Shown here: positions 1 to 64,000 of the stretch, piece by piece
Position numbering within the stretch: position 1 is the stretch's first letter
Layout: every line of letters starts with the position of its first letter
Source of the DNA: an uncultured virus (IMG/VR IMGVR_UViG_3300035162_003276)
Lineage: Duplodnaviria > Heunggongvirae > Uroviricota > Caudoviricetes
Reading direction: 5' to 3' (one strand)
Virus record (IMG/VR): IMGVR_UViG_3300035162_003276
Length of the DNA: 64,000 nucleotides
Notes under the pieces: generated by a model
What the model was told of the DNA's origin: nothing
Databases searched by the model: none
What the model saw: only the letters and a program-made list of their open reading frames with translations
Translations under genes and position numbers: made by a program

Positions 1-97
1 TGAAGATCGACAGAAGTCGAACTACATGATGCTTGACAACGAGGGTCATGTGAATAATAAGAAATGCCGCTTGACTTTCGGTGAATCGGCTGTATAA
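1..97 (+). CDS. 3' end of a hypothetical protein (partial)
   Basis: Open frame from position 2 (EDRQKSNYMMLDNEGH...SAV) to TAA at 95-97; start lies outside the window. Confidence 0.35.
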   Translation, partial: EDRQKSNYMMLDNEGHVNNKKCRLTFGESAV

Positions 98-98
98 T
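71..98 (+). promoter_or_regulatory. sigma70-type early promoter
   Basis: TTGACT-N16-TATAAT just upstream of tRNA-Ile. Confidence 0.75.
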
Positions 99-108
99 TA
101 ATGAACAC

Positions 109-182
109 GGGCCGTGGGAGGAATGGTTTTTCTCAGTCCGACTTATAATCGGGTAAACGTGGTTCGAATCCACGACGGCCTA
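109..182 (+). tRNA. tRNA-Ile(UAU)
   Basis: Acceptor GGGCCGT/ACGGCCT, anticodon arm TCCGA-CTTATAA-TCGGG, T-arm CGTGG-TTCGAAT-CCACG; D-arm atypical. Confidence 0.8.
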
Positions 183-194
183 TTTGGAATTGAT

Positions 195-404
195 ATGATC
201 CCATACACAAAAAAAATCTTTGGAGTTGATGTACCAGTGAATTGGCGAAACTTGAATTGGAATAATCGTAACCGTCTCCTGACTGCTGATGAAAAGAACA
301 AAGGATGGACCGCCCCGCGAGATCACACACGGAATGCTCCCAAGTATTCCAATGGTCGTCACGTTCCGATCAATACTCGTATCGCGGTGGCAGAAACCGA
401 ATGA
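195..404 (+). CDS. hypothetical protein
   Basis: ATG after the tRNA (MIPYTKK...); stop overlaps the next start (ATGA). Confidence 0.6.
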   Translation: MIPYTKKIFGVDVPVNWRNLNWNNRNRLLTADEKNKGWTAPRDHTRNAPKYSNGRHVPINTRIAVAETE

Positions 405-985
405 ACATCTTTGCTGTTTCATCGAATCCAAAGGAAGCTGCGGAAATGCTTTGTGACAAGCATATTGTAAAGATGCCAATCGAGTCGGCACAAATGCTTT
501 CGACTACACACCGTTTCCTTGACGGAACCGAAACCGTTGCAATCGCTATCAACGGTCGTCGGTACAAGACATGGACACACCCCTCAGACGCACTAGGATC
601 GCCTCTGTACCGTTCTACGATGATAAACCACCCGTGTACCATCTGGACGAGAGAAACGATCGAAAACTACCTCTGGCACGCCCAGCACGCGATGGAACTT
701 TGCCGCGAATACACTCGTCGGTACGATCGCATCCACGGATCCCAGAAGGTAATCGAATGGTGCGTCAAGAACATTCCCACCAACATCACCTCCGGCGATC
801 TGACGCCGTTTGCACAGGCAATGCCAGATGAGTACAAAGATTCTACCAATTCGGTAAATGCGTACCGTCAGTACTATATTGGTGCTAAATTCACATTTGC
901 CAAGTGGAAGTCCGGGTTCGTCCCAGACTGGTGGCCCCGAAAAAACTTTCGGAAAAATCAAGACAACCTATTGACAACCGCCTGA
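401..985 (+). CDS. pyrimidine-dimer DNA glycosylase / endonuclease V-like protein
   Basis: MNIF...DKHIVKMPIESAQMLST...NHPCTIW...FAQAMPDEYK...AYRQYY motifs typical of the phage DenV-like family. Confidence 0.85.
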   Translation: MNIFAVSSNPKEAAEMLCDKHIVKMPIESAQMLSTTHRFLDGTETVAIAINGRRYKTWTHPSDALGSPLYRSTMINHPCTIWTRETIENYLWHAQHAMELCREYTRRYDRIHGSQKVIEWCVKNIPTNITSGDLTPFAQAMPDEYKDSTNSVNAYRQYYIGAKFTFAKWKSGFVPDWWPRKNFRKNQDNLLTTA

Positions 986-998
986 GGCATGGTATAAT
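971..998 (+). promoter_or_regulatory. sigma70-type early promoter with extended -10
   Basis: TTGACA-N16-TATAAT with TGG before the -10. Confidence 0.85.
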
Positions 999-1022
999 AT
1001 ACGCATGACCGAAAGGCAACAT

Positions 1023-1094
<72 letters not shown>

Positions 1095-1172
1095 CTTCTT
1101 TACGAGATTCACAAGGCGCGACACCGCGTGTATCTCATCTCTTTTGAATGTCGCAATTGCAGGAGTTTCATT

Positions 1173-1427
1173 ATGAACACCACTTTCACTAACGGCACCG
1201 GATCCAAGAAGCGTCGAGCCCTCGATTACCTGATGGCTGGCAAGGGTCTGACCTCGAACGAGGCGCGTAGCCGCTTCGGTATTCAGAACTTCCGAGCGAC
1301 CGTCTCGGACATCAAGGATCAGGTCGAGCGATACGGCAACTGGCGTATCGTCACCGAGGAAACCACCAACGGCACGAACCGTTACTTCCTCCGCCGCGTC
1401 CTTCTCGCTTGCCCCTCGGGTGCGTGA
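1173..1427 (+). CDS. small winged-helix/HTH DNA-binding protein
   Basis: AGGAG RBS; LDYLMAGKGLTSNEARSRFGIQNFRATVSDIK resembles phage wHTH proteins. Confidence 0.7.
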   Translation: MNTTFTNGTGSKKRRALDYLMAGKGLTSNEARSRFGIQNFRATVSDIKDQVERYGNWRIVTEETTNGTNRYFLRRVLLACPSGA

Positions 1428-1436
1428 GTGACGTAT

Positions 1437-1554
1437 GATGAGACTGGGGACGAGTAATCGTATCCCCAGTCTCGTTCTGGGAACAAGAGTTACGTCCTGT
1501 TGTTTCTTGGGGAATGTCCAGTACCCAACAGGCAACCAACGACACCTTGTTCCC
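1437..1554 (+). ncRNA. candidate structured RNA (two hairpins) upstream of tRNA-Leu
   Basis: GAGACTGGGGA-CGA-GTAA-TCG-TA-TCCCCAGTCTC (1440-1473), then GGGAACAAG (1479-1487)/CTTGTTCCC (1546-1554) with inner pairings. Confidence 0.45.
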
Positions 1555-1558
1555 TCTT

Positions 1559-1632
1559 GCCCTCGTAGCCCAATTGGCAGAGGCGTCTGGTTTAGGTCCA
1601 GATTGTTACAGGTTCGAGTCCTGTCGAGGGTA
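1559..1632 (+). tRNA. tRNA-Leu(UAG), short variable loop
   Basis: Anticodon arm TCTGG-TTTAGGT-CCAGA; GGTTCGAGTCC. Confidence 0.9.
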
Positions 1633-1638
1633 TTTGTT

Positions 1639-1712
1639 GGGCGATTAACTCAGTTGGCTAGAGTGTTTCCTTTACACGGAAGAAGTCGGGGGTTCGAGTC
1701 CCTCATCGCTCA
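1639..1712 (+). tRNA. tRNA-Val(UAC)
   Basis: Anticodon arm TTTCC-TTTACAC-GGAAG; canonical D and T loops. Confidence 0.95.
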
Positions 1713-1726
1713 CTAAGGAGATAAAT

Positions 1727-1879
1727 ATGAATTTCTACACCAAAGTACAAATCGACACAGAGGACATCCCGATCCTCGAAGCATACGCGAAGGAAATGAA
1801 AATGACGATGGAACAAGTCATTGAATACTTCGCTCAAGACTATGTAAACAAAATTCGGGAGCGATGGCAGAGCGGTTGA
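1727..1879 (+). CDS. 50-aa hypothetical protein (possibly ribbon-helix-helix-like)
   Basis: AAGGAG RBS; MNFYTKVQIDTEDIPILEAYAKEMKMTMEQVIEYFAQDY...; 3' end overlaps tRNA-Ser. Confidence 0.55.
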   Translation: MNFYTKVQIDTEDIPILEAYAKEMKMTMEQVIEYFAQDYVNKIRERWQSG

Positions 1880-1946
1880 ATGCGGTGGTCTTGAAAACCA
1901 CTGAACCGTGTAAGCGGTTCCGGGGGTTCGAATCCCTCTCGCTCCG
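1858..1946 (+). tRNA. tRNA-Ser(UGA)
   Basis: Anticodon arm GTGGT-CTTGAAA-ACCAC; long variable arm; G discriminator. Confidence 0.95.
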
Positions 1947-1950
1947 TATA

Positions 1951-2021
1951 TGTCCCTTGGTGTAATGGTAGCACCGGAGATTTTGGTTCTCCTTGTCCAA
2001 GTTCAAATCTTGGAGGGACAA
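1951..2021 (+). tRNA. tRNA-Gln(UUG)
   Basis: Anticodon arm GGAGA-TTTTGGT-TCTCC; acceptor TGTCCCT/AGGGACA. Confidence 0.93.
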
Positions 2022-2043
2022 TTGAAAAAGTCAAGAAAAAGTC

Positions 2044-2071
2044 TTGACAGACAATACCTAACGAGTATAAT
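2044..2071 (+). promoter_or_regulatory. sigma70-type early promoter overlapped by inverted repeats
   Basis: TTGACA-N16-TATAAT. Confidence 0.85.
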
Positions 2072-2094
2072 ACTCGTATGACAAGTGAATAAAT

Positions 2095-2374
2095 GTGCGG
2101 GAGACTAATTACCTCCCACACGGGACTCGCATAATAATCTCCCACGAATGGGGATAGTGCAACCTCCAAATGGTTTAGCGACCTGTCCGTATGATGCAGA
2201 AATGCTTGTATGAGATGATCCTTAGCGGGATGAGTGGAGGAGTTGAAGCAGGTTACTACCGACATTGTACGTTCGTGCTGCTTCTTTCAGGTATACAATA
2301 ACCCTGAGTCCCATGATATATCGCCTTGTAGGGGAGGAACCGTGGCCTTGAACCCGGCGCACTCCCCTACTGGC
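2095..2374 (+). ncRNA. candidate large multibranched ncRNA in the tRNA cluster
   Basis: No credible + strand ORF; closing stem GGGACTC (2122-2128)/GAGTCCC (2306-2312) with nested stems, plus flanking hairpins; directly downstream of a promoter. Confidence 0.65.
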
Positions 2375-2380
2375 ATTATT

Positions 2381-2452
2381 GGCCCTATCGTCTAGTGGTT
2401 AGGACACGAGATTTTCATTCTCGTAACCGGAGTTCGATTCTCCGTAGGGTCA
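2381..2452 (+). tRNA. tRNA-Glu(UUC)
   Basis: Anticodon arm CGAGA-TTTTCAT-TCTCG. Confidence 0.95.
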
Positions 2453-2476
2453 TTCAATTTTTATGGAGGTTCAATT

Positions 2477-2647
2477 ATGAACAAGTTTTTTGATATGTTG
2501 ACCAAGGTTTTTTACGTTCTTGCCATTCTGTCTATCTTCTATTCGGTTCACGTTTACCAGACAGACGCAACCCGTGGCATCTTCATTGGTCTGTGGGTTC
2601 CTACTCTTCTTCTACTCGGCCCTTCCTGCCCTTGGCGGAAGAGCTGA
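2477..2647 (+). CDS. 56-aa small membrane protein
   Basis: GGAGG RBS; two hydrophobic segments (VFYVLAILSIFYSV, GIFIGLWVPTLLLL). Confidence 0.7.
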   Translation: MNKFFDMLTKVFYVLAILSIFYSVHVYQTDATRGIFIGLWVPTLLLLGPSCPWRKS

Positions 2648-2677
2648 CTAGGTAAACCGTTTCTAAAGGAGAAACAC

Positions 2678-2815
2678 ATGCTTTCTGATATTACTACTTC
2701 GGAAGTTCTCGGTACTATTTTTTACACCCTCGTCGTCTTCACCGCCGGTGCAGTCGCGGGACCCAAGTTCTTTTCTTGGATTGGTGGACTGATGCCGTGG
2801 AATAAGTCCAGCTGA
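2678..2815 (+). CDS. 45-aa small membrane protein
   Basis: AAGGAG RBS; VLGTIFYTLVVFTAGAVAG hydrophobic helix. Confidence 0.7.
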   Translation: MLSDITTSEVLGTIFYTLVVFTAGAVAGPKFFSWIGGLMPWNKSS

Positions 2816-2930
2816 TTAATTAATGATATGACTAATGTATTATATTATTGTCATCCGATGACGTAAACTTCGGTAGGGTCTATAGTTTGTGAGAGTCCTC
2901 ACTATACCCAAGATTCAAACTCACATTTTT

Positions 2931-3003
2931 GCCACCGTAGCTCAGTTGGTAGAGCAATGGTTTTGTAAACCATAGGTCGCAGGTTCGAGTCCTGTTGGTG
3001 GCT
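2931..3003 (+). tRNA. tRNA-Thr(UGU)
   Basis: Anticodon arm ATGGT-TTTGTAA-ACCAT. Confidence 0.95.
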
Positions 3004-3008
3004 TTTGA

Positions 3009-3081
3009 TCCCGTGTAACTCAGTTGGTAGAGTGGGTGGCTGTTAACCACCTTGTCGCTGGTTCGAGTCCAGCCGCGGGAG
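3009..3081 (+). tRNA. tRNA-Asn(GUU)
   Basis: Anticodon arm GGTGG-CTGTTAA-CCACC. Confidence 0.95.
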
Positions 3082-3087
3082 TTTATA

Positions 3088-3162
<75 letters not shown>

Positions 3163-3166
3163 TGAT

Positions 3167-3239
3167 GGGCCTGTAACTCAATTGGGAGAGTATTTCGTTT
3201 GCATCGAAAAGGTTGCTGGTTCGAGTCCAGTCAGGTCCA
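3167..3239 (+). tRNA. tRNA-Ala(UGC)
   Basis: Anticodon arm TTTCG-TTTGCAT-CGAAA; G3:U70 identity pair. Confidence 0.95.
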
Positions 3240-3253
3240 TTCGGAGAAGTGTA

Positions 3254-3388
3254 ATGGGTGAACAACACAGTGCAGGTAAAGGCGACAAATATCGCCAAGT
3301 AGATAGTAAGAAGTACCGAGAAAACTACGAAAAGATTTTCGGTAAGAAAAAGAAAACAGTCACAAAGAAAAAGGACAAGAAATCATGA
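3254..3388 (+). CDS. small basic hypothetical protein
   Basis: GGAG RBS; GKGDKYR...YRENYEKIFGKK; ATGA coupling to the next gene. Confidence 0.7.
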   Translation: MGEQHSAGKGDKYRQVDSKKYRENYEKIFGKKKKTVTKKKDKKS

Positions 3389-3699
3389 GCAATATTCAAG
3401 TAATCTCCCTAACCACCGGCGAGCAACTTCTTACGGAAGTCAGCGACCATATCGGCGAACAAACCATTGTTCGCAAGCCCGCCATCCTCGTCCCTGCGGG
3501 TGAGGGTAAGATCGGACTCGCACCATATGCGCCGTATGCAGATACCGAGTCTATCAAGATTAACGACGCCAACATCGTTTGGTCTTCTGATGCAGTTGAA
3601 GACCTTGCAAATGAGTACCGATCTGCTTTCGGTAGCGGTATCGTCTCAGTTCCTGCGGGTGCTGTTGGTGGCATTCCTGATCTCAAGATCACGGATTGA
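3385..3699 (+). CDS. conserved T4-like phage protein, probable Sm-like fold
   Basis: IQVISLTTGEQLL...GLAPYAPYA...LANEYRSAFGSGIV pattern. Confidence 0.65.
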   Translation: MSNIQVISLTTGEQLLTEVSDHIGEQTIVRKPAILVPAGEGKIGLAPYAPYADTESIKINDANIVWSSDAVEDLANEYRSAFGSGIVSVPAGAVGGIPDLKITD

Positions 3700-3705
3700 T
3701 ACTTT

Positions 3706-3779
<74 letters not shown>

Positions 3780-3784
3780 TTCGA

Positions 3785-3857
3785 GGGGTCGTAGCCCAAC
3801 GGCAGAGGCAACGGACTTAAAATCCGTACAGTGCGGGTTCGAATCCCGCCGATCCTA
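3785..3857 (+). tRNA. tRNA-Leu(UAA), short variable loop
   Basis: Anticodon arm ACGGA-CTTAAAA-TCCGT; GGTTCGAATCC. Confidence 0.9.
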
Positions 3858-3859
3858 TT

Positions 3860-4387
3860 ATGCAAGAAAACAGAAACATCATTGACCATTACCACTACTG
3901 GAAACACGATGCAATACTGGCCGATCTTGACGAAAAGCGACATGATTATTCCGTACTTTGTACAAACTTACATAATGACTTCAATATTGCTACTGTTATT
4001 CGTAACGCGAACGCCTTCCTCGCAGAAGAAGTCATCATCTACGGATCAAAGCAGTGGGACCGACGCGGCGCAGTAGGAACCCACAATTACAATCGAATGG
4101 TTTATTTTAAGGAAGACGAGCATGAACGACTTCTGGACAAAATATCTGATTATCATATCGTCTGTGTGGATAACATTGAAGGTAGTCGAGACATTTCTAC
4201 ACTTGATTGGCCTAAAGAAAAGCATACACTACTGGTCTTCGGTCAGGAGCAAGTCGGAGTCCCTAAAGAATTTATCGAAGTAGCAGACGACATTGCGTAC
4301 ATTCCACAATACGGAACTGTTCGTAGTCTGAATGTTGGAACCGCATCGGGAATTGCGATGCACGAATATTGTTCCAAAAGTGCTTGA
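3860..4387 (+). CDS. SpoU/TrmH-family (SPOUT) RNA 2'-O-methyltransferase
   Basis: SPOUT motifs NIATVIRNANAF, LVFGQEQVG, IPQYGTVRSLNVGTA. Confidence 0.9.
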   Translation: MQENRNIIDHYHYWKHDAILADLDEKRHDYSVLCTNLHNDFNIATVIRNANAFLAEEVIIYGSKQWDRRGAVGTHNYNRMVYFKEDEHERLLDKISDYHIVCVDNIEGSRDISTLDWPKEKHTLLVFGQEQVGVPKEFIEVADDIAYIPQYGTVRSLNVGTASGIAMHEYCSKSA

Positions 4388-4411
4388 CAACGAAACTCAT
4401 CGTGGTATAAT
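4384..4411 (+). promoter_or_regulatory. sigma70-type early promoter with extended -10
   Basis: TTGACA-N16-TATAAT; ATG follows after 6 nt. Confidence 0.85.
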
Positions 4412-4417
4412 TTGATT

Positions 4418-4603
4418 ATGGCAAAACGAGAACTAGATCAATTTGATTTGGAAGCAGAACGAGAAGGAAGTGCAATCCGATCGCATCGGGGCATTCCCGA
4501 AACTGCTTATGGTAAGGGTATCACCAAGCAACGTAACATGCACAAGCGTGGTGCCGAAATTCAAACAACTAGAATTATAAAAAGAGGTGGTTGGATGTCA
4601 TGA
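4418..4603 (+). CDS. hypothetical protein (probably leaderless mRNA)
   Basis: ATG at the predicted transcription start; ATGA overlap with the next gene. Confidence 0.6.
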   Translation: MAKRELDQFDLEAEREGSAIRSHRGIPETAYGKGITKQRNMHKRGAEIQTTRIIKRGGWMS

Positions 4604-4743
4604 CGAAAGAAATGATATCCGAACTAATCAAAGATTTATCTGAGTGCAGGTATCGTACTGATCTCCGAGATGCCGGTAGAATTCTGGATCTCATCCGAAG
4701 ATCAGAAGAAGCACTGAGAAAAATTGAGGCAAACTATGAATAG
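4600..4743 (+). CDS. 47-aa hypothetical protein
   Basis: MTKEMISELIKDLSECRYRTD...; fills the gap between overlapping neighbours. Confidence 0.5.
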   Translation: MTKEMISELIKDLSECRYRTDLRDAGRILDLIRRSEEALRKIEANYE

Positions 4744-5119
4744 AGAACCAACGATTTATGTTGCAGGTCCGATGCGTGGGTTTGAAAACTACAACTACCC
4801 AGCGTTCGATAGGTGTGCGAGGGTACTCCGCGAGCAAGGATGGGTAGTAATCAATCCTGCTGAATTGGACAGAGAACAAGGTAAACCGACATCACCCTCA
4901 TATGACTTCGATCCAGAGAACTGCTACGAAGATCATGAGTTTATGCGGTCTGCTCTTCGTCGAGACATGGTTGCAATCTGTGATGATTGTACAGCAGTCT
5001 ATATGATGAGTGGATGGGAAAAGAGTAAAGGCGCAAAAGCAGAGTTATCACTTGCCAAGGCACTGGGCCTTGACGTATACTACGAAGCACCTCTCCCCAA
5101 AGTAAGGAACGTAAAATGA
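4736..5119 (+). CDS. DUF4406 / nucleoside 2-deoxyribosyltransferase-like protein
   Basis: IYVAGPM...NYPAF...VINPA...GWEKSKGAKAE motifs. Confidence 0.85.
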   Translation: MNREPTIYVAGPMRGFENYNYPAFDRCARVLREQGWVVINPAELDREQGKPTSPSYDFDPENCYEDHEFMRSALRRDMVAICDDCTAVYMMSGWEKSKGAKAELSLAKALGLDVYYEAPLPKVRNVK

Positions 5120-5412
5120 ATAACGATGAAAAGACTATGAAGAAGGTTCTGCCCCGCATGGTGGAAGAATGGATTGGTATGGAAGATGTTTGTTTTGTGA
5201 CTGGTAAGATCATCGGTCGTGATGATCTCTCTCGATTTACTTACGAATTTGATGCGTGGGTATCGGAAGAAGGACAGCGGCAGATCGAAGAACGTGCTAG
5301 GGGCGAAGAACCCGACGCAGAATCAGAAATCATGTTCCGGGAATGGTACGCACAAGATGAGGCCAAGGCGGCAAACGAATCGAACGACGAATTCCGAAGG
5401 TGGCACAAGTGA
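5116..5412 (+). CDS. hypothetical protein
   Basis: 98-aa ORF coupled to neighbours on both sides. Confidence 0.65.
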   Translation: MNNDEKTMKKVLPRMVEEWIGMEDVCFVTGKIIGRDDLSRFTYEFDAWVSEEGQRQIEERARGEEPDAESEIMFREWYAQDEAKAANESNDEFRRWHK

Positions 5413-5687
5413 GAGCGTTTAGTACTGTAGAACTGCTTGTTGTTATTTCTATCATTGCAATTTTGATTTCTATTCTTAACATTGCCGAAACGATGGATTC
5501 CCAGAAGGAAGAAATCAATAAGGCAAATTCTAAGGCGACTGCAACTCAAATGCTATGGATGGAACGCATGGATGATCCCAATCCTGTTCGCGGTATCTGG
5601 GAATGGGAAGATGAAAACGGCGACGTTTGGGTTATGTTCCGCGAGTCCACTCGCGTTCACAACATGGGGGACATTGTACTACCATGA
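5409..5687 (+). CDS. prepilin-type N-terminal cleavage/methylation domain protein
   Basis: GTG start; RA|FSTVELLVVISIIAILISIL matches a class III signal peptide (F+1, E+5). Confidence 0.8.
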   Translation: MRAFSTVELLVVISIIAILISILNIAETMDSQKEEINKANSKATATQMLWMERMDDPNPVRGIWEWEDENGDVWVMFRESTRVHNMGDIVLP

Positions 5688-5905
5688 GTAATGAAATTCA
5701 TGATTTTGCTGGACCGTACCAGATTCATACTCACCCCGATCGTGATATTGTCTTTATCAAGAACGAAGGCATGAACGGTCTTGGTGGGGCGTATGATTAC
5801 GACAGTCCTCGACTCCTTGAGATTGTTCATAAGAAGATTGCCGAACATGAAACGGCACTGATGAAGTGGAATGTTCTACTTGAAAGGATTAAAGATAATG
5901 GCTAA
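5684..5905 (+). CDS. hypothetical protein
   Basis: ATG overlapping the upstream stop (MSNEIHDF...). Confidence 0.6.
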   Translation: MSNEIHDFAGPYQIHTHPDRDIVFIKNEGMNGLGGAYDYDSPRLLEIVHKKIAEHETALMKWNVLLERIKDNG

Positions 5906-6425
5906 TGTAATTGTAAACAATATTCAGATTAGTTTTGACCCCGATCAAACAAAAGTTGCACAGGAAATTTTTGATTCGTTCCATTCACTCGACGATCAAT
6001 TTGCGTCGGCCGATCTTTCTACTCTCTATGAGAATCCCGAGAACACCCGAGGGTGGTGGGAAGAAAACATTGGTGCTAAGTGGGCGCGTATTCAGGACAT
6101 GAGTCTGGATCCGGGGGAAATGATGATAAACATCGAGTCCGCATGGACCCATGTTGATCCGTTCGTCCATCGTCTCATGGAGATGTTTAATAACCAATGT
6201 ACAATTCGTCACGAATGGGTAGACGAGTGGCCTACTGAGTTTGGGTATCGTGTATACGACCACGGTGTTTTTTCCGATGAGGAAGAATTCGTGTACACCG
6301 AAGAAGAGATCCACGAGGAATATAACAAGGCACACAAAACCACAGGCGAACCTACACAAGATGAGATGTGGGATTGGGTTTGGGACTGGTGCTACAGTAA
6401 GATCACTGAGCCTGCGGAACAATAG
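5898..6425 (+). CDS. Api92/YubB ferredoxin-like domain protein
   Basis: WWEENIGAKW...IESAW pattern resembles the W..NWGTKW...TAW signature. Confidence 0.6.
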   Translation: MANVIVNNIQISFDPDQTKVAQEIFDSFHSLDDQFASADLSTLYENPENTRGWWEENIGAKWARIQDMSLDPGEMMINIESAWTHVDPFVHRLMEMFNNQCTIRHEWVDEWPTEFGYRVYDHGVFSDEEEFVYTEEEIHEEYNKAHKTTGEPTQDEMWDWVWDWCYSKITEPAEQ

Positions 6426-7167
6426 ACCGCACCCAGTTACGGTAGTACTCGATACTGGCACACCCATTGTCGAGTATCTTTCCGTTGGTCAGTAGCCTGA
6501 AGTGCGTAACGATTCCGATTAGTTCGCCTTCCTCGGTATAGACTGGACCACCAGAGTCACCGTGAAACACGCTTGCGTTGATGGGTTGCATGTAAAGAAT
6601 GTGTGGTTCTTTCATCAGTCTTCCATAGTATGTAAATACATCATCATCGGATACTTTGCGAGTACTAAACGAGTACCCGACAATTTTCAATGACTGGAAA
6701 GATGAAACTGTATCTTTAGGATCATCACCAAACAAATCTGTATGTGGAACCTCATTCGATTCTGATTGCAATACAAGTATTGCGATATCATGATCCACAG
6801 AGATGTCTTCTGTGATTGGGTGAATTAATATTCGACACACAGGAATGGTATCGCCGTCATACTCTTCCCAGATCAATTGTTCTTCGGCTGTTGCGACATG
6901 AGCAGCAGTCAAGACATGGGTTGGTGAGATAAGAACCCCAGTGCCAATAACAGTACCATTTTCTCTGGTAATACAACCCGCTGCTGGGTATGGATCATTT
7001 GATGTTGAGGGTATAGACCAGAAAGAAACCATTTGCTCAAGTACACGGTCTGTGACATCCGGTACTGGCGGTACTTCCCTGTTGTTCTCCGCAGGAGTGG
7101 AAACACAACTCCAGAGGACGGTGCATAGCAAAAAGGCTGATAGATACCACACCTTAGAGAATCGCAT
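6403..7167 (-). CDS. trypsin-like (S1) serine protease, probable lipoprotein
   Basis: Triad motifs LTAAHV, HDIAIL, GDSGGP; signal peptide ending LWSC. Confidence 0.9.
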   Translation of the reverse strand: MRFSKVWYLSAFLLCTVLWSCVSTPAENNREVPPVPDVTDRVLEQMVSFWSIPSTSNDPYPAAGCITRENGTVIGTGVLISPTHVLTAAHVATAEEQLIWEEYDGDTIPVCRILIHPITEDISVDHDIAILVLQSESNEVPHTDLFGDDPKDTVSSFQSLKIVGYSFSTRKVSDDDVFTYYGRLMKEPHILYMQPINASVFHGDSGGPVYTEEGELIGIVTHFRLLTNGKILDNGCASIEYYRNWVRSIVPQAQ

Positions 7168-7208
7168 TACTTTATGTATACATTATATGGTCGAGAAAGG
7201 TTCAAAAA

Positions 7209-7439
7209 ATGTTCGAACAACAATATGCAAATACAATGCTTTTAATTATGACCACTATGAATATGTTCCTTGGTGCGTTGATGATTTTTGAAGTTATTCC
7301 CGTAGAATACGGAATGTCTCTTGCATTCTTCGGAATGTTTGGTATGATATGGAAATGTAAGCGGGATCTCATGGGCAATGTTCGCCTCTGGGAGAATCCA
7401 AAGCAGTATCGTGAAAGGAAAAAGAATGAATTGTCTTGA
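7209..7439 (+). CDS. small membrane protein
   Basis: Two hydrophobic segments; AAAGG upstream. Confidence 0.6.
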   Translation: MFEQQYANTMLLIMTTMNMFLGALMIFEVIPVEYGMSLAFFGMFGMIWKCKRDLMGNVRLWENPKQYRERKKNELS

Positions 7440-7635
7440 TTGTGGAAACCCCATTCATGGAGCTCGACTCGAAGCAGTTCCCGGTACAGAGTATTGCGTA
7501 AACTGTGCCGACAGGAATTCTACTCCCACCATCGCCCGTGTGATCTATAGTCACAAGTGCGACAGTGAACTCTTCATTGCAAAGGGTAAGGAGAATGTTC
7601 GTCGTCTCGACCGTGAATGGGCCAGGGCGCGATGA
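7426..7635 (+). CDS. TraR/DksA-type C4 zinc-finger protein
   Basis: CLDCGNPIHGARLEAVPGTEYCVNC matches the CxxCG-x2-I-x3-RL-x-A-x-P-x4-CxxC signature. Confidence 0.8.
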   Translation: MNCLDCGNPIHGARLEAVPGTEYCVNCADRNSTPTIARVIYSHKCDSELFIAKGKENVRRLDREWARAR

Positions 7636-8504
7636 TTAAGTCTCTCCTTCCAATTCTGTTTACTACGACTGTCTTTGCACAAGACATATGTCCACCTCGA
7701 TACAATAGTTTTACCTGCGACAAGTGGGAAAAAATCGAGGACAAAATTTGGTACAGGCAATGCACAAGTCAAGTCTTAACCGACGAAGGTGAACTTAAAT
7801 TCAGCACAACACTGGAGACTTGGAAGGATAAGTCCAATCCAAATTTCATCGACGTTGAGGGTGTTCTTACTATTAAACACCACCGATTCGGATGGGCATA
7901 TTACAACTATGTCCACCGAAGTCAGATGTGTCCATTCCCTTTGACTCAGGTCAAGGGGAATATCTATTGGGATTGGGATACTGCCTATGAATGGTATGGT
8001 CAAAACTCAACGGACGAACAGTGGGATTTATACCAAGAGTCAAATGTAAATTTTGGTGGGATGCAATGGGCCACCGGGCCCGGATTCGGTCGGAGTGGAG
8101 ATTTGTATTTTGGTTGTAGAAAGAAAGCTGGTCTAGTTTATAGTGGACCGACCCCATCATTCGCAACACGGGATATCGAATTTGACGATAGGTTGTGGCG
8201 GTTTCGTTTTCCGGAAGAAGAGAATGCTATTATTGATTTAGAACCACCACTATCGTTTGATCCCGATGATTCGGACAAGAATAATTTTGCGATGAACTTG
8301 CGAATTCGCATGAGTGGTAAGCATGTAATCAAAGCAGTAAACAGCGTGATGCTAGATGACGAGAACATAATTCAAATTCCAAACGTAGTACGAATTCGAT
8401 TCCGTGCTAGGTTTGAACTAATTGATCCTGAGTTGTGTCCGGATCAACCAGAACCACCTGCGCCGGTCTTCGGTGACTCAAGTGGCGATGAAATTGTTGA
8501 ATGA
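7632..8504 (+). CDS. exported hypothetical protein
   Basis: Signal peptide MIKSLLPILFTTTVFA|Q; Pro-rich linker and partial dockerin-like end GDSSGDEIV. Confidence 0.7.
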   Translation: MIKSLLPILFTTTVFAQDICPPRYNSFTCDKWEKIEDKIWYRQCTSQVLTDEGELKFSTTLETWKDKSNPNFIDVEGVLTIKHHRFGWAYYNYVHRSQMCPFPLTQVKGNIYWDWDTAYEWYGQNSTDEQWDLYQESNVNFGGMQWATGPGFGRSGDLYFGCRKKAGLVYSGPTPSFATRDIEFDDRLWRFRFPEEENAIIDLEPPLSFDPDDSDKNNFAMNLRIRMSGKHVIKAVNSVMLDDENIIQIPNVVRIRFRARFELIDPELCPDQPEPPAPVFGDSSGDEIVE

Positions 8505-8530
8505 TCGTGATCGCTATCAACATGTTTTTT

Positions 8531-8538
8531 TATAAATA
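8531..8538 (+). promoter_or_regulatory. T4-type late promoter
   Basis: TATAAATA in the intergenic gap. Confidence 0.65.
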
Positions 8539-8577
8539 CAATTGGGTCGATTGATTGAATAAAAAGGAGACAATACA

Positions 8578-8886
8578 ATGGCTACAACAACTACAACAAC
8601 GGAACCGAAACCCGGTGTTAAGTCAACGGAATTTTGGGCAGCAATTGGCATTGGAGGGTTGCCCCTCGCAGAACAATTTGGTTTCTTTAAAAACTGGCCT
8701 ATTACAGAGGGCGGAGAAATTGCAATGTGGGCTGTGGCGGGGGCCGTCATGTGCAGTTATATTTGGAGCAGAGCATGGGTGAAAGTAACGACGAACAAAG
8801 GAGAAGTAATTGATGAAATTACAAATGTATCAAAGCGCGACACTGGCCGTATCACTGTCGGTAGCAGCGCACGGACAAGTAAATGA
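8578..8886 (+). CDS. small membrane protein, holin-like candidate
   Basis: AGGAG RBS; KPGVKSTEFW then two hydrophobic segments and YIWSRAWVK. Confidence 0.55.
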   Translation: MATTTTTTEPKPGVKSTEFWAAIGIGGLPLAEQFGFFKNWPITEGGEIAMWAVAGAVMCSYIWSRAWVKVTTNKGEVIDEITNVSKRDTGRITVGSSARTSK

Positions 8887-9616
8887 TTTAGACTGTCCTC
8901 CTCGGCTTATGCCGATGACGAGTGTGACCGTACCCGATACGGATAAACTCATTACGGTCTCTGAAATTCAGACAGATACCAGAACTATTATCGCATCATA
9001 TGATACATTCATGCGAGATACGATTGGTGCATTTCCTATGGATGGGGAGATCGAATGGACCAACAACTCAGAACAGAAGAGAAGACTACGATACCGTCAG
9101 TCAATTCTTTTGGGTGAAGGTATCATGCCCATCATTCCTCCCGGATTTGAAGAGGTTTGCTGGGAACCATCAACCAGAAGACTCATTACGGTATACGAGC
9201 AAGTTCTCGATCCGGGTCAGAGTTTAACCACTCAAATTTTCTGGGAAATCATGACCAGATCGGAAGGACTTCTTGCAGATGTTAACAGCGATATGTGGGT
9301 TGATATGCAAGATCAGATGCTGGTTGTGGGAGCATTTGGAACTGATAATCCTCTGTATGATCTCGATCAGAGTGGTTTGGTCGATGGCGCAGATTTAGAA
9401 ATCCTGCTAAACCAATGGTCTGAATCTTCGGATGACTCTCTTGATGAGGCAAACGCTGGTCCCGATCCGGATCCAGTGGATCCTCCAGTAGAAGTGGTCA
9501 ATGGATCATTCAACGAGGCAGATCATATCTTCAAACTTACTTTCAATGAACAACCCAGTGATGCGAATAGGGGAGGGCATTGGATTGTCCCAAAAGCGGG
9601 TTGGCGGTTGATCTAA
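8813..9616 (+). CDS. exported protein with a dockerin-like (double EF-hand) domain
   Basis: Signal peptide ...VAAHG|Q; ADVNSDMWVDMQD and YDLDQSGLVDGADLEILLNQW. Confidence 0.8.
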   Translation: MKLQMYQSATLAVSLSVAAHGQVNDLDCPPRLMPMTSVTVPDTDKLITVSEIQTDTRTIIASYDTFMRDTIGAFPMDGEIEWTNNSEQKRRLRYRQSILLGEGIMPIIPPGFEEVCWEPSTRRLITVYEQVLDPGQSLTTQIFWEIMTRSEGLLADVNSDMWVDMQDQMLVVGAFGTDNPLYDLDQSGLVDGADLEILLNQWSESSDDSLDEANAGPDPDPVDPPVEVVNGSFNEADHIFKLTFNEQPSDANRGGHWIVPKAGWRLI

Positions 9617-10008
9617 TCAAAGGAGACTTCGGAGTCGCAGACGACTCCGGCTCTGGAGGTCAAGCCGCCATCTCGGTATCGACGTACGGGTATCAGTCAG
9701 TGAATTTAGATAATGATACAATGTCTGTTGATGAATGGGTCTCAGGAAATCCCAACGCAAAGTGGGTTATTGAGGTCTATCGAGATGGTGAGATGATTGG
9801 ATCCGTTGCAACGGATTCTCAGAATGTTACGGGTAGGGCACAAGTACAACCACCTGATGGATCAAGGCAGTATGGCAACGGAATCTGGTGGGCTAATTTA
9901 CTAAAACCCGATCAATTTCAGATTGGAGATCAGTGGGTGGTGTATGGGTGGAATGATATGAATCCAATTATCAACCAATATCCACCCGAGAGATTCGTTG
10001 ATTTATAA
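9580..10008 (+). CDS. probable -1-frame continuation of the dockerin protein
   Basis: 142-codon ORF in the -1 frame overlapping the upstream gene, with no good start of its own. Confidence 0.55.
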   Translation: MDCPKSGLAVDLIKGDFGVADDSGSGGQAAISVSTYGYQSVNLDNDTMSVDEWVSGNPNAKWVIEVYRDGEMIGSVATDSQNVTGRAQVQPPDGSRQYGNGIWWANLLKPDQFQIGDQWVVYGWNDMNPIINQYPPERFVDL

Positions 10009-10011
10009 ATA
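10004..10011 (+). promoter_or_regulatory. T4-type late promoter
   Basis: TATAAATA. Confidence 0.6.
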
Positions 10012-10118
10012 TTGTTGGGTCGGGCAGACTGCGAACTACGCCATTCAATAAGGCGCGTCACTTTTCTGTGTTTCATGGAACTGCCAAAAGGAATTTCGCT
10101 ACCTTTCGACCGCATAGT
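10012..10118 (+). ncRNA. candidate late-expressed structured RNA
   Basis: Nested stems GGTCG/CGACC, GGCAG/CTGCC, CGCC/GGCG, AAAGG/CCTTT between a late promoter and a terminator. Confidence 0.45.
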
Positions 10119-10119
10119 G

Positions 10120-10147
10120 GAAACACCCCCGTTTCGGGGGTGTTTTC
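10120..10147. terminator. bidirectional intrinsic terminator
   Basis: AAACACCCCC-GTTTC-GGGGGTGTTT between convergent units. Confidence 0.85.
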
Positions 10148-10151
10148 ATCA

Positions 10152-11279
10152 TCATCTCTTTACTTTTTTGAATACAGTTAACCTTGGTACTTTGGTCGCG
10201 TCCTTCAATTTGAAGAACTGACCAGTTGTATTTCTAGTTTCAGACGCAGCGGAAACTCCCGTTGGGAAAGTTATGCGTGTTTCGCCTGATGCACCACTGG
10301 TTTTTACTCTGTTTAATTTAATTCCTTGGTTTGGACCACTAACTCCCTCATAATCAATGTAGACTATGGATCTGAAGTTTAATTTTGGTCCACCGAAGAC
10401 TGTCAGACTGGAATCATTCGTCTGAAATCGTATTTCATTGACTTTTACTTGATAATTACCATCTTTAATGTTGGTAGATTCGAATCCACCACTAAAACCA
10501 AATGTTCCGTTCTGATTATCCTTCTTTGTGTTCAGAGATGGAGTCACAGTTTGCTTCTCGAACGTGAATGATGCAATGTCAAGGGATACACCTTCGGTAT
10601 CATTTATCTTATCGAGTGCATCTGACAAATTGGCATCGTTTGATTCTGGTAAAACCTTAAAAGAAGATCCCACTACTTGCAAATCTGCACTAAATCCACC
10701 GAAGACCACCTCTGTTTTCTCTTCGGCTTTACCAGAAACTACAAACTCTTCTAGGTTATTGTCATAGAAGGTAATTTTACCGTCAGTGTCCGACTCTAAC
10801 TCTATTGCGAAGTTTGCAGTCGAGAATCCACGGTCCTTCGCTTCTTGTATTAACGGTTTGACATTGAAAGCAATTGGTTGATCTACGAAAACATTCTTTG
10901 GAATTGACTTTTCAACCGACGAAACTTCAAATCTTGTCATGTCGTAAGTATAATTATCAAATCCAGTTTGGTTTTTATCTAAAAGTTTAACTATTTCCTT
11001 ACCACCCGTAAAATTACGGTCAACTTTATTGATCGTCAGTGTGAGGTAAGACTCAGAAGCTTTGTCAGATCCTGAAAACACTGTATTTCTAGGGGTTTCC
11101 AGCTCAAAATTAACAAACAGATTCATCACTCCCCCGACCTGTGGAGTACGAGACTGATTTCCACTTTTGTCGATGGATATGTGATCGGTTTCATCAAAGA
11201 AACCAGCAACATCAGCCCTACTAGCAAAGTAGAAACTTTTTCTATATGATCTCTTCGACGATCTAGATGTCAAACTCAT
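10152..11279 (-). CDS. hypothetical protein (probably virion-associated)
   Basis: 375-aa ORF, ATGA-coupled to the upstream gene. Confidence 0.7.
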   Translation of the reverse strand: MSLTSRSSKRSYRKSFYFASRADVAGFFDETDHISIDKSGNQSRTPQVGGVMNLFVNFELETPRNTVFSGSDKASESYLTLTINKVDRNFTGGKEIVKLLDKNQTGFDNYTYDMTRFEVSSVEKSIPKNVFVDQPIAFNVKPLIQEAKDRGFSTANFAIELESDTDGKITFYDNNLEEFVVSGKAEEKTEVVFGGFSADLQVVGSSFKVLPESNDANLSDALDKINDTEGVSLDIASFTFEKQTVTPSLNTKKDNQNGTFGFSGGFESTNIKDGNYQVKVNEIRFQTNDSSLTVFGGPKLNFRSIVYIDYEGVSGPNQGIKLNRVKTSGASGETRITFPTGVSAASETRNTTGQFFKLKDATKVPRLTVFKKVKR

Positions 11280-13621
11280 GTACAGATTACCGTGAAGTTA
11301 AGGTCATCACCACATCTGGCGATTTCTAGTTTGTTTAAGTTATCAATTTCAACAAAGATTTCTTCTCCGACAGTGAGTAGGAATCCGAGTATAGTTGTGG
11401 TGTCAGCATTTGAACCTTCTGCGGGAGATGTAAACCCGACTCGCATACCACCAGTCGAGGTTCCGTCTTCGCACTTGATTCTAACACCCCTCTTGCAGAC
11501 GAAACTATCGAGTGCAGGATTCGATCCAGTTAAGTCGAATGTCTTAACGTATCCAACAGCAGGCATTTCGATGTTTTGTATATCTGCCTGTACAGTTGTT
11601 ACGTTTGCATTCGGGTTCGATCCCGGATCTGCTGCAAGAACTGATTTGAAGAAGTCCTTCAGTGATGCTAGGAATGGATCAGTTTCATCTCCACCAAGAA
11701 GACCCTTAACATCCCCGAGTGTTGATTCACTTGCAACATTGTCAGCAAGGGTCTCAATTTCTGATCTGATTAGTTCAGCAGTTGCACCTAATGCTCTTAC
11801 TGTTCCCTGATAGACAGGTTCTTCGTAGTTGGCGGTGACTCCACCAGTGAATCCCATCAGCATAGTACCGATTGCACCATCTGTTGCTACGGTTCTTCTC
11901 GTTGGGTCTGCAACACCGATTGAGTGGTGTTCTGCGGTGATTCCGCCAATCCCAACCCCAATGTCTCCTGTTACAGAGGAAGCAAGGGTAGCACCCTTCT
12001 TGAGTTGGATGTATAGTGCAGATTCATTATCATTTGTAACACCAATGACTGCACCCGATTCAACGGAAGATATTCCAATTGAAGTGTTGGAGATTGTCAA
12101 GTTACCACTCAGGCTGAGTGGGTTGACAACGTGAGTCAGGAGGTGACCACCAGAAGATCCTACATGCTCGAACACATGACCTTCTGCTTGTGGGGTAGCA
12201 TTTCCGCCAGCAGAGACACCCATGAGGAACACAGGTTGACCAACCGTTGGAGAGGTTACACCTGATCCAAATACCTTCACAGAGTCCTTGCTGTTGTGTG
12301 CGGTGAGTCCTCTGACATCAAGTCCACCGACCCCAACAGTAATTCCTACAGTGACACCACTTCCAAGACCGTTCCCACCAATACCAATGGTAACGCCCGT
12401 TGCTATACCTTGGATTGTGGCATGAACATCACCAGTCACTCCGAATGTAGCACCAGCCCTTGGTTGCACATAAAGTGCCCCAGCAGCAGCGTTGGTGACG
12501 CCCGCACTTACAATCGAATCAAGTGTTCCACCGTCTAGAGTGAGTCCCTTGTTGGTAATTTCTACCGATCCTGCTACATTTGGAAGTGTAACAACATCAA
12601 CCGAAACTGGAGTTTCACATGTAATCCCGATTGGGTATGCGGATCCCGCAGTACCAGAAACAAACACAGGCAGAGCATCAACAGTGGATCCTTGGATCGG
12701 GACTGCGTTGTTCATTGCGTTGTTTATGGTTAGATCAGAAAGTGAACTAATGTCTGCTGTAACACTGAGTGAACTAAGTCCAGCAATATTGACATTTAAT
12801 GAGTTGTTTGCAGTGCAAATACCCAGTGCGGTAAATGCACCTGTATTGTCAAACCCAAGAATAGTCTTAACGGAATCACCCGCACCAAACCCCTTGACTT
12901 TGACTGAATCCCTGTTCGTGGTCAGTCCACGAATGTCTAGGTTGTTTGCTGTGATGCCTACAGTCGCACCTGCAACGATACTGGCGATGTTGAAGTCACC
13001 ACCAGATGCGAGTGTTGCAATAACGTCACCAGTGACAACGAGTGGAGTCATTCCAGTGAACCCTTGGACTGAAAGGGTTCCTCCGCCGATTTGGTCTACT
13101 GATGCAGACAGTGAACCAGAGACTGGGAAAACTACACCAGTTTTTGGTTGCACATAGAGTGCAGCTGTGTTTTCGTTCGTGACACCTACCGTAGAACCGG
13201 AGAGAGTGGCGGTAAGTGATCCTTCGATCGGAAGTGGAGCATCCATTGTAATTGAAATTGGATACCCAGAACTAGCACCTTGAATTTGTAGGGAATTTGC
13301 CCCACTAAGACCATCAACTAGATTTACCGAAACATTTCCTGCACCAGACAAACCACGGACGTTTACGTCCATGGCGTGGTTGCCAGAAAATGGAGTAGAA
13401 GTTATTGCTTCTCCTGATCCACTCTGGTATAATCGTGACGGAACAGGCGAACTGTTAACGTCTTGTCCATCACCAACTCTGGTGAATTCGTCAGAAGGAC
13501 CGAATCCAAGTTTGAATAATTGGTGATGTTGGTCGTTTACAAAATCAGTGCCTATTGTAGCACCAATGTTGTCTCCAGTACCAGTATTAATAATTAGATT
13601 TGCATCGGAATCAAATGCCAT
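11276..13621 (-). CDS. Gly/Thr/Val-rich fibre-like virion protein
   Basis: 781 aa; recurrent LDIRGLT..DSVKV and ALYVQP repeats. Confidence 0.7.
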   Translation of the reverse strand: MAFDSDANLIINTGTGDNIGATIGTDFVNDQHHQLFKLGFGPSDEFTRVGDGQDVNSSPVPSRLYQSGSGEAITSTPFSGNHAMDVNVRGLSGAGNVSVNLVDGLSGANSLQIQGASSGYPISITMDAPLPIEGSLTATLSGSTVGVTNENTAALYVQPKTGVVFPVSGSLSASVDQIGGGTLSVQGFTGMTPLVVTGDVIATLASGGDFNIASIVAGATVGITANNLDIRGLTTNRDSVKVKGFGAGDSVKTILGFDNTGAFTALGICTANNSLNVNIAGLSSLSVTADISSLSDLTINNAMNNAVPIQGSTVDALPVFVSGTAGSAYPIGITCETPVSVDVVTLPNVAGSVEITNKGLTLDGGTLDSIVSAGVTNAAAGALYVQPRAGATFGVTGDVHATIQGIATGVTIGIGGNGLGSGVTVGITVGVGGLDVRGLTAHNSKDSVKVFGSGVTSPTVGQPVFLMGVSAGGNATPQAEGHVFEHVGSSGGHLLTHVVNPLSLSGNLTISNTSIGISSVESGAVIGVTNDNESALYIQLKKGATLASSVTGDIGVGIGGITAEHHSIGVADPTRRTVATDGAIGTMLMGFTGGVTANYEEPVYQGTVRALGATAELIRSEIETLADNVASESTLGDVKGLLGGDETDPFLASLKDFFKSVLAADPGSNPNANVTTVQADIQNIEMPAVGYVKTFDLTGSNPALDSFVCKRGVRIKCEDGTSTGGMRVGFTSPAEGSNADTTTILGFLLTVGEEIFVEIDNLNKLEIARCGDDLNFTVICT

Positions 13622-13646
13622 TTTTTCTCTCCAGAAGGTTTCTAAA

Positions 13647-13653
13647 TATGTAT
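13647..13653 (-). promoter_or_regulatory. late-promoter variant ATACATA
   Basis: ATACATA on the - strand upstream of the 781-aa gene; CTAAATA on + at 13642-13648. Confidence 0.5.
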
Positions 13654-13673
13654 ATGTTGAAAGGACTCTCGAT

Positions 13674-13898
13674 ATGCTAGAAGACTTACCTAAGCAATTT
13701 TCATCTCATGTAATCAGTATCGTAAAGAAAAACGGTGGTCATTACATGGAAGCAGTTATAGAATCCTGCGAAGTGTTTAACATCGAACCACAAGTAGCAG
13801 GCAAGTTTTTGGACAAACCAATCGTCGAAAAGATTCAAGCAGAAGGGGAAGCCATGAATCTTCTTCCACGATCACAAAAACTTCCATTTTCCCCTTGA
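13674..13898 (+). CDS. 33: late transcription coactivator gp33
   Basis: FS...YMEAVIESCE..NIEPQ...KPIVEKIQAEG..MNLLP; adjacent to gene 32. Confidence 0.85.
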   Translation: MLEDLPKQFSSHVISIVKKNGGHYMEAVIESCEVFNIEPQVAGKFLDKPIVEKIQAEGEAMNLLPRSQKLPFSP

Positions 13899-13922
13899 CA
13901 GACCCAATAAATATTGTATAAT
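13895..13922 (+). promoter_or_regulatory. sigma70-type promoter of gene 32
   Basis: TTGACA-N16-TATAAT. Confidence 0.85.
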
Positions 13923-13981
13923 AAACACATCGCAGTACACATCGTACACAATCACATACCTCGTATACAAAGGAGAATATC

Positions 13982-14896
13982 ATGAGTTTCAGCGATATGA
14001 AGAAGAAGATGAGTCAGGTCGATCGTCTTACAGAAGAGATCAACAAGACCCAGAACAAGTCAGAGTCCTACAAGGACGATCGTTTTTGGAAGCCCGAAGT
14101 TGACAAGGCAGGGAACGGTTACGCCGTAATTCGCTTCCTCCCCGCAGCAGAGGGTGACGACGTTCCGTGGGCGCGTGTGTTTTCACACGGATTCCAAGGC
14201 AAGGGTGGTTGGTTCATTGAGAACTGTCCTACCACGATTGGAAAGAAGTGTCCTGTTTGTGAAGCAAACAACGAACTGTGGAACAGTGGAGTCGAGGATG
14301 ATAAGAACATCGCTCGGGATCGCAAGCGCAAGTTGTCGTACATCTCTAATATCATTGTTATGAGTGATCCTGCTAACCCGCAGAATGAGGGTAAGGTGTT
14401 CCTCTACAAGTATGGCAAGAAGATTTTTGATAAGATCACTGAGTCCATGCAGCCTGAGTTTCAGGATGAAACTCCCATCAATCCGTTTGATTTCTGGGAA
14501 GGTGCGAACTTCAAGTTGAAGATTCGTAAGGTCGCTGGTTACACCAACTACGACAAGTCAGAGTTTGAGTCTATCTCTGCTCTGTACGAGGGCAAGGATT
14601 CTCTCCTTGAACCTCTCTGGAAGAGTCAGTATGCTCTCTCTGAGTTTACCGACGCTTCCAACTTCAAGGACTATAACGATCTGGCAACCAAGCTGGATTC
14701 GGTCCTTGGAGACAATCCGAAGGAGACTCACTACGAGTCGAAGTCGGCAGAGGACGTTGCTCCGAAGGATTCGGACTTCTCTCCCAAGTTCAACCGAACG
14801 ACGGAAGAGTCTAGTTCTTCGAGTACAGAATCTACGACGGACATCGAGGAGCAGGACGCTATGTCCTACTTCGAGAAGCTCGCTAGTGAGGACTGA
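13982..14896 (+). CDS. 32: single-stranded DNA-binding protein gp32
   Basis: DDRFWK..DKAGNGYAVIRFLP, HGF...ENCPTTIGKKCPVC, GKKIFDK, acidic tail. Confidence 0.97.
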   Translation: MSFSDMKKKMSQVDRLTEEINKTQNKSESYKDDRFWKPEVDKAGNGYAVIRFLPAAEGDDVPWARVFSHGFQGKGGWFIENCPTTIGKKCPVCEANNELWNSGVEDDKNIARDRKRKLSYISNIIVMSDPANPQNEGKVFLYKYGKKIFDKITESMQPEFQDETPINPFDFWEGANFKLKIRKVAGYTNYDKSEFESISALYEGKDSLLEPLWKSQYALSEFTDASNFKDYNDLATKLDSVLGDNPKETHYESKSAEDVAPKDSDFSPKFNRTTEESSSSSTESTTDIEEQDAMSYFEKLASED

Positions 14897-14922
14897 TTGA
14901 ATAATCAGTTAAGATGATTGAG

Positions 14923-14953
14923 AAAGGTCCGGGGTAAAACCCGGACCTTTTTT
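14923..14953. terminator. intrinsic terminator (likely bidirectional)
   Basis: AAAGGTCCGGG-GTAAAA-CCCGGACCTTTTTT between convergent genes. Confidence 0.9.
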
Positions 14954-16869
14954 CATGCACCTTGGAACGCTTCGACTGATGGGTCTGGGCGGGTAGGTCT
15001 ACTTGATTGTGGTGTGGGTGGTGTTGATTGTGTGACGTTGGTCACAGTAGAAGGAGCGTTGACAACATTTGTCGATCCACCGCTCTCGGTCGTCCTTGGT
15101 TCAACAGCGTTTCCATTTGATGCAGTTTGCATCGGTGTTAGATTCGCAGTAACCACACCACTGGATTCAAAATCTGATGTATCATATGACAGTTCGTAAT
15201 TTCCAGAAGAAACGGCTTCGGGTGGTAGTTTGTACAAAGCGTTTCTTTTCGCTATGGACATGGCATTTCCACCGCGGCCCTGCATTGATCTAGACGCAGC
15301 AGAAATTCTTTCTCCTGCTGTTGCTACCACCTGACCAGCAGAAGATAGTTGCGAACTTGCTTGCGGAGAATCCACTGGTTCGAGAGCTCTTGCACCTTCA
15401 GCAAATTCTCGTAAGGTCGCATCTGGTATTGCCTTCAGACCAGCCTTCTTGTTTTGATTGTTCAGTTTTTTCAGACTTGCATATAGACCATCTTTATTTG
15501 CAGCAACAAATTCTGGGTCCGATGCAGCAAACCTGAGTGCTTTCTCTGAGTCACCTTGCATGAGTGCTGATCGAGCTGTTCTCATTGCCATCTTTGCCGT
15601 GGTCATCGGATCTGATGTATCTGCTGATATTCTTGCAGATGAAGCATTGAATTCTGTATCTGCTGCTGTACCTGATTGTGCTTCTGCTGTGGTTGTTCCT
15701 AACAATCCACCAAGAAGGAGAACATCGTTGAATTCATCTTCACCGAAGATCGCACTGCCTAGTTTGTTCAGTCCGTAACCGGCCGCACCACCGATAGCAG
15801 CAGCACCGGCGATCATACCTGCAACTGCGAGTGGAGCGGATGCAAACGCGGTTCCTACTGTCATTGCTCCTAGCTTAGCAGCACCGGCGGCCGCACCACC
15901 TATTCCTGCGGCAGCTGCACCTGCTGCTTTTGCTCCACCTGCGGCAGCTGCACCTGCTGCTTTTGCTCCACCTGCAACTGTAGCGGCAATTCCCTTACCA
16001 GCAACGGCGAGAAGTGCTTTGGTTTTTGTTAGTGCTGCACCCAACACCGTCCCCCCGAGGGCAGAGAGACCACCAGCGTCAACATCAACATCAACTCCGC
16101 CCCCTCCTCCACCACCACCGGAAGCAGAAGCAGCAGTTGCAGCTCCACCCACAGACTCCGCCACCTCTTGTAACATTCTATCGCGTTCTGAAGCTTCAAC
16201 TTTTGCTAGGTTCGCAGCATTTTTTGCTTCTTCTGCTTGAGTCTGAAGATGCTTGAGCATCTCTTCAAGTGCGAGTGCCGATCGTAAATTATACTCTTCT
16301 AGTTTTTCTAGATGAATAGTCTGTTGTGTGGCTTGTTGTTGCGTGACTTCTACGTCATCTGCGACCTCTTGGTCACCGTTAGGAACCACTGAATCAGCAG
16401 GAGTTGTGAGGTCTGATTCTTCTTCATCTCGGGGACGACGACCTGAAAGTTTCTGGAACCCCTTGAGTGCGAGGTCAAGTGGAAGTTTTGCTCCAAACCC
16501 AGCGGCACCAAGTAAACCTCTTTTTCTACCAGCAAAGGATTCGCCGACTGCTGGCATTAGAGTACCGATATCTCTCCTGAATATATTACCAATTCCGCGA
16601 GTAGATGCTGATATCGGCATCTGTTCTCTTTGTTCTTTGAGTTTTTCGGTGAATGCTTGCGTTCTACCTGCATCAGAGAATGACGGTAGTAGAGTTCTAT
16701 CTCTGAGATTAAATGCACCGGGTGTAGATTCCGAACCACGATTGGTAATTGCCTTTTTTGCTCGACCCAATACACTTATACCAGCAATACCAAGCAAAAG
16801 AGAGTTTGTTTTCTCTTGCGTCTGTAGCATTTTCTTTAAAACTTCTGCTTGTTCTTTATCAGTTGCCAT
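14953..16869 (-). CDS. tail tape-measure / baseplate hub protein (gp29-like)
   Basis: Ala/Gly-rich helical protein downstream of gp51 and gp26; C-terminal NVVNAPST. Confidence 0.65.
   Translation of the reverse strand: MATDKEQAEVLKKMLQTQEKTNSLLLGIAGISVLGRAKKAITNRGSESTPGAFNLRDRTLLPSFSDAGRTQAFTEKLKEQREQMPISASTRGIGNIFRRDIGTLMPAVGESFAGRKRGLLGAAGFGAKLPLDLALKGFQKLSGRRPRDEEESDLTTPADSVVPNGDQEVADDVEVTQQQATQQTIHLEKLEEYNLRSALALEEMLKHLQTQAEEAKNAANLAKVEASERDRMLQEVAESVGGAATAASASGGGGGGGGVDVDVDAGGLSALGGTVLGAALTKTKALLAVAGKGIAATVAGGAKAAGAAAAGGAKAAGAAAAGIGGAAAGAAKLGAMTVGTAFASAPLAVAGMIAGAAAIGGAAGYGLNKLGSAIFGEDEFNDVLLLGGLLGTTTAEAQSGTAADTEFNASSARISADTSDPMTTAKMAMRTARSALMQGDSEKALRFAASDPEFVAANKDGLYASLKKLNNQNKKAGLKAIPDATLREFAEGARALEPVDSPQASSQLSSAGQVVATAGERISAASRSMQGRGGNAMSIAKRNALYKLPPEAVSSGNYELSYDTSDFESSGVVTANLTPMQTASNGNAVEPRTTESGGSTNVVNAPSTVTNVTQSTPPTPQSSRPTRPDPSVEAFQGA
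15905..15975. repeat. 33-bp perfect tandem duplication
   Basis: CCTGCGGCAGCTGCACCTGCTGCTTTTGCTCCA x2 (AGGAKAAGAAA on the - strand). Confidence 0.9.
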
Positions 16870-17029
16870 TCTTCTCTTCTTTTTCTCTTAAGTGTTTGAT
16901 GAGCAAACTAACGTATATTTCTCTTTCGTATGGAATCATGTTTTCAATTTCAGTCAATGAAAAATTATGGTGTTTCATCAAGTTGAAATTCAGTGTATAG
17001 TAGTTATTGATGTCGTTATATGACATCAT
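16859..17029 (-). CDS. 51: baseplate hub assembly catalyst gp51
   Basis: NYYTLNFNLMKHHNFSLTEIENMIPYEREIYV. Confidence 0.9.
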   Translation of the reverse strand: MMSYNDINNYYTLNFNLMKHHNFSLTEIENMIPYEREIYVSLLIKHLREKEEKNGN

Positions 17030-17727
17030 GCTACGAAAAAATTTGCCATACCCTCCAGTTTGATCGAACCTTTCTCTTTGCACTTCGGACAAACCACCGA
17101 CTCTTCGATTTTGCACATCGGTAGGTCCAAAAAGAACTCTATAAGTTTAGATATTGCTTTTCCGGGGAGGGAATCAATAAATTCTTGAACTTCTTCTTTG
17201 GACAAATCCTTTGTGTCGTGTGATTCTTCTCCCACGAAAATTTTCTCGATGCAATCGTTGGCATATTCCATCACTCTTTCTTCAACGCCCATTCCTGCGG
17301 TTCTATTTTCATCCTGTTGTGACGGATATCGCATTTTGAACGAAATTTCGTCGTCTAATTTGATGTCCGTCGATTTTTTGATGTTTTCTACCTTGATGTT
17401 GTTCAAATCTACCGATGTTTCGAATTTCATTGAACAGGATGGGCATGTATAGATGTAATCTATGGTTTCTCCAACACTGACCTTCCTTAATTCAGTGAAC
17501 AAATACTCCATATCGAACATTGGTAACTTGTAAGAGTCAACTTTTCCTTCTGTGCAGTTATTAATCACTTGTCGGATGATATCATTGATGTCTTTTACCG
17601 AATTGTTGTCCTGATTAATCAACAGGAGGAGTTTTTCTTCTTTTACAGTGAACGGTCTTATCTGAATAGACTTCCCACTGGGCAATTTAACTCTACTTAA
17701 CGGTAATTCAATTTTAGGTAAACCCAT
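17026..17727 (-). CDS. 26: baseplate hub subunit gp26
   Basis: LPKI...RPFTVKEEKLLL...FDMEYLF..LR..SVGE, CxxC pairs, LEGMANFF. Confidence 0.92.
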   Translation of the reverse strand: MGLPKIELPLSRVKLPSGKSIQIRPFTVKEEKLLLLINQDNNSVKDINDIIRQVINNCTEGKVDSYKLPMFDMEYLFTELRKVSVGETIDYIYTCPSCSMKFETSVDLNNIKVENIKKSTDIKLDDEISFKMRYPSQQDENRTAGMGVEERVMEYANDCIEKIFVGEESHDTKDLSKEEVQEFIDSLPGKAISKLIEFFLDLPMCKIEESVVCPKCKEKGSIKLEGMANFFVA

Positions 17728-17748
17728 TATGTAACCTTTCTATTTCCA

Positions 17749-18423
17749 TTATCTTCTTGATGTAATATAATGCCATTTTCTGAATGACAAAGCGAGGGTA
17801 AATTCTGCGGCGTTGCTTTTGGTTGCTTGATTTAGATCAATTTGCGACATTGTTTTCGGCCAAACGTCTTCCACGACAAAAACTATCGGTGCGGCGTCGG
17901 TTTCACCGTCCCCTGTCGAAACCACGGGAGTTATCAGCATTCTTGTTGCGTAACGATCGTAGTAATTTACGTTTGAAGTGGTTTCGCCGACGATTTCGTT
18001 CATCCAGTTCATAAACCACCTGTAAACAAAGAAATCCTGCGACAAAAGACAACGGAGACTAACATCACCGGAGTAACTTACACCAGTTGGGATTTCTCTC
18101 TCTGGTCCGTAAATTCTTAGTGGTGTACTTTCTATGTTTTTTCCGGGAATGTTCACGGATTGTGCAAAAAAGTCTAGTTTTCTCTCAAACACTGCACCAC
18201 CGCCACCGAAACGCTCAAATCTTACATGAAATGCGTTTGGGGTATACACTCCATGAAAAGTTCCGGGTATGTTTACGAACTCTTCAACTGCTGTTTGCAG
18301 ATCCTCTCTCCGTCCACCCTGTTCCTGTACAGTTTCAGAGGTCGGAAGCACATCACGCACATCGACAGCGGAAGTTCTTCGTATGTTGTACCGTCCGATT
18401 GCGTTTTCTCTTGAGTTAGACAT
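17749..18423 (-). CDS. tail tube-fold baseplate protein (gp54-like tube initiator)
   Basis: SVNIPG...YGP.REIP...F.NWM...YYD.Y...WPK...F.FRKW tube-fold motifs. Confidence 0.75.
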   Translation of the reverse strand: MSNSRENAIGRYNIRRTSAVDVRDVLPTSETVQEQGGRREDLQTAVEEFVNIPGTFHGVYTPNAFHVRFERFGGGGAVFERKLDFFAQSVNIPGKNIESTPLRIYGPEREIPTGVSYSGDVSLRCLLSQDFFVYRWFMNWMNEIVGETTSNVNYYDRYATRMLITPVVSTGDGETDAAPIVFVVEDVWPKTMSQIDLNQATKSNAAEFTLALSFRKWHYITSRR

Positions 18424-19135
18424 TATCCTGCTTTCTTCTTATGTCTCCCCATACAGATTCTCTGGAGAGTTTTCTGAATCTTTCTAGTGGCATCCTCGAT
18501 GCGGTTACCCAGTCTTCTGGTCCAATACTCATGATATTAATCGAACTGATTCGTTGATCGAAGTACGATCGGTAGCAGGGTTTGACGATTCTAGAACCCT
18601 CTTTACTATTTAGATATCCAAAATCAATACCTTTGAAAGATTCTTTGATTGCTGGATTATAATTCTTCAAAATTTTTGCCATCAGCATCATTCTCTGCCT
18701 CGGTGGCACCATGTGTAAATTAACTCCAGCAAATTTAGTAGCCGTGACTCCAGTGACCAGAACCATAGGAAAGGTGTCGTAGTAATTTAGTTTTTGTTTC
18801 GTCACTGGGTTGTAAGAAAACAAATACATCGAACCAACAGACTTCACTTGGTCTCTTCGTTGAAACTCAATCCCACCCGATTCCGGTCTGGGTCTTTCCA
18901 ACCCTCGTATGAGAGATTCAGTCCAAAGTGAAGCAGCAGTAGCAAAAACCTTTTCGGTTTGTTCAACCTCTTCCTCTTCTTCTTTTAGATCAACTAATCC
19001 ACTGAGAAGAGCGTTCTTTTCTCTTTGTGATATCTCGTCTTTTTTACGAACATAATTTGCATATGCGTTGACAGATTCTTGATGAAGAATAGTCAGTTCG
19101 TATTTTGTTCTCGTTGGGTCTTCAATTGTTCCCAT
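18416..19135 (-). CDS. 2: DNA end protector protein gp2
   Basis: GSMYLFSYNP..KQKLNYYDTFP...GVNLH..PP..R; adjacent to gene 4. Confidence 0.85.
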   Translation of the reverse strand: MGTIEDPTRTKYELTILHQESVNAYANYVRKKDEISQREKNALLSGLVDLKEEEEEVEQTEKVFATAASLWTESLIRGLERPRPESGGIEFQRRDQVKSVGSMYLFSYNPVTKQKLNYYDTFPMVLVTGVTATKFAGVNLHMVPPRQRMMLMAKILKNYNPAIKESFKGIDFGYLNSKEGSRIVKPCYRSYFDQRISSINIMSIGPEDWVTASRMPLERFRKLSRESVWGDIRRKQDNV

Positions 19136-19568
19136 TGGGGAAAAGAACCTCCTCTGTGAAAATCTTAAATGTCCATCCTCTATTCTCAGCAAACTCGGTT
19201 GCAGATTTCCATTTCGCTTGGTTTACGGCATACGTTTTTACTTCGTATAGATACCTTCTAGATACTCTAGATTTTTTCACGGGTTCTTTCGTTTGCTTCT
19301 TCGGTTTGATCTCAATCAGTTGTGTTTCCTTAAATCCACGCTTGTTGATTGTCTCAACAATGAAGTCAACAAAGTATCGGTGCATTTTGCCATCGACTGG
19401 TGATTTGTAAGGTACAACTATTGTCTCTGATCCCCACCTGAGAACACTTTCTTTAGTGTCACAGAAGACCATAAACTTTTTTTCCCACATGCTGCGATAA
19501 GTTATCTTTGTTGGATCGGCAACATACTTACTGGGATTTTTTGGAATGTATCTTCCTTTATAAGCCAT
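19122..19568 (-). CDS. 4: head completion nuclease gp4
   Basis: MAYKGRY.PKNPSKY..DP..I.YRS.WE...HRYFVDF...EIKP...NQAKW. Confidence 0.95.
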   Translation of the reverse strand: MAYKGRYIPKNPSKYVADPTKITYRSMWEKKFMVFCDTKESVLRWGSETIVVPYKSPVDGKMHRYFVDFIVETINKRGFKETQLIEIKPKKQTKEPVKKSRVSRRYLYEVKTYAVNQAKWKSATEFAENRGWTFKIFTEEVLFPNGNN

Positions 19569-19582
19569 ACATAAGTATGTAT
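19567..19582. promoter_or_regulatory. divergent late-promoter pair
   Basis: Palindromic ATACATA-AG-TATGTAT between divergent genes 4 and 48. Confidence 0.65.
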
Positions 19583-19598
19583 CAAAGTAGGAGAAAAA

Positions 19599-21071
19599 AT
19601 GTCAGACCAAACTCCAGATAGATCAGCACCCGATGGTTTTTTCGACACACTGTCAGAGACCTTTGACGCGATCAGCGACGGTGATCGTTCCAACATCAGA
19701 GATGTGGATCGCAGGACCGGAGTCACGATACTCGCTGGGAACGTCGTATCCAACAATCTAGTCGGTGGTGCGGCGATCAATCAAAATGCACTTGAGGTAG
19801 CAAACCCCGAACTGGAACTTCTTCTGGGCAACCCCGCCGAGAGTGAATCTGTTTTATCGTATCCACAAAACATTTTTCAAGATGATGTGAACCATATGAT
19901 TCTTTTCCAGATGTTTGAAAAGGAAGACGAAAGTGAAAGACTTTTAAAAAGAACAGTTGAACGATCTGGTGCTGATGACTTACAGGAATATTTTGAAGAA
20001 GAAATACTAGAAAAAAGACAAGAGTTCGTCTCCGATCTCGGGGCGACCGTAGATGTGTATCAGGCAAGATTTAACCAATCCGATTTTTCTGGTTATGGTG
20101 GTCTTGGTGGAATGCCTAAAGTTGGTGGTTTGGATCAAGATGAACTTCAGAGAGTCCAAAACGAGTACGGAGTAAAGGCTTCTTTATACAAGCAATATGG
20201 GGAAACGAATCTTGCGAAGTTCGGTCGAGTGGGGTATAATCCAACCCAACCAACCGAGTATAAATTCGGTGGATCTCGACGCGGGAACAATGCAGGCAGA
20301 CCATCTAGTCGGCCGAGTGATTACAAGGCGAACTTCAGACCTCCGTTTATAAACAGAGGGTTAACTGAAACTCCGAAGTACAAGGCAAAGCAAAACATGT
20401 TCCTGTACATGCCACAAACTCTGAACGAGACTAACCTGCAAAGTTATGATACACCCGAATTACTTCTTGCAAAATTTGCTTCAGAAACACTGAAGAATAC
20501 TTTAAGTGCTGGTGGTGTCATTGATGGTGCAAGTGAATTTATCAACGCACTAAAACAGAACGTAAGCATCGGCACAAGAATAGGTGCCCAGGCGATCGAC
20601 AGTCTTGCAAATGTGCTTGGACTACCTCTGAATGCAGAGTCAGTTCTCACGCAACTTAGAGGCAAAGCACTTAACCCACGACGAGAACAGACCTACCAAT
20701 CTCCAGAATTTAGAACATTCAGTTACGTCTTTGAACTGTATCCAAAATCAAGAGCAGAGACGGACATGATAAATTCCATGATTCGATTATTTAAATATCA
20801 CTCCTACCCAGATTTGGATTCTACAGGAAACCTCTTTATAACACCTGCTCTATTCAGGATTCGATATCTCTACAAATCAAGTGGAGCGTTGGTAGAAAAC
20901 ATTTGGTTGAACAGAACTAAAGACTGTGTTCTCACTGAAGTCAACGTGGATTATACAGCACCCGGAAAATTCACAACCCATGTAGATGGTTCTCCGGTCG
21001 GAATTAAGTTATCACTGTCATTCAAAGAAACTACAGTGGTGACCAAAGAAGATGTATTGGAGGGTGCTTGA
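19599..21071 (+). CDS. 48: baseplate tail tube cap gp48
   Basis: LYMP...NPRREQTYQSPEFRTFSY.F...PKS..E...CVLT.V.VDY...LSFKE. Confidence 0.88.
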   Translation: MSDQTPDRSAPDGFFDTLSETFDAISDGDRSNIRDVDRRTGVTILAGNVVSNNLVGGAAINQNALEVANPELELLLGNPAESESVLSYPQNIFQDDVNHMILFQMFEKEDESERLLKRTVERSGADDLQEYFEEEILEKRQEFVSDLGATVDVYQARFNQSDFSGYGGLGGMPKVGGLDQDELQRVQNEYGVKASLYKQYGETNLAKFGRVGYNPTQPTEYKFGGSRRGNNAGRPSSRPSDYKANFRPPFINRGLTETPKYKAKQNMFLYMPQTLNETNLQSYDTPELLLAKFASETLKNTLSAGGVIDGASEFINALKQNVSIGTRIGAQAIDSLANVLGLPLNAESVLTQLRGKALNPRREQTYQSPEFRTFSYVFELYPKSRAETDMINSMIRLFKYHSYPDLDSTGNLFITPALFRIRYLYKSSGALVENIWLNRTKDCVLTEVNVDYTAPGKFTTHVDGSPVGIKLSLSFKETTVVTKEDVLEGA

Positions 21072-22000
21072 TGTTATTCAGTAATTTCCCCCTAATTGAA
21101 TACCCATTTGTATCAGATAAAAAACTCAGAACAAAGTTAGCAACCGATGTTCTCGTGCGACTGGGATACAGTGAGGAACTAAAAAACAACGAGCAGATTT
21201 TTAGTTACTATAGGGTCCGCGAAGGAGAGACCCCTGAGATCATCGCAGACAAGCTCTACGGGACTCCAGAGTATCATTGGACCATTCTACTGTTCAATGA
21301 TGTAATTGATCCTTATTACGGTTGGAATTTGCAAAGTTCTACTTTCGACAATTACATGCGAGAGAACTACCCCGGAACTTCTCTTTACCTTTCATCAATA
21401 GATGACGACAATGCGACTCTAGTTTCAACTGGATTCTCTGTCGATCAGACAATCTACAAAACAGATGGTACGTTGCAGAACAACAACACATACCTCGGTG
21501 TAGAAAACACCAGAGCCGTTGTGTATGAATGGAATCCTACTTTCTGTGAATTGGTGGTGGACCAGAATGAGTCTACTTTCCGACCCGGTGATCTCATTTC
21601 AACTGTCAATAGCACAGGGACTGCTGTGATTGCAAGGGTCAATCGTGTTCAGTCTAAGCAAGATGCGTTACACCACTTCGAGAAAACATTTACCTCTGGA
21701 TCATCTGGGCCAACAGGCGAAGCAATTTATATCAACCCACTGTCAGAAGCATCAGGTCTGTCCGCAGGCGAAAACCAAGTGATTGGGAGTACTGTCGGGT
21801 TCAATGGAAACGTCACACTTGCTGACACGTTCATTGGTGTGTACAGTGGAGTCACAGGTGCGGTCCAGAAGAATAATTTTGCAGTATCCAACCGAAAGTA
21901 TGAATTAGACAAGACAATGGAGACTGCGAGAATCAAACTGATACGACCCAAGTACATAAAGCAACTACCCAAGAATATTAAAGAATTGATAGATGCCTGA
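21071..22000 (+). CDS. 53: baseplate wedge subunit gp53
   Basis: FSNFP.I.Y...GETPEIIADKLYG...HWTILLFNDVIDPY...IKLIRP.Y. Confidence 0.92.
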   Translation: MLFSNFPLIEYPFVSDKKLRTKLATDVLVRLGYSEELKNNEQIFSYYRVREGETPEIIADKLYGTPEYHWTILLFNDVIDPYYGWNLQSSTFDNYMRENYPGTSLYLSSIDDDNATLVSTGFSVDQTIYKTDGTLQNNNTYLGVENTRAVVYEWNPTFCELVVDQNESTFRPGDLISTVNSTGTAVIARVNRVQSKQDALHHFEKTFTSGSSGPTGEAIYINPLSEASGLSAGENQVIGSTVGFNGNVTLADTFIGVYSGVTGAVQKNNFAVSNRKYELDKTMETARIKLIRPKYIKQLPKNIKELIDA

Positions 22001-23261
22001 AACAGAGACATATACCGACATCGGTGATTATAAGTTAGGTGTGATGCAGTTGGTCAACTCGGCTGGTGGTGTTGTGCCACTCAACGACTACTTCGTTCAA
22101 TTTTCTTTAAGTGAAGACTTGTTCAGAAACTTTCTCACCGCAACAATGGTGATTACCGATGTAAACAACCTACCGGGTGTATTTCCAATCATCGGCAACG
22201 AGCAACTCTTGATTAGTTTCAAAACACCAAAATTTGCCGACCGTGAAATCACACTGAACATGGCATGTGTGAATTACCGAGAAAAGGAAGTGGGCGAAAA
22301 CTCGAAGACTCAGGGGTATGAGTTGACGTTTGTGTCTAATTCGTATCTTGATGGTATAAACAAGAAAATATCAAAAGCATTCGAGGGGCGGGTCTCGGAT
22401 ATTGTCGATCAGGTGATTCAGGAAAATATTGATGATCCTCGATCTGTTGAAATATCACAGACAGACGGTAAGTTCAAATTTGTGATGCCGTTCACCAGTC
22501 CATACGAGACAATAAATTTCTTGAAGAGGAAAGCATCTGCATCACGCAAAGAATTTACCGACTCTTCGTTTATGTTTTACGAAACCTCTGACGGATTGAA
22601 TTTTAAAAGTCTACACGAAATCAAAAACCAACCGCCGATCACAGAACTGAACTATTATCCTAAAAACACTAGCATGGCCGGTGTGGATGAACGAAGATTT
22701 AACTCAGGTGAACTCATGGAGTTCCCGAGGACGTTCAACAGAATTCTTGAGATGAATGGTTCGATGTATAGTGGTGCGATTACCAAATACGATTTGACTA
22801 GCAAGCAAATAGAGAGTAAGATAGTAAGTGTCGAAGACCTTGATGTAGAGTCAAATCGACTCAACGCAGAAACACTTTCACCAAAAGAGATCAAGTATTT
22901 CAGAAAGGGTATTCTCTCACACAGCGTGGTAAATCATCAAGCATTTACACAGAATAACATTCAAGACAATCGTAAAATTTTTGACTTGTTTTTAAATCGA
23001 AACATTGATATACTTAGAAGCAAATCACTGACGGTAACTCTGGTCGTTCCGGGGAACAGTGATTTGAGTGTGGGTCAAGTCGTATACTTTGATGTTCCCA
23101 AAATACAAGTTGAAAGTGAAACCGAATCTGCGTCGGATCCGGTTGCAAGTGGGAAATACATATTATCAAAGGTTGAGCATGTGTTGCTCAAGAATGACTA
23201 CACTTGTTATATCGAATTAATCAAAGACAGCGTAATAGAATCTTTGATTAGTGCTACATGA
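21993..23261 (+). CDS. baseplate hub protein (gp27-like)
   Basis: SEDLF...D...LP..GNE...FMFYET..G.NFKS...VPGNSDL.VG...SGKYI; precedes gp5. Confidence 0.75.
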   Translation: MPETETYTDIGDYKLGVMQLVNSAGGVVPLNDYFVQFSLSEDLFRNFLTATMVITDVNNLPGVFPIIGNEQLLISFKTPKFADREITLNMACVNYREKEVGENSKTQGYELTFVSNSYLDGINKKISKAFEGRVSDIVDQVIQENIDDPRSVEISQTDGKFKFVMPFTSPYETINFLKRKASASRKEFTDSSFMFYETSDGLNFKSLHEIKNQPPITELNYYPKNTSMAGVDERRFNSGELMEFPRTFNRILEMNGSMYSGAITKYDLTSKQIESKIVSVEDLDVESNRLNAETLSPKEIKYFRKGILSHSVVNHQAFTQNNIQDNRKIFDLFLNRNIDILRSKSLTVTLVVPGNSDLSVGQVVYFDVPKIQVESETESASDPVASGKYILSKVEHVLLKNDYTCYIELIKDSVIESLISAT

Positions 23262-23273
23262 TGGAGAAAAAAC

Positions 23274-23399
23274 ATGGATGCAAAATGGCAAGACAGAATC
23301 ACCAAAGCGGATTTCTACTATGACGAGGAGGCCCTGAGAGAATGGAAACTCTGGGCGGAAAAGTGGGCATCACGCAACTGGCATGATCCAAAAGGATGA
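23274..23399 (+). CDS. 41-aa Trp-rich hypothetical protein
   Basis: GGAG RBS; MDAKWQDRITKADFYYDEEALREWKLWAEKW...; fills the gap before gp5. Confidence 0.55.
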   Translation: MDAKWQDRITKADFYYDEEALREWKLWAEKWASRNWHDPKG

Positions 23400-23402
23400 T
23401 AA

Positions 23403-24392
23403 ATGCACAAGAGAGAAGGGGAAGATGGGTTTATCTGGTGGCACGGGGTTGTAGAGGATATTGATGATCCTCTGCGCCTTGGTAGATGTCGCGTCCGATG
23501 TATCGGATTCCACACGGCACAAAAGTCACAAATAAAAACAGAAGACTTGCCTTGGGCAACTCCTCTTCAATCAGCAATTAGTGCAGCGGTAAGTCAAATA
23601 GGATTTTCACCGACTGGACTTCTCCAAGGATCACATGTGTTTGGTTTCTTCCGTGATGGAACGGAAGCCCAGATGCCTGTGATCCTTGGTTCTTTTGCTG
23701 GTATACCAGAAGAAAAACTACCGGCCGACTCTGGATTCTCAGACCCAGACGGAAAATATCCGTTGGATGAAACTCTAGGCGAATCAGATGTTTCTAGATT
23801 GGCAAGAGGAGAGAAAACAGAAGAGACGATTGTACAGGCAAAAAAAGATAACACAACCAAAGGTGTCTCGCAAGCAGGCGGTGGATCATGGGATGAACCA
23901 GAAACTCCATACGCCACCAAATATCCATTCAATAAAGTTTTCCAAACTACGAGTGGTCACATTTGCGAATTTGACGACACCGAAGGTAAAGAAAGAATAC
24001 ACTTATACCATAAGTCAGGAACATTTTTCGAACTCCATCCAGACGGATCCATTGTTCAAAAAGTGACTAAAGACCGATACCAAATTATACTTGGTGATGA
24101 TTATGTAAACGTGAAGGGTAACGTCGCGGTCACCATCGAGGGAGATGCTTCGATAAAGGTAGAAGGGGATACTAAAGTGGAGTCAACTGGAACCATAGAT
24201 GTCCAGTGCGACTCTTCTATTACCGTGAAAGCAAACGAACAAATATCAATGGACGCCCCAATCATTACTCTTAACGCAGCAAATCAAATCAATGGAACTG
24301 CTGGTGCAGTCGCCATCTCTGGCGGAGCATCTACTTTGGATCTAAATAATGGTGGACTTCGTATGAACGCACCTAGTATTGATCTCAACTAA
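23403..24392 (+). CDS. 5: baseplate central spike gp5 (no lysozyme domain)
   Basis: [18 protein letters not shown]...LPWA; YPFNKV..T.SGH..E.DDT...ERI; beta-helix repeats. Confidence 0.95.
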
Positions 24393-25639
24393 TGGCAGAC
24401 CCAAAAAGATATACAGCACCCCCGTTACCCAATGATGAATTCACCGGCCAGCAATCCGATCTGGTCGATGGTCTCTCATTGTCACAGGTATCAAAGTATA
24501 TTAATCCAGATGGACTGTCAAGTCTAGATGATCCGACACAAGGACCACAGGGATTCCCTGGCCCACAAGGACCATCAGGACCAGCAGGACCAGCAGGAGA
24601 ACAAGGTCCAGCAGGCGAACGCGGCGAGAACGGTGAGCAGGGAGAACAAGGTCCAGCAGGCGAACGCGGCGAGGACGGACTGCCGGGTAGTAATGGACAA
24701 GACGGACAAGACGGACAAGACGGACAATCTGGTACTGTTGGTGCGTTTAGTGACGGAACTACCATTGTATCAGGAGGAAATACTCTCTCGATCAAGGGTG
24801 GAACTGGGACCACTGTTATAGTTACAACTTCCGTTTCATCTGGTCCGACATTTGAAATAGGAGAAACTGGATGGACTCGCGGCGGAGAAGTTTTTCCTGA
24901 AGCAGTAGGTGGAATCGCAGCAGGTACATCCTTTCCAACCGGAACAGGGTTAGAAACAATTCTACAGGCTTTATTGTATCCATATCAGAGTGTTTCATTT
25001 TCTGATTTCGACATCGGTCTATCTTCCGGGCCCTATGAGATAGGACAGACTGCGGGCGATCAGACAGTCAATGCAACGTGGACAACTTCAGGACCAAATG
25101 CAAACTGGACTGCTGGTTCCCTTTCGATATCTGGAAATGAAAGCGTGGGAACGATTGCAAGTAGCATGGATTTTGATGATACACCAAAAAGTATCAGTCA
25201 CGGTCCTTACATGTTTACTACAGAAAAAACTTTGACATTCACGCTCTCGGGTGGTCAGTCAGAAGGAAGTAACGCAACAAAAACAGACACAATGAACTGG
25301 AGACTTAGATACTTAAGCGGTAAAACTGGATCTGGGTTCAACGGAACTGGGATGACTTCTCAAGGGTTCACCGAAACTCTATCACGAACTTCACCCAATA
25401 ATTTTTCGGTTACCTTTGGTGCGACTTCTCCTGCAAACAAGGGGTATTTTGTAATACCCTCAAGTGAATACTCCGGGTCGTTGACATTTACTGATACATC
25501 AACAAACTTAACTTTCCCATTCAATAAAGCTGTTTCAGACTACACACATAGAAATTTACATGGTATAGATGTAGATTACGATATTTACGAATCTCAAAAC
25601 AGTTTCGGCGGTGAAGTCACGGTAAGGGTTAACACATAA
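24392..25639 (+). CDS. collagen-like virion protein
   Basis: Gly-X-Y run [10 protein letters not shown]...GQDGQSG followed by a globular domain. Confidence 0.8.
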
Positions 25640-26205
25640 TGGCGACTATTACAGGAGGAGTTCCATTTGGTGGTTTTGTATCCCCGACTGATTCGGGGGA
25701 CGCATATCCTGTAACCAATCCGAAGTTCGGATTAGGTAGTCTCCGCACAGTAGAAGACACAACAGCCAGAAATGCCATTTCTGATCTACGAAGAGAACAG
25801 GGAATGATGGTGTTCTCGATTGCCGATCAGAAGCACTACCAATTAAAGGGTGGAACTGCAAACGGAAACTGGCAAGAGTTTACGGTTGGTGGTGCAAGTG
25901 CCGAATTTGGAATAACAGGAGACTTCGGTACGGGATTCACACTACAACCACAAGAAGTTTTGGGGTTCAGTGGAGATACCACAATCGAAGTCATTATAAA
26001 TAACACTGCAAGAACCATACATATTCGAGGAAACACTGCTTCGACTTTGAGCGAAACAGAACAAACTTTAGTTACAAACTCTTTTATGACAGAAAATACT
26101 TTAATGAGAACATCAACAGAAAATTTTAGAAATAGAATGGGAGTCAGTCTAGATATGAATACAAATGATATTGTCTCGGGACTGATCGACGGAGGAGGAT
26201 TCTAA
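25639..26205 (+). CDS. fibre-associated virion protein
   Basis: RNAISDLRREQGMMVF domain; ends LIDGGGF. Confidence 0.7.
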   Translation: MATITGGVPFGGFVSPTDSGDAYPVTNPKFGLGSLRTVEDTTARNAISDLRREQGMMVFSIADQKHYQLKGGTANGNWQEFTVGGASAEFGITGDFGTGFTLQPQEVLGFSGDTTIEVIINNTARTIHIRGNTASTLSETEQTLVTNSFMTENTLMRTSTENFRNRMGVSLDMNTNDIVSGLIDGGGF

Positions 26206-26206
26206 T

Positions 26207-27424
26207 ATGTCAGAAGAAACAACACGCAACAATAAAATTATTATTCGAAAATCTAGAGTAACCACTTTCCCATCTAGTGGACTATCCGCAGGTGAATTTG
26301 CCTTTTCTTATCCCACAGGTGCTTTGTATCTTGGTAGCAGTGGTGGAACTGGCGTAGTAGATGCAGGTGGACCTAGATTGAACTCCACATTTGCTAATGT
26401 ATTTCCCGGATATAGCATTCTAAACACTTCGATCGCCGCGACGGCCATCGCGGGGACGGGGAAAGCGGGTGTAGAACCCACTGGTGGTACTCTTGGTATC
26501 ACTATGGCTGCTGGTATGCAGTTACAGAAATCACCGGCCGCCGCGACGAACAACCTAGAAATTGCAACCACTGCCTATGTCACAGCCGCAGTCGCTGGTG
26601 CAGAAGGTGGTGTATCGAGTCTCACAGGTATCACTGGTGCGATTTCTCTCATCTCAGGAAAGTCTATTGGTATCACAACTGCATCTGCTGCGGGTGGTAT
26701 TGATCCTCACATTACACTTACCGGATTGACTGCCTCATACAGTGCCGATATTCAGGGTGTTGCCAGTTATAATGTGAATAACTTTAGTCTTGCTGACAAT
26801 GGTATGGTGAGTATCAAAAACGAGGGTGTTGCGAATGCTAAACTAGAAAACCCTCAAATCCCGATCGAGATTAATTCACAAAACCACGGTGGCGTAGCAG
26901 CAGCAAAAGTAAATACTGGATTGACTCTTGGTTCGGGACTTACTTTTGAAGGGACATCCAACCAAGTCAAAATTACTAGCACCCAATCTGATGATGGAAT
27001 TAGATTAAATTGGAGTTTACCTGCTACTGTAAACCTTACTAACGGTATCACGGCACCAAACATTGATACCACACTTGCTACTGTAACAGACTTAAACGTA
27101 AGTGCAGGTGTCACTATCGGTGGAGACCTGACAGTTAATGGTACTTTGACTACAATTTCTACTACAAACTTAGAAATTGAAGATGTATTCCTTGAACTGG
27201 CAAATGATGGTTCGAATGGCGACAATGACTATGGATTCTTTCAGCAAATTGGTGCTTCGCTTCACACGGGTCTTGCTTATGACTCATCTACAAGTAGATA
27301 CTACTTGTTCGAAAGTGATTCTTTTAATGGAACTGATGCAATTGTTACCACGGAACACGCTGGTAACATGGCTGAGTTTAGAGCGAAATTGAATGGATCT
27401 CTGATTGACGGCGGTGGATTCTGA
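26207..27424 (+). CDS. tail-fibre-like protein with Mtd-N-like N-terminus
   Basis: SGLSAGEFAF...LYLG; GDLTVNGTLTTISTTNLEIED motif; ends LIDGGGF. Confidence 0.75.
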   Translation: MSEETTRNNKIIIRKSRVTTFPSSGLSAGEFAFSYPTGALYLGSSGGTGVVDAGGPRLNSTFANVFPGYSILNTSIAATAIAGTGKAGVEPTGGTLGITMAAGMQLQKSPAAATNNLEIATTAYVTAAVAGAEGGVSSLTGITGAISLISGKSIGITTASAAGGIDPHITLTGLTASYSADIQGVASYNVNNFSLADNGMVSIKNEGVANAKLENPQIPIEINSQNHGGVAAAKVNTGLTLGSGLTFEGTSNQVKITSTQSDDGIRLNWSLPATVNLTNGITAPNIDTTLATVTDLNVSAGVTIGGDLTVNGTLTTISTTNLEIEDVFLELANDGSNGDNDYGFFQQIGASLHTGLAYDSSTSRYYLFESDSFNGTDAIVTTEHAGNMAEFRAKLNGSLIDGGGF

Positions 27425-27448
27425 TTCTTTATATAATGGAATTGTGAT

Positions 27449-29623
27449 GTGGCTAGAAACAATAAATTAACAGTAAGAAGATCATCCTCAGCTGGAGCGA
27501 CCTGTGCATCGGGTCTCTCTGCCGGGGAAATCGCATTCAATACAAATGATGGTATCATGTTCGTCGGAACAAGTGATACCAATCCCCACGCAATTGTCTC
27601 AGCAAAATTTCCTGCTATCTCCGGTGTAACCGCCGGTGGTGGTCAGGTTGTACCTACTGATGATGGTTTGATTAGTATTCTGGTGAATGGTAGCGGACCC
27701 CTTGGTTTGACAAGGGACGCAAGCAACACCGACTCGATGACCTTTACAATAGACGACACAGTTCTGACGACTGGTGATGCCATCTCTGGCGTCACCGCTG
27801 GTGGTGGTCAGGTTGTACCTACTGCCGATGGTAAGATTAGTATTTTGGTTGGGTCAGACGGACCTCTCGGGTTGACAAGGGACGCAAGCAACACGGACTC
27901 GATGACATTTACCTTAGATGATACTGTCGTCACTGTTGGTAATTTTACATATGAAGCAGGAGAACCTTCAAGCACTGTTGGTGGAGCGGGATCAGCACCA
28001 TCGGCTGGATCATTTAAAATATTAGAATTCGTAAATGCAGGATTTATTCTTGAAGTTGATGATTCTTTTTCAGACGGATCTGATGCTACTAATTTCTTCA
28101 ATGAAATCAATGCGAGTGCTGGTGGTTCGGTACTTTATACTTTCACATTTAAACGAGTGGACACCGGGGCGACCGCAGTTTACAGTGGTGGTGGTAATGT
28201 TGCTGGTGCTTGCAATCAAGTTCCTTTCTGTGACGAGGGAACCAGATATTTCTGTGACTACAATCCCGGCGACCAATCAAACTTCGTGAACGTAATTGCG
28301 AATGCCGGTGACTTAATTGAAATAAGCGTCACAGCACAAGGGACAAAGGGAATTGTTGGGGCAGAAGGTTCAGGTACAGGCGTAAAAAGAACCTACGGAG
28401 GATACAATCCTTCTTATGGATGGACAGCAGGAAACGGAGTTCCAGCAAATCCGGGTGACTTTGCGATTACTGCACTCAACGGTATACTTGCAAACACAAC
28501 AAAAATCCTTTTCCATAAAAGTGATTTGGATAACATCGACCAACGAAGCAGAAACTTAGACCTCAGTTCACTGCTAACGAAAAAGGCAAACATAGACATA
28601 CTTCCGTTCAAACCGGGAGTTCCTCGCGGAGCGGGTTTTACTACAGGAAACATGACATTTAAGACAGCAGGAACTGGGTCATATAATGGCACATACTATA
28701 GTCTTGATGTTGATTCTTTTGTAATAGATGCAAATTCAGATGGTATTAGCACGGGAACTGAATTCTTTGTTGATATTGCCTTTGCTTACGAAGAAGCAAG
28801 AGTGGCTGGTTATACCGCACAGTCAGATGCGCCATCTGGTGCAGAAACAGGTGACTTCTGGTTGGAGTCAGATACAAGTGATCTGTTCTTTTACAATGGA
28901 GACGCATTTGTACAGATTAGTGGTGCAGATGGATCTCTCGGTGGTGTTACTGCTGGATTGACACTTGACGGAGACACACTTGGATTTGATGTCGCTGGAC
29001 CATCGAACTCGATGCTGGTTACAGATGGAAGTCAAGGTGTTTCGACTGGTATGATTTTGGCAAAGGGGTTTGGATTCCAACATCCATCTGATTCCGAAGT
29101 TGGTATACAACTTGGTGCCAATCACGTTGTAAAAATAGGCGATCCGGAAGCCGGGTCAAACGACACAATATTGACAGTTGATGATAATTCATCCGCAATC
29201 ACTCTTCGGGCAGGCGGAACAAACTACCAGACGATAAACAGCAGCGGAACTAATTTTGCTGATACCGATGTCGTTAGACCAGTACTAAAAGACTTCTCCG
29301 AAACCGTAAAAGCACTTGGTTCGAAAAGCACCAGTTTCTCCGTTGATTTTGAAGAAGGAAATGTGCAAACAGTAACCATCGGGGGCGATTGTACCATAAG
29401 TTTTGCAAACGCCCCTGCTTCTGGAAAGGCAGGAACATGTACTCTTATAATCACAAATGGCGGGGCACACACGGTATCTTGGATTGAGTCACCTCAGTTG
29501 GTTAAGTGGCCGGGTAATATTGCACCAGCACTCACTTCTTCTGGTATAGACATACTTTCATTCTTGACCACCGACGCCGGTGTTACTGTTTATGGATTTG
29601 TTGGAGGAATTAATTTCCAATGA
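27449..29623 (+). CDS. tail-fibre-like protein with Mtd-N-like N-terminus
   Basis: SGLSAGEIAFNTNDG; internal duplication; C-terminal D..EGNVQ...VKWPG..AP...DILSF domain. Confidence 0.75.
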   Translation: MARNNKLTVRRSSSAGATCASGLSAGEIAFNTNDGIMFVGTSDTNPHAIVSAKFPAISGVTAGGGQVVPTDDGLISILVNGSGPLGLTRDASNTDSMTFTIDDTVLTTGDAISGVTAGGGQVVPTADGKISILVGSDGPLGLTRDASNTDSMTFTLDDTVVTVGNFTYEAGEPSSTVGGAGSAPSAGSFKILEFVNAGFILEVDDSFSDGSDATNFFNEINASAGGSVLYTFTFKRVDTGATAVYSGGGNVAGACNQVPFCDEGTRYFCDYNPGDQSNFVNVIANAGDLIEISVTAQGTKGIVGAEGSGTGVKRTYGGYNPSYGWTAGNGVPANPGDFAITALNGILANTTKILFHKSDLDNIDQRSRNLDLSSLLTKKANIDILPFKPGVPRGAGFTTGNMTFKTAGTGSYNGTYYSLDVDSFVIDANSDGISTGTEFFVDIAFAYEEARVAGYTAQSDAPSGAETGDFWLESDTSDLFFYNGDAFVQISGADGSLGGVTAGLTLDGDTLGFDVAGPSNSMLVTDGSQGVSTGMILAKGFGFQHPSDSEVGIQLGANHVVKIGDPEAGSNDTILTVDDNSSAITLRAGGTNYQTINSSGTNFADTDVVRPVLKDFSETVKALGSKSTSFSVDFEEGNVQTVTIGGDCTISFANAPASGKAGTCTLIITNGGAHTVSWIESPQLVKWPGNIAPALTSSGIDILSFLTTDAGVTVYGFVGGINFQ
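27614..27935 (+). repeat. two diverged 165-bp (55-aa) repeats
   Basis: AISGVTAGGGQVVPT...GLTRDASNTDSMTFT.DDTV twice. Confidence 0.85.
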
Positions 29624-30360
29624 TAGGAGCAGCCAGAGCAGCATCCACAAGACAATATCAACTTCTAGGAACCACGACAATCACAAGCACTGGTTCTCAG
29701 AGTGCTACTATTCCAGCAGGAACAGTCTATATTGAGATTGAGATGCACGGTTCTGGTGGTGGTGGGGGCGGTCGAATTGCGGTAGGCAGTGGTAGGTCTG
29801 TTACTTACTATGGACAGGGTGGTGGAGCAGGTGGCGCATATCTATCAAAAAGATATCAAGTCAGTGATATGCAAGCAAGTGATGTTTTAAATTTCTATGT
29901 GGGTGAAGGTGGTGACGCAGGCGAACCAAGAGCGAGTACTGATGGAGATTATCCTGATGCGTGCCACGGAGGACATGGCGAAAGCACGAAATTGATTACC
30001 CATACTAGAGGAGTTAGCACCATAACCACTTTCGATGGAGTAGAGTCTGGTGGTGGTGATGGAGCAACTGCGAGTTTGTTTTCTGCGACATTTTCGGGTG
30101 CGACTGCAAACGGTGGAGATACCATGATTACCGGCGGATCAAGTATTGCCAGCGGGGGTGCAGGCGGTAACGGTGGTGCTGGTGGTACAGGTGCAAGTGG
30201 TGGCCGAGGTGGACTCGGTGGTGTTGCCGGTGAACAGGCAGAAGATGGAGTGGTCCCCGGTGGTGGTGGTGGTGGTGCTAGAGGAATCGAAGTAATCTCA
30301 TATCATAATTTTGGTGCCACTGGTGCAAATGGGAAAGTAGTCGTAAGGTCATTCGGTTGA
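29620..30360 (+). CDS. glycine-rich virion protein
   Basis: TIPAG...GSGGGGG...GGGAGGAY...GANGKVVVR glycine-rich domain. Confidence 0.75.
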   Translation: MIGAARAASTRQYQLLGTTTITSTGSQSATIPAGTVYIEIEMHGSGGGGGGRIAVGSGRSVTYYGQGGGAGGAYLSKRYQVSDMQASDVLNFYVGEGGDAGEPRASTDGDYPDACHGGHGESTKLITHTRGVSTITTFDGVESGGGDGATASLFSATFSGATANGGDTMITGGSSIASGGAGGNGGAGGTGASGGRGGLGGVAGEQAEDGVVPGGGGGGARGIEVISYHNFGATGANGKVVVRSFG

Positions 30361-30878
30361 GGTACAAAGTGAATTTACCAGAGGGAACTGCTGGTGAATT
30401 TAGAATAGAAAAACGAATAGTTGATTCTTGGTGTGGCCACCCCGAACCAAAAGACGAATATACAATACTTTTCTGCCCGACCCACGAAATCATGCAAGAC
30501 ACCACAAAAGAATACCGAGAACATGCTCCCCTATGGGAAAATGCAAAAGGTGATGTTTTGCTTGCAGGTTTGGGAATTGGAATGGTCCATCAGTTTTTAA
30601 TAGACAATGAAGATGTGACCAGTGTTACCATAGTAGAAAAAAACCAAGAGGTCATTGATCTAGTGTGGGATCACTGTCCGAAGAATGAAAAGTTTAGATT
30701 GGTCCGTGCAGATATTTACGACTGGGAACCAGATTCGACTTGGGATGTTGGGTGGTTCGACTCTTGGATTGGTGAGTGTACACACGAAGAATATTTCAAA
30801 ATCATAGACGACAAGTATGCTAAATATTGCGAGCAGATTCTATTTTGGGAAGAAGATAAACATGCCGGGAATATCTAG
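30357..30878 (+). CDS. class I SAM-dependent methyltransferase-like (spermidine synthase-like) protein
   Basis: VLLAGLGIG (motif I), VTIVEKN.EVI, ADI, WFDSW. Confidence 0.8.
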   Translation: MRYKVNLPEGTAGEFRIEKRIVDSWCGHPEPKDEYTILFCPTHEIMQDTTKEYREHAPLWENAKGDVLLAGLGIGMVHQFLIDNEDVTSVTIVEKNQEVIDLVWDHCPKNEKFRLVRADIYDWEPDSTWDVGWFDSWIGECTHEEYFKIIDDKYAKYCEQILFWEEDKHAGNI

Positions 30879-31122
30879 AGCATTCATAGACGTAGCAGGT
30901 GGAACTATTCTTGGTGGTGCCACCAATGTTCGCGCCAATGGATTTCCCGTTGCACTGTTGATGGGTCCGGTTGCGGGTCACGGTAGAAACGAACACTCTG
31001 GTCCTGTTTTGATTGGTGGATCGTTCTCCGTAAGAGCAAACGGACTGCCCGTGATTCGAATTGGTGACGCTGCTTCGTGTGGTCATCCCGTTACTGGATC
31101 TGGAAATGTGAGGGCAGGATAA
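30862..31122 (+). CDS. PAAR spike-tip protein (gp5.4-like)
   Basis: V.ANG.PVA...H...H...GSFSVRANG.P..RIGD.ASCGH...GSGNV. Confidence 0.92.
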   Translation: MPGISRAFIDVAGGTILGGATNVRANGFPVALLMGPVAGHGRNEHSGPVLIGGSFSVRANGLPVIRIGDAASCGHPVTGSGNVRAG

Positions 31123-32003
31123 TGGCGTTTGACTTTGATGCTTTAAACTTAATCAATAACTGCGACGAACAGACACAAATATTTACCGATGAAGTTCGGG
31201 ACGTTGTTCAAGGTGCGTTGACTGGTCAAATTTTTCAAAATCCTGTTGACTCCCTGATCCAAGGTTCAAAGTTATTAATAGAAAGCAACTCAGGTCTTTC
31301 GAGTACTATTGGAAGCGCACTTGAAACTGCTGGTGGTGGAGTTCCGGGTGGTCCAGACCTAACTCAAGCAAAAACCTCAATTGAGAATCTTACTCAAATA
31401 TTGACAGGAGATCCCACCAATCCTGACTCTGTAAGTTTTGCATCTGTTCTCACAAACGCACAGAATTTTACGAACAGATTAAGTGGAAGATTAATCGACA
31501 ACGAGGGGACTGTATATCAGTTGTCCAACGCAGTCGGTATCGCCACCACTTACAACAATATAGTAAACAACCTGAGACTTCCCAATCAAGATTTGATAGA
31601 CAATTTTACCCCAGCATTTGAGTCTATATTACCAACGGGCGGTGGTGAATTATTTGCATCTGTCCAGTCACTGAACCAGAACATCACAGGTATACTTGGT
31701 CAATACACAGATGTTTCAGGGTGGGCAAATAATGTCAACACAATAAACGAATTTGTCACATCAATAACCGATGTAACACAAGCAGTTTCCCAGAGCATAA
31801 CAAATGTACAAAATCTGGTTCAATCTGGAAAAAATTACATAGATAATGCGTTGGCACTGATAAAAAGATATGGATTGGCTCAACTTGCAATTAGTTCTGC
31901 ATTGAATGATCCTTGTTTCGCCGGTGAACTTTTACAAAATGTAGTTGGGACCCCCGAACTTAAGAAGAGTCTAGAAATAATAAAGCAAGTAGGAGTAATC
32001 TAA
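31122..32003 (+). CDS. hypothetical baseplate-associated protein
   Basis: Helical ORF coupled to PAAR (TAATG). Confidence 0.7.
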   Translation: MAFDFDALNLINNCDEQTQIFTDEVRDVVQGALTGQIFQNPVDSLIQGSKLLIESNSGLSSTIGSALETAGGGVPGGPDLTQAKTSIENLTQILTGDPTNPDSVSFASVLTNAQNFTNRLSGRLIDNEGTVYQLSNAVGIATTYNNIVNNLRLPNQDLIDNFTPAFESILPTGGGELFASVQSLNQNITGILGQYTDVSGWANNVNTINEFVTSITDVTQAVSQSITNVQNLVQSGKNYIDNALALIKRYGLAQLAISSALNDPCFAGELLQNVVGTPELKKSLEIIKQVGVI

Positions 32004-32004
32004 A

Positions 32005-35000
32005 ATGGGTGACGTAATTCCAGGCGGCGGTGGAGAAAATCCACTTGATGATTTTTGTATTGAGAATCCAAATTCTATCCTGTGCCCTGGCGGCATCGGG
32101 TGGCCGGGAAGTGGTGGTGGTGGCGGCGGTGATGAAGATTGTGCAATCGAATTCCCCGATCCTGATATTTTTGCTGCCGATTACGACGCTACGTTTACGA
32201 ACTGGTACTGGACGAGTCCGCAGTTACACGGATTCGAAGAAGTAGCCATTGCACCAAAACAAGTCGAAGTTGACACTGATATCTTCGTGCAGAAACTATA
32301 TTCGGTAGATGCGAGAGGTCGTCTCGGTCACGCGGGAAGAACTAACGGACCGCAAGGCGATACAAGTGAATATGATACTCCTGTTACAATCACAAGTATA
32401 GAGGACTATGCAGTATCGGCAGCAAGAGGTTTAGTTGCTCAGATTATTGCAGACGATTATCCAAACGTAATCGGATTTACTTTTTACGCACTCGGTGGAA
32501 CTATTCGACAAGAAGTGGGCCCATACGATTATACTGATGCAAACCAACTCGGAAACGATCTCGGATCCGCACAAAAAATTCAATACTTCAGTCAGGTGAC
32601 ACCCGGATCTGACGATACTAACGATGGATCCGCCGGAGGTGATTTCTCGCCCAACGAATTTTCTCCTGCTCTTGGATTCCACCAAGACGATGCAATTTCA
32701 GAAGTTGAATATCCAAATGGAACAGGGTTTTCACCGTTTTTGCGGATTAGTCCCAGCAATCAGTCAATATCCAACACAAGTTCAATTGACGGTATCGCCG
32801 CAAATAAAACACACTCAACACCATACGTTGCTTGGACACCTTGGTACGAAAACGGTATATCCGAAACGACAAGATGGACTAATGCTTTCATTACAGAATA
32901 CCAAAGACTACAACAAGAGGTATTTTTAGAAAATGGCAGGGTAATCAAGAACCCAGTTCGATGCTGGCTTGACAGTGAACTTTTCCCTAAAACATACAAC
33001 CAACAACATGATAAAACATTTGGTCTTTGTCAACTAGATCCTCGATATAGCACCGAACTAATTCCGGGATTTAATAAAACACTCAAGCAGATTGTAGAAG
33101 GAACTGTAGATCAATACCTTGACATCGACGAGGACACGACTGTATTTGACGGAGCCGGACAAAAGGTTTCTTTGAGTAGTTGGACATGGGAAGAAGAAGA
33201 GAACGGACATAACGGATTTGCCTATCGGTATACACAATCAGAAGTGGTTAAAGGATCTTTCCCCTACACTCTTCCCCAGAAAAACGATGGGTCTTGGATA
33301 ACCGTTGGATCTGGTAAATGGTGGAAGAATCAAGTGACCTCACTTCCAGATTTATCTGGTGCTAGAAGATACGATTTCTTGACATTTAATTCTTGGTATC
33401 AAAGTCTTCTCACTACTGCCTTTGACGCTGCACTTGAAGAATCAGTATATGAACCACTTCGTGCTGCCTTCCCTACAATCAAGTGCAGCAACTACGGAAG
33501 TAAAGATTTAAGTCTACCACAACCAATGGATGCGAATAATCCAGTATCGTTTTTGGGTTCTGTTAGACCGGATGTAAACGACAATAAAGTGTATTGGTCT
33601 AGAGAATTTGGTGGACCGATCATATCTCCATACATCTACTCAGTCGATGACAACTACGACCCAAATATAGAAGATCCTTACGACAAGAGAAAAGACTACT
33701 ACAGCAATTACATTGATACTCTTCTGTTTGAATCTAGTTCTATTGAGGAAAGATCGCTTCTTTCGTCGTCGATTAGTCCATATAGCCGGGATGGTGTTGG
33801 TACACTGGAGTTTGAAAAATCACCAGAAAATATCGTACCTTGGATTCAAAGACCAACTACAATCGAGTCAAACATAGTTGACTCAGAAGAGACTGTTTGT
33901 GATTTCATCAGAATGCTTCGTAGTAAGGGAATCAAGGAAGTTATATCATGGAATGCGGCTGCTTTAGATCAGATAGACGACAGCAACAGTGAATTCAATC
34001 TACCCGGACGTTTAGGTGATTTTGATGACATCTATGATGCGACGGCACGAAGTTCGATTACGAATACGAATGACATTAAGTGTTGTCGCGTGCCTTCTAA
34101 TGACAGTGGTGGATGGTATTTCCAAGACTTGGGGTATCACTTCAATGAGAGTGGTGGTGAAATCACAGGAAGAGCAATTAAAAATAGAAATGATGCAAGC
34201 ACATATTTCAATACAGCATTCCCCAAGGGTGGTGGGTGGTCACTCATTACAATGAGTTCCGATAGTGTATCTGCAAATGTAGATCCATCATCGAATAACC
34301 AAGATTCACCTGGCGTTGGTGGTGGCATTGGTTCACCACTTCCTGCAATTAATTTCAGGTCTTCGTCACCCGCAGACCGGACACAGGTTAAGAATCTTGG
34401 TCCAATTGACTACGAAAAATATATCACGAAGGTCGAACAGCAAGTCAAGAATCTTATCACCACTAGAGTCCAAAGTAACCCATATAGAAATTCATCTTCA
34501 AGAACCTCAGATACCATTGTATTGGATGTGGAAATTGAACTCTTTGATGTTCCTTTTGTGACTGAGACTGGCCAGGCATTCTTGAGAAATTGTGGATCCG
34601 AATTACCGGAAACAAATAACGGACAGGAACCATTCGGTGATGCAGTTCGACTACCCGGAATTTTCTGGGGTCTTAATGGAACCCGAGCAGAAAAAACTAG
34701 CAAATGGGATATAATGAAAGATTGTATCATTCGATTGATACAACACACAAAGAGTGTGGTCGGACACGACCGAGTAACATTTTATGATGGACCATTTAGA
34801 TTTTTCCAAAATGACTTATGGACCTTACTGGATCCTTCCAAGTACAACGGTCGTGCTTTGTTTGGTGAAGGTAGACCGGCAGAAGCAGTTCGATTGGGAA
34901 TTGCGGATCCCGGTATACAGGAAATCATGGCGGAAAATCAATATCATAACATGGCATGGTATACTGCAAAATTTGCCCACAAGAAGTTTATCTGGGATGA

Positions 35001-38000
35001 ATTAGTAAACGCAATTTCTGAGTATGGAGATACAGGAGTAATTTGGACTGCACCTTCTTATTACACAACAAATCCAAACTCCGGTCAGACTGACATGTTC
35101 GATGGTTGGTCTGACATGCCAAACGAGTATATTCAAATAGGCGAATCGACCAACTGGGAAAGAATCACAGAAGGAGTTGATCTTCCGACCAACAACGCAA
35201 TGCTTTTGAATAGAGGCATTATTAAATACATGGGGGATACGGCTCGGGCAAGTCAAGTTAAAATATTCAACTGGTTACGCGGAAGTGTTTATGACGATCT
35301 CGGTGTCTTCGCGCCGTTCGATGAAAAAATTGATCTCGACACAGAAGAAGGTGATCGTATATTCAATGAAGAAAACTCTTTGATTTTGAATAGCACAATT
35401 TCAAATTCAGAATATCTAAATGGATATGTCTTTGGTGTCACGAGGAATGATTACTTTGTTTACTATGACTACCTGTTCAACGGTCTTTTTGCCGACTCAC
35501 TAGAAGAACCAATTACAATTCCTGAATGCAACATGGACATCAGTTACTTCACCACAGTTAGAGCTGGTGAAGGTAATAACGGTGGTGTGATTGGATCGGA
35601 CACATCTTTCAACCAAGGTGAAATTGGAAATGTATTCTATCTTCCAAGTTTTGCTCTGGAAGCTTCCAGCGCGACCACAGATGATGATTATAGAAACGCC
35701 ACCATCAGCGACATTCAAGACAGAATTAATACGTTCTTGTTGGAACGAGATGCCGCCGGTCGATTGCTTTCCGATTACATCAACGAAGAATGTAAAGGTA
35801 AAATCGTCATTAATGTAGAGCATCCTTTCTCATATGGTCAGGCTGGAAACGATTTTCCGGATGAGGATTCACTTGAAAATCTCCAGTGGTTCACTGAAGG
35901 TTTTATAAAGCGGATCATGGCAGCAAGGGAACTCTTCCCGAACGCACAACTTGGAATCTATGCACTTGGCACAGTGCATCCATTCGGATCCCCCGGTCAG
36001 TTTGAAACCGACAATCCGTGGAGATTTGATCCACTTGGGGGACAAGATATTCAGAACTTGCCTTGGTTGAATAGACACCTAAAGGCAATGGATTACACCT
36101 TTGACGGCAAGACGATAACCGAGGTTGCTGACTTTATACTTCCAATTCACTGGAATGTTAATTTCAGTAAAGACAGTTCTTCTTACACAAAACTATTGGA
36201 AGGCCGAAAAACTTATCAGGCCAAATACTTGATTGATGAAATTCTCATGAAGCACCGAGAAAATCATCCAAACAATCCACTTGATGTTATACCTGCTGTC
36301 TCCTTTGTCAGCATCAATCCACCATCAGGAGAAAGTGTAAAAGTAGATTCCAAAGAACTAAACAGACAATTGTTTAGACAATTTGCACAATACTCATTGC
36401 CAAGAAGTAAATATTTCATAACAGAAGTAGCATCCTTCTTTGATCCACTAGATGCGGCATCCGCACCTGCGTCCAAGGCTACATTGGAAAACGAATGCTC
36501 TGGATCTGAATACTATCCGTTTATACCAGACCATAGACCTTTAATTTTTAATGGCATATGGACACAACAATCACCGAAATCTTGGACCTCAAACGATCCA
36601 ACTGTAGAAATGGCTGGTGGGGCTGATGGTGCCCGACAATGGGGTGAACCCAACCGCGAGAGGTACACACGAAGAACAGATCCAACCCAAGGAAACGGTG
36701 TAGACGATTACCAGTTGACTGGTGATGTGTTTAATGCAAATGGTGTGTTGACTTTGTGTGAGGAAATTATTATACCCCTCATTGAACAGGGATTTTCAAG
36801 GTTCCAGATAACAAATACTTCTGGGTTTGTCAACAATAGCGGATATGGGAAACCCGGCGATGCCGCCGAGGACCTCGATGGTGATGGAGTCGTCGATGGG
36901 GACGAGGTGGGAGGAACCAGTACTGGTATGCGAGCATTCCCGTGTAATACGTTTACAGGAATGAGTGTTCCTTGGGCACCAAACTACAGGTCGAACGTCG
37001 GCCCGGTTGAAGGTTATATAAACACCGGACATTGTGCTTGGAACCCCGGACCTATCCGTGGTCAAAGGAGTTCGGAGCCATTTGCACATGGATTGCTTCA
37101 AAATACCGACTTGGATGTTTTGGGGACACCTGTAACAAAACCACAATGTTGGTTACCTACACCATTCAATCCAGAGGGCACCCCCGGCGTCGTGAATACG
37201 CCCGGTGTATTACCTAACGGACAAGGAAACTCCCCAGAGTGCTGGAGAGTGGCGATCGCCAGATGTAAAGAGGTCGCAGAAGAAAATGGTATTACTGATC
37301 TTGAGTTCGCAGCATATTCCGGATGGAGAATACCATATGTTTCCAAGGAAGCATATGAAGATGCCAGAAACCGACATGAAAATGGGGAACTCCCATCTGA
37401 GAATAACTATGATCGAGTAAGCATGGGTATAGATTACAAGAATCAACTAAACGATCTGAGGGACAAATGTGGGTTCTTGTCATCAGATGTTGCCGGTAAT
37501 AGATTATTTTCACCAGATCGAATTCCGGAAATTAGATTCTGGGATTATGGTTGGTGGGATAATGAACTCATTCCACTGAAGGAATTGGGATTCACTGGTG
37601 TTGGTTTTGATGCTGGATCAAATGCTTGGGCAGAAGCACAAGCGGCAGGATTAGAACCCGATGATCTTATTGAAAAAGCGAAGGGATATGGATTAAAAAA
37701 TCAATATGAAGCGGTTCCACTCGTATTTAACAGCGGTGACGGTCCTCTGGGGCCCGGCAGCAACTACAGACTTCATGGTGTAGATAGAAATGGTAATGGA
37801 TCCCCGGATGGACGATATGAAATAGCAAGATACTGGGGACTATTCCCCACGTTCTGGGGATGTATAAATGACCTAGGCGGTGAACAAATACTAGACTTCG
37901 AAGGCGTGCCAATTGATCGTATTGGCGGAAAACGGTCACTTGAAACATGTAGTGTTAATCTAGACAAGAGTAAGCACGAAATTGGTGTAATTTTTGACTT

Positions 38001-40041
38001 TAGCAAGTTGGGAACAAAACTTTCCTCACAGGGGAACCGATACAGTCAACTCGACCTTTCACCAGAACAATGCAAAAGACTATTTTGCATTGCATATAAC
38101 TTAGGATATATGATTGGATTGGCAGCGGCAACGTGGAGTGGTTTTGGATCGCGTCCAGAAAAGTGGGGAACAGGCCAAACGCTGAAAGATAATCTCAACG
38201 ATGTTAGAGAGTTTATGCTTGACTTGACCGACGCAACTCGTCCCGGTCACCAAGCTGCGATAGATTTATGTGGCTCTGGTCCAGAACCACCAGAACCAGA
38301 AACGGGAGTCGCTTGTATCAACGGTCAATGTGAAGTCATAACAAGAGAAGAAGCAGAAACTCTTGGACTTACGATCATACTGGATCAAGTTTTCTGTGGT
38401 GATGGTTCACAACCAGCAATTCCACCACTAGAAGACGGTCAATATATTCCATGTTTGACTTGTGTCGATATCCCGTTAGATTCTTGTAGTCCATGTTCAG
38501 ACTGTATAGAACCAAACCCAATCGTGCAGGTCGGCGCGGGTAGTTTCGTTGCGGATGTGGATCCAGCAGATGGGAATGCAGACCCCTCGATAATATCCAT
38601 CGCCCCGCCATGCAATACCGATGAAGTAGCACCAGATTTCCCACCAAATCCACCTTCGGGATCCACTGTCACAATTAGGAATTTGAGATCGGGAATATAT
38701 TCGGGTGATATTTTCTTTCCAACTGATTCCGGCTGGGATGGAGATTTGATATTTGCATTTCAGAATCAACAATCAGCATGTGCAATGAATTTGTCTTATG
38801 TTTGGGAAAAGAGTACCGATGGGGGTAATCAGTGGTTAGAATACCAAGTCTTTGATCTTTTCTTAAATGGCGAATCACAAAGACCCGCATCGTCCGCCGA
38901 TTTTCGGCAGACCCAGCTCGATGGAGACATTGGCGATCAATTTAGACTTAGAGTCAACTGGTCTTCTTCGTGCCCGGAGACATCTCCCTTTAGTGAAACA
39001 AAAATTGTTAACGTCAGAGATGTGAATGCCGGGGGCGGGTCGATCGGAATTCCTTACATCATAACCATAGGCAGGGACTGCGAAGATTCAGGTGGCGGAT
39101 GCACTTGCACACCGCCAGATATCGAGATACAGTCGGAAGTTTGTGGATCGTTCGATTTCGAAGCATGTTGGTATCCAGTAGGAGTGCAATTTATTTTCTC
39201 GGTTCCTATTGAAAACCGATTGCCGTTGTCACCACCAGAATGTGTTCCGGTGCTTGGGCAGGCTACAATTACAGATCGACAAGGGGTTTCGATTGATTAC
39301 ACATTGGGGGACTGTTTTGACAGTTCAAATGTTGGACCTGTCCTTCAAAGAGGTGAATTGGTTCTGCGTGTTCCATTTTCAAATTGTTTTGGTAGTGGTG
39401 TAAAAGAAGTTCCGTTCTCGATAGGAACTCTCGGATCAGGGACACTTTGCACCGGGGAAGGGCCCGGATCTCCGACAGGTCAGGTTGATGGTGCGATTGA
39501 AGTGCTTCCTTGGTTGTGTGAGGATGATCCCTTGCAACCGGGATGTGTAGCATGTGATTGTTATGGTCAGGCCATATCAGGAACATATGGACCACTTGGT
39601 GCTGGTGGTGGATTCGTGTTTAATATACCAAATGATGCACAACATCAACCCTTGTTCGAAACACTAGGACTGAGAGAAATCAATACGATCGAGGGGGGTA
39701 GTACCACAATTAAGTTTAAGTTTGCTACTGCCAACAATGCCTTGAACTTCTTTGAGAACTGGAGTAAGACATTCGGAAACTCCGATCAGACGTTCCCAAA
39801 TGATTGGAAGATGCAAGTCAGGCTTGGTGGAGATGTCTTAGTCCCCCTCAATAACCTCATTTCGCCCAATCCAACCGAAGACCCTGTGTCAAGCGGTCAA
39901 GTGGTCTATAATCCAATCGAAGATTCAGGATTGGTTGTCAAGTTTATCGGTGGCAATGTTCAGAACTTCACGAATGATATACTTGGACAAGAAGACCCGC
40001 CCGAAATAATAGAAGGAACGTACACCATATTCCTACCATAA
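32005..40041 (+). CDS. giant (2678-aa) multi-domain protein, candidate virion glycoside hydrolase
   Basis: Uninterrupted ORF; repeated strand-D/N-x-E units, EF-hand loop DLDGDGVVDGDE, Cys-rich C-terminal part. Confidence 0.75.
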   Translation: MGDVIPGGGGENPLDDFCIENPNSILCPGGIGWPGSGGGGGGDEDCAIEFPDPDIFAADYDATFTNWYWTSPQLHGFEEVAIAPKQVEVDTDIFVQKLYSVDARGRLGHAGRTNGPQGDTSEYDTPVTITSIEDYAVSAARGLVAQIIADDYPNVIGFTFYALGGTIRQEVGPYDYTDANQLGNDLGSAQKIQYFSQVTPGSDDTNDGSAGGDFSPNEFSPALGFHQDDAISEVEYPNGTGFSPFLRISPSNQSISNTSSIDGIAANKTHSTPYVAWTPWYENGISETTRWTNAFITEYQRLQQEVFLENGRVIKNPVRCWLDSELFPKTYNQQHDKTFGLCQLDPRYSTELIPGFNKTLKQIVEGTVDQYLDIDEDTTVFDGAGQKVSLSSWTWEEEENGHNGFAYRYTQSEVVKGSFPYTLPQKNDGSWITVGSGKWWKNQVTSLPDLSGARRYDFLTFNSWYQSLLTTAFDAALEESVYEPLRAAFPTIKCSNYGSKDLSLPQPMDANNPVSFLGSVRPDVNDNKVYWSREFGGPIISPYIYSVDDNYDPNIEDPYDKRKDYYSNYIDTLLFESSSIEERSLLSSSISPYSRDGVGTLEFEKSPENIVPWIQRPTTIESNIVDSEETVCDFIRMLRSKGIKEVISWNAAALDQIDDSNSEFNLPGRLGDFDDIYDATARSSITNTNDIKCCRVPSNDSGGWYFQDLGYHFNESGGEITGRAIKNRNDASTYFNTAFPKGGGWSLITMSSDSVSANVDPSSNNQDSPGVGGGIGSPLPAINFRSSSPADRTQVKNLGPIDYEKYITKVEQQVKNLITTRVQSNPYRNSSSRTSDTIVLDVEIELFDVPFVTETGQAFLRNCGSELPETNNGQEPFGDAVRLPGIFWGLNGTRAEKTSKWDIMKDCIIRLIQHTKSVVGHDRVTFYDGPFRFFQNDLWTLLDPSKYNGRALFGEGRPAEAVRLGIADPGIQEIMAENQYHNMAWYTAKFAHKKFIWDELVNAISEYGDTGVIWTAPSYYTTNPNSGQTDMFDGWSDMPNEYIQIGESTNWERITEGVDLPTNNAMLLNRGIIKYMGDTARASQVKIFNWLRGSVYDDLGVFAPFDEKIDLDTEEGDRIFNEENSLILNSTISNSEYLNGYVFGVTRNDYFVYYDYLFNGLFADSLEEPITIPECNMDISYFTTVRAGEGNNGGVIGSDTSFNQGEIGNVFYLPSFALEASSATTDDDYRNATISDIQDRINTFLLERDAAGRLLSDYINEECKGKIVINVEHPFSYGQAGNDFPDEDSLENLQWFTEGFIKRIMAARELFPNAQLGIYALGTVHPFGSPGQFETDNPWRFDPLGGQDIQNLPWLNRHLKAMDYTFDGKTITEVADFILPIHWNVNFSKDSSSYTKLLEGRKTYQAKYLIDEILMKHRENHPNNPLDVIPAVSFVSINPPSGESVKVDSKELNRQLFRQFAQYSLPRSKYFITEVASFFDPLDAASAPASKATLENECSGSEYYPFIPDHRPLIFNGIWTQQSPKSWTSNDPTVEMAGGADGARQWGEPNRERYTRRTDPTQGNGVDDYQLTGDVFNANGVLTLCEEIIIPLIEQGFSRFQITNTSGFVNNSGYGKPGDAAEDLDGDGVVDGDEVGGTSTGMRAFPCNTFTGMSVPWAPNYRSNVGPVEGYINTGHCAWNPGPIRGQRSSEPFAHGLLQNTDLDVLGTPVTKPQCWLPTPFNPEGTPGVVNTPGVLPNGQGNSPECWRVAIARCKEVAEENGITDLEFAAYSGWRIPYVSKEAYEDARNRHENGELPSENNYDRVSMGIDYKNQLNDLRDKCGFLSSDVAGNRLFSPDRIPEIRFWDYGWWDNELIPLKELGFTGVGFDAGSNAWAEAQAAGLEPDDLIEKAKGYGLKNQYEAVPLVFNSGDGPLGPGSNYRLHGVDRNGNGSPDGRYEIARYWGLFPTFWGCINDLGGEQILDFEGVPIDRIGGKRSLETCSVNLDKSKHEIGVIFDFSKLGTKLSSQGNRYSQLDLSPEQCKRLFCIAYNLGYMIGLAAATWSGFGSRPEKWGTGQTLKDNLNDVREFMLDLTDATRPGHQAAIDLCGSGPEPPEPETGVACINGQCEVITREEAETLGLTIILDQVFCGDGSQPAIPPLEDGQYIPCLTCVDIPLDSCSPCSDCIEPNPIVQVGAGSFVADVDPADGNADPSIISIAPPCNTDEVAPDFPPNPPSGSTVTIRNLRSGIYSGDIFFPTDSGWDGDLIFAFQNQQSACAMNLSYVWEKSTDGGNQWLEYQVFDLFLNGESQRPASSADFRQTQLDGDIGDQFRLRVNWSSSCPETSPFSETKIVNVRDVNAGGGSIGIPYIITIGRDCEDSGGGCTCTPPDIEIQSEVCGSFDFEACWYPVGVQFIFSVPIENRLPLSPPECVPVLGQATITDRQGVSIDYTLGDCFDSSNVGPVLQRGELVLRVPFSNCFGSGVKEVPFSIGTLGSGTLCTGEGPGSPTGQVDGAIEVLPWLCEDDPLQPGCVACDCYGQAISGTYGPLGAGGGFVFNIPNDAQHQPLFETLGLREINTIEGGSTTIKFKFATANNALNFFENWSKTFGNSDQTFPNDWKMQVRLGGDVLVPLNNLISPNPTEDPVSSGQVVYNPIEDSGLVVKFIGGNVQNFTNDILGQEDPPEIIEGTYTIFLP

Positions 40042-40049
40042 TAAAGTAG

Positions 40050-40057
40050 TATAAATA
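40050..40057 (+). promoter_or_regulatory. T4-type late promoter
   Basis: TATAAATA 5 nt before the gp25 ATG. Confidence 0.75.
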
Positions 40058-40062
40058 CTCAC

Positions 40063-40476
40063 ATGGCATACCAAGAAAAAACGACAAAGGCAAATGTAAA
40101 GTATAGGGACTTGGATTTTTCTTTCTTTAGAAATCCAGTAACGCGGGATGTGTCTGTTAAAAACAACACAGAGGCAATAAAAAGTTCAGTTCGCAACTTG
40201 GTCATGACTAACAAATACGATCGACTCTTTCAGCCGTCTTTAAATTCTGGTGTCACCGAAAAACTTTTCGAAAACATAACACCCCAGATCGCGTATACCC
40301 TGAAAGATGATATCGAAAATACATTGAAGACATATGAACCCAGAATTAAACTGGTCAATGTCATGATTGGTAGAAGTGAAGAGGATGAAAACACTCTAGT
40401 GGTTATCATACAATATAATATTTTAAACGAAAGTAATCTCATCACGCAAAATATCAGTATTGATAGGATACGATAA
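40063..40476 (+). CDS. 25: baseplate wedge subunit gp25
   Basis: YRDLD.SF..NP...D...AIK.SV.NLV.T...R.F.P...YEPR. Confidence 0.95.
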   Translation: MAYQEKTTKANVKYRDLDFSFFRNPVTRDVSVKNNTEAIKSSVRNLVMTNKYDRLFQPSLNSGVTEKLFENITPQIAYTLKDDIENTLKTYEPRIKLVNVMIGRSEEDENTLVVIIQYNILNESNLITQNISIDRIR

Positions 40477-42287
40477 TGGCAAACACACCAATAACAGAAC
40501 TAGACTTCGATGCCATTAAAGCATCCCTGAGAAATCACTTTACTTCACAGGGGTACTTTACTGATTATGATTTCGAGGGTTCTGCTCTCAGTGTTCTCAT
40601 TGATGTGATGGCATACAACACCCACTACATGGGGTTCTATGCAAACATGGTTGCTAATGAAATGTTCTTGGACAGTGCAGTGAAAAGGCAATCTGCTGTT
40701 TCACTTGCAAAGCATCTAGGGTACACTCCATCTTCGATCAAGTCTTCGAGTGTTGTCGTTGATATCAAGACAGGTGAATCATACGCATCAAACACATATC
40801 TCCCTGCATACACGGTAATAAATGGCGGCGGATATAGTTTTGTGTCACTTGCTCCAGTTCTCCAGACAGAAGACACGGACGGCAACGGAATATACTCAAG
40901 TGCATCTTTCACTGAAGGTGAATACAGAACAACTTCCTACCTCTTTGACACATCAGTTTCAGATCAAAAATTTAGAATCCCTGATTTAGATGTAGATACA
41001 TCTACGATTAGACTTGTGGTCCAGACTTCAACTACAGATCCATCTGGAGTTTCGACTCCGTGGACTCTTGTATCCGACATAACTTCACTCACATCATCAA
41101 GTGAGGCATACTTCTTACAAGAAAGTAGAGATGGATTCTACGAAATATACTTTGGTGATGGAGTTCTAGGAAAGAAACCATCAAACGGAAACGTAATTAC
41201 AATTGCGTATGTCGTCTCTAGTGGTGAAGAATCAAACGGTCTCGGGCAGACCGATAGTGAAGCAAGAAGAACATTTGCATCTTCTGTTGGCACAGTGGAA
41301 GTTATAACCCCCGCTAGTGGTGGGGCGGAACGACAGACGAAGCAAAATGTTAAATTCACAGCACCACTATCTTATCAAGCACAGAACAGAAATGTAACCG
41401 AGAATGACTATGTTGCGGCTGTGCGATCAACATATGCGAATGCAGAGTCCGTGTCTGTCTACGGTGGCGAAACATCCGTTCCACCACAATACGGAAAAGT
41501 TTTCGTCTCAGTCAAACCAAACAACGGACTAATTCTTACAGACACGGAAAAGGCAAGCATTCTGAGTGCGTTACAATCGAAGAACCTAGTTTCAATTACA
41601 CCAGAAATTATTGATGCCGAATACCTCTATCTGAATGTGAATTGCTTAGTCACCTACGACCCAACGAAAACGATACTCTCCAGTGAGGGTATCCGAGGTT
41701 CCGTGATTTCTGCAATCTTAGATCACGGCGACAACAGACTAGAAAGATTCAACGAAGACTACATCAACTCCAGACTATCGAGAGTGATAGACTTCCTTGA
41801 ACCATCTATAATCGGAAACCAACTCACAATTAGCATGGAGAAAAGAATAACTCCAATCCTTGGGAGTGGTACAGGAAACACTGTTCGATTCCGAAACAAA
41901 ATTTTCCATCCACACGACGGACACATTCCAGTTGTTACTTCCAACACATTCCAACACAAAAACTCATCAGGTAGCATCTTAAATTGCTACTTTACTGATG
42001 ATGGATATGGAATCATTAATCTGTTTACAAGTGTGGGTGGATCGCAGGTTCTTGTTGCCTCTAACATCGGAACCATTGATTATGATACAGGAATACTTTC
42101 ACTCAACAGCACCTTTGTTCCGGTTGGATATGTTTCAAACGATTACATATCAATAACCGCAAAGCCGTCGGATCAGGATGTCTTGGCAAGAGAAAACACA
42201 ATCATTACCATTGACTCCTTCGATGACTCAGTGACTTGTTCTGTAATCACAACAACTGATCGAAGAGATAACATCGGAACCTATTAA
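40476..42287 (+). CDS. 6: baseplate wedge subunit gp6
   Basis: ELDFD.IK...FTDYDFEGS.LS.LID..AYNTHY..FYANM..NE.FLDSA; AQNR.VT..DY; PPQYGKV. Confidence 0.97.
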   Translation: MANTPITELDFDAIKASLRNHFTSQGYFTDYDFEGSALSVLIDVMAYNTHYMGFYANMVANEMFLDSAVKRQSAVSLAKHLGYTPSSIKSSSVVVDIKTGESYASNTYLPAYTVINGGGYSFVSLAPVLQTEDTDGNGIYSSASFTEGEYRTTSYLFDTSVSDQKFRIPDLDVDTSTIRLVVQTSTTDPSGVSTPWTLVSDITSLTSSSEAYFLQESRDGFYEIYFGDGVLGKKPSNGNVITIAYVVSSGEESNGLGQTDSEARRTFASSVGTVEVITPASGGAERQTKQNVKFTAPLSYQAQNRNVTENDYVAAVRSTYANAESVSVYGGETSVPPQYGKVFVSVKPNNGLILTDTEKASILSALQSKNLVSITPEIIDAEYLYLNVNCLVTYDPTKTILSSEGIRGSVISAILDHGDNRLERFNEDYINSRLSRVIDFLEPSIIGNQLTISMEKRITPILGSGTGNTVRFRNKIFHPHDGHIPVVTSNTFQHKNSSGSILNCYFTDDGYGIINLFTSVGGSQVLVASNIGTIDYDTGILSLNSTFVPVGYVSNDYISITAKPSDQDVLARENTIITIDSFDDSVTCSVITTTDRRDNIGTY

Positions 42288-44002
42288 TGCCGACAGGAGA
42301 CGCTAGACACTCATTCCTTCCACTGTCCATCCGTGCCGGGGGCCTTGCCCCGGAGGGTGCAAGTGTTGTCTCGTCTATGGAATCTCGCAGAAAAGAGAAT
42401 CCATATAAACTTCCAAACTTTATAGAACAACAACTACCGGACTTTGTTACGACAGAGTATCCAGAGTTTGTTATGTTTTTGAAATCATACTTTGAGTTCA
42501 TGGAAGAAACTGACAGATCACCCGGCCGAGCAATCGACCAAATGAGAAACTATGGTGACATCGACAAAACCATAGATGAGTTCACTTCAAATTTTAGAGA
42601 TGTTTACCTCAAGAATTTCCCAGTCGCACTTGCGACTGGTGTGTCTTTCCAGAATGTTCTAAAGAACATCAAAGACTTTTATCGTGCCAAGGGAACCGAG
42701 GACTCATTTAAATTTCTCATGGCAATTGTCTTTGGTGTTGACCTTGATTTTTACTATCCAAAAGAAGATATTCTCAGAGCATCTGATGGTAACTATGTAA
42801 GTGAAACTTCTATAATTTGCTCTAGATCGACGGGGGAAACATTATTTTCCGCAGAGAACACAAGAGTGATTCAGCAAGATCCATACACGAAGGGAACCTC
42901 TGCGTCAGCAAGAATTGTTCGTGTAGAATTTATTGAACGAGACGGCGTAGAACTTGCAGAGATTTTTGTTGATGATGTTCGGGGTGATTTTGTTTTAGAT
43001 TTTAAACTGACGTTCACAATAAATGGACTGACCTACAAAGAAACTCTGTTCAATACATTCTCGAACATCAAGATAACCGCAGGTGGACTCGAATATAAAA
43101 GTGGGGATGTTGTTAAAATAAATTCATCCATCTTCAAAAACTTTGAAGGTAGAGTTTCAAAGGTTGGTATAAACGGAAACGTAAAGGGCATTGAAGTCAT
43201 AAAGCCAGGAAAGACTTTTACGAGCAGTGAGTTGCCACTTACAATTAATTCATCAAGTGGAAGTGGGTTTAGTGGATCCGTGCAGGCGGGAGTCCTAAAC
43301 GATTATCCAGAATACTTTGCAGACAGCAAGGGAATGCTTTCATCTACTAATGTCCTACAGGACAATAATTACTACCAAGTTTATTCTTACGTCCTGAAGG
43401 CAGAAATATCTCTAAACAAGTACAAAGATATTTTCAAGAAAATCATCCACCCTGCTGGTATGAAAATGTTTGGTCAGGTTGACTTGCTTCGAACACTGGA
43501 CTGGAATGAAAATAACTTCTCTATGTTCGAGAGAATTGAAATTCCAGTCATCGGTCACTATACACCTTATAAATTTTCAACAGAAAAAAATCTCCGCGAC
43601 AACGAAGTAACCTCAGCCGGTTCGTGGTTGGGTGCGACTGGTGACCTCTATCCACTTGGATATAATCCAATAGCAGCAACGGGACCAACGGGTTCGGTAT
43701 TCAATGCGGGCAATCAGGGAATCACTTTTGTTACCGTTCCCGAATCTGGAATTACGTCACACGATCCACTAGGAAAACCACTAGGTTCTACAGGAACCGA
43801 GGGATACACATCGGCACATGCCTCTGGATTTGCTTTCTGGAATATCTATCACCACCCCAACACAAGAGGACTAGATAATATACCGGCAGGCATTTCTTTT
43901 GATGGAATTACACTTTGCAATTTCTTCAGAATGCGATTGGGACAACTCTACAGATCAGATCAAGGTTATACTGGCGCAACAGGCGCAAGTCCAAACTTCT
44001 AA
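42287..44002 (+). CDS. baseplate wedge subunit (gp7-like)
   Basis: QLPDFV...F..F...Y; KDFYRAKGT; QDNNYYQ.YSY; IHPAG. Confidence 0.85.
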   Translation: MPTGDARHSFLPLSIRAGGLAPEGASVVSSMESRRKENPYKLPNFIEQQLPDFVTTEYPEFVMFLKSYFEFMEETDRSPGRAIDQMRNYGDIDKTIDEFTSNFRDVYLKNFPVALATGVSFQNVLKNIKDFYRAKGTEDSFKFLMAIVFGVDLDFYYPKEDILRASDGNYVSETSIICSRSTGETLFSAENTRVIQQDPYTKGTSASARIVRVEFIERDGVELAEIFVDDVRGDFVLDFKLTFTINGLTYKETLFNTFSNIKITAGGLEYKSGDVVKINSSIFKNFEGRVSKVGINGNVKGIEVIKPGKTFTSSELPLTINSSSGSGFSGSVQAGVLNDYPEYFADSKGMLSSTNVLQDNNYYQVYSYVLKAEISLNKYKDIFKKIIHPAGMKMFGQVDLLRTLDWNENNFSMFERIEIPVIGHYTPYKFSTEKNLRDNEVTSAGSWLGATGDLYPLGYNPIAATGPTGSVFNAGNQGITFVTVPESGITSHDPLGKPLGSTGTEGYTSAHASGFAFWNIYHHPNTRGLDNIPAGISFDGITLCNFFRMRLGQLYRSDQGYTGATGASPNF

Positions 44003-44010
44003 GGTAAAAC

Positions 44011-46293
44011 ATGGCAAACGGATTTCAAACTGGGTTCGGAGAAAAAATAGCAACTGACGTTTACGATTCAATCGTAAGTGGTTCAGACAATTATTTTGTG
44101 TTCATTGGTAAAGTCGATCCTTGGGACGACGAGAGCGATCCACCTGCTATCGTTGATTCAGTACGAGGCCAGTTCGATGGACAGAGAAATGCCATCGCTC
44201 TAAAGAAGATAGAACCATTCGATGTGATCTATGTGATTCCGAGATACAACTGGGGAAGTGGAACTGTATACAAAAAGTTTGAAGATGACGAAGACTTGAC
44301 AGGTGAACAGTACTACGTTCTGGTTGACAGTAAAAGAATATACATGTGCATTGACAACAACAATGGATCAAAGTCCACTGTTAAACCAACACACACTGAC
44401 GCAGAAATCAAACAAGTCGGCAACGACGGATACAAGTGGAAGTACCTCGGCAACATCACAAGTGAGTGTAAAGGTTTCTTGACCACAGACTACATGCCAG
44501 TGAAATTTGTCAAGGACAGAACTCTAGGGGAAGACTCGACACAATACAATGTGCAAAAGTCAGCCGTCGCAGGATCCATTATTCGTGCTGAATTAGCAGC
44601 AGGAACCAACACGGCAGTATTTTCCGCTGCATACAAAGAGGGTGAAGCAAAACCTGTCGCTAGTGGAAACACTGGTGAAATGAATAGAGTTTATCTAAAC
44701 AAAGCAGCAGCACCAAACCAACCCGCAACTTATTACGACAACTATGACGTTTACATCTCGGGTGGTCGTGGTCCAGAAGTCGGACAGAAAAGAAGAATTA
44801 TAAACTATGTCTTCACTAGCGAAGATGGACCATATGTCCAAGTAGACAGGTCGTTCGACAGTGAACTATATCCAGATCAAACCGGCGGCAACCCAGACTC
44901 AAACAATATTGCATCCCAATACCTAATCACACCAAGGATAGTTCTTTATGGTGATGGTATTTCTGCTGACATAAGAGGTAAAGTAAATTCAACTGGCAAG
45001 ATATCTAATCTGGCTATACTAAACCGTGGAACTGGATATAAGTCAGCAGAGGCAGTTCTTATCACTACACCCGACACGGGAGTATCACCGACATTCGACA
45101 TTGAAGTTTTTGAAACGGGAGGTCTTGGTCACAACATTCTCAAAGACCTAAACGCGAAGTCTATTCTTATCTCTTCTAGTTTTGATGGCAACGAGGAGTC
45201 AAAGATATCGGTTGCAAATGACATTAGACAATTTGGATTGATTAAAAATCCGAAGTTGAATGACGGGACAAATAGAGTTGCGGGCACAGAGTTCCCGGTC
45301 AGAAAAACAATTACAGTAAGCAAACCAGCAACCGTTGGTGCTAGTTATAACTTCACTCAAGAGAACGCCACGTTTAAGCCAGGCAGAATTATTTTGGGCG
45401 AGGAAACTAAATCAACTGCAACTGTAACACAATTCAATAAAACACCAACCGGATTTGTTGAACTTGTAATAGAGGATGTACGAGGAAGTTTCAGAGACCC
45501 AGATGAAACAAAGACCGAAGTCAGATTCACATTCAACGCCGCCACTGGCAGTGACTCTGGTGGGAACTTCTTGATTAATGAAAACATATCACAGTATACC
45601 GGAACAGGTGGCACTGCTGAGGGTGTTGTTCTTTCTTGGAACGAGGTCACACGAGAACTAGAAGCCGAGGTGACGGAAGGTAACTTTACGTCGAGTGGAC
45701 AAGTAGAAGGTGCAACATCACTTTCCAACTACAGTGACCTACTACGAGTCGAACCAAAGGGCGGGGAACTGTTGAAAGTTATAGACCCGACTGGTGATTA
45801 CTCATTCGTAAGACTCGGTGCTGAGAGTAGCATTTCTAGAATTTATGCAAGCAAGAATGAAGTAGACAGAAACAGCAGAAACCCAATCTACGACCTGACC
45901 ACTAAACTAATCGTGCAGGGTAATGTGGATGGCGGATCTCCTACTGGATTCACAATTAAAAATGATACTTTTACCAAAGACGAGTTAATCCTTCAGGGAA
46001 ATACCCTAGATAATAATAGAGCAACAGGGAAAGTTGTTGATTGGGTTTACACATCGGGAGCAACTGGTGAGTTAATTCTTTCGGCAGTCGTTGGGTCCTT
46101 CGTCACGGGATCTGATGGTTCTTCCGCAGGTTTCTCCGGTGGGGATATTTCCTTCACGAACAAATTTGTAACCGACATCACCCAACCACAAGTAGTACCA
46201 ACCTCGGGTGAAGTCTTATACATACAGAATATAAAAGACGCCGATAGAAACGTCGAGCAGTCTGAAGAGATTAGAATAGTCCTGAACTTCTAA
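44011..46293 (+). CDS. 8: baseplate wedge subunit gp8
   Basis: FIGK..PW...PRYNW.SG..Y...Y.C..NN...S...P...DGYKWKY; RQFGL..NP; SGE.LY. Confidence 0.92.
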   Translation: MANGFQTGFGEKIATDVYDSIVSGSDNYFVFIGKVDPWDDESDPPAIVDSVRGQFDGQRNAIALKKIEPFDVIYVIPRYNWGSGTVYKKFEDDEDLTGEQYYVLVDSKRIYMCIDNNNGSKSTVKPTHTDAEIKQVGNDGYKWKYLGNITSECKGFLTTDYMPVKFVKDRTLGEDSTQYNVQKSAVAGSIIRAELAAGTNTAVFSAAYKEGEAKPVASGNTGEMNRVYLNKAAAPNQPATYYDNYDVYISGGRGPEVGQKRRIINYVFTSEDGPYVQVDRSFDSELYPDQTGGNPDSNNIASQYLITPRIVLYGDGISADIRGKVNSTGKISNLAILNRGTGYKSAEAVLITTPDTGVSPTFDIEVFETGGLGHNILKDLNAKSILISSSFDGNEESKISVANDIRQFGLIKNPKLNDGTNRVAGTEFPVRKTITVSKPATVGASYNFTQENATFKPGRIILGEETKSTATVTQFNKTPTGFVELVIEDVRGSFRDPDETKTEVRFTFNAATGSDSGGNFLINENISQYTGTGGTAEGVVLSWNEVTRELEAEVTEGNFTSSGQVEGATSLSNYSDLLRVEPKGGELLKVIDPTGDYSFVRLGAESSISRIYASKNEVDRNSRNPIYDLTTKLIVQGNVDGGSPTGFTIKNDTFTKDELILQGNTLDNNRATGKVVDWVYTSGATGELILSAVVGSFVTGSDGSSAGFSGGDISFTNKFVTDITQPQVVPTSGEVLYIQNIKDADRNVEQSEEIRIVLNF

Positions 46294-46307
46294 TGGATAG
46301 AGAATAG

Positions 46308-49300
46308 ATGGCATACGATCAAAACCTTTTTAATATAGATCCTTATTACGACGACTTCAATGAGGACAAAAAGTTCCACCGTGTTCTTTTTAGGCCGGGT
46401 TATGCCGTCCAAGCAAGAGAACTAACTCAACTACAAACTGTTCTACAAAACCAAATTTCTAGATTCGGGGATCACATCTTCGAAGACGGTTCTAAGGTTT
46501 TTGGTGGTGAGATTTCTGTTCAGAACGGACAGTTCTTGCGGTGCAGTAAGGGACTAGACTTAGAAAATTTCATTGGGCACGAAATCACCCAAGTCAAATC
46601 AGGTGAAAACACACCTGTTTCTGCCAAGGTCGTACATGGAATTGGATCAGAATTAAGTGAGTCTGATGATTACGACATCTTACTCCTATCTCTGATTTCA
46701 GGAAGCACCTTCGAGTCAGGTGGGACGTTTGCTTCTTCGTTTGCAGGGGCGTCTCTGGACGGGGTGGTCGCCGAAATATCATCTACGGTTTCAGACGGAA
46801 CCTCTGTAGATGGTGTTCAGGGTAGAGCAAAACTAATTCAGGTAAGTGAAGGTATCTACTACACAGACGGGTACTTTGCCAAGAATGATCGTCAAGTTTC
46901 CACAATCTATTCTAAGAATGTAAATGGTGTGAGAGACTTCGATAATCCAACTGGGTCTGTTGGTTTTAATGTCATCAAAGAAATTATTGACGATGAAGAA
47001 GACACAACACTGAAGGATCCTGCATCCGGAACTTACAACTACAACGCACCGGGAGCAACTCGACTTAAAGTCGATCTTGATTTTGGTTTTACTACATCAA
47101 CTCCGGGTAAAGACTTTATCGAAATTGCTAAGTTCTCAAGTGGAGATGTGGAATATCAAAACATCTACAGTGATTATGCAGAACTAGAAGACACAATGGC
47201 AAGAAGAACCTACGACGAAAGTGGTTCTTATGTTGTGGACGCATTCGATGCAGAAATCAAAGAGCATCTTTCCGATGGTTCTAACCGAGGTGTGTTTACT
47301 GTAGCAGAAGGTGGATCAGCCGATAAACTTGCGGCAGTTCTCGATCCGGGTAAAGCATATGTGTTTGGGTATGAATTTGAAACTCAATCACCGACCGCCA
47401 TTGCTTTTAATAAGTCAAGAACAACATCCACTTCAGCAAACCAAAGAATACCACAAAGTCTTGGTAATGTGTTTAGAGTTGAAATAAATAACGACAATAA
47501 ACTTTATCATGATCTAATCGGACCCGGAACTAACGTGGTCGATTCTAGAGTTCAGATGTCTCTATTCAAGCAAATTGCTGCCAGTAACGTAAAAATTGCT
47601 GATCTAGAAATTCACAAAGTAAAAAACAACTCACTAACCGTAGCAGACCTTGATCTATATGCCACGAACGTGGATCTGAAAACATCAGAAACATTGAAGG
47701 ATGTTAAAGCAATTGTTGGGTCTGGTATTTACTTCCTAGTGCCAAGAACAGATGCTTCGAATCTCGATGTTCTCCCCGAAAGAAGAGCAAGAGCAATTGA
47801 TCTTACATTACCAAACTTCGATACTCTTCTATACGAACTACCACAAGGAAAGGTAGCAAAGTCCGTCAAGTCCCTTTCCTTCCTGTATCAAGAGAGACAT
47901 CAAGTTGAAATCTCAGCACTTTCATCTTCTCTTACCATACAGACAAAGACCAGTGACTCAAGTCACAAGTTCTACAACCCAGATGCAACAGGAACAAACA
48001 TTCTTGTAAACCCGTTGCAACACTACGCCGTTTATTATACTGCGGATGGTCAAAACTTCACTAGATTCAATGAGAGCATTGAGTCTGGATTGAATTTCAC
48101 AATAACCACAGAGAATCCACAATCACTCACAATAACAGGTCTGCCTGTTTCTGGTGGTGTCGGGACAACCGATACTGTCACTTACATTGTGGTGGCAACG
48201 GTAGAAGTGGACGATGATGCGGGATCGACCGTAACATCTCCAACTATCAGAACAAAGACTCTCACCACAATCAGCGATGAAGTAGTTGATGAATACCGCA
48301 CGGACGAAAATGGCGATAGGTACATTCAACTTTCAAACTACGATGTTTACGATGTTGTTTCTACCACAGGCATAACTGCGGCAGACTTTGGATTCGATGA
48401 CGGTCAGAGAGAATCGTTCTATGATTATGGAAGATTGTACTTCCAAGAAAATCTGTCAAACTATTTTGACGATCTAGATACAGAAAATGAATCGCTCAAG
48501 GAAGACCTTGGCATTGAAGTAACATACAGACACTTTGCTCACGGCGGTGGGCCGGGTCCATTCACCGTTGACTCTTACACCAACAGTGGACTTGCTTACG
48601 AAAGCATCCCTCTGTTTGCCAGTAAAGAACTAAACAAAACTCTGTCTCTCGTTTCATGTGTAGACTTTAGACACAGCGGAACATCCGAGGATGGTGACTC
48701 TGGTGCTGTTATTCCAGACAACAGCAACATCAGTGTGAAGGAAAGTCACGAATACTACGAGTCAAGAATCGACAAGTTAGTTCTTCGACGATTTAGTGGT
48801 GGTGATGAAGTAGACTTCGAGGTCATCGAAGGTGTGCCGGGTCTTGTTCCAGAGGAACCAGATGACAGATTTGATGCAATGACATTGTATTCATTTGTTG
48901 TTCCTCCATACACCCACAACCCAAATGATGTGAAGGTAAATCCAAACAATAACTTCAGATATACGATGAAGGACATCGGCAAAGTTGACAAGAGAGTTGA
49001 AACACTTGAATACTTCTCTAAACTTTCTCTACTTGAGCGAGAGATTGAGTCGAAGACAATCAACAAGATATCTCCAGCTGGAAACAGCGGAACAAAGACA
49101 GGCATCTTGGTCGATTCTTTCCTTGGGCACAGCATAGGAAATGTACAGTCACCAAGATACAATGTTTCGGTTGATTACGAAAACCAAATCTGTAGGAACG
49201 GGTTTGTTTCAGAGAATGTTTCATTCGGTGTAGACGATGCCATAATCAGTGGAAACTTAACACTCTCAACTGATAACATCCTACACTTAACTCCAACTGA

Positions 49301-51335
49301 AACTTCACTGATAGACAATTCAGTTTCAAGTTCTACTGAAAATGTAAACAAGTTTAATCTGTCGAACTGGATAGGTGGTATTGAACTAACACCACAAACA
49401 GACGACTGGTTTGATGATGGATACAGACCAATTGTCAAGTTCAACCAGCGCGGAGAAAACGACAACTGGTTGGTGAACAACTACGATAGTAGTCTTGGAT
49501 TTGGTACTAGATGGAATGATTGGGAGACGACTTGGTTCGGTATTGAGGATCAGATTGAAACTCTGGTTCAGAGTGCTGGCAAAAGATTCCTCGAATCACC
49601 AAGAATCAAAAACAAAGTTGATATCATCACTCCACTAACAGAAACGAACACTTCGTTTGTGACATCATCAACAGAAACAACATCACAACGAAACACAGGA
49701 TTCGGACTAACACTGACCTCTGCTTCGAATGCGTTGCTCAAGAAGATCAACAACAAGATTGTTGATGCTAGTATCGCACCGTTCATGAGGTCGAAGACTG
49801 TTTCAGTTGAGGCATCTAATCTCAAGCCAAACACAAGGGTATACCCATTCTTTGATGGTGTGGACGTTGCAAGCAACTGTGGACCATCTGGCGGAACCCT
49901 CGGTGGTGAGATCAATACCGACTCACTGGGACGGGCATACCTAGATTTCACCATTCCAGTCGGTACTTTTACTACTGGATCGAGAATCTTCAGACTGATT
50001 GACTCACCATCAAACTCGATTAGTGATGCAGAAACATCAGCCGATGGCATGTTCCATGCGACCGGGGCGAAGAAAACAGAAGACACAAACTACACTTCTG
50101 TTAGACCGGCAATTAGAAGAAGACAGTCCGCAGATTCAGAAAAAGTTGTTGGTGATCCAGCAACAAGATCAAACCGATTTAACTCGGGGTCAAATGTTCA
50201 GTGGAGTGATCCTCTAGCACAAATTTTCACGGTCGGCCCACAAGACTATCCTGATGGATTGTTCCTGCACAATGTCGAACTGTTCTTTGCTACAAAGTCA
50301 GAATCCCTACCAGTCACACTTCAAATCAGACCACTTTCAACCAGTGGCAGACCTTCATCCTCGACTATTCTCCCGTTCTCGGAAGTAATAAAGAATCCAA
50401 ACGAAGTGACTGCTCTCGAAGGTGGAAGAGGTGGAGCAACGAGGTTTGAATTTACGACACCAGTCTTCTTGCAACCCGGCAACTACGCCGTAGTCGTGGT
50501 GAGTAATTCAGATGACTACACGATATACACAGCAGACAATGGATTGTCTGATGATATCACAGGAAATAAAATTCAGTCATCTGCCAACATGGGTTCACTT
50601 TACATTCCACAGAATTACGGTGAGATTTTACCAAGCAAGTCAAGGAAGATGTCGATCAAGATTAACAAGTGTGCGTTCTCAACATCAGGAACAATTCAAG
50701 TATTCTCCAATGAAGTGTCATCTGACATCAACGCAGATTACATGAGGGTCAACTCATCCGAGTTCCGGCCGAGAGGATGTGATATCACTAACTTGGTCTC
50801 CTTTGGTTTGAATTCTTTCACTGCTAAGTCAAACAAGAACAGAGAACTTTCTTCTAGACAAGTGGTTTACTCATCACCATCAAATGACCAAATTCAAAAG
50901 AACACGATCACACTTGAGTCGAATAATACAGTCAAGTCTCCTATGGTTGACATGGACTCATATTCAGTGAACGCTACATCAAACAGAGACACCTCCACAT
51001 ACATAACCAGACAGGTTACTCTCGACACACCATCGAAGGAAATCCATGTCTTTGTGGACCAGAACTATGGCGGAACCATTTCTTCTGTTCGTGCGAGAGC
51101 ATTGAACACTTCTGATACAGTTACTTCTATGGAGAACGCTCCTACGTTCACGATGAATCTAATCGAAGGGGAAGACTCGGAAAGTCCAGTCGTGTTTAAA
51201 GAGCGACACTACGGACTCAACATTCCCACTCCATTCGACAAGTTCGTTGTAGAAATTGATTTCGAGACACTGGATCTCAACGATAAGAAACTACCAGTGG
51301 AAATCAAAGACTTCCGTGTGGTAACTTTACTATGA
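46308..51335 (+). CDS. large virion structural protein (DUF4815-like)
   Basis: NIDPYYDDF...FHRVLFRPG.AVQARELTQLQ..LQNQ; ARRTYDESGSY; RYTMKDIG; DPLAQ.F. Confidence 0.9.
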   Translation: MAYDQNLFNIDPYYDDFNEDKKFHRVLFRPGYAVQARELTQLQTVLQNQISRFGDHIFEDGSKVFGGEISVQNGQFLRCSKGLDLENFIGHEITQVKSGENTPVSAKVVHGIGSELSESDDYDILLLSLISGSTFESGGTFASSFAGASLDGVVAEISSTVSDGTSVDGVQGRAKLIQVSEGIYYTDGYFAKNDRQVSTIYSKNVNGVRDFDNPTGSVGFNVIKEIIDDEEDTTLKDPASGTYNYNAPGATRLKVDLDFGFTTSTPGKDFIEIAKFSSGDVEYQNIYSDYAELEDTMARRTYDESGSYVVDAFDAEIKEHLSDGSNRGVFTVAEGGSADKLAAVLDPGKAYVFGYEFETQSPTAIAFNKSRTTSTSANQRIPQSLGNVFRVEINNDNKLYHDLIGPGTNVVDSRVQMSLFKQIAASNVKIADLEIHKVKNNSLTVADLDLYATNVDLKTSETLKDVKAIVGSGIYFLVPRTDASNLDVLPERRARAIDLTLPNFDTLLYELPQGKVAKSVKSLSFLYQERHQVEISALSSSLTIQTKTSDSSHKFYNPDATGTNILVNPLQHYAVYYTADGQNFTRFNESIESGLNFTITTENPQSLTITGLPVSGGVGTTDTVTYIVVATVEVDDDAGSTVTSPTIRTKTLTTISDEVVDEYRTDENGDRYIQLSNYDVYDVVSTTGITAADFGFDDGQRESFYDYGRLYFQENLSNYFDDLDTENESLKEDLGIEVTYRHFAHGGGPGPFTVDSYTNSGLAYESIPLFASKELNKTLSLVSCVDFRHSGTSEDGDSGAVIPDNSNISVKESHEYYESRIDKLVLRRFSGGDEVDFEVIEGVPGLVPEEPDDRFDAMTLYSFVVPPYTHNPNDVKVNPNNNFRYTMKDIGKVDKRVETLEYFSKLSLLEREIESKTINKISPAGNSGTKTGILVDSFLGHSIGNVQSPRYNVSVDYENQICRNGFVSENVSFGVDDAIISGNLTLSTDNILHLTPTETSLIDNSVSSSTENVNKFNLSNWIGGIELTPQTDDWFDDGYRPIVKFNQRGENDNWLVNNYDSSLGFGTRWNDWETTWFGIEDQIETLVQSAGKRFLESPRIKNKVDIITPLTETNTSFVTSSTETTSQRNTGFGLTLTSASNALLKKINNKIVDASIAPFMRSKTVSVEASNLKPNTRVYPFFDGVDVASNCGPSGGTLGGEINTDSLGRAYLDFTIPVGTFTTGSRIFRLIDSPSNSISDAETSADGMFHATGAKKTEDTNYTSVRPAIRRRQSADSEKVVGDPATRSNRFNSGSNVQWSDPLAQIFTVGPQDYPDGLFLHNVELFFATKSESLPVTLQIRPLSTSGRPSSSTILPFSEVIKNPNEVTALEGGRGGATRFEFTTPVFLQPGNYAVVVVSNSDDYTIYTADNGLSDDITGNKIQSSANMGSLYIPQNYGEILPSKSRKMSIKINKCAFSTSGTIQVFSNEVSSDINADYMRVNSSEFRPRGCDITNLVSFGLNSFTAKSNKNRELSSRQVVYSSPSNDQIQKNTITLESNNTVKSPMVDMDSYSVNATSNRDTSTYITRQVTLDTPSKEIHVFVDQNYGGTISSVRARALNTSDTVTSMENAPTFTMNLIEGEDSESPVVFKERHYGLNIPTPFDKFVVEIDFETLDLNDKKLPVEIKDFRVVTLL

Positions 51336-51505
51336 GAGTAAAATGTGAAAATTCTGATTATGAAAGAGATGAGTTGGGTGCGTTGATACTTGTCAACCAA
51401 GAGAAAATAAACTTGGCAAAAGAAAATCAACAACTAAAAACTGATATAAATAATCTGAGAGAAGAAGTACAAAATATCAAAAAGATTCTTGGAGTTGAGA
51501 GTTAA
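51332..51505 (+). CDS. 57-aa coiled-coil protein
   Basis: YERDELGALI...coiled coil; overlaps both neighbours (ATGA, TAATG). Confidence 0.7.
   Translation: MRVKCENSDYERDELGALILVNQEKINLAKENQQLKTDINNLREEVQNIKKILGVES
51445..51452 (+). promoter_or_regulatory. T4-type late promoter
   Basis: TATAAATA upstream of the fibre genes. Confidence 0.6.
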
Positions 51506-54500
51506 TGTCAACCGGACCACAATTTAACACATACATCGTACCAGATGTTGCAATTGGTGATACCTTCCAAGAGTGGAGAAACATCACCAACAATGACATC
51601 ATTGATAAACTCAATAGACTAAAGGTATACGTTGGCGCATCAGGCGATGGTGCGTCTGTTGGCGTTGCTACTGACGGAACTTTGACTATTGAACACAGCG
51701 GATTTGTTCAGAAGGGCGTGACCTTTGGTTCGGATGTCACGATCCTTGGACAGATGACTACTGTTCACTCTAACAATGTTTTAATCAATGACTATAATTT
51801 AGTTCTTGGTTCTACTGGGGTAGGAGGAACTAACGACGCAGGAATCTCTGGCCAGGGTGGTGGTGGACTTATCATCACCAGACTAGACGGAGCAAGTGCT
51901 GAGTGGTTATGGTTCCCATATCAAATATGCGGATCAACAGGTGCATGGCAGTCGTCCGACCACATTAGATTCAATGACAACAGGGGTTTGGTTGTTTCTG
52001 ATACAGGAAACATGCCGATCTTTTCTAGTGGTGCCTCTTGTGAGAGATTAAACTTCTCCTTCGCCGATCCAGCAGATGGACACACCTATGATGTGGTCAG
52101 ACTTTCTTATCAGAGTGAGGGCGTCAGTTCTCTACCAGCAATTGAAGTTGATGACACTTCATTCACAACTATCTACAATGGTGCAAACAGAAAAAGAGTA
52201 ACACAATCATCTCACGGATTTACTTTTGGTCAAGCACTGTCACCGTGGCACGAAGGTGGATTTACTCTTGCCAAGGCAACTTCTAAACAAGAAGCAGAAG
52301 CAATTGGAATCATCTCTGAAATCGTGGACGACAATACGTTTGACCTCACGTTCCAAGGTGAAGTCCGAGGTAACTTCTCCGGTGTCGTTGACATGGCGAC
52401 ACAAGGTGACACACTAGGAAATGGATTTGCTTACTTCTTGTCAGGAAGAACTGCGGGTAACTTAACAACCGCACCTCCATCCGAAGCACAGGTTGGATTT
52501 GTTCGCAAGCCAATGTTCGTTGGTCTGGAAGGTGATCGGGCACTTGTCACAAACTACATCGGCGGTGAGATTGCAGAAGCAATCGAAACCTCAGTAGTTG
52601 CACAAGGAAACAGAAAACTTATCCTACAATCAAACCACGGTTTCAAAGTGGGCGATGCGATTAGATATGCAGCAGGAATCACATCTGCGGAAGATGCAAA
52701 CGGTTCCTACGTCAAGGCAGAAAATAACAACACAGTCAGTGCAGAAACTATTGGACTTGTCAGTGAGGTAGTTTCTGGTTCGCCGTCCAACAAATTCTAT
52801 GTGACCACACAGGGATTTGCTGATCTTTCTGACGGAGAGCAAAGATTTAGTCCGGGAAGTGTATACTTCCTGTCGAGCAATTCAGCAGGAACAACAGCAG
52901 CAACGAGTTTGACAACTTCCATTCCGGAAACATTAAACCAAGTCAAGAAGCCAATGTTCATTGCAACGGCACCTGCGTCTGGTTTGATTCTGCACTATGT
53001 TGGTAGAGTCATCACACCGAATGAAAATGACGGTGATGGTGAACTAGATTCTCTTATCGGTAAGACTTTTGTTCCAAATGAACAAACTATTCCGATGATC
53101 CGAAGAAGAAACTCCGATTCATCTGACTTGACATATCTCTGTCCCGGTACAGACTTTGATTTCCAATGGAAATCTTCTTCTTCTTTGACTGAATATGAGA
53201 AGTTTTCAATTCACTTAGGCCAAACAACAGAGACACAAGAAACTTTCTATGGCGAAAAGCGTTTTGAGACCGCATCATCTTCACCGTACAGATACAATTC
53301 AACGATGGAGATTCCAAACGGTGCAACTCACGTTATATACAGCGTAACAGTAAACACAAACCAAGACCGATTCATTGGTGGTGTTTTCTCGGGCGAACCA
53401 ACACCAAACTATCCATTCGATTTTGATAACAGAGATAACCTTTGTGGTTGGTTGGATTCGGACAGCTCAGATGACGGAGCCGACATAGCGTTTACAAAAG
53501 TCGTGCCGATCAATAGGGAAAACCCAAACGGTCACATTGGAGTTTCTTTCTCCAAACCAACAGCCTCCGGTGCAGATAACAATCAGATAAACATGTTTGT
53601 TCGTGTTTTAGGTTTCTACATCAGCGACACAAATGTTCTAGTTCCAACCACTCCCGGATCACAGGGTTCCAGAAATCTTCTTGTGAACGGAAACTTTGAT
53701 CTGTGGCAAAGAGGTAAGACTTCGTTTACACCAACAGATGGAATCACCTTTGGTGCTGATAGATGGAGATCGAATTTCAATACAGACGGAGATTCTGTAA
53801 TTGATGGAACCTACGCAAGAGGCGTCTTTGATGAGTCCCAGAAAGTTGTTCCCGGATTCCCAGAATTCTATCTACAATTCAAGGGAAATTATACAGGAAC
53901 AACGGGAGCAAATGATTTAATCGCACTGGAACAACCGATCGAAGATGCCAGATCAGCAATGGACAAATTTGTCACTGTTTCTGTATGGGCGAAGGGTTCT
54001 GTGGCTGGTCGCACAAGATGCAGAATGACACAAAACTTCCAGTCAACATCAACGAACAAATCATACCACATGGGATTCATGGACATCTCAACTGGATGGA
54101 AGCAGTATGTCTTTACAAAGAAGTTAGGAACTGTGCCTGCCGGTGGTACGTTTGGTGACTCCGCGTTCTTAAACTTTGCAATCGACACGACCTTCCACCC
54201 AGAAAGCACATACAGTGGAATCGGTCTCACACAAGATAGCAACTTCGGTGACAGTGTTGATTATAACGGTGTTATATCAGTAGCACAGGTTCAGGTTGTT
54301 GAAGGAAGAACCGTGCCAACTTTCCAGCGTGCTGCTAAGGGTGACGAACTACAAAGAGCAAACAGATTCTTCTCGTCCTCATATGATTTAGGTACAAACC
54401 CCGGATCAGTAGCAGGAGCGAAGTGTTCTCATCACGACAACTCCGTGAGTCCTACTTTCCATGTAAATGAATTCTACCCAACAATAATGAGGTCTGTACC

Positions 54501-54729
54501 ATCTGTCACAATATATGACCCAGATGGAACAGTTGGTCAATACAATTGTGGATCGGGGGCGGTGACGAGAACAAGTAGTCTGAATGATCTGAACGGTGTG
54601 AAAGTCCCAGTGACCACGGTCCAGACATCAACCACCGCAATTAGACAAATAAATACTACCGACCCCGTAGGGTTCTTTGTCTTGGGACAATTCCAATACA
54701 CAGCAGATGCAGAAATATACACAGACTGA
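51505..54729 (+). CDS. tail fibre / baseplate-fibre connector protein
   Basis: DTFQEWR..TN N-terminus; two HGF..G...AKA...AE.IG domains; RNLLVNGNFDLWQRG domain. Confidence 0.75.
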   Translation: MSTGPQFNTYIVPDVAIGDTFQEWRNITNNDIIDKLNRLKVYVGASGDGASVGVATDGTLTIEHSGFVQKGVTFGSDVTILGQMTTVHSNNVLINDYNLVLGSTGVGGTNDAGISGQGGGGLIITRLDGASAEWLWFPYQICGSTGAWQSSDHIRFNDNRGLVVSDTGNMPIFSSGASCERLNFSFADPADGHTYDVVRLSYQSEGVSSLPAIEVDDTSFTTIYNGANRKRVTQSSHGFTFGQALSPWHEGGFTLAKATSKQEAEAIGIISEIVDDNTFDLTFQGEVRGNFSGVVDMATQGDTLGNGFAYFLSGRTAGNLTTAPPSEAQVGFVRKPMFVGLEGDRALVTNYIGGEIAEAIETSVVAQGNRKLILQSNHGFKVGDAIRYAAGITSAEDANGSYVKAENNNTVSAETIGLVSEVVSGSPSNKFYVTTQGFADLSDGEQRFSPGSVYFLSSNSAGTTAATSLTTSIPETLNQVKKPMFIATAPASGLILHYVGRVITPNENDGDGELDSLIGKTFVPNEQTIPMIRRRNSDSSDLTYLCPGTDFDFQWKSSSSLTEYEKFSIHLGQTTETQETFYGEKRFETASSSPYRYNSTMEIPNGATHVIYSVTVNTNQDRFIGGVFSGEPTPNYPFDFDNRDNLCGWLDSDSSDDGADIAFTKVVPINRENPNGHIGVSFSKPTASGADNNQINMFVRVLGFYISDTNVLVPTTPGSQGSRNLLVNGNFDLWQRGKTSFTPTDGITFGADRWRSNFNTDGDSVIDGTYARGVFDESQKVVPGFPEFYLQFKGNYTGTTGANDLIALEQPIEDARSAMDKFVTVSVWAKGSVAGRTRCRMTQNFQSTSTNKSYHMGFMDISTGWKQYVFTKKLGTVPAGGTFGDSAFLNFAIDTTFHPESTYSGIGLTQDSNFGDSVDYNGVISVAQVQVVEGRTVPTFQRAAKGDELQRANRFFSSSYDLGTNPGSVAGAKCSHHDNSVSPTFHVNEFYPTIMRSVPSVTIYDPDGTVGQYNCGSGAVTRTSSLNDLNGVKVPVTTVQTSTTAIRQINTTDPVGFFVLGQFQYTADAEIYTD

Positions 54730-54737
54730 GGAACTAA

Positions 54738-57365
54738 ATGAGTTATAGCGCATTCAAACTTCAGGTAGCAGCAGCGGATGGTAAGTCCATCCGTAATACT
54801 ATCACCCAAGGATCACACGGATTTGTTTCCGGAAATGTTCTTCGGTATGTTTTTAGTCCAGAAAGTCAGCAAGGGTTTACTCTTGCTGTCGCAGACACAC
54901 CAGAAAACGCTGAAGTTGTAGGTGTCGTTGAAAGTGTAGTTGATGACAGTCAGTTTGTTCTTGTCTACTCGGGTGAACTTGATCTTTCGACACTAAGTTT
55001 CGTTGATACAGACGGAGTGTACTTCCTTTCACCGACGAGTAGAGGTCAACTGACGACAGAACCACCAACTTCAGGTGGTGCTGTAATTAAACCAGTGCTA
55101 ACTCGTATCGACGATGATACCGCAATCGTAACAAACTATCTTGGTACGGTCATCGGTGGTCAGTCAACAGTAAGTCTAGATGAAGTTCAACCAGCCGGAG
55201 TCATCGCTCCATACATTGGCGGGACAGAAACAATACCCAACAACTGGGGTTTGTGTGATGGATCGTTTTATGACAGATACAAGTACCCCGACCTTTTTCA
55301 GAAAGTCGGAAAGAAATATGGATTCAGACAAGATTTAATAATTGAGTCCACAGTCAACTCGGTGAGTATAACTCTAGATGAAACTTTAGTTGGTGGTAAA
55401 GTTGTCGCAACCCGTGATGTAGATGGAAGCACAATTCAGATAGAGGGTTCGATTGTTTCTGCTTCAGATGGCGATAAAAAGTTATCTGTCAATGTAGATT
55501 CATATACACAGTCGGGAGTGGGTGCAGGTGACCAATCTGTACAATATCCAGCCGATGCAGTTTATGAGTTTTCAGTAAACGATCAAGTAGCAATATTCGA
55601 TCAGGGTGGATCTAGAGTTTTCCAACTTGCAGTTCCACAAGTAATGCAGTCAAACGTAACTCACTTGCAAGTTCCTGATCTTAGAGGAAGAAGCATTCTA
55701 GGTTCGAGTGATTCGCTTACGAATGCAATCACGCTAACTTACCCATTGGGACAGGTCGGTGGCGACGAAGAGACTTCGATGTTCTTGGGTAACCTACCCC
55801 CACACTCGCACGCATTGTCAGAAGCGAACATAAATGCACAGACAAATGTATCACTGCAAGGTGATGTGCGATTGCCAACAGAAATTCCACTGAAGTCAAC
55901 CACTGGTCTGCGAACAGAAGACCACCATCACTATATTGCAAACGGCCGCGAAGGTGGTGCAATTGGTGGGTCATCGGCGATCTGGAGATCGGCGAATAGA
56001 AACAAAACAATTACAGCAACAGATGGCAGTGGTGCTGGTACTGACGGCAACAATGTTAACTTTGAGTATGCACTCTCAGCAACAAATGATCCTGCTGTTT
56101 CCGGTAAGTCATCGGTCGAAGATCCAAGGGTTGTTGGTAACCTAAGAATTCAAGATCGAACACTCACAAATTCACTTTCAATTCAGAACGGTGGATTGAA
56201 CGCAGAACTGGAAGGTAGTACCAATACAGTTGGTGGTGGTCAACCAGTCGGTAACCTCCAACCATATATGGCACTGCACTGGATTATTCGACTAACTGCA
56301 TATCAAAAAGCAGCACTCGTTGACTTAGACATCTCAACAGTTACGACTTTCAGTTCTCCAGTCTCGTTCAACGGTGGACTGACTGGAACAGCAATTGATA
56401 TCAGTGGAAAGTCTGGATTCTCTGGTGGTGTTACATTCGGTGCAGAAGGTGTTGACATTATAGGAAGACTTGATGTCGCAGGTGGCATCACCAGTTCGAC
56501 ACTAAACGTCACTGGATATGCTGAGTTTGATTCTGGTGTAACACTAGACGGAAGACTTGATGTCATCGGAGCGTCAACCTTTACAGGTGAAATGTCGGGC
56601 GTCGATCTTACAATGTCCGGAGTATCCACTCTTGCTGGACTGACATCATCATCTCTCGATGTAACAGGTGTCGCAGACTTCGCTGGTGGTGTGACTGCAA
56701 GTTCTCTCGATGTAACAGGTGTCGCAGACTTCGCTGGTGGCGTAACTGCGAGTTCCTTGGATGTAATCGGTAGAGTTGACTTTGCGGTTGGTGTTACGAT
56801 AGACGGCAGACTGGACCTCGCAGGAGTCGGTGACTTTGCTGGTGGAATCACAGCATCAGTTGCAGATGTCACAGGACCACTCAGAGCAAACGCAGGACTC
56901 ACAGCATCTGCACTCGATGTCACTGGAGTGTCAGACTTTGCAGGTGGCGTGACAGCAGACACACTAGATGTCTCGGGTATCTCAAGACTCACCGCCTTAA
57001 CAATGAAGGGCACGGGTGTTTCGATCCTCAAGGGGACAACAGCAGAAACACTCGATGTCAGTGGAGTGTCAGACTTTGCAGGTGGCGTGACAGCAGACAC
57101 ACTAGATGTCTCGGGTATCTCAAGACTCACCGCCTTAACAATGAAGGGCACGGGTGTTTCGATCCTCAAGGGGACAACAGCAGAAACACTCGATGTCAGT
57201 GGCGAAGCAAGATTCGCTGCTAACCCACTCATCTCAACTTCTGATGCACCGGCGGCCGCAGGGTCATCGGGTAAGGTTGGTGAAATAGCATGGGATAGTA
57301 CACATCTTTACATCTGTGTCGCGGCTAACACATGGAAACGAGTAGAAATTTCAACTTGGAGTTGA
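54738..57365 (+). CDS. tail fibre protein with tail-collar domain
   Basis: PAGVI..Y...P.NW.LCDG...YPDLF; VPDLRGR; NLQPY..L.WII; LDV.G..DFAGGVTA repeats. Confidence 0.85.
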   Translation: MSYSAFKLQVAAADGKSIRNTITQGSHGFVSGNVLRYVFSPESQQGFTLAVADTPENAEVVGVVESVVDDSQFVLVYSGELDLSTLSFVDTDGVYFLSPTSRGQLTTEPPTSGGAVIKPVLTRIDDDTAIVTNYLGTVIGGQSTVSLDEVQPAGVIAPYIGGTETIPNNWGLCDGSFYDRYKYPDLFQKVGKKYGFRQDLIIESTVNSVSITLDETLVGGKVVATRDVDGSTIQIEGSIVSASDGDKKLSVNVDSYTQSGVGAGDQSVQYPADAVYEFSVNDQVAIFDQGGSRVFQLAVPQVMQSNVTHLQVPDLRGRSILGSSDSLTNAITLTYPLGQVGGDEETSMFLGNLPPHSHALSEANINAQTNVSLQGDVRLPTEIPLKSTTGLRTEDHHHYIANGREGGAIGGSSAIWRSANRNKTITATDGSGAGTDGNNVNFEYALSATNDPAVSGKSSVEDPRVVGNLRIQDRTLTNSLSIQNGGLNAELEGSTNTVGGGQPVGNLQPYMALHWIIRLTAYQKAALVDLDISTVTTFSSPVSFNGGLTGTAIDISGKSGFSGGVTFGAEGVDIIGRLDVAGGITSSTLNVTGYAEFDSGVTLDGRLDVIGASTFTGEMSGVDLTMSGVSTLAGLTSSSLDVTGVADFAGGVTASSLDVTGVADFAGGVTASSLDVIGRVDFAVGVTIDGRLDLAGVGDFAGGITASVADVTGPLRANAGLTASALDVTGVSDFAGGVTADTLDVSGISRLTALTMKGTGVSILKGTTAETLDVSGVSDFAGGVTADTLDVSGISRLTALTMKGTGVSILKGTTAETLDVSGEARFAANPLISTSDAPAAAGSSGKVGEIAWDSTHLYICVAANTWKRVEISTWS
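56651..56765 (+). repeat. 51-bp (17-aa) near-identical tandem repeats
   Basis: TCTCTCGATGTAACAGGTGTCGCAGACTTCGCTGGTGG twice. Confidence 0.85.
56911..57202 (+). repeat. 138-bp (46-aa) near-perfect tandem repeat, ~2.1 copies
   Basis: Units start CACTCGATGTCA at 56911, 57049 and 57187. Confidence 0.95.
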
Positions 57366-57368
57366 TGA

Positions 57369-58469
57369 ATGGCAAGTAGCGCAATCGGACTCAATGGACC
57401 CATAGGTGTCCAAGAGGGTAGAAATAAAATAATAAACGGAGAGTTTGCTCTTTGGCAAAGAGGAAATTCCAAATCGTTTTCGGCGACTGGTGGAACCACT
57501 TTCGATTACACTTCGGATAGATGGTTTTACTATAGTGCTACTGCTGCTGGTACAACATCAGCGGCGGTCGAGATACGCAAAGAATCCTTTGAGTTTGGGA
57601 CTGAACCCGATTCAGTTCCTTCACCAGAGAATTATCTGAAACTCATACTTGGAACTACTGGTGAGGGATTAACCACAGACCAGCAGTCTCAGGCGTATCT
57701 AGAACAGAGAATAGAAAATGTAAATTCATTCGAAGGTCAGAGTGCAACGATTTCATTCTGGGCGAAAAGTAGCGAAACATCTAGAGTAGTTCAAATTTCT
57801 GCTCACCAGTTCTTTGGTACTGGTGTTACTGCAAGTCACGTTGCGGGATTGACCTTTGGTGTTACGCCAACATGGACCAAGTACTCTGGTAGAATTACAA
57901 TTCCATCGGTTGCAGGTAAAGTTCTGGGCGAGAGTGCAACCAGCAACCACCTAGCACTTAGATTCAACTTACAGTCCGGTTCCTCGGCAGGTTACATGTA
58001 CGATACAATAAACTGGCCTGCTGGAGCAACAGAAGACTTCGCACTCACACAAGTTCAACTTGAAGAGAATTCACTTCCAACAAACTTCGAAAAACTAGAT
58101 GAAGAGAGTGAAATTCAAAGAGCGGGCAGATTTTTCGAAATTGTTCCTGTCCATCCGATAGCATACGGAACAGCAAACAACACAGCGTCAACGCATAGAC
58201 TCATCAAGAAGAGAACAAGCGACTATGAAGTTAAGTTCTCCGAAGCTGGAGATTTCATTGCAAGAAATGAAAACCGTGGACTTGATGCTATAGACAAGAG
58301 GGATGATTCTGTCACTGCATATGTCACTGACCACAATGGTGCAAATGGAAATGTTGTTCCTAAATTTACATTAGATTTCGGATCAGGTGCTGGTAGTAAT
58401 GATTTGGATGGATACATAAGATTAGCGGTTGATGATGAAATTCACATAGGTTCAACAGGCGGAAACTGA
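57369..58469 (+). CDS. virion protein with carbohydrate-binding-like domain
   Basis: RNKIINGEFALWQRG...DRW...QRIE...T.SFWAK...VQLE...T.FE; paralog of the 51505-gene C-terminus. Confidence 0.8.
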   Translation: MASSAIGLNGPIGVQEGRNKIINGEFALWQRGNSKSFSATGGTTFDYTSDRWFYYSATAAGTTSAAVEIRKESFEFGTEPDSVPSPENYLKLILGTTGEGLTTDQQSQAYLEQRIENVNSFEGQSATISFWAKSSETSRVVQISAHQFFGTGVTASHVAGLTFGVTPTWTKYSGRITIPSVAGKVLGESATSNHLALRFNLQSGSSAGYMYDTINWPAGATEDFALTQVQLEENSLPTNFEKLDEESEIQRAGRFFEIVPVHPIAYGTANNTASTHRLIKKRTSDYEVKFSEAGDFIARNENRGLDAIDKRDDSVTAYVTDHNGANGNVVPKFTLDFGSGAGSNDLDGYIRLAVDDEIHIGSTGGN

Positions 58470-58471
58470 AC

Positions 58472-60082
58472 ATGCCACAGAGTGCAATTAAAATACCACA
58501 AGGTGAAACTGGAATCCTTACAATCAAGGAACCAGTTAGAATTTACTGTAGAACATCTGGCAGTGATACTGAAGGGGACGGCAGCATTGCAAACCCATTC
58601 TTTAGTATACACAGAGCGTTTAGATTCCTTGAAGATTATGTTTTTGTTGAAAATGGTCGAGCAACAATTGATGTTGGTCCGGGTCGGTTTGATTTTTCTT
58701 CAACCTGTATAATAAGTGACCAGTCTGGTAAGATTGGAATCGCGGGTGCATGTGAAACTTATAGAACTTTACGACAGGTAACGGCATACAACTATTCTGA
58801 TGGAAGTGACGGGATCACTGCAAACTCTGTAGAAAATTACATGACAATGGTTCTCGTTGATCCGACAGATCCAACTTCAGAAAATGTTGAAGGTATTGAT
58901 GTTGGAGACCACCTTTTAATTGAAAACGCAACTTATCAAAAGGCAGTTCCTTACTTCACCATCCAAGAATCCAGTTACGGAATGACTGGTGGTGATGCAG
59001 ATAAATCAATAAACGCTCTTGGTTGTTACGAAGTTCACGCGGTCGATACCGCTGCGAATACTGTAACTGTAAAACACCCAACCAAAAACTTCCCGATAAA
59101 ATGTCACGCAGACGACGTGGGGGCCGCTCTTGGTTCCGGCGAAGAGGTTCTCTTCGGTAGTGGAACAAATACAATTTCAATTGGACAAAATGACCCCATT
59201 CTATTGGGTGGTCCGGGATTTGAATTAGTTGGCGAACAAGCGGCATTTGATGATTTCAATCCTGTTGGGTTTTACGGAACAGATACAATTTCTGGATCTG
59301 GTGAAAACCCTGTTCTTATTCAGGATGAAATTAGAGTCAAAGTAATCAAAAGTGTTCTGAAGTGGAGAAACAGACTTCCGGCGACGAACGGCATTGTGAT
59401 GAATGAAAATGCTTCAATTGATGGAATTGAAAATATAATTCTTTCGGGTGGATCATGCACAAAGTCTTTCCATGAAATCAATCCTGTCCATGCTGCCACT
59501 GCACTGAAACTAAAAGGCAATAACAGTATTAGAAAAAATGCAGTTCGAGTACACAACATAGGATTTTCGGGGTGGGGGACAGCACTACTCGTTAAAAATA
59601 GTTCCAACTTCATTGGACAAAACCTAATCATTACAAACTGCGGATATGGTGTTGTGTCTGATAGAGGATCAAATGTAGACTGCGATCAGCTCACAATCCT
59701 CGGAGCAGACATCGAAGCAATTAGAGCCAAAAACAATTCGGTTTTCACTGCGAACGGTGCCATCATTGGGATTGGTGGATTTAATGTTGAAGTATTCCCT
59801 GTGCTGGCTGCTACAAACGTAGAAGCGGTAAGCAGTTTCTGGACTAAAGAAAACGGAAAACCTGTTCGAATTATACACAACCCATCATATAGATACTTAC
59901 CAGACAGCAACAATGCTGTCGATGAGGGTTTACTGGAAACTAACCGGGAGGGTCTGCGTTTATATGGAATGTATACTACAACCAATGGTGGACAGTATCC
60001 AGTAGACGGTGCCATAGTAGGATCCGATGGATTGACATATGGTGTTGGTGAATCACTCAATTGCCCTGCAAGTAGGATTTAA
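58472..60082 (+). CDS. beta-helix (pectin-lyase-fold-like) tail protein, N-terminal part
   Basis: GSD..GDGSIANPF.SI.RA; repeated G..I...N.S coils. Confidence 0.7.
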   Translation: MPQSAIKIPQGETGILTIKEPVRIYCRTSGSDTEGDGSIANPFFSIHRAFRFLEDYVFVENGRATIDVGPGRFDFSSTCIISDQSGKIGIAGACETYRTLRQVTAYNYSDGSDGITANSVENYMTMVLVDPTDPTSENVEGIDVGDHLLIENATYQKAVPYFTIQESSYGMTGGDADKSINALGCYEVHAVDTAANTVTVKHPTKNFPIKCHADDVGAALGSGEEVLFGSGTNTISIGQNDPILLGGPGFELVGEQAAFDDFNPVGFYGTDTISGSGENPVLIQDEIRVKVIKSVLKWRNRLPATNGIVMNENASIDGIENIILSGGSCTKSFHEINPVHAATALKLKGNNSIRKNAVRVHNIGFSGWGTALLVKNSSNFIGQNLIITNCGYGVVSDRGSNVDCDQLTILGADIEAIRAKNNSVFTANGAIIGIGGFNVEVFPVLAATNVEAVSSFWTKENGKPVRIIHNPSYRYLPDSNNAVDEGLLETNREGLRLYGMYTTTNGGQYPVDGAIVGSDGLTYGVGESLNCPASRI

Positions 60083-60096
60083 AGGAGAATTAGACA

Positions 60097-60996
60097 ATGC
60101 CAAATGGTATGCTTCCATGTGGGGGCCCCGGCGCACCTGAATGCGACGAACCAGATGTCCCAATTGATGTAGATCCGCCAGTCGATGACGGATCCGGGGA
60201 CATCGGTGATCCCGGAACTCAACCACCCGGTGAAGGTGGTGGAGATGTTAACCCGCCAGGTGAGGGTGAAGATCCCCCAACAGAAGAAGACCCCGATCCC
60301 GAACCCCCCGGCGAGGGTGGTGGCGGTGGTGGCGGTGACGACGGTGGCGGTCCTGTAGATGAAGAAGGACTTTCTTGCGGTGTTGAACCTCCACTCACCG
60401 GAGTAGTAGTTTCAACAGAACCAACACAGGTTGCTTTAGGTGAACCATTTACAAAGAGATTTGGAACCGGCATAAAAGCCACGGATAGTTCTACAATTAC
60501 AATCAACGCACCCGTTGTAGTGGGGATGAACAAACGAGGCATTGAGTCTAGAAGAGAGTCGATCGTTAAGGTAAACGGTGGCATTTGTCGTGGTGGAGAG
60601 TATGGTATAATAGCATCAATTTCATCAACTGCATATGCGGCTAGATTCCTGAACGAACGAAACGGCGGTGTTCACGCTGAACACTCAGGTACTATCATTT
60701 TCGGCCGAGACTCATTGGCAAAGAATGTAAGACAGATGACCTGTGCAGATGCTTCCTTCTTGTACTTGATCGGAACAACTTCACAAACTACAAAATTCAC
60801 AAGCGACGACACCAAAGCATATAAACTCCTTTCTTTGCGACACATGAGACTAGAAGGTGCGTCCCATGCGGAAACGAATTCAACAGGAACTACTGCAACC
60901 ATATTCCGAGGTGACTTTGAAGCAAACGAAGGAAGCGCAAACTACACAGTAGATGAAAGTTCATCATTCGAATCCGAACCAATTGTCACAGATTAA
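60097..60996 (+). CDS. Pro/Gly/acidic-rich protein with beta-helix-like C-terminus
   Basis: AAGGAG RBS; low-complexity N-half; GIKATDSS/GIESRRES/GIIASISS coils. Confidence 0.65.
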   Translation: MPNGMLPCGGPGAPECDEPDVPIDVDPPVDDGSGDIGDPGTQPPGEGGGDVNPPGEGEDPPTEEDPDPEPPGEGGGGGGGDDGGGPVDEEGLSCGVEPPLTGVVVSTEPTQVALGEPFTKRFGTGIKATDSSTITINAPVVVGMNKRGIESRRESIVKVNGGICRGGEYGIIASISSTAYAARFLNERNGGVHAEHSGTIIFGRDSLAKNVRQMTCADASFLYLIGTTSQTTKFTSDDTKAYKLLSLRHMRLEGASHAETNSTGTTATIFRGDFEANEGSANYTVDESSSFESEPIVTD

Positions 60997-61009
60997 TCCA
61001 GAGTAACCC

Positions 61010-62908
61010 ATGCCAAAGAATACCAAGAAAAAATATATTTTTGATAAAGTCGGAGAGATAATTGACCACGTTGATGCTGGAGAACTTCTATCTCTTGGCA
61101 CGGGCGATACCGCTTTGGTTATCGGCAAGACAGACTACACAAAAGCACAAGGTAAATTCGCAAGACCCGCCTCGCCAGATGCCGATGATTCTACTCGTAT
61201 TGGTATATCAGACAGAATCGCTGATATGTCAGTTGATACGAGAAGTGAAAGAAGAGAAGCATCGAATGAGGGATCCACTGGTGACGATGGTCACAATTAC
61301 CCATTAGTCCGTGGTTGTGGAAACTATGCGTATAACGAGATTGTAAGACAAGATAAAATGAGGGTGATTACACTACCATTTGACGGTAGTGTAAATCAAT
61401 ACCCGAAGCACTTTAATACCTCACCATTTGGTGGAACTGGTTCCAAAAACGCATCAGCCGTGTTTGGAACTGGATATAACGATAGTCTCGGTGGACGATT
61501 GCTACTCGGACACAAATCTCTCACAGCAGATTTCCACATGGCAACGTGGATGTATTTTACAACGACACCGAGCTCAGATCAGACTATCGTAGGCAAACTA
61601 GATTCTGTCTCTGGGTTTACTGGGCCCGAGTCTGGTGCCTCTGGACCAACAGGAGGAGTCTCAGGTGGATCTGGTGATGTCTTTAGACTATGGACCGACT
61701 CTGGTACAAACAACCTCTTCTTCAGTTTCAGTGAAGACGGTGAATCAGGGACTGGTCTGAATAAAACACTAACAGTCGGAACTGTTGGTGGGTCAATTCC
61801 AATCCGCCAGTGGAATCACATTGCTGTCAGTTATGACTGCAAGAGAAAGTTTGCTGAAGTTTATGTTGATGGATCAAGAACTGCATCTCTGGCAATCACG
61901 GGCGAAGGTTTGAAAACAAGTGCATACCCAATCTACATTGGTGCCAATCGAGACGGAACTGATGGGTTCAAGGGATACATGAAAGACTTCATTCTTAAGA
62001 GTGGAAGCTCTGGTGACGTATCGCCAATCGCGGGCAGGACAGGTGCTTCTCTTTCTGGTGCAACACAAGAACAAGCGTTCCTGCACGGAGAAACATTACC
62101 ACACCACACACTGTACTATATGTCAATGGATGGTAAACTCGGTTGCCGGAACTTTGCCGTCGAAACCGAATCGTTTGGCAAAGGCATAGTGACATTCTGG
62201 GATCCAGATTATCACAGACTGGGCATCCGAGCTATCGAAACATTCGGTGACTTTGAGACATTTAGAAATAATCAAGGGTTTATCCACGGACTATCTTCGG
62301 GTGCTTTACACTTAACGTCAGCAACTAACAACAGTGGATTTACACAAAGCACAATAACAGAAGCAATCTCTACAACCAAGGGTAGAATTGATGGTGAATT
62401 CGCAGTCCAAACAGAAAGTCTTTTCCGTTTAACTGGCAACACACTAGCAGCAGGCCACTTCGTCAACTTGTTTGGTGCTGATGGTCCTTCAGGTGGTACG
62501 GGCGGTGGTGGTACTTCTGGAACTGGAATCATTGGAACGGGTGATGCTGGACAAACAGGAAACGCTGGACAACAATTTAGCATGTTTGCCACAACCCAAA
62601 ACTTTGATTATGTTACTGGTATTGCAAACATTATTTTGGGTAAGAGTGGTGGTGCATCTGGCGAAACCAACGCGATCGCTGACGCTGATGACAAAGTGTT
62701 TCACTTGTTCGACAGAGAGGTTCTTGGATTATACGAGGATCTATCGAGTTTCTTCTCTCACGCCAGAGAAGTAAGAGACACAAAGAAGAGTCTCACGAAT
62801 GCGATAACAGATGTCCGTAAGATTGGAACTCAAATTGATGGCATCAAGTTTGATGTCAAGACACCAGAATCTCCTAAGTACAACTTCTTCACCGCACAAT
62901 CGAGTTAA
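61010..62908 (+). CDS. LamG/concanavalin A-like domain virion protein
   Basis: DF....WMY; QWNHIAV.Y...VYVDG; IYIGA...F.GY..D. Confidence 0.8.
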   Translation: MPKNTKKKYIFDKVGEIIDHVDAGELLSLGTGDTALVIGKTDYTKAQGKFARPASPDADDSTRIGISDRIADMSVDTRSERREASNEGSTGDDGHNYPLVRGCGNYAYNEIVRQDKMRVITLPFDGSVNQYPKHFNTSPFGGTGSKNASAVFGTGYNDSLGGRLLLGHKSLTADFHMATWMYFTTTPSSDQTIVGKLDSVSGFTGPESGASGPTGGVSGGSGDVFRLWTDSGTNNLFFSFSEDGESGTGLNKTLTVGTVGGSIPIRQWNHIAVSYDCKRKFAEVYVDGSRTASLAITGEGLKTSAYPIYIGANRDGTDGFKGYMKDFILKSGSSGDVSPIAGRTGASLSGATQEQAFLHGETLPHHTLYYMSMDGKLGCRNFAVETESFGKGIVTFWDPDYHRLGIRAIETFGDFETFRNNQGFIHGLSSGALHLTSATNNSGFTQSTITEAISTTKGRIDGEFAVQTESLFRLTGNTLAAGHFVNLFGADGPSGGTGGGGTSGTGIIGTGDAGQTGNAGQQFSMFATTQNFDYVTGIANIILGKSGGASGETNAIADADDKVFHLFDREVLGLYEDLSSFFSHAREVRDTKKSLTNAITDVRKIGTQIDGIKFDVKTPESPKYNFFTAQSS

Positions 62909-62913
62909 TCATA

Positions 62914-63204
62914 ATGAAATTAATAATTGATATTGATTCAAACACTGCGATTGTTGACGATGAAATTTTATGTTTGCCCACAATAAACTTCTTTGAGTCA
63001 TCTGCTATACCATCTGGTGAATTTAAAAGACGAGTATATTTTTCTGGCAAGAAACATTACCTGAAGTCAGACAAGTCCACTAAAGTGTTGGATCCAAACA
63101 ATGAAAAGTTTGATGCTCTTTTTGGAAAGATAAAAGAACTTCGAGCAGTGAACAAGAAGATAAAGAGTGGCCAAATTAAACTGCCAGTTAAATTCGAGGG
63201 GTAA
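62914..63204 (+). CDS. hypothetical protein
   Basis: 96-aa ORF within the operon. Confidence 0.6.
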   Translation: MKLIIDIDSNTAIVDDEILCLPTINFFESSAIPSGEFKRRVYFSGKKHYLKSDKSTKVLDPNNEKFDALFGKIKELRAVNKKIKSGQIKLPVKFEG

Positions 63205-63210
63205 CTGTGC

Positions 63211-63217
63211 ATACATA
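63211..63217 (+). promoter_or_regulatory. late-promoter variant ATACATA
   Basis: In the short gap before gene 13. Confidence 0.55.
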
Positions 63218-63233
63218 TCAAGGAGGTATGTAA

Positions 63234-63986
63234 ATGGCCACACCAGCAAGCAGACAACAACTTAAAGACTACTCACTTAGAAGACTAGGACAACCTGTCA
63301 TCGAAGTGAATGTTGATGATGAGCAAGTAGAAGATCGTATGGACGATGCTCTACAGTTCTTCGCGGAATACCACTTCGATGGTGTTGAGAAAGAATACTT
63401 TCAGTATGCAATTACAGCGGATGATATCACGAACAAATACATCAACACTGATGGAATTGATCCGTCTCTAATCAGCATTACTAAAATTTTTGATACTTCA
63501 ACTAGCAGCACAAACATTTTCGATGTTCGGTATCAAATTGCCCTCAATGATTTTTACGGACTGAGAACCGGACTAGGTAACATTTCATATTACGATATGA
63601 CCCAGAGACATCTTTCTCTGATCCAGCAGATTTTGGATCCAGAAAAAGCACTGCGGTTTAGTCGCGTCACGAATAAACTTAAAATTGATACGGACTGGGA
63701 CGAAACCTTTACCGCAGGTGATGTTTTAGTTTTCGAAGGATATACAATCCTAAACCCAAACGAGTATCCAGAAATTTATAATGATAGATTACTGAAACGA
63801 TATGTTACAGCATTAATCAAGCGACAGTGGGGCGAGAACCTTTCTAAATTCCAGAACATTCAATTGCCCGGTGGTCTACAGTACAACGGTGCAGAAATCT
63901 ACGGACAGGCCACCGAAGAGATCCGGCAGATCGAAGAAGAGGTTCAACTCAAGTACGAACTCCCACCCGACTTTATGGTAGGATAA
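63234..63986 (+). CDS. 13: neck protein gp13
   Basis: P.SR..LKDY.LRRLG.PVIEVNVDDEQ..DR.D.A.Q.F..YHFDG; KRQWG.NLSKF..IQLPGG. Confidence 0.97.
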   Translation: MATPASRQQLKDYSLRRLGQPVIEVNVDDEQVEDRMDDALQFFAEYHFDGVEKEYFQYAITADDITNKYINTDGIDPSLISITKIFDTSTSSTNIFDVRYQIALNDFYGLRTGLGNISYYDMTQRHLSLIQQILDPEKALRFSRVTNKLKIDTDWDETFTAGDVLVFEGYTILNPNEYPEIYNDRLLKRYVTALIKRQWGENLSKFQNIQLPGGLQYNGAEIYGQATEEIRQIEEEVQLKYELPPDFMVG

Positions 63987-63987
63987 A

Positions 63988-64000
63988 ATGGCAACCAATA
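63988..64000 (+). CDS. start of neck protein gp14 (partial)
   Basis: MATN... immediately after gene 13; assigned by synteny only. Confidence 0.5.

Follow-up and report, generated by a model that had tools for sequence, protein, structure and literature searches.

The stretch of DNA analyzed here, a window of 64,000 nucleotides from an uncultured virus (IMG/VR IMGVR_UViG_3300035162_003276), carries between two tRNA genes a structured RNA that is almost certainly a homologue of the manA RNA (Rfam RF01745). Positions 2078-2379 of the window would encode a free-standing, highly structured member of this family, on a divergent branch called group B below. The RNA would be transcribed from its own consensus early-type promoter (2044-2071), fold into a manA core (2096-2317), and end either at a separate hairpin (2328-2371) or at an RNase P cut at the 5′ end of tRNA-Glu (2380), both ends being predicted. 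It would act in its own right and not as a leader regulating the next gene, with the loop at 2264-2269 pairing with the loop at 2294-2299, within one molecule or between molecules. This loop-loop pair and a GAAA-capped hairpin would be contacts of the kinds behind the pentamer-based closed oligomers that other manA RNAs form in vitro, from which an assembly of this RNA may be surmised.

The RNA is flanked on the plus strand by tRNA-Gln(UUG) at 1951-2021 and tRNA-Glu(UUC) at 2380-2453 (ARAGORN; Rfam tRNA scores of 58.2 and 63.1 bits, respectively), the latter beginning 8 nt past the 3′ hairpin. The first-pass annotation had seen a structured non-coding RNA between them, placed in a phage tRNA cluster and driven by a promoter of its own, and this description holds; the fold is more stable than chance (z = −3.9; see below). 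The absence of a credible open reading frame is likewise confirmed: the plus-strand ORFs in 2022-2379 are only 20, 21, 36, and 53 amino acids long, with the 53-residue one entering tRNA-Glu, and a minus-strand ORF of 141 amino acids at the RNA region crosses two tRNA genes. The consensus promoter noted ahead of the RNA is a sigma-70-type site on the plus strand at 2044-2071, composed of TTGACA (2044-2049), a 16-nt spacer, and TATAAT (2066-2071). It matches at 12 of 12 positions, is one of three perfect sites within the first 4.5 kb of the window, and predicts a transcription start near 2078-2080. At Rfam gathering thresholds the whole window yields 13 tRNAs and nothing else. Small membrane-protein ORFs are seen downstream of tRNA-Glu, at 2477-2815. 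The window itself belongs to a T4-like myovirus (baseplate hub, wedge, and tail-tube cap families are present), and its gp6 shares no more than 36% identity with the gp6 proteins of pelagiphage HTVC008M, Methylophilales phage Melnitz, and cyanophages, which places the carrier in a distant marine lineage.

The family assignment comes from searches in both directions. All 192 positions of the RF01745 model (1-192) align with 2096-2317, with a score of 48.6 bits and an E-value of 1.7e-11 in a 511-nt search, or 2.1e-9 when the whole window is searched with 4227 families. The score is below the Rfam gathering score of 55.2 bits, so by Rfam's own rule the window RNA is no annotated member of the family. 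In the reverse direction a covariance model with the window as its sole source, R1, recovers 27 of the 65 canonical manA loci, with scores of 13.6-32 bits and E-values of 2e-9 to 5e-3; eight of these score 160-174 bits when rechecked in Rfam. With default filters the other 38 miss E ≤ 0.01, and the manA copies of S-CREM1, P-SSM2, ACG-2014f, and S-SSM7 are not found by R1. The 3′ hairpin loop of the family, GGUAUACAnUAAyCC, beside the closing …UCCCA, is present in the window as GGTATACAATAACCCTGAGTCCCA. The proposal of a possibly new RNA family does not survive these results, the RNA being homologous to manA over its full length at E = 2e-9, with the reverse search and a common covarying fold pointing the same way. 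The first-pass annotation had itself counted a match to a known Rfam family against novelty, and by that measure most of the novelty is gone; what remains new is a distinct manA branch scoring under the Rfam threshold. Searched against Rfam, the whole window gives no match at E ≤ 0.1 to tmRNA, RNase P, SRP, 6S, GOLLD, or ROOL, in agreement with the earlier remark that tmRNA, RNase P, and SRP signatures are lacking.

The minimum free energy of 2080-2379 is −103.1 kcal/mol, compared to −84.3 ± 4.8 kcal/mol for shuffled versions, of which 0 of 200 fold as well. The helices that had been picked out by eye are all present at their positions and are reproduced by this minimum-energy fold. All of the elements lie on the plus strand. 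The 5′ hairpin (2096-2120) aligns with manA model positions 1-25 in cmscan and is followed by the manA-type core of 192 nt (2122-2313), defined by the RF01745 match and by covariation. The core is closed by a stem of GGGACTC (2122-2128) and GAGTCCC (2306-2312), then A2313. Inside it are an arm ATCTCCCA-CGAA-TGGGGAT, located in the sequence within 2129-2160, and a three-hairpin domain (2163-2240) whose stem pairs CCTCCA (2163-2168) with TGGAGG (2235-2240). The fold divides this domain into a first hairpin (2172-2183) with the loop TTAGCG (2175-2180), a long middle hairpin (2185-2216) capped by GAAA (2199-2202; GCA-GAAA-TGC at 2196-2205), and a third hairpin (2218-2231) again with the loop TTAGCG (2222-2227). 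They are followed by a long arm (2245-2284), in which GAAGCAG (2245-2251) pairs with CTGCTTC (2278-2284) and whose loop holds ATTGTA (2264-2269), and by a hairpin at 2288-2306 formed by CAGG (2288-2291) and CCTG (2303-2306), the loop of which, GTATACAATAAC, was located by pattern scan and is the most conserved loop of the family. Past the core lies a separate GC-rich 3′ hairpin (2328-2371), in which GTAGGGGAG (2328-2336) pairs with CTCCCCTAC (2363-2371); it has no good T run, and the terminator scan made no call. The acceptor/T-arm-like geometry suggested earlier for the closing stem and its adjacent arm gained support from no test.

A distant-mode blastn search of 2030-2380 against 50,697 phage records gave no match, and the nearest virus record (G001) contains neither the RNA nor the window DNA. 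Relatives were instead retrieved from viral contigs by pattern. Searching with GGTATACANTAANCCNNNNTCCCA yielded 84 stretches; the 80 loci retrieved from among them comprise 14 with the window's exact 24-mer (group B), 65 canonical manA loci, and one chance match (L106). Group B scores 110-282 bits with R1. A second pattern demanding the two TTAGCG loops returned mostly chance matches (among the matches listed, 7 of 80 retrieved loci match R1); it contributed L214, two more distant loci scoring 98-112 bits with R1 (L185 and L206), and L207, a third lineage carrying both loops. At least 14 distinct group-B relatives are thus found in viral contigs. The Rfam model RF01745 gives 96.6-181.6 bits for canonical loci and 44-54.9 bits for eleven group-B relatives and the further-diverged L207, and has no match at E ≤ 0.01 in L185 and L206. 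With 12 sequences and the window at 44-55 bits and two more invisible, standard annotation leaves blank spacers in phage tRNA clusters, an omission that adding group B to the RF01745 seed alignment would fix.

Conservation within group B is confined to the RNA. The mean column identity among 11 distinct cores is 95% and the flanks are unrelated, the conserved part running from the leader to directly past GAGTCCCAT. We also examined a synteny set of 80 loci around relatives of the ORF at 3860-4387. The RNA is absent from the 5-kb flanks in 79 of them and only L006 carries it, in a form identical to that of the window; the loci of seven close relatives give no manA match at E ≤ 0.01. It does occur elsewhere on at least two of the synteny contigs (L132 shares a contig with L009, and L214 shares one with L013), and its distance to a marker ORF is 1.6 kb in the window and about 10 kb in a related contig.

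The pairing was examined in three alignments, each compared with pairings slid out of register. In group B alone (11 distinct sequences, aligned by MAFFT and hence blind to structure), 98.3% of the cells are paired and 10 of 69 pairs are changed on both sides, compared to 0-2 when slid. Adding L214, L185, and L206 (14 distinct sequences) leaves 98.2% paired and raises the pairs changed on both sides to 22 of 69, compared to 1-5. In the joint alignment of 31 distinct sequences, which is model-fitted, the paired cells amount to 93.2% of 1800, and 46 of 69 pairs are changed on both sides, compared to 5-14. The fold is supported by the 22 of 69 pairs of the 14 sequences. Within group B, changes on both sides affect 4 of 7 pairs of the 5′ hairpin (2096-2120), 5 of 6 pairs of the domain stem (2163-2168/2235-2240), and 4 of 6 pairs of the outer stem of the long arm. 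The two inner helices that the energy fold places in the long arm are unsupported, with 72.7%-80.5% and about 93%-93.8% of cells paired and 1 of 7 pairs changed on both sides. Overall, the structure exceeds chance, and conservation and covariation in relatives back it. It is thus extremely improbable that the stretch is a non-functional spacer or the decayed remnant of a tRNA or other gene with helices arising by chance. Absence from the flanks of 79 of the 80 synteny loci would suit a dispensable or mobile element of this sort; the 95% identity of the 11 cores next to unrelated flanks and the compensatory changes in 22 of 69 pairs contradict it, and both the folding energy (z = −3.9) and the homology to a curated family (RF01745) speak against it.

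A further pairing joins two loops, ATTGTA (2264-2269) of the long arm and TACAAT (2294-2299) of the last core hairpin. A loop-loop complement of at least 5 nt in one register is present in 50 of 51 distinct cores, the exception being the chance match L106, and the loops occur in matched versions (AATGTA/TACATT, ACTGTA/TACAGT, and ATTGTA/TACAAT). Because MAFFT misaligns the groups in the 3′ half, the loop pairs were counted after anchoring a short alignment of 25 distinct sequences. All 25 form the five inner pairs, and one pair is AU in 15 sequences, UA in 7, and CG in 3, without an unpaired case among the 25; of the two outer pairs, one is lost in 7 sequences and the other in 11. L185 and L206 show a second compensated change, TCGTA with TACGA. 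The support for this interaction is real but modest, since the changes represent few independent events (roughly three).

The promoter is shared as well. The identical perfect site stands at the same position in 6 of 12 distinct group-B loci, and family-wide a promoter with at least 10 of 12 matches at fixed distance is found in 33 of 51 distinct loci, compared to 0 of the downstream control regions. The distance from the end of the −10 box to the core is 27-32 nt in canonical manA and 50-56 nt in group B. Several loci missed by the promoter scan show TTGACA…TATAAATA by eye. Before the first hairpin lies a conserved 5′ leader on the plus strand (ACAAnTGAATA…AATGTG, 2078-2095), at which conservation among 11 distinct relatives starts. 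This leader of about 20 nt is a group-B extra and is conserved also in group-B relatives without the promoter. A possible pairing of its ACAAn with the long-arm loop would reach no more than 4 bp in the window.

At the other end, a homologous hairpin followed by a T run is present a few bases past the core in 6 of 12 distinct group-B loci, and the sequences of these hairpins are not conserved among the loci. When core plus tail is folded at minimum energy, 8 of 10 sequences show no pairing between the two parts; in the remaining two (the L104 and L100 types) the tail does pair with the core, by 31-32 pairs in the energy model, which counts against a free-standing RNA. As the window hairpin has no T run, read-through into tRNA-Glu is likely.

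Sequences from RNA libraries cover part of this region, with 10%-28% of the sampled words of 1900-2700 present in 19 runs from 17 studies. Contigs were placed for four runs from four studies, and word shares of 0.10-0.18 in 16 other runs are not counted as evidence; nor is any weight given to stretches of 1900-2700 that no contig covers. In X3, which was prepared with oligo-dT, one contig spans 2111-2314, followed by an L100-type tail and a run of A. Two contigs of X1 cover 2164-2314, going on into an L104-type tail, and 2006-2193, the latter spanning the promoter. A contig of X5 bridges 2242-2391 and so reaches into tRNA-Glu, and X4 covers 2497-2667 only. These contigs, from three studies over the core, are consistent with transcription, with DNA carry-over possible and the transcript ends unmapped.

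The genes that follow the RNA vary. In group B they are a small ORF (L148, L119, L134, and L155), tRNA-Gly at +129/130, tRNA-Gln at +56, or, in the window, tRNA-Glu at +66. A tRNA lies within 150 nt downstream in 6 of 12 distinct group-B loci; one starting within 10 nt is found in 13 of 54 distinct canonical loci and in 0 of 12 of group B. In published records, the manA of S-CREM1 sits flush between tRNA-Leu and tRNA-Asn and that of S-SSM7 abuts tRNA-Gly, and the copies of P-SSM2 and ACG-2014f precede protein-coding genes. A promoter of their own at fixed distance, a separate terminator or abutting tRNA, and varying neighbors together argue that manA RNAs are RNA genes like GOLLD and ROOL.

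This differs from how the family was first interpreted. Weinberg et al. 2010 (PMC2864571) defined manA as a mainly marine RNA of T4-like cyanophages in potential 5′ UTRs, marked as “pseudoknot?” the complementarity between the loops of the long arm and the 3′ hairpin, and from the 5′-UTR positions rated it cis-regulatory and a probable riboswitch. Transferred to the window, the fold would, as a riboswitch or other cis-acting leader, bind a metabolite and govern whether transcription passes the 3′ hairpin and enters tRNA-Glu and the ORFs at 2477-2815, and group B would have an altered ligand specificity. The original rating apart, two features agree with such a role. The junction nucleotides that are invariant in a group-specific manner resemble those of variant riboswitch classes, and in L148, L119, L134, and L155 the order of promoter, fold, hairpin with T run, ribosome-binding site, and small ORF is the layout of a transcriptional riboswitch. 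Because these four relatives fit, we keep the riboswitch as an unlikely but serious alternative. Against it stand a tail hairpin that folds apart from the core in 8 of 10 cases, is unconserved in sequence, and has no alternative pairing evident; the heterogeneous downstream genes, tRNAs included; and, in the window, a 3′ hairpin without a T run. The tRNAs within 10 nt of 13 of 54 canonical copies leave no room for an expression platform. They also indicate that the 5′-UTR position (Rfam type “Cis-reg”) is not universal in the manA family; it is not found in the window either, where tRNA-Glu comes next. manA has been regarded as a candidate riboswitch since 2010, and the full-text literature searched reports no ligand or function for it. 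We regard a free-standing RNA, as opposed to a cis-regulator, as probable. The fuller reading of a free-standing manA-type RNA, set free at its own hairpin or by RNase P cleavage and making RNA-RNA contacts through its conserved loops, possibly between molecules, is the one to which we incline, with slightly more belief than doubt.

The loops of the three-hairpin domain raise another alternative. In canonical manA the first and third domain loops are complementary, GGUGGUG and UUACCAG (UGGU/ACCA), whereas both are UUAGCG in group B. Only GC with GC could pair between the latter, and the complementary-loop feature of manA is therefore absent. A candidate pairing of the loop CUAA of the 5′ hairpin with UUAG of the domain loops was dropped; L185 and L206 read UUGAUCG there. 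Two identical loops could be the duplicated binding site of a decoy, a special case of a monomeric trans-acting RNA that binds a protein or another RNA, and the promoter of its own and the position among stable-RNA genes would also suit such a molecule. The loops are invariant in all 14 distinct group-B sequences, and likewise in L207, an invariance that is partly circular because L185, L206, L207, and L214 were fetched with the pattern demanding both TTAGCG loops. We consider this alternative quite improbable: no partner has been identified, and the mutual complementarity of the counterpart loops in canonical manA points to an RNA-RNA contact rather than a protein.

The favored reading of a free-standing RNA with contact-making loops can be compared with recent structures. 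Ren et al. (bioRxiv 10.64898/2026.07.01.735769) report from cryo-EM that manA RNAs form decamers and a cage of 60 subunits, all pentamer-based and assembled in vitro at about 3 mg/mL RNA with 10 mM Mg during folding. The contacts they describe are either L5-L7′ and L8-L9′ kissing loops or a contact between a GNRA loop and a receptor, combined with L5-L7′ and L3-L8′. By our mapping, L8-L9′ would correspond to 2264-2269/2294-2299, L5-L7′ to the two domain loops, and the GNRA loop to GAAA 2199-2202. Since both domain loops are UUAGCG in group B, one of the reported assembly interfaces (L5-L7′) is not conserved there. The manA RNAs of that preprint were assembled in vitro with no group-B RNA among them, and the terms “tRNA” and “in vivo” are absent from its main text, which does not deal with genomic context. 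That oligomers form in infected cells is, by analogy with these particles, conceivable and rather doubtful.

A more specific and distinctly unlikely version would make group B a re-keyed self-assembling phage RNA, a promoter-to-terminator gene like GOLLD and ROOL with its quaternary contacts changed from those of canonical manA. This would have involved the compensated loop-loop change, the turning of both domain loops into UUAGCG, and the addition of a GNRA-capped hairpin. If this were true, the assembly code of group-B particles would be a different one and co-assembly with canonical manA RNAs would not occur, and manA-type RNAs would be diversified small RNA-only assemblies of marine T4-like phages, located beside tRNAs, and not riboswitches. 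The differences between the groups coincide with loops reported to hold the assemblies together, and they thereby offer ready-made natural compensatory-mutation experiments.

Compared with canonical manA as a whole, the window RNA has the same 5′ hairpin, the closing stem GGGA…/…TCCCA, an arm with an AAUAA-rich internal loop, the three-hairpin domain, the long arm, and the hairpin loop GGUAUACAnUAAyCC. Group B also shares with canonical manA the covarying loop-loop pair, marine T4-like phage carriers, and a consensus promoter directly upstream. For orientation, the manA copies of the 16 cyanophages tabulated by Zheng et al. 2023 (PMC9964418) score 91-173 bits. The two differ in the junctions, which read CUCGCAUAAUAAUC in the window and GUGACUGAAUAAAC in canonical manA; many junction nucleotides are invariant within each of groups A (canonical) and B and different between them. 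The middle domain hairpin of group B, long and GAAA-capped, is also unlike that of canonical manA.

Beyond the family, the closest parallels are in setting and possibly in assembly. GOLLD and ROOL are described by Kretsch et al. 2025 (PMC12286853) as phage and prophage RNAs “often near tRNA islands” that form RNA-only closed assemblies, and the kissing loops between their molecules first came to light as tertiary pairs that covary. At about 600-800 nt they are much longer than the window RNA of about 220 nt, which, as noted above, matches neither model at E ≤ 0.1. The tRNA cluster of phage T4 likewise includes RNAs C and D (species 1 and 2), two small stable RNAs whose function is unknown. With no homology claimed, the likeness to the window RNA is one of setting, that of small stable RNAs encoded among phage tRNA genes.

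Two loci on viral contigs, L185 (311-529, minus strand) and L206 (326-543, plus strand), carry RNAs that are more distantly related to the one in the window and score 98-112 bits with the covariance model built from the latter alone. The Rfam manA model returned no match at all on these two loci at E <= 0.01. In both, the domain stem is fully compensated and the loop-loop pair is altered. A third manA-like lineage is represented by L207 (332-560, plus strand; 44 bits with Rfam), which has a canonical-type junction (GGCTGAATAA) together with the TTAGCG loops of group B, the divergent manA branch to which the window's RNA belongs.

The region downstream of the core also varies among relatives. 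Four of them (L104, L100, L090, and L140) have, about 10-90 nt past the RNA core, a ~75-nt element in place of the terminator hairpin, followed by a tRNA-Gly at +129/130. This element includes a T-arm-like GGTTCGACTC and a loop GUACAA that can pair with the loop of the core's long arm by complementarity, and the energy model predicts 31-32 pairs between the element and the core. A contig from the oligo-dT metatranscriptome run X3, which covers the equivalent of window 2111-2314, shows the RNA of a relative stopping ~20 nt past the core and continuing into an A run, a hint of 3′ polyadenylation. In the window, tRNA-Ala is followed by a small conserved ORF (MGxQHxAGKGDKYRxVD...; 3240-3388); in four relatives (L148, L119, L134, and L155) this ORF is located directly 3′ of the group-B RNA terminator and has its own ribosome-binding site.

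The promoter scan identified three perfect sigma-70 consensus promoters (12/12) on the plus strand, at window 971-998, 2044-2071, and 4384-4411, and a total of 12 promoter-like sites in the first 4.5 kb vs 5.8 +/- 2.5 in shuffles. This part of the window looks like an early-gene region interspersed with strong host-type promoters. Only weak promoter-like sites occur in the AT-rich non-coding stretch of ~110 nt upstream of tRNA-Thr (2820-2930), which contains a small hairpin.

Many canonical manA copies (L086, L101, L112-L114, L133, L156, and L158) are preceded by TTGACA and then GTGCTATAAATA, sites that the promoter filter left out. Because of this arrangement, the -10 element there also reads TATAAATA, the consensus of T4-type late promoters.

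Among published phages, Synechococcus phage S-CREM1 (L002, record 9057-11032) has seven tRNA genes interspersed with wcaG, manA, and abiF RNAs, and its manA directly adjoins tRNA-Leu and tRNA-Asn without a gap.
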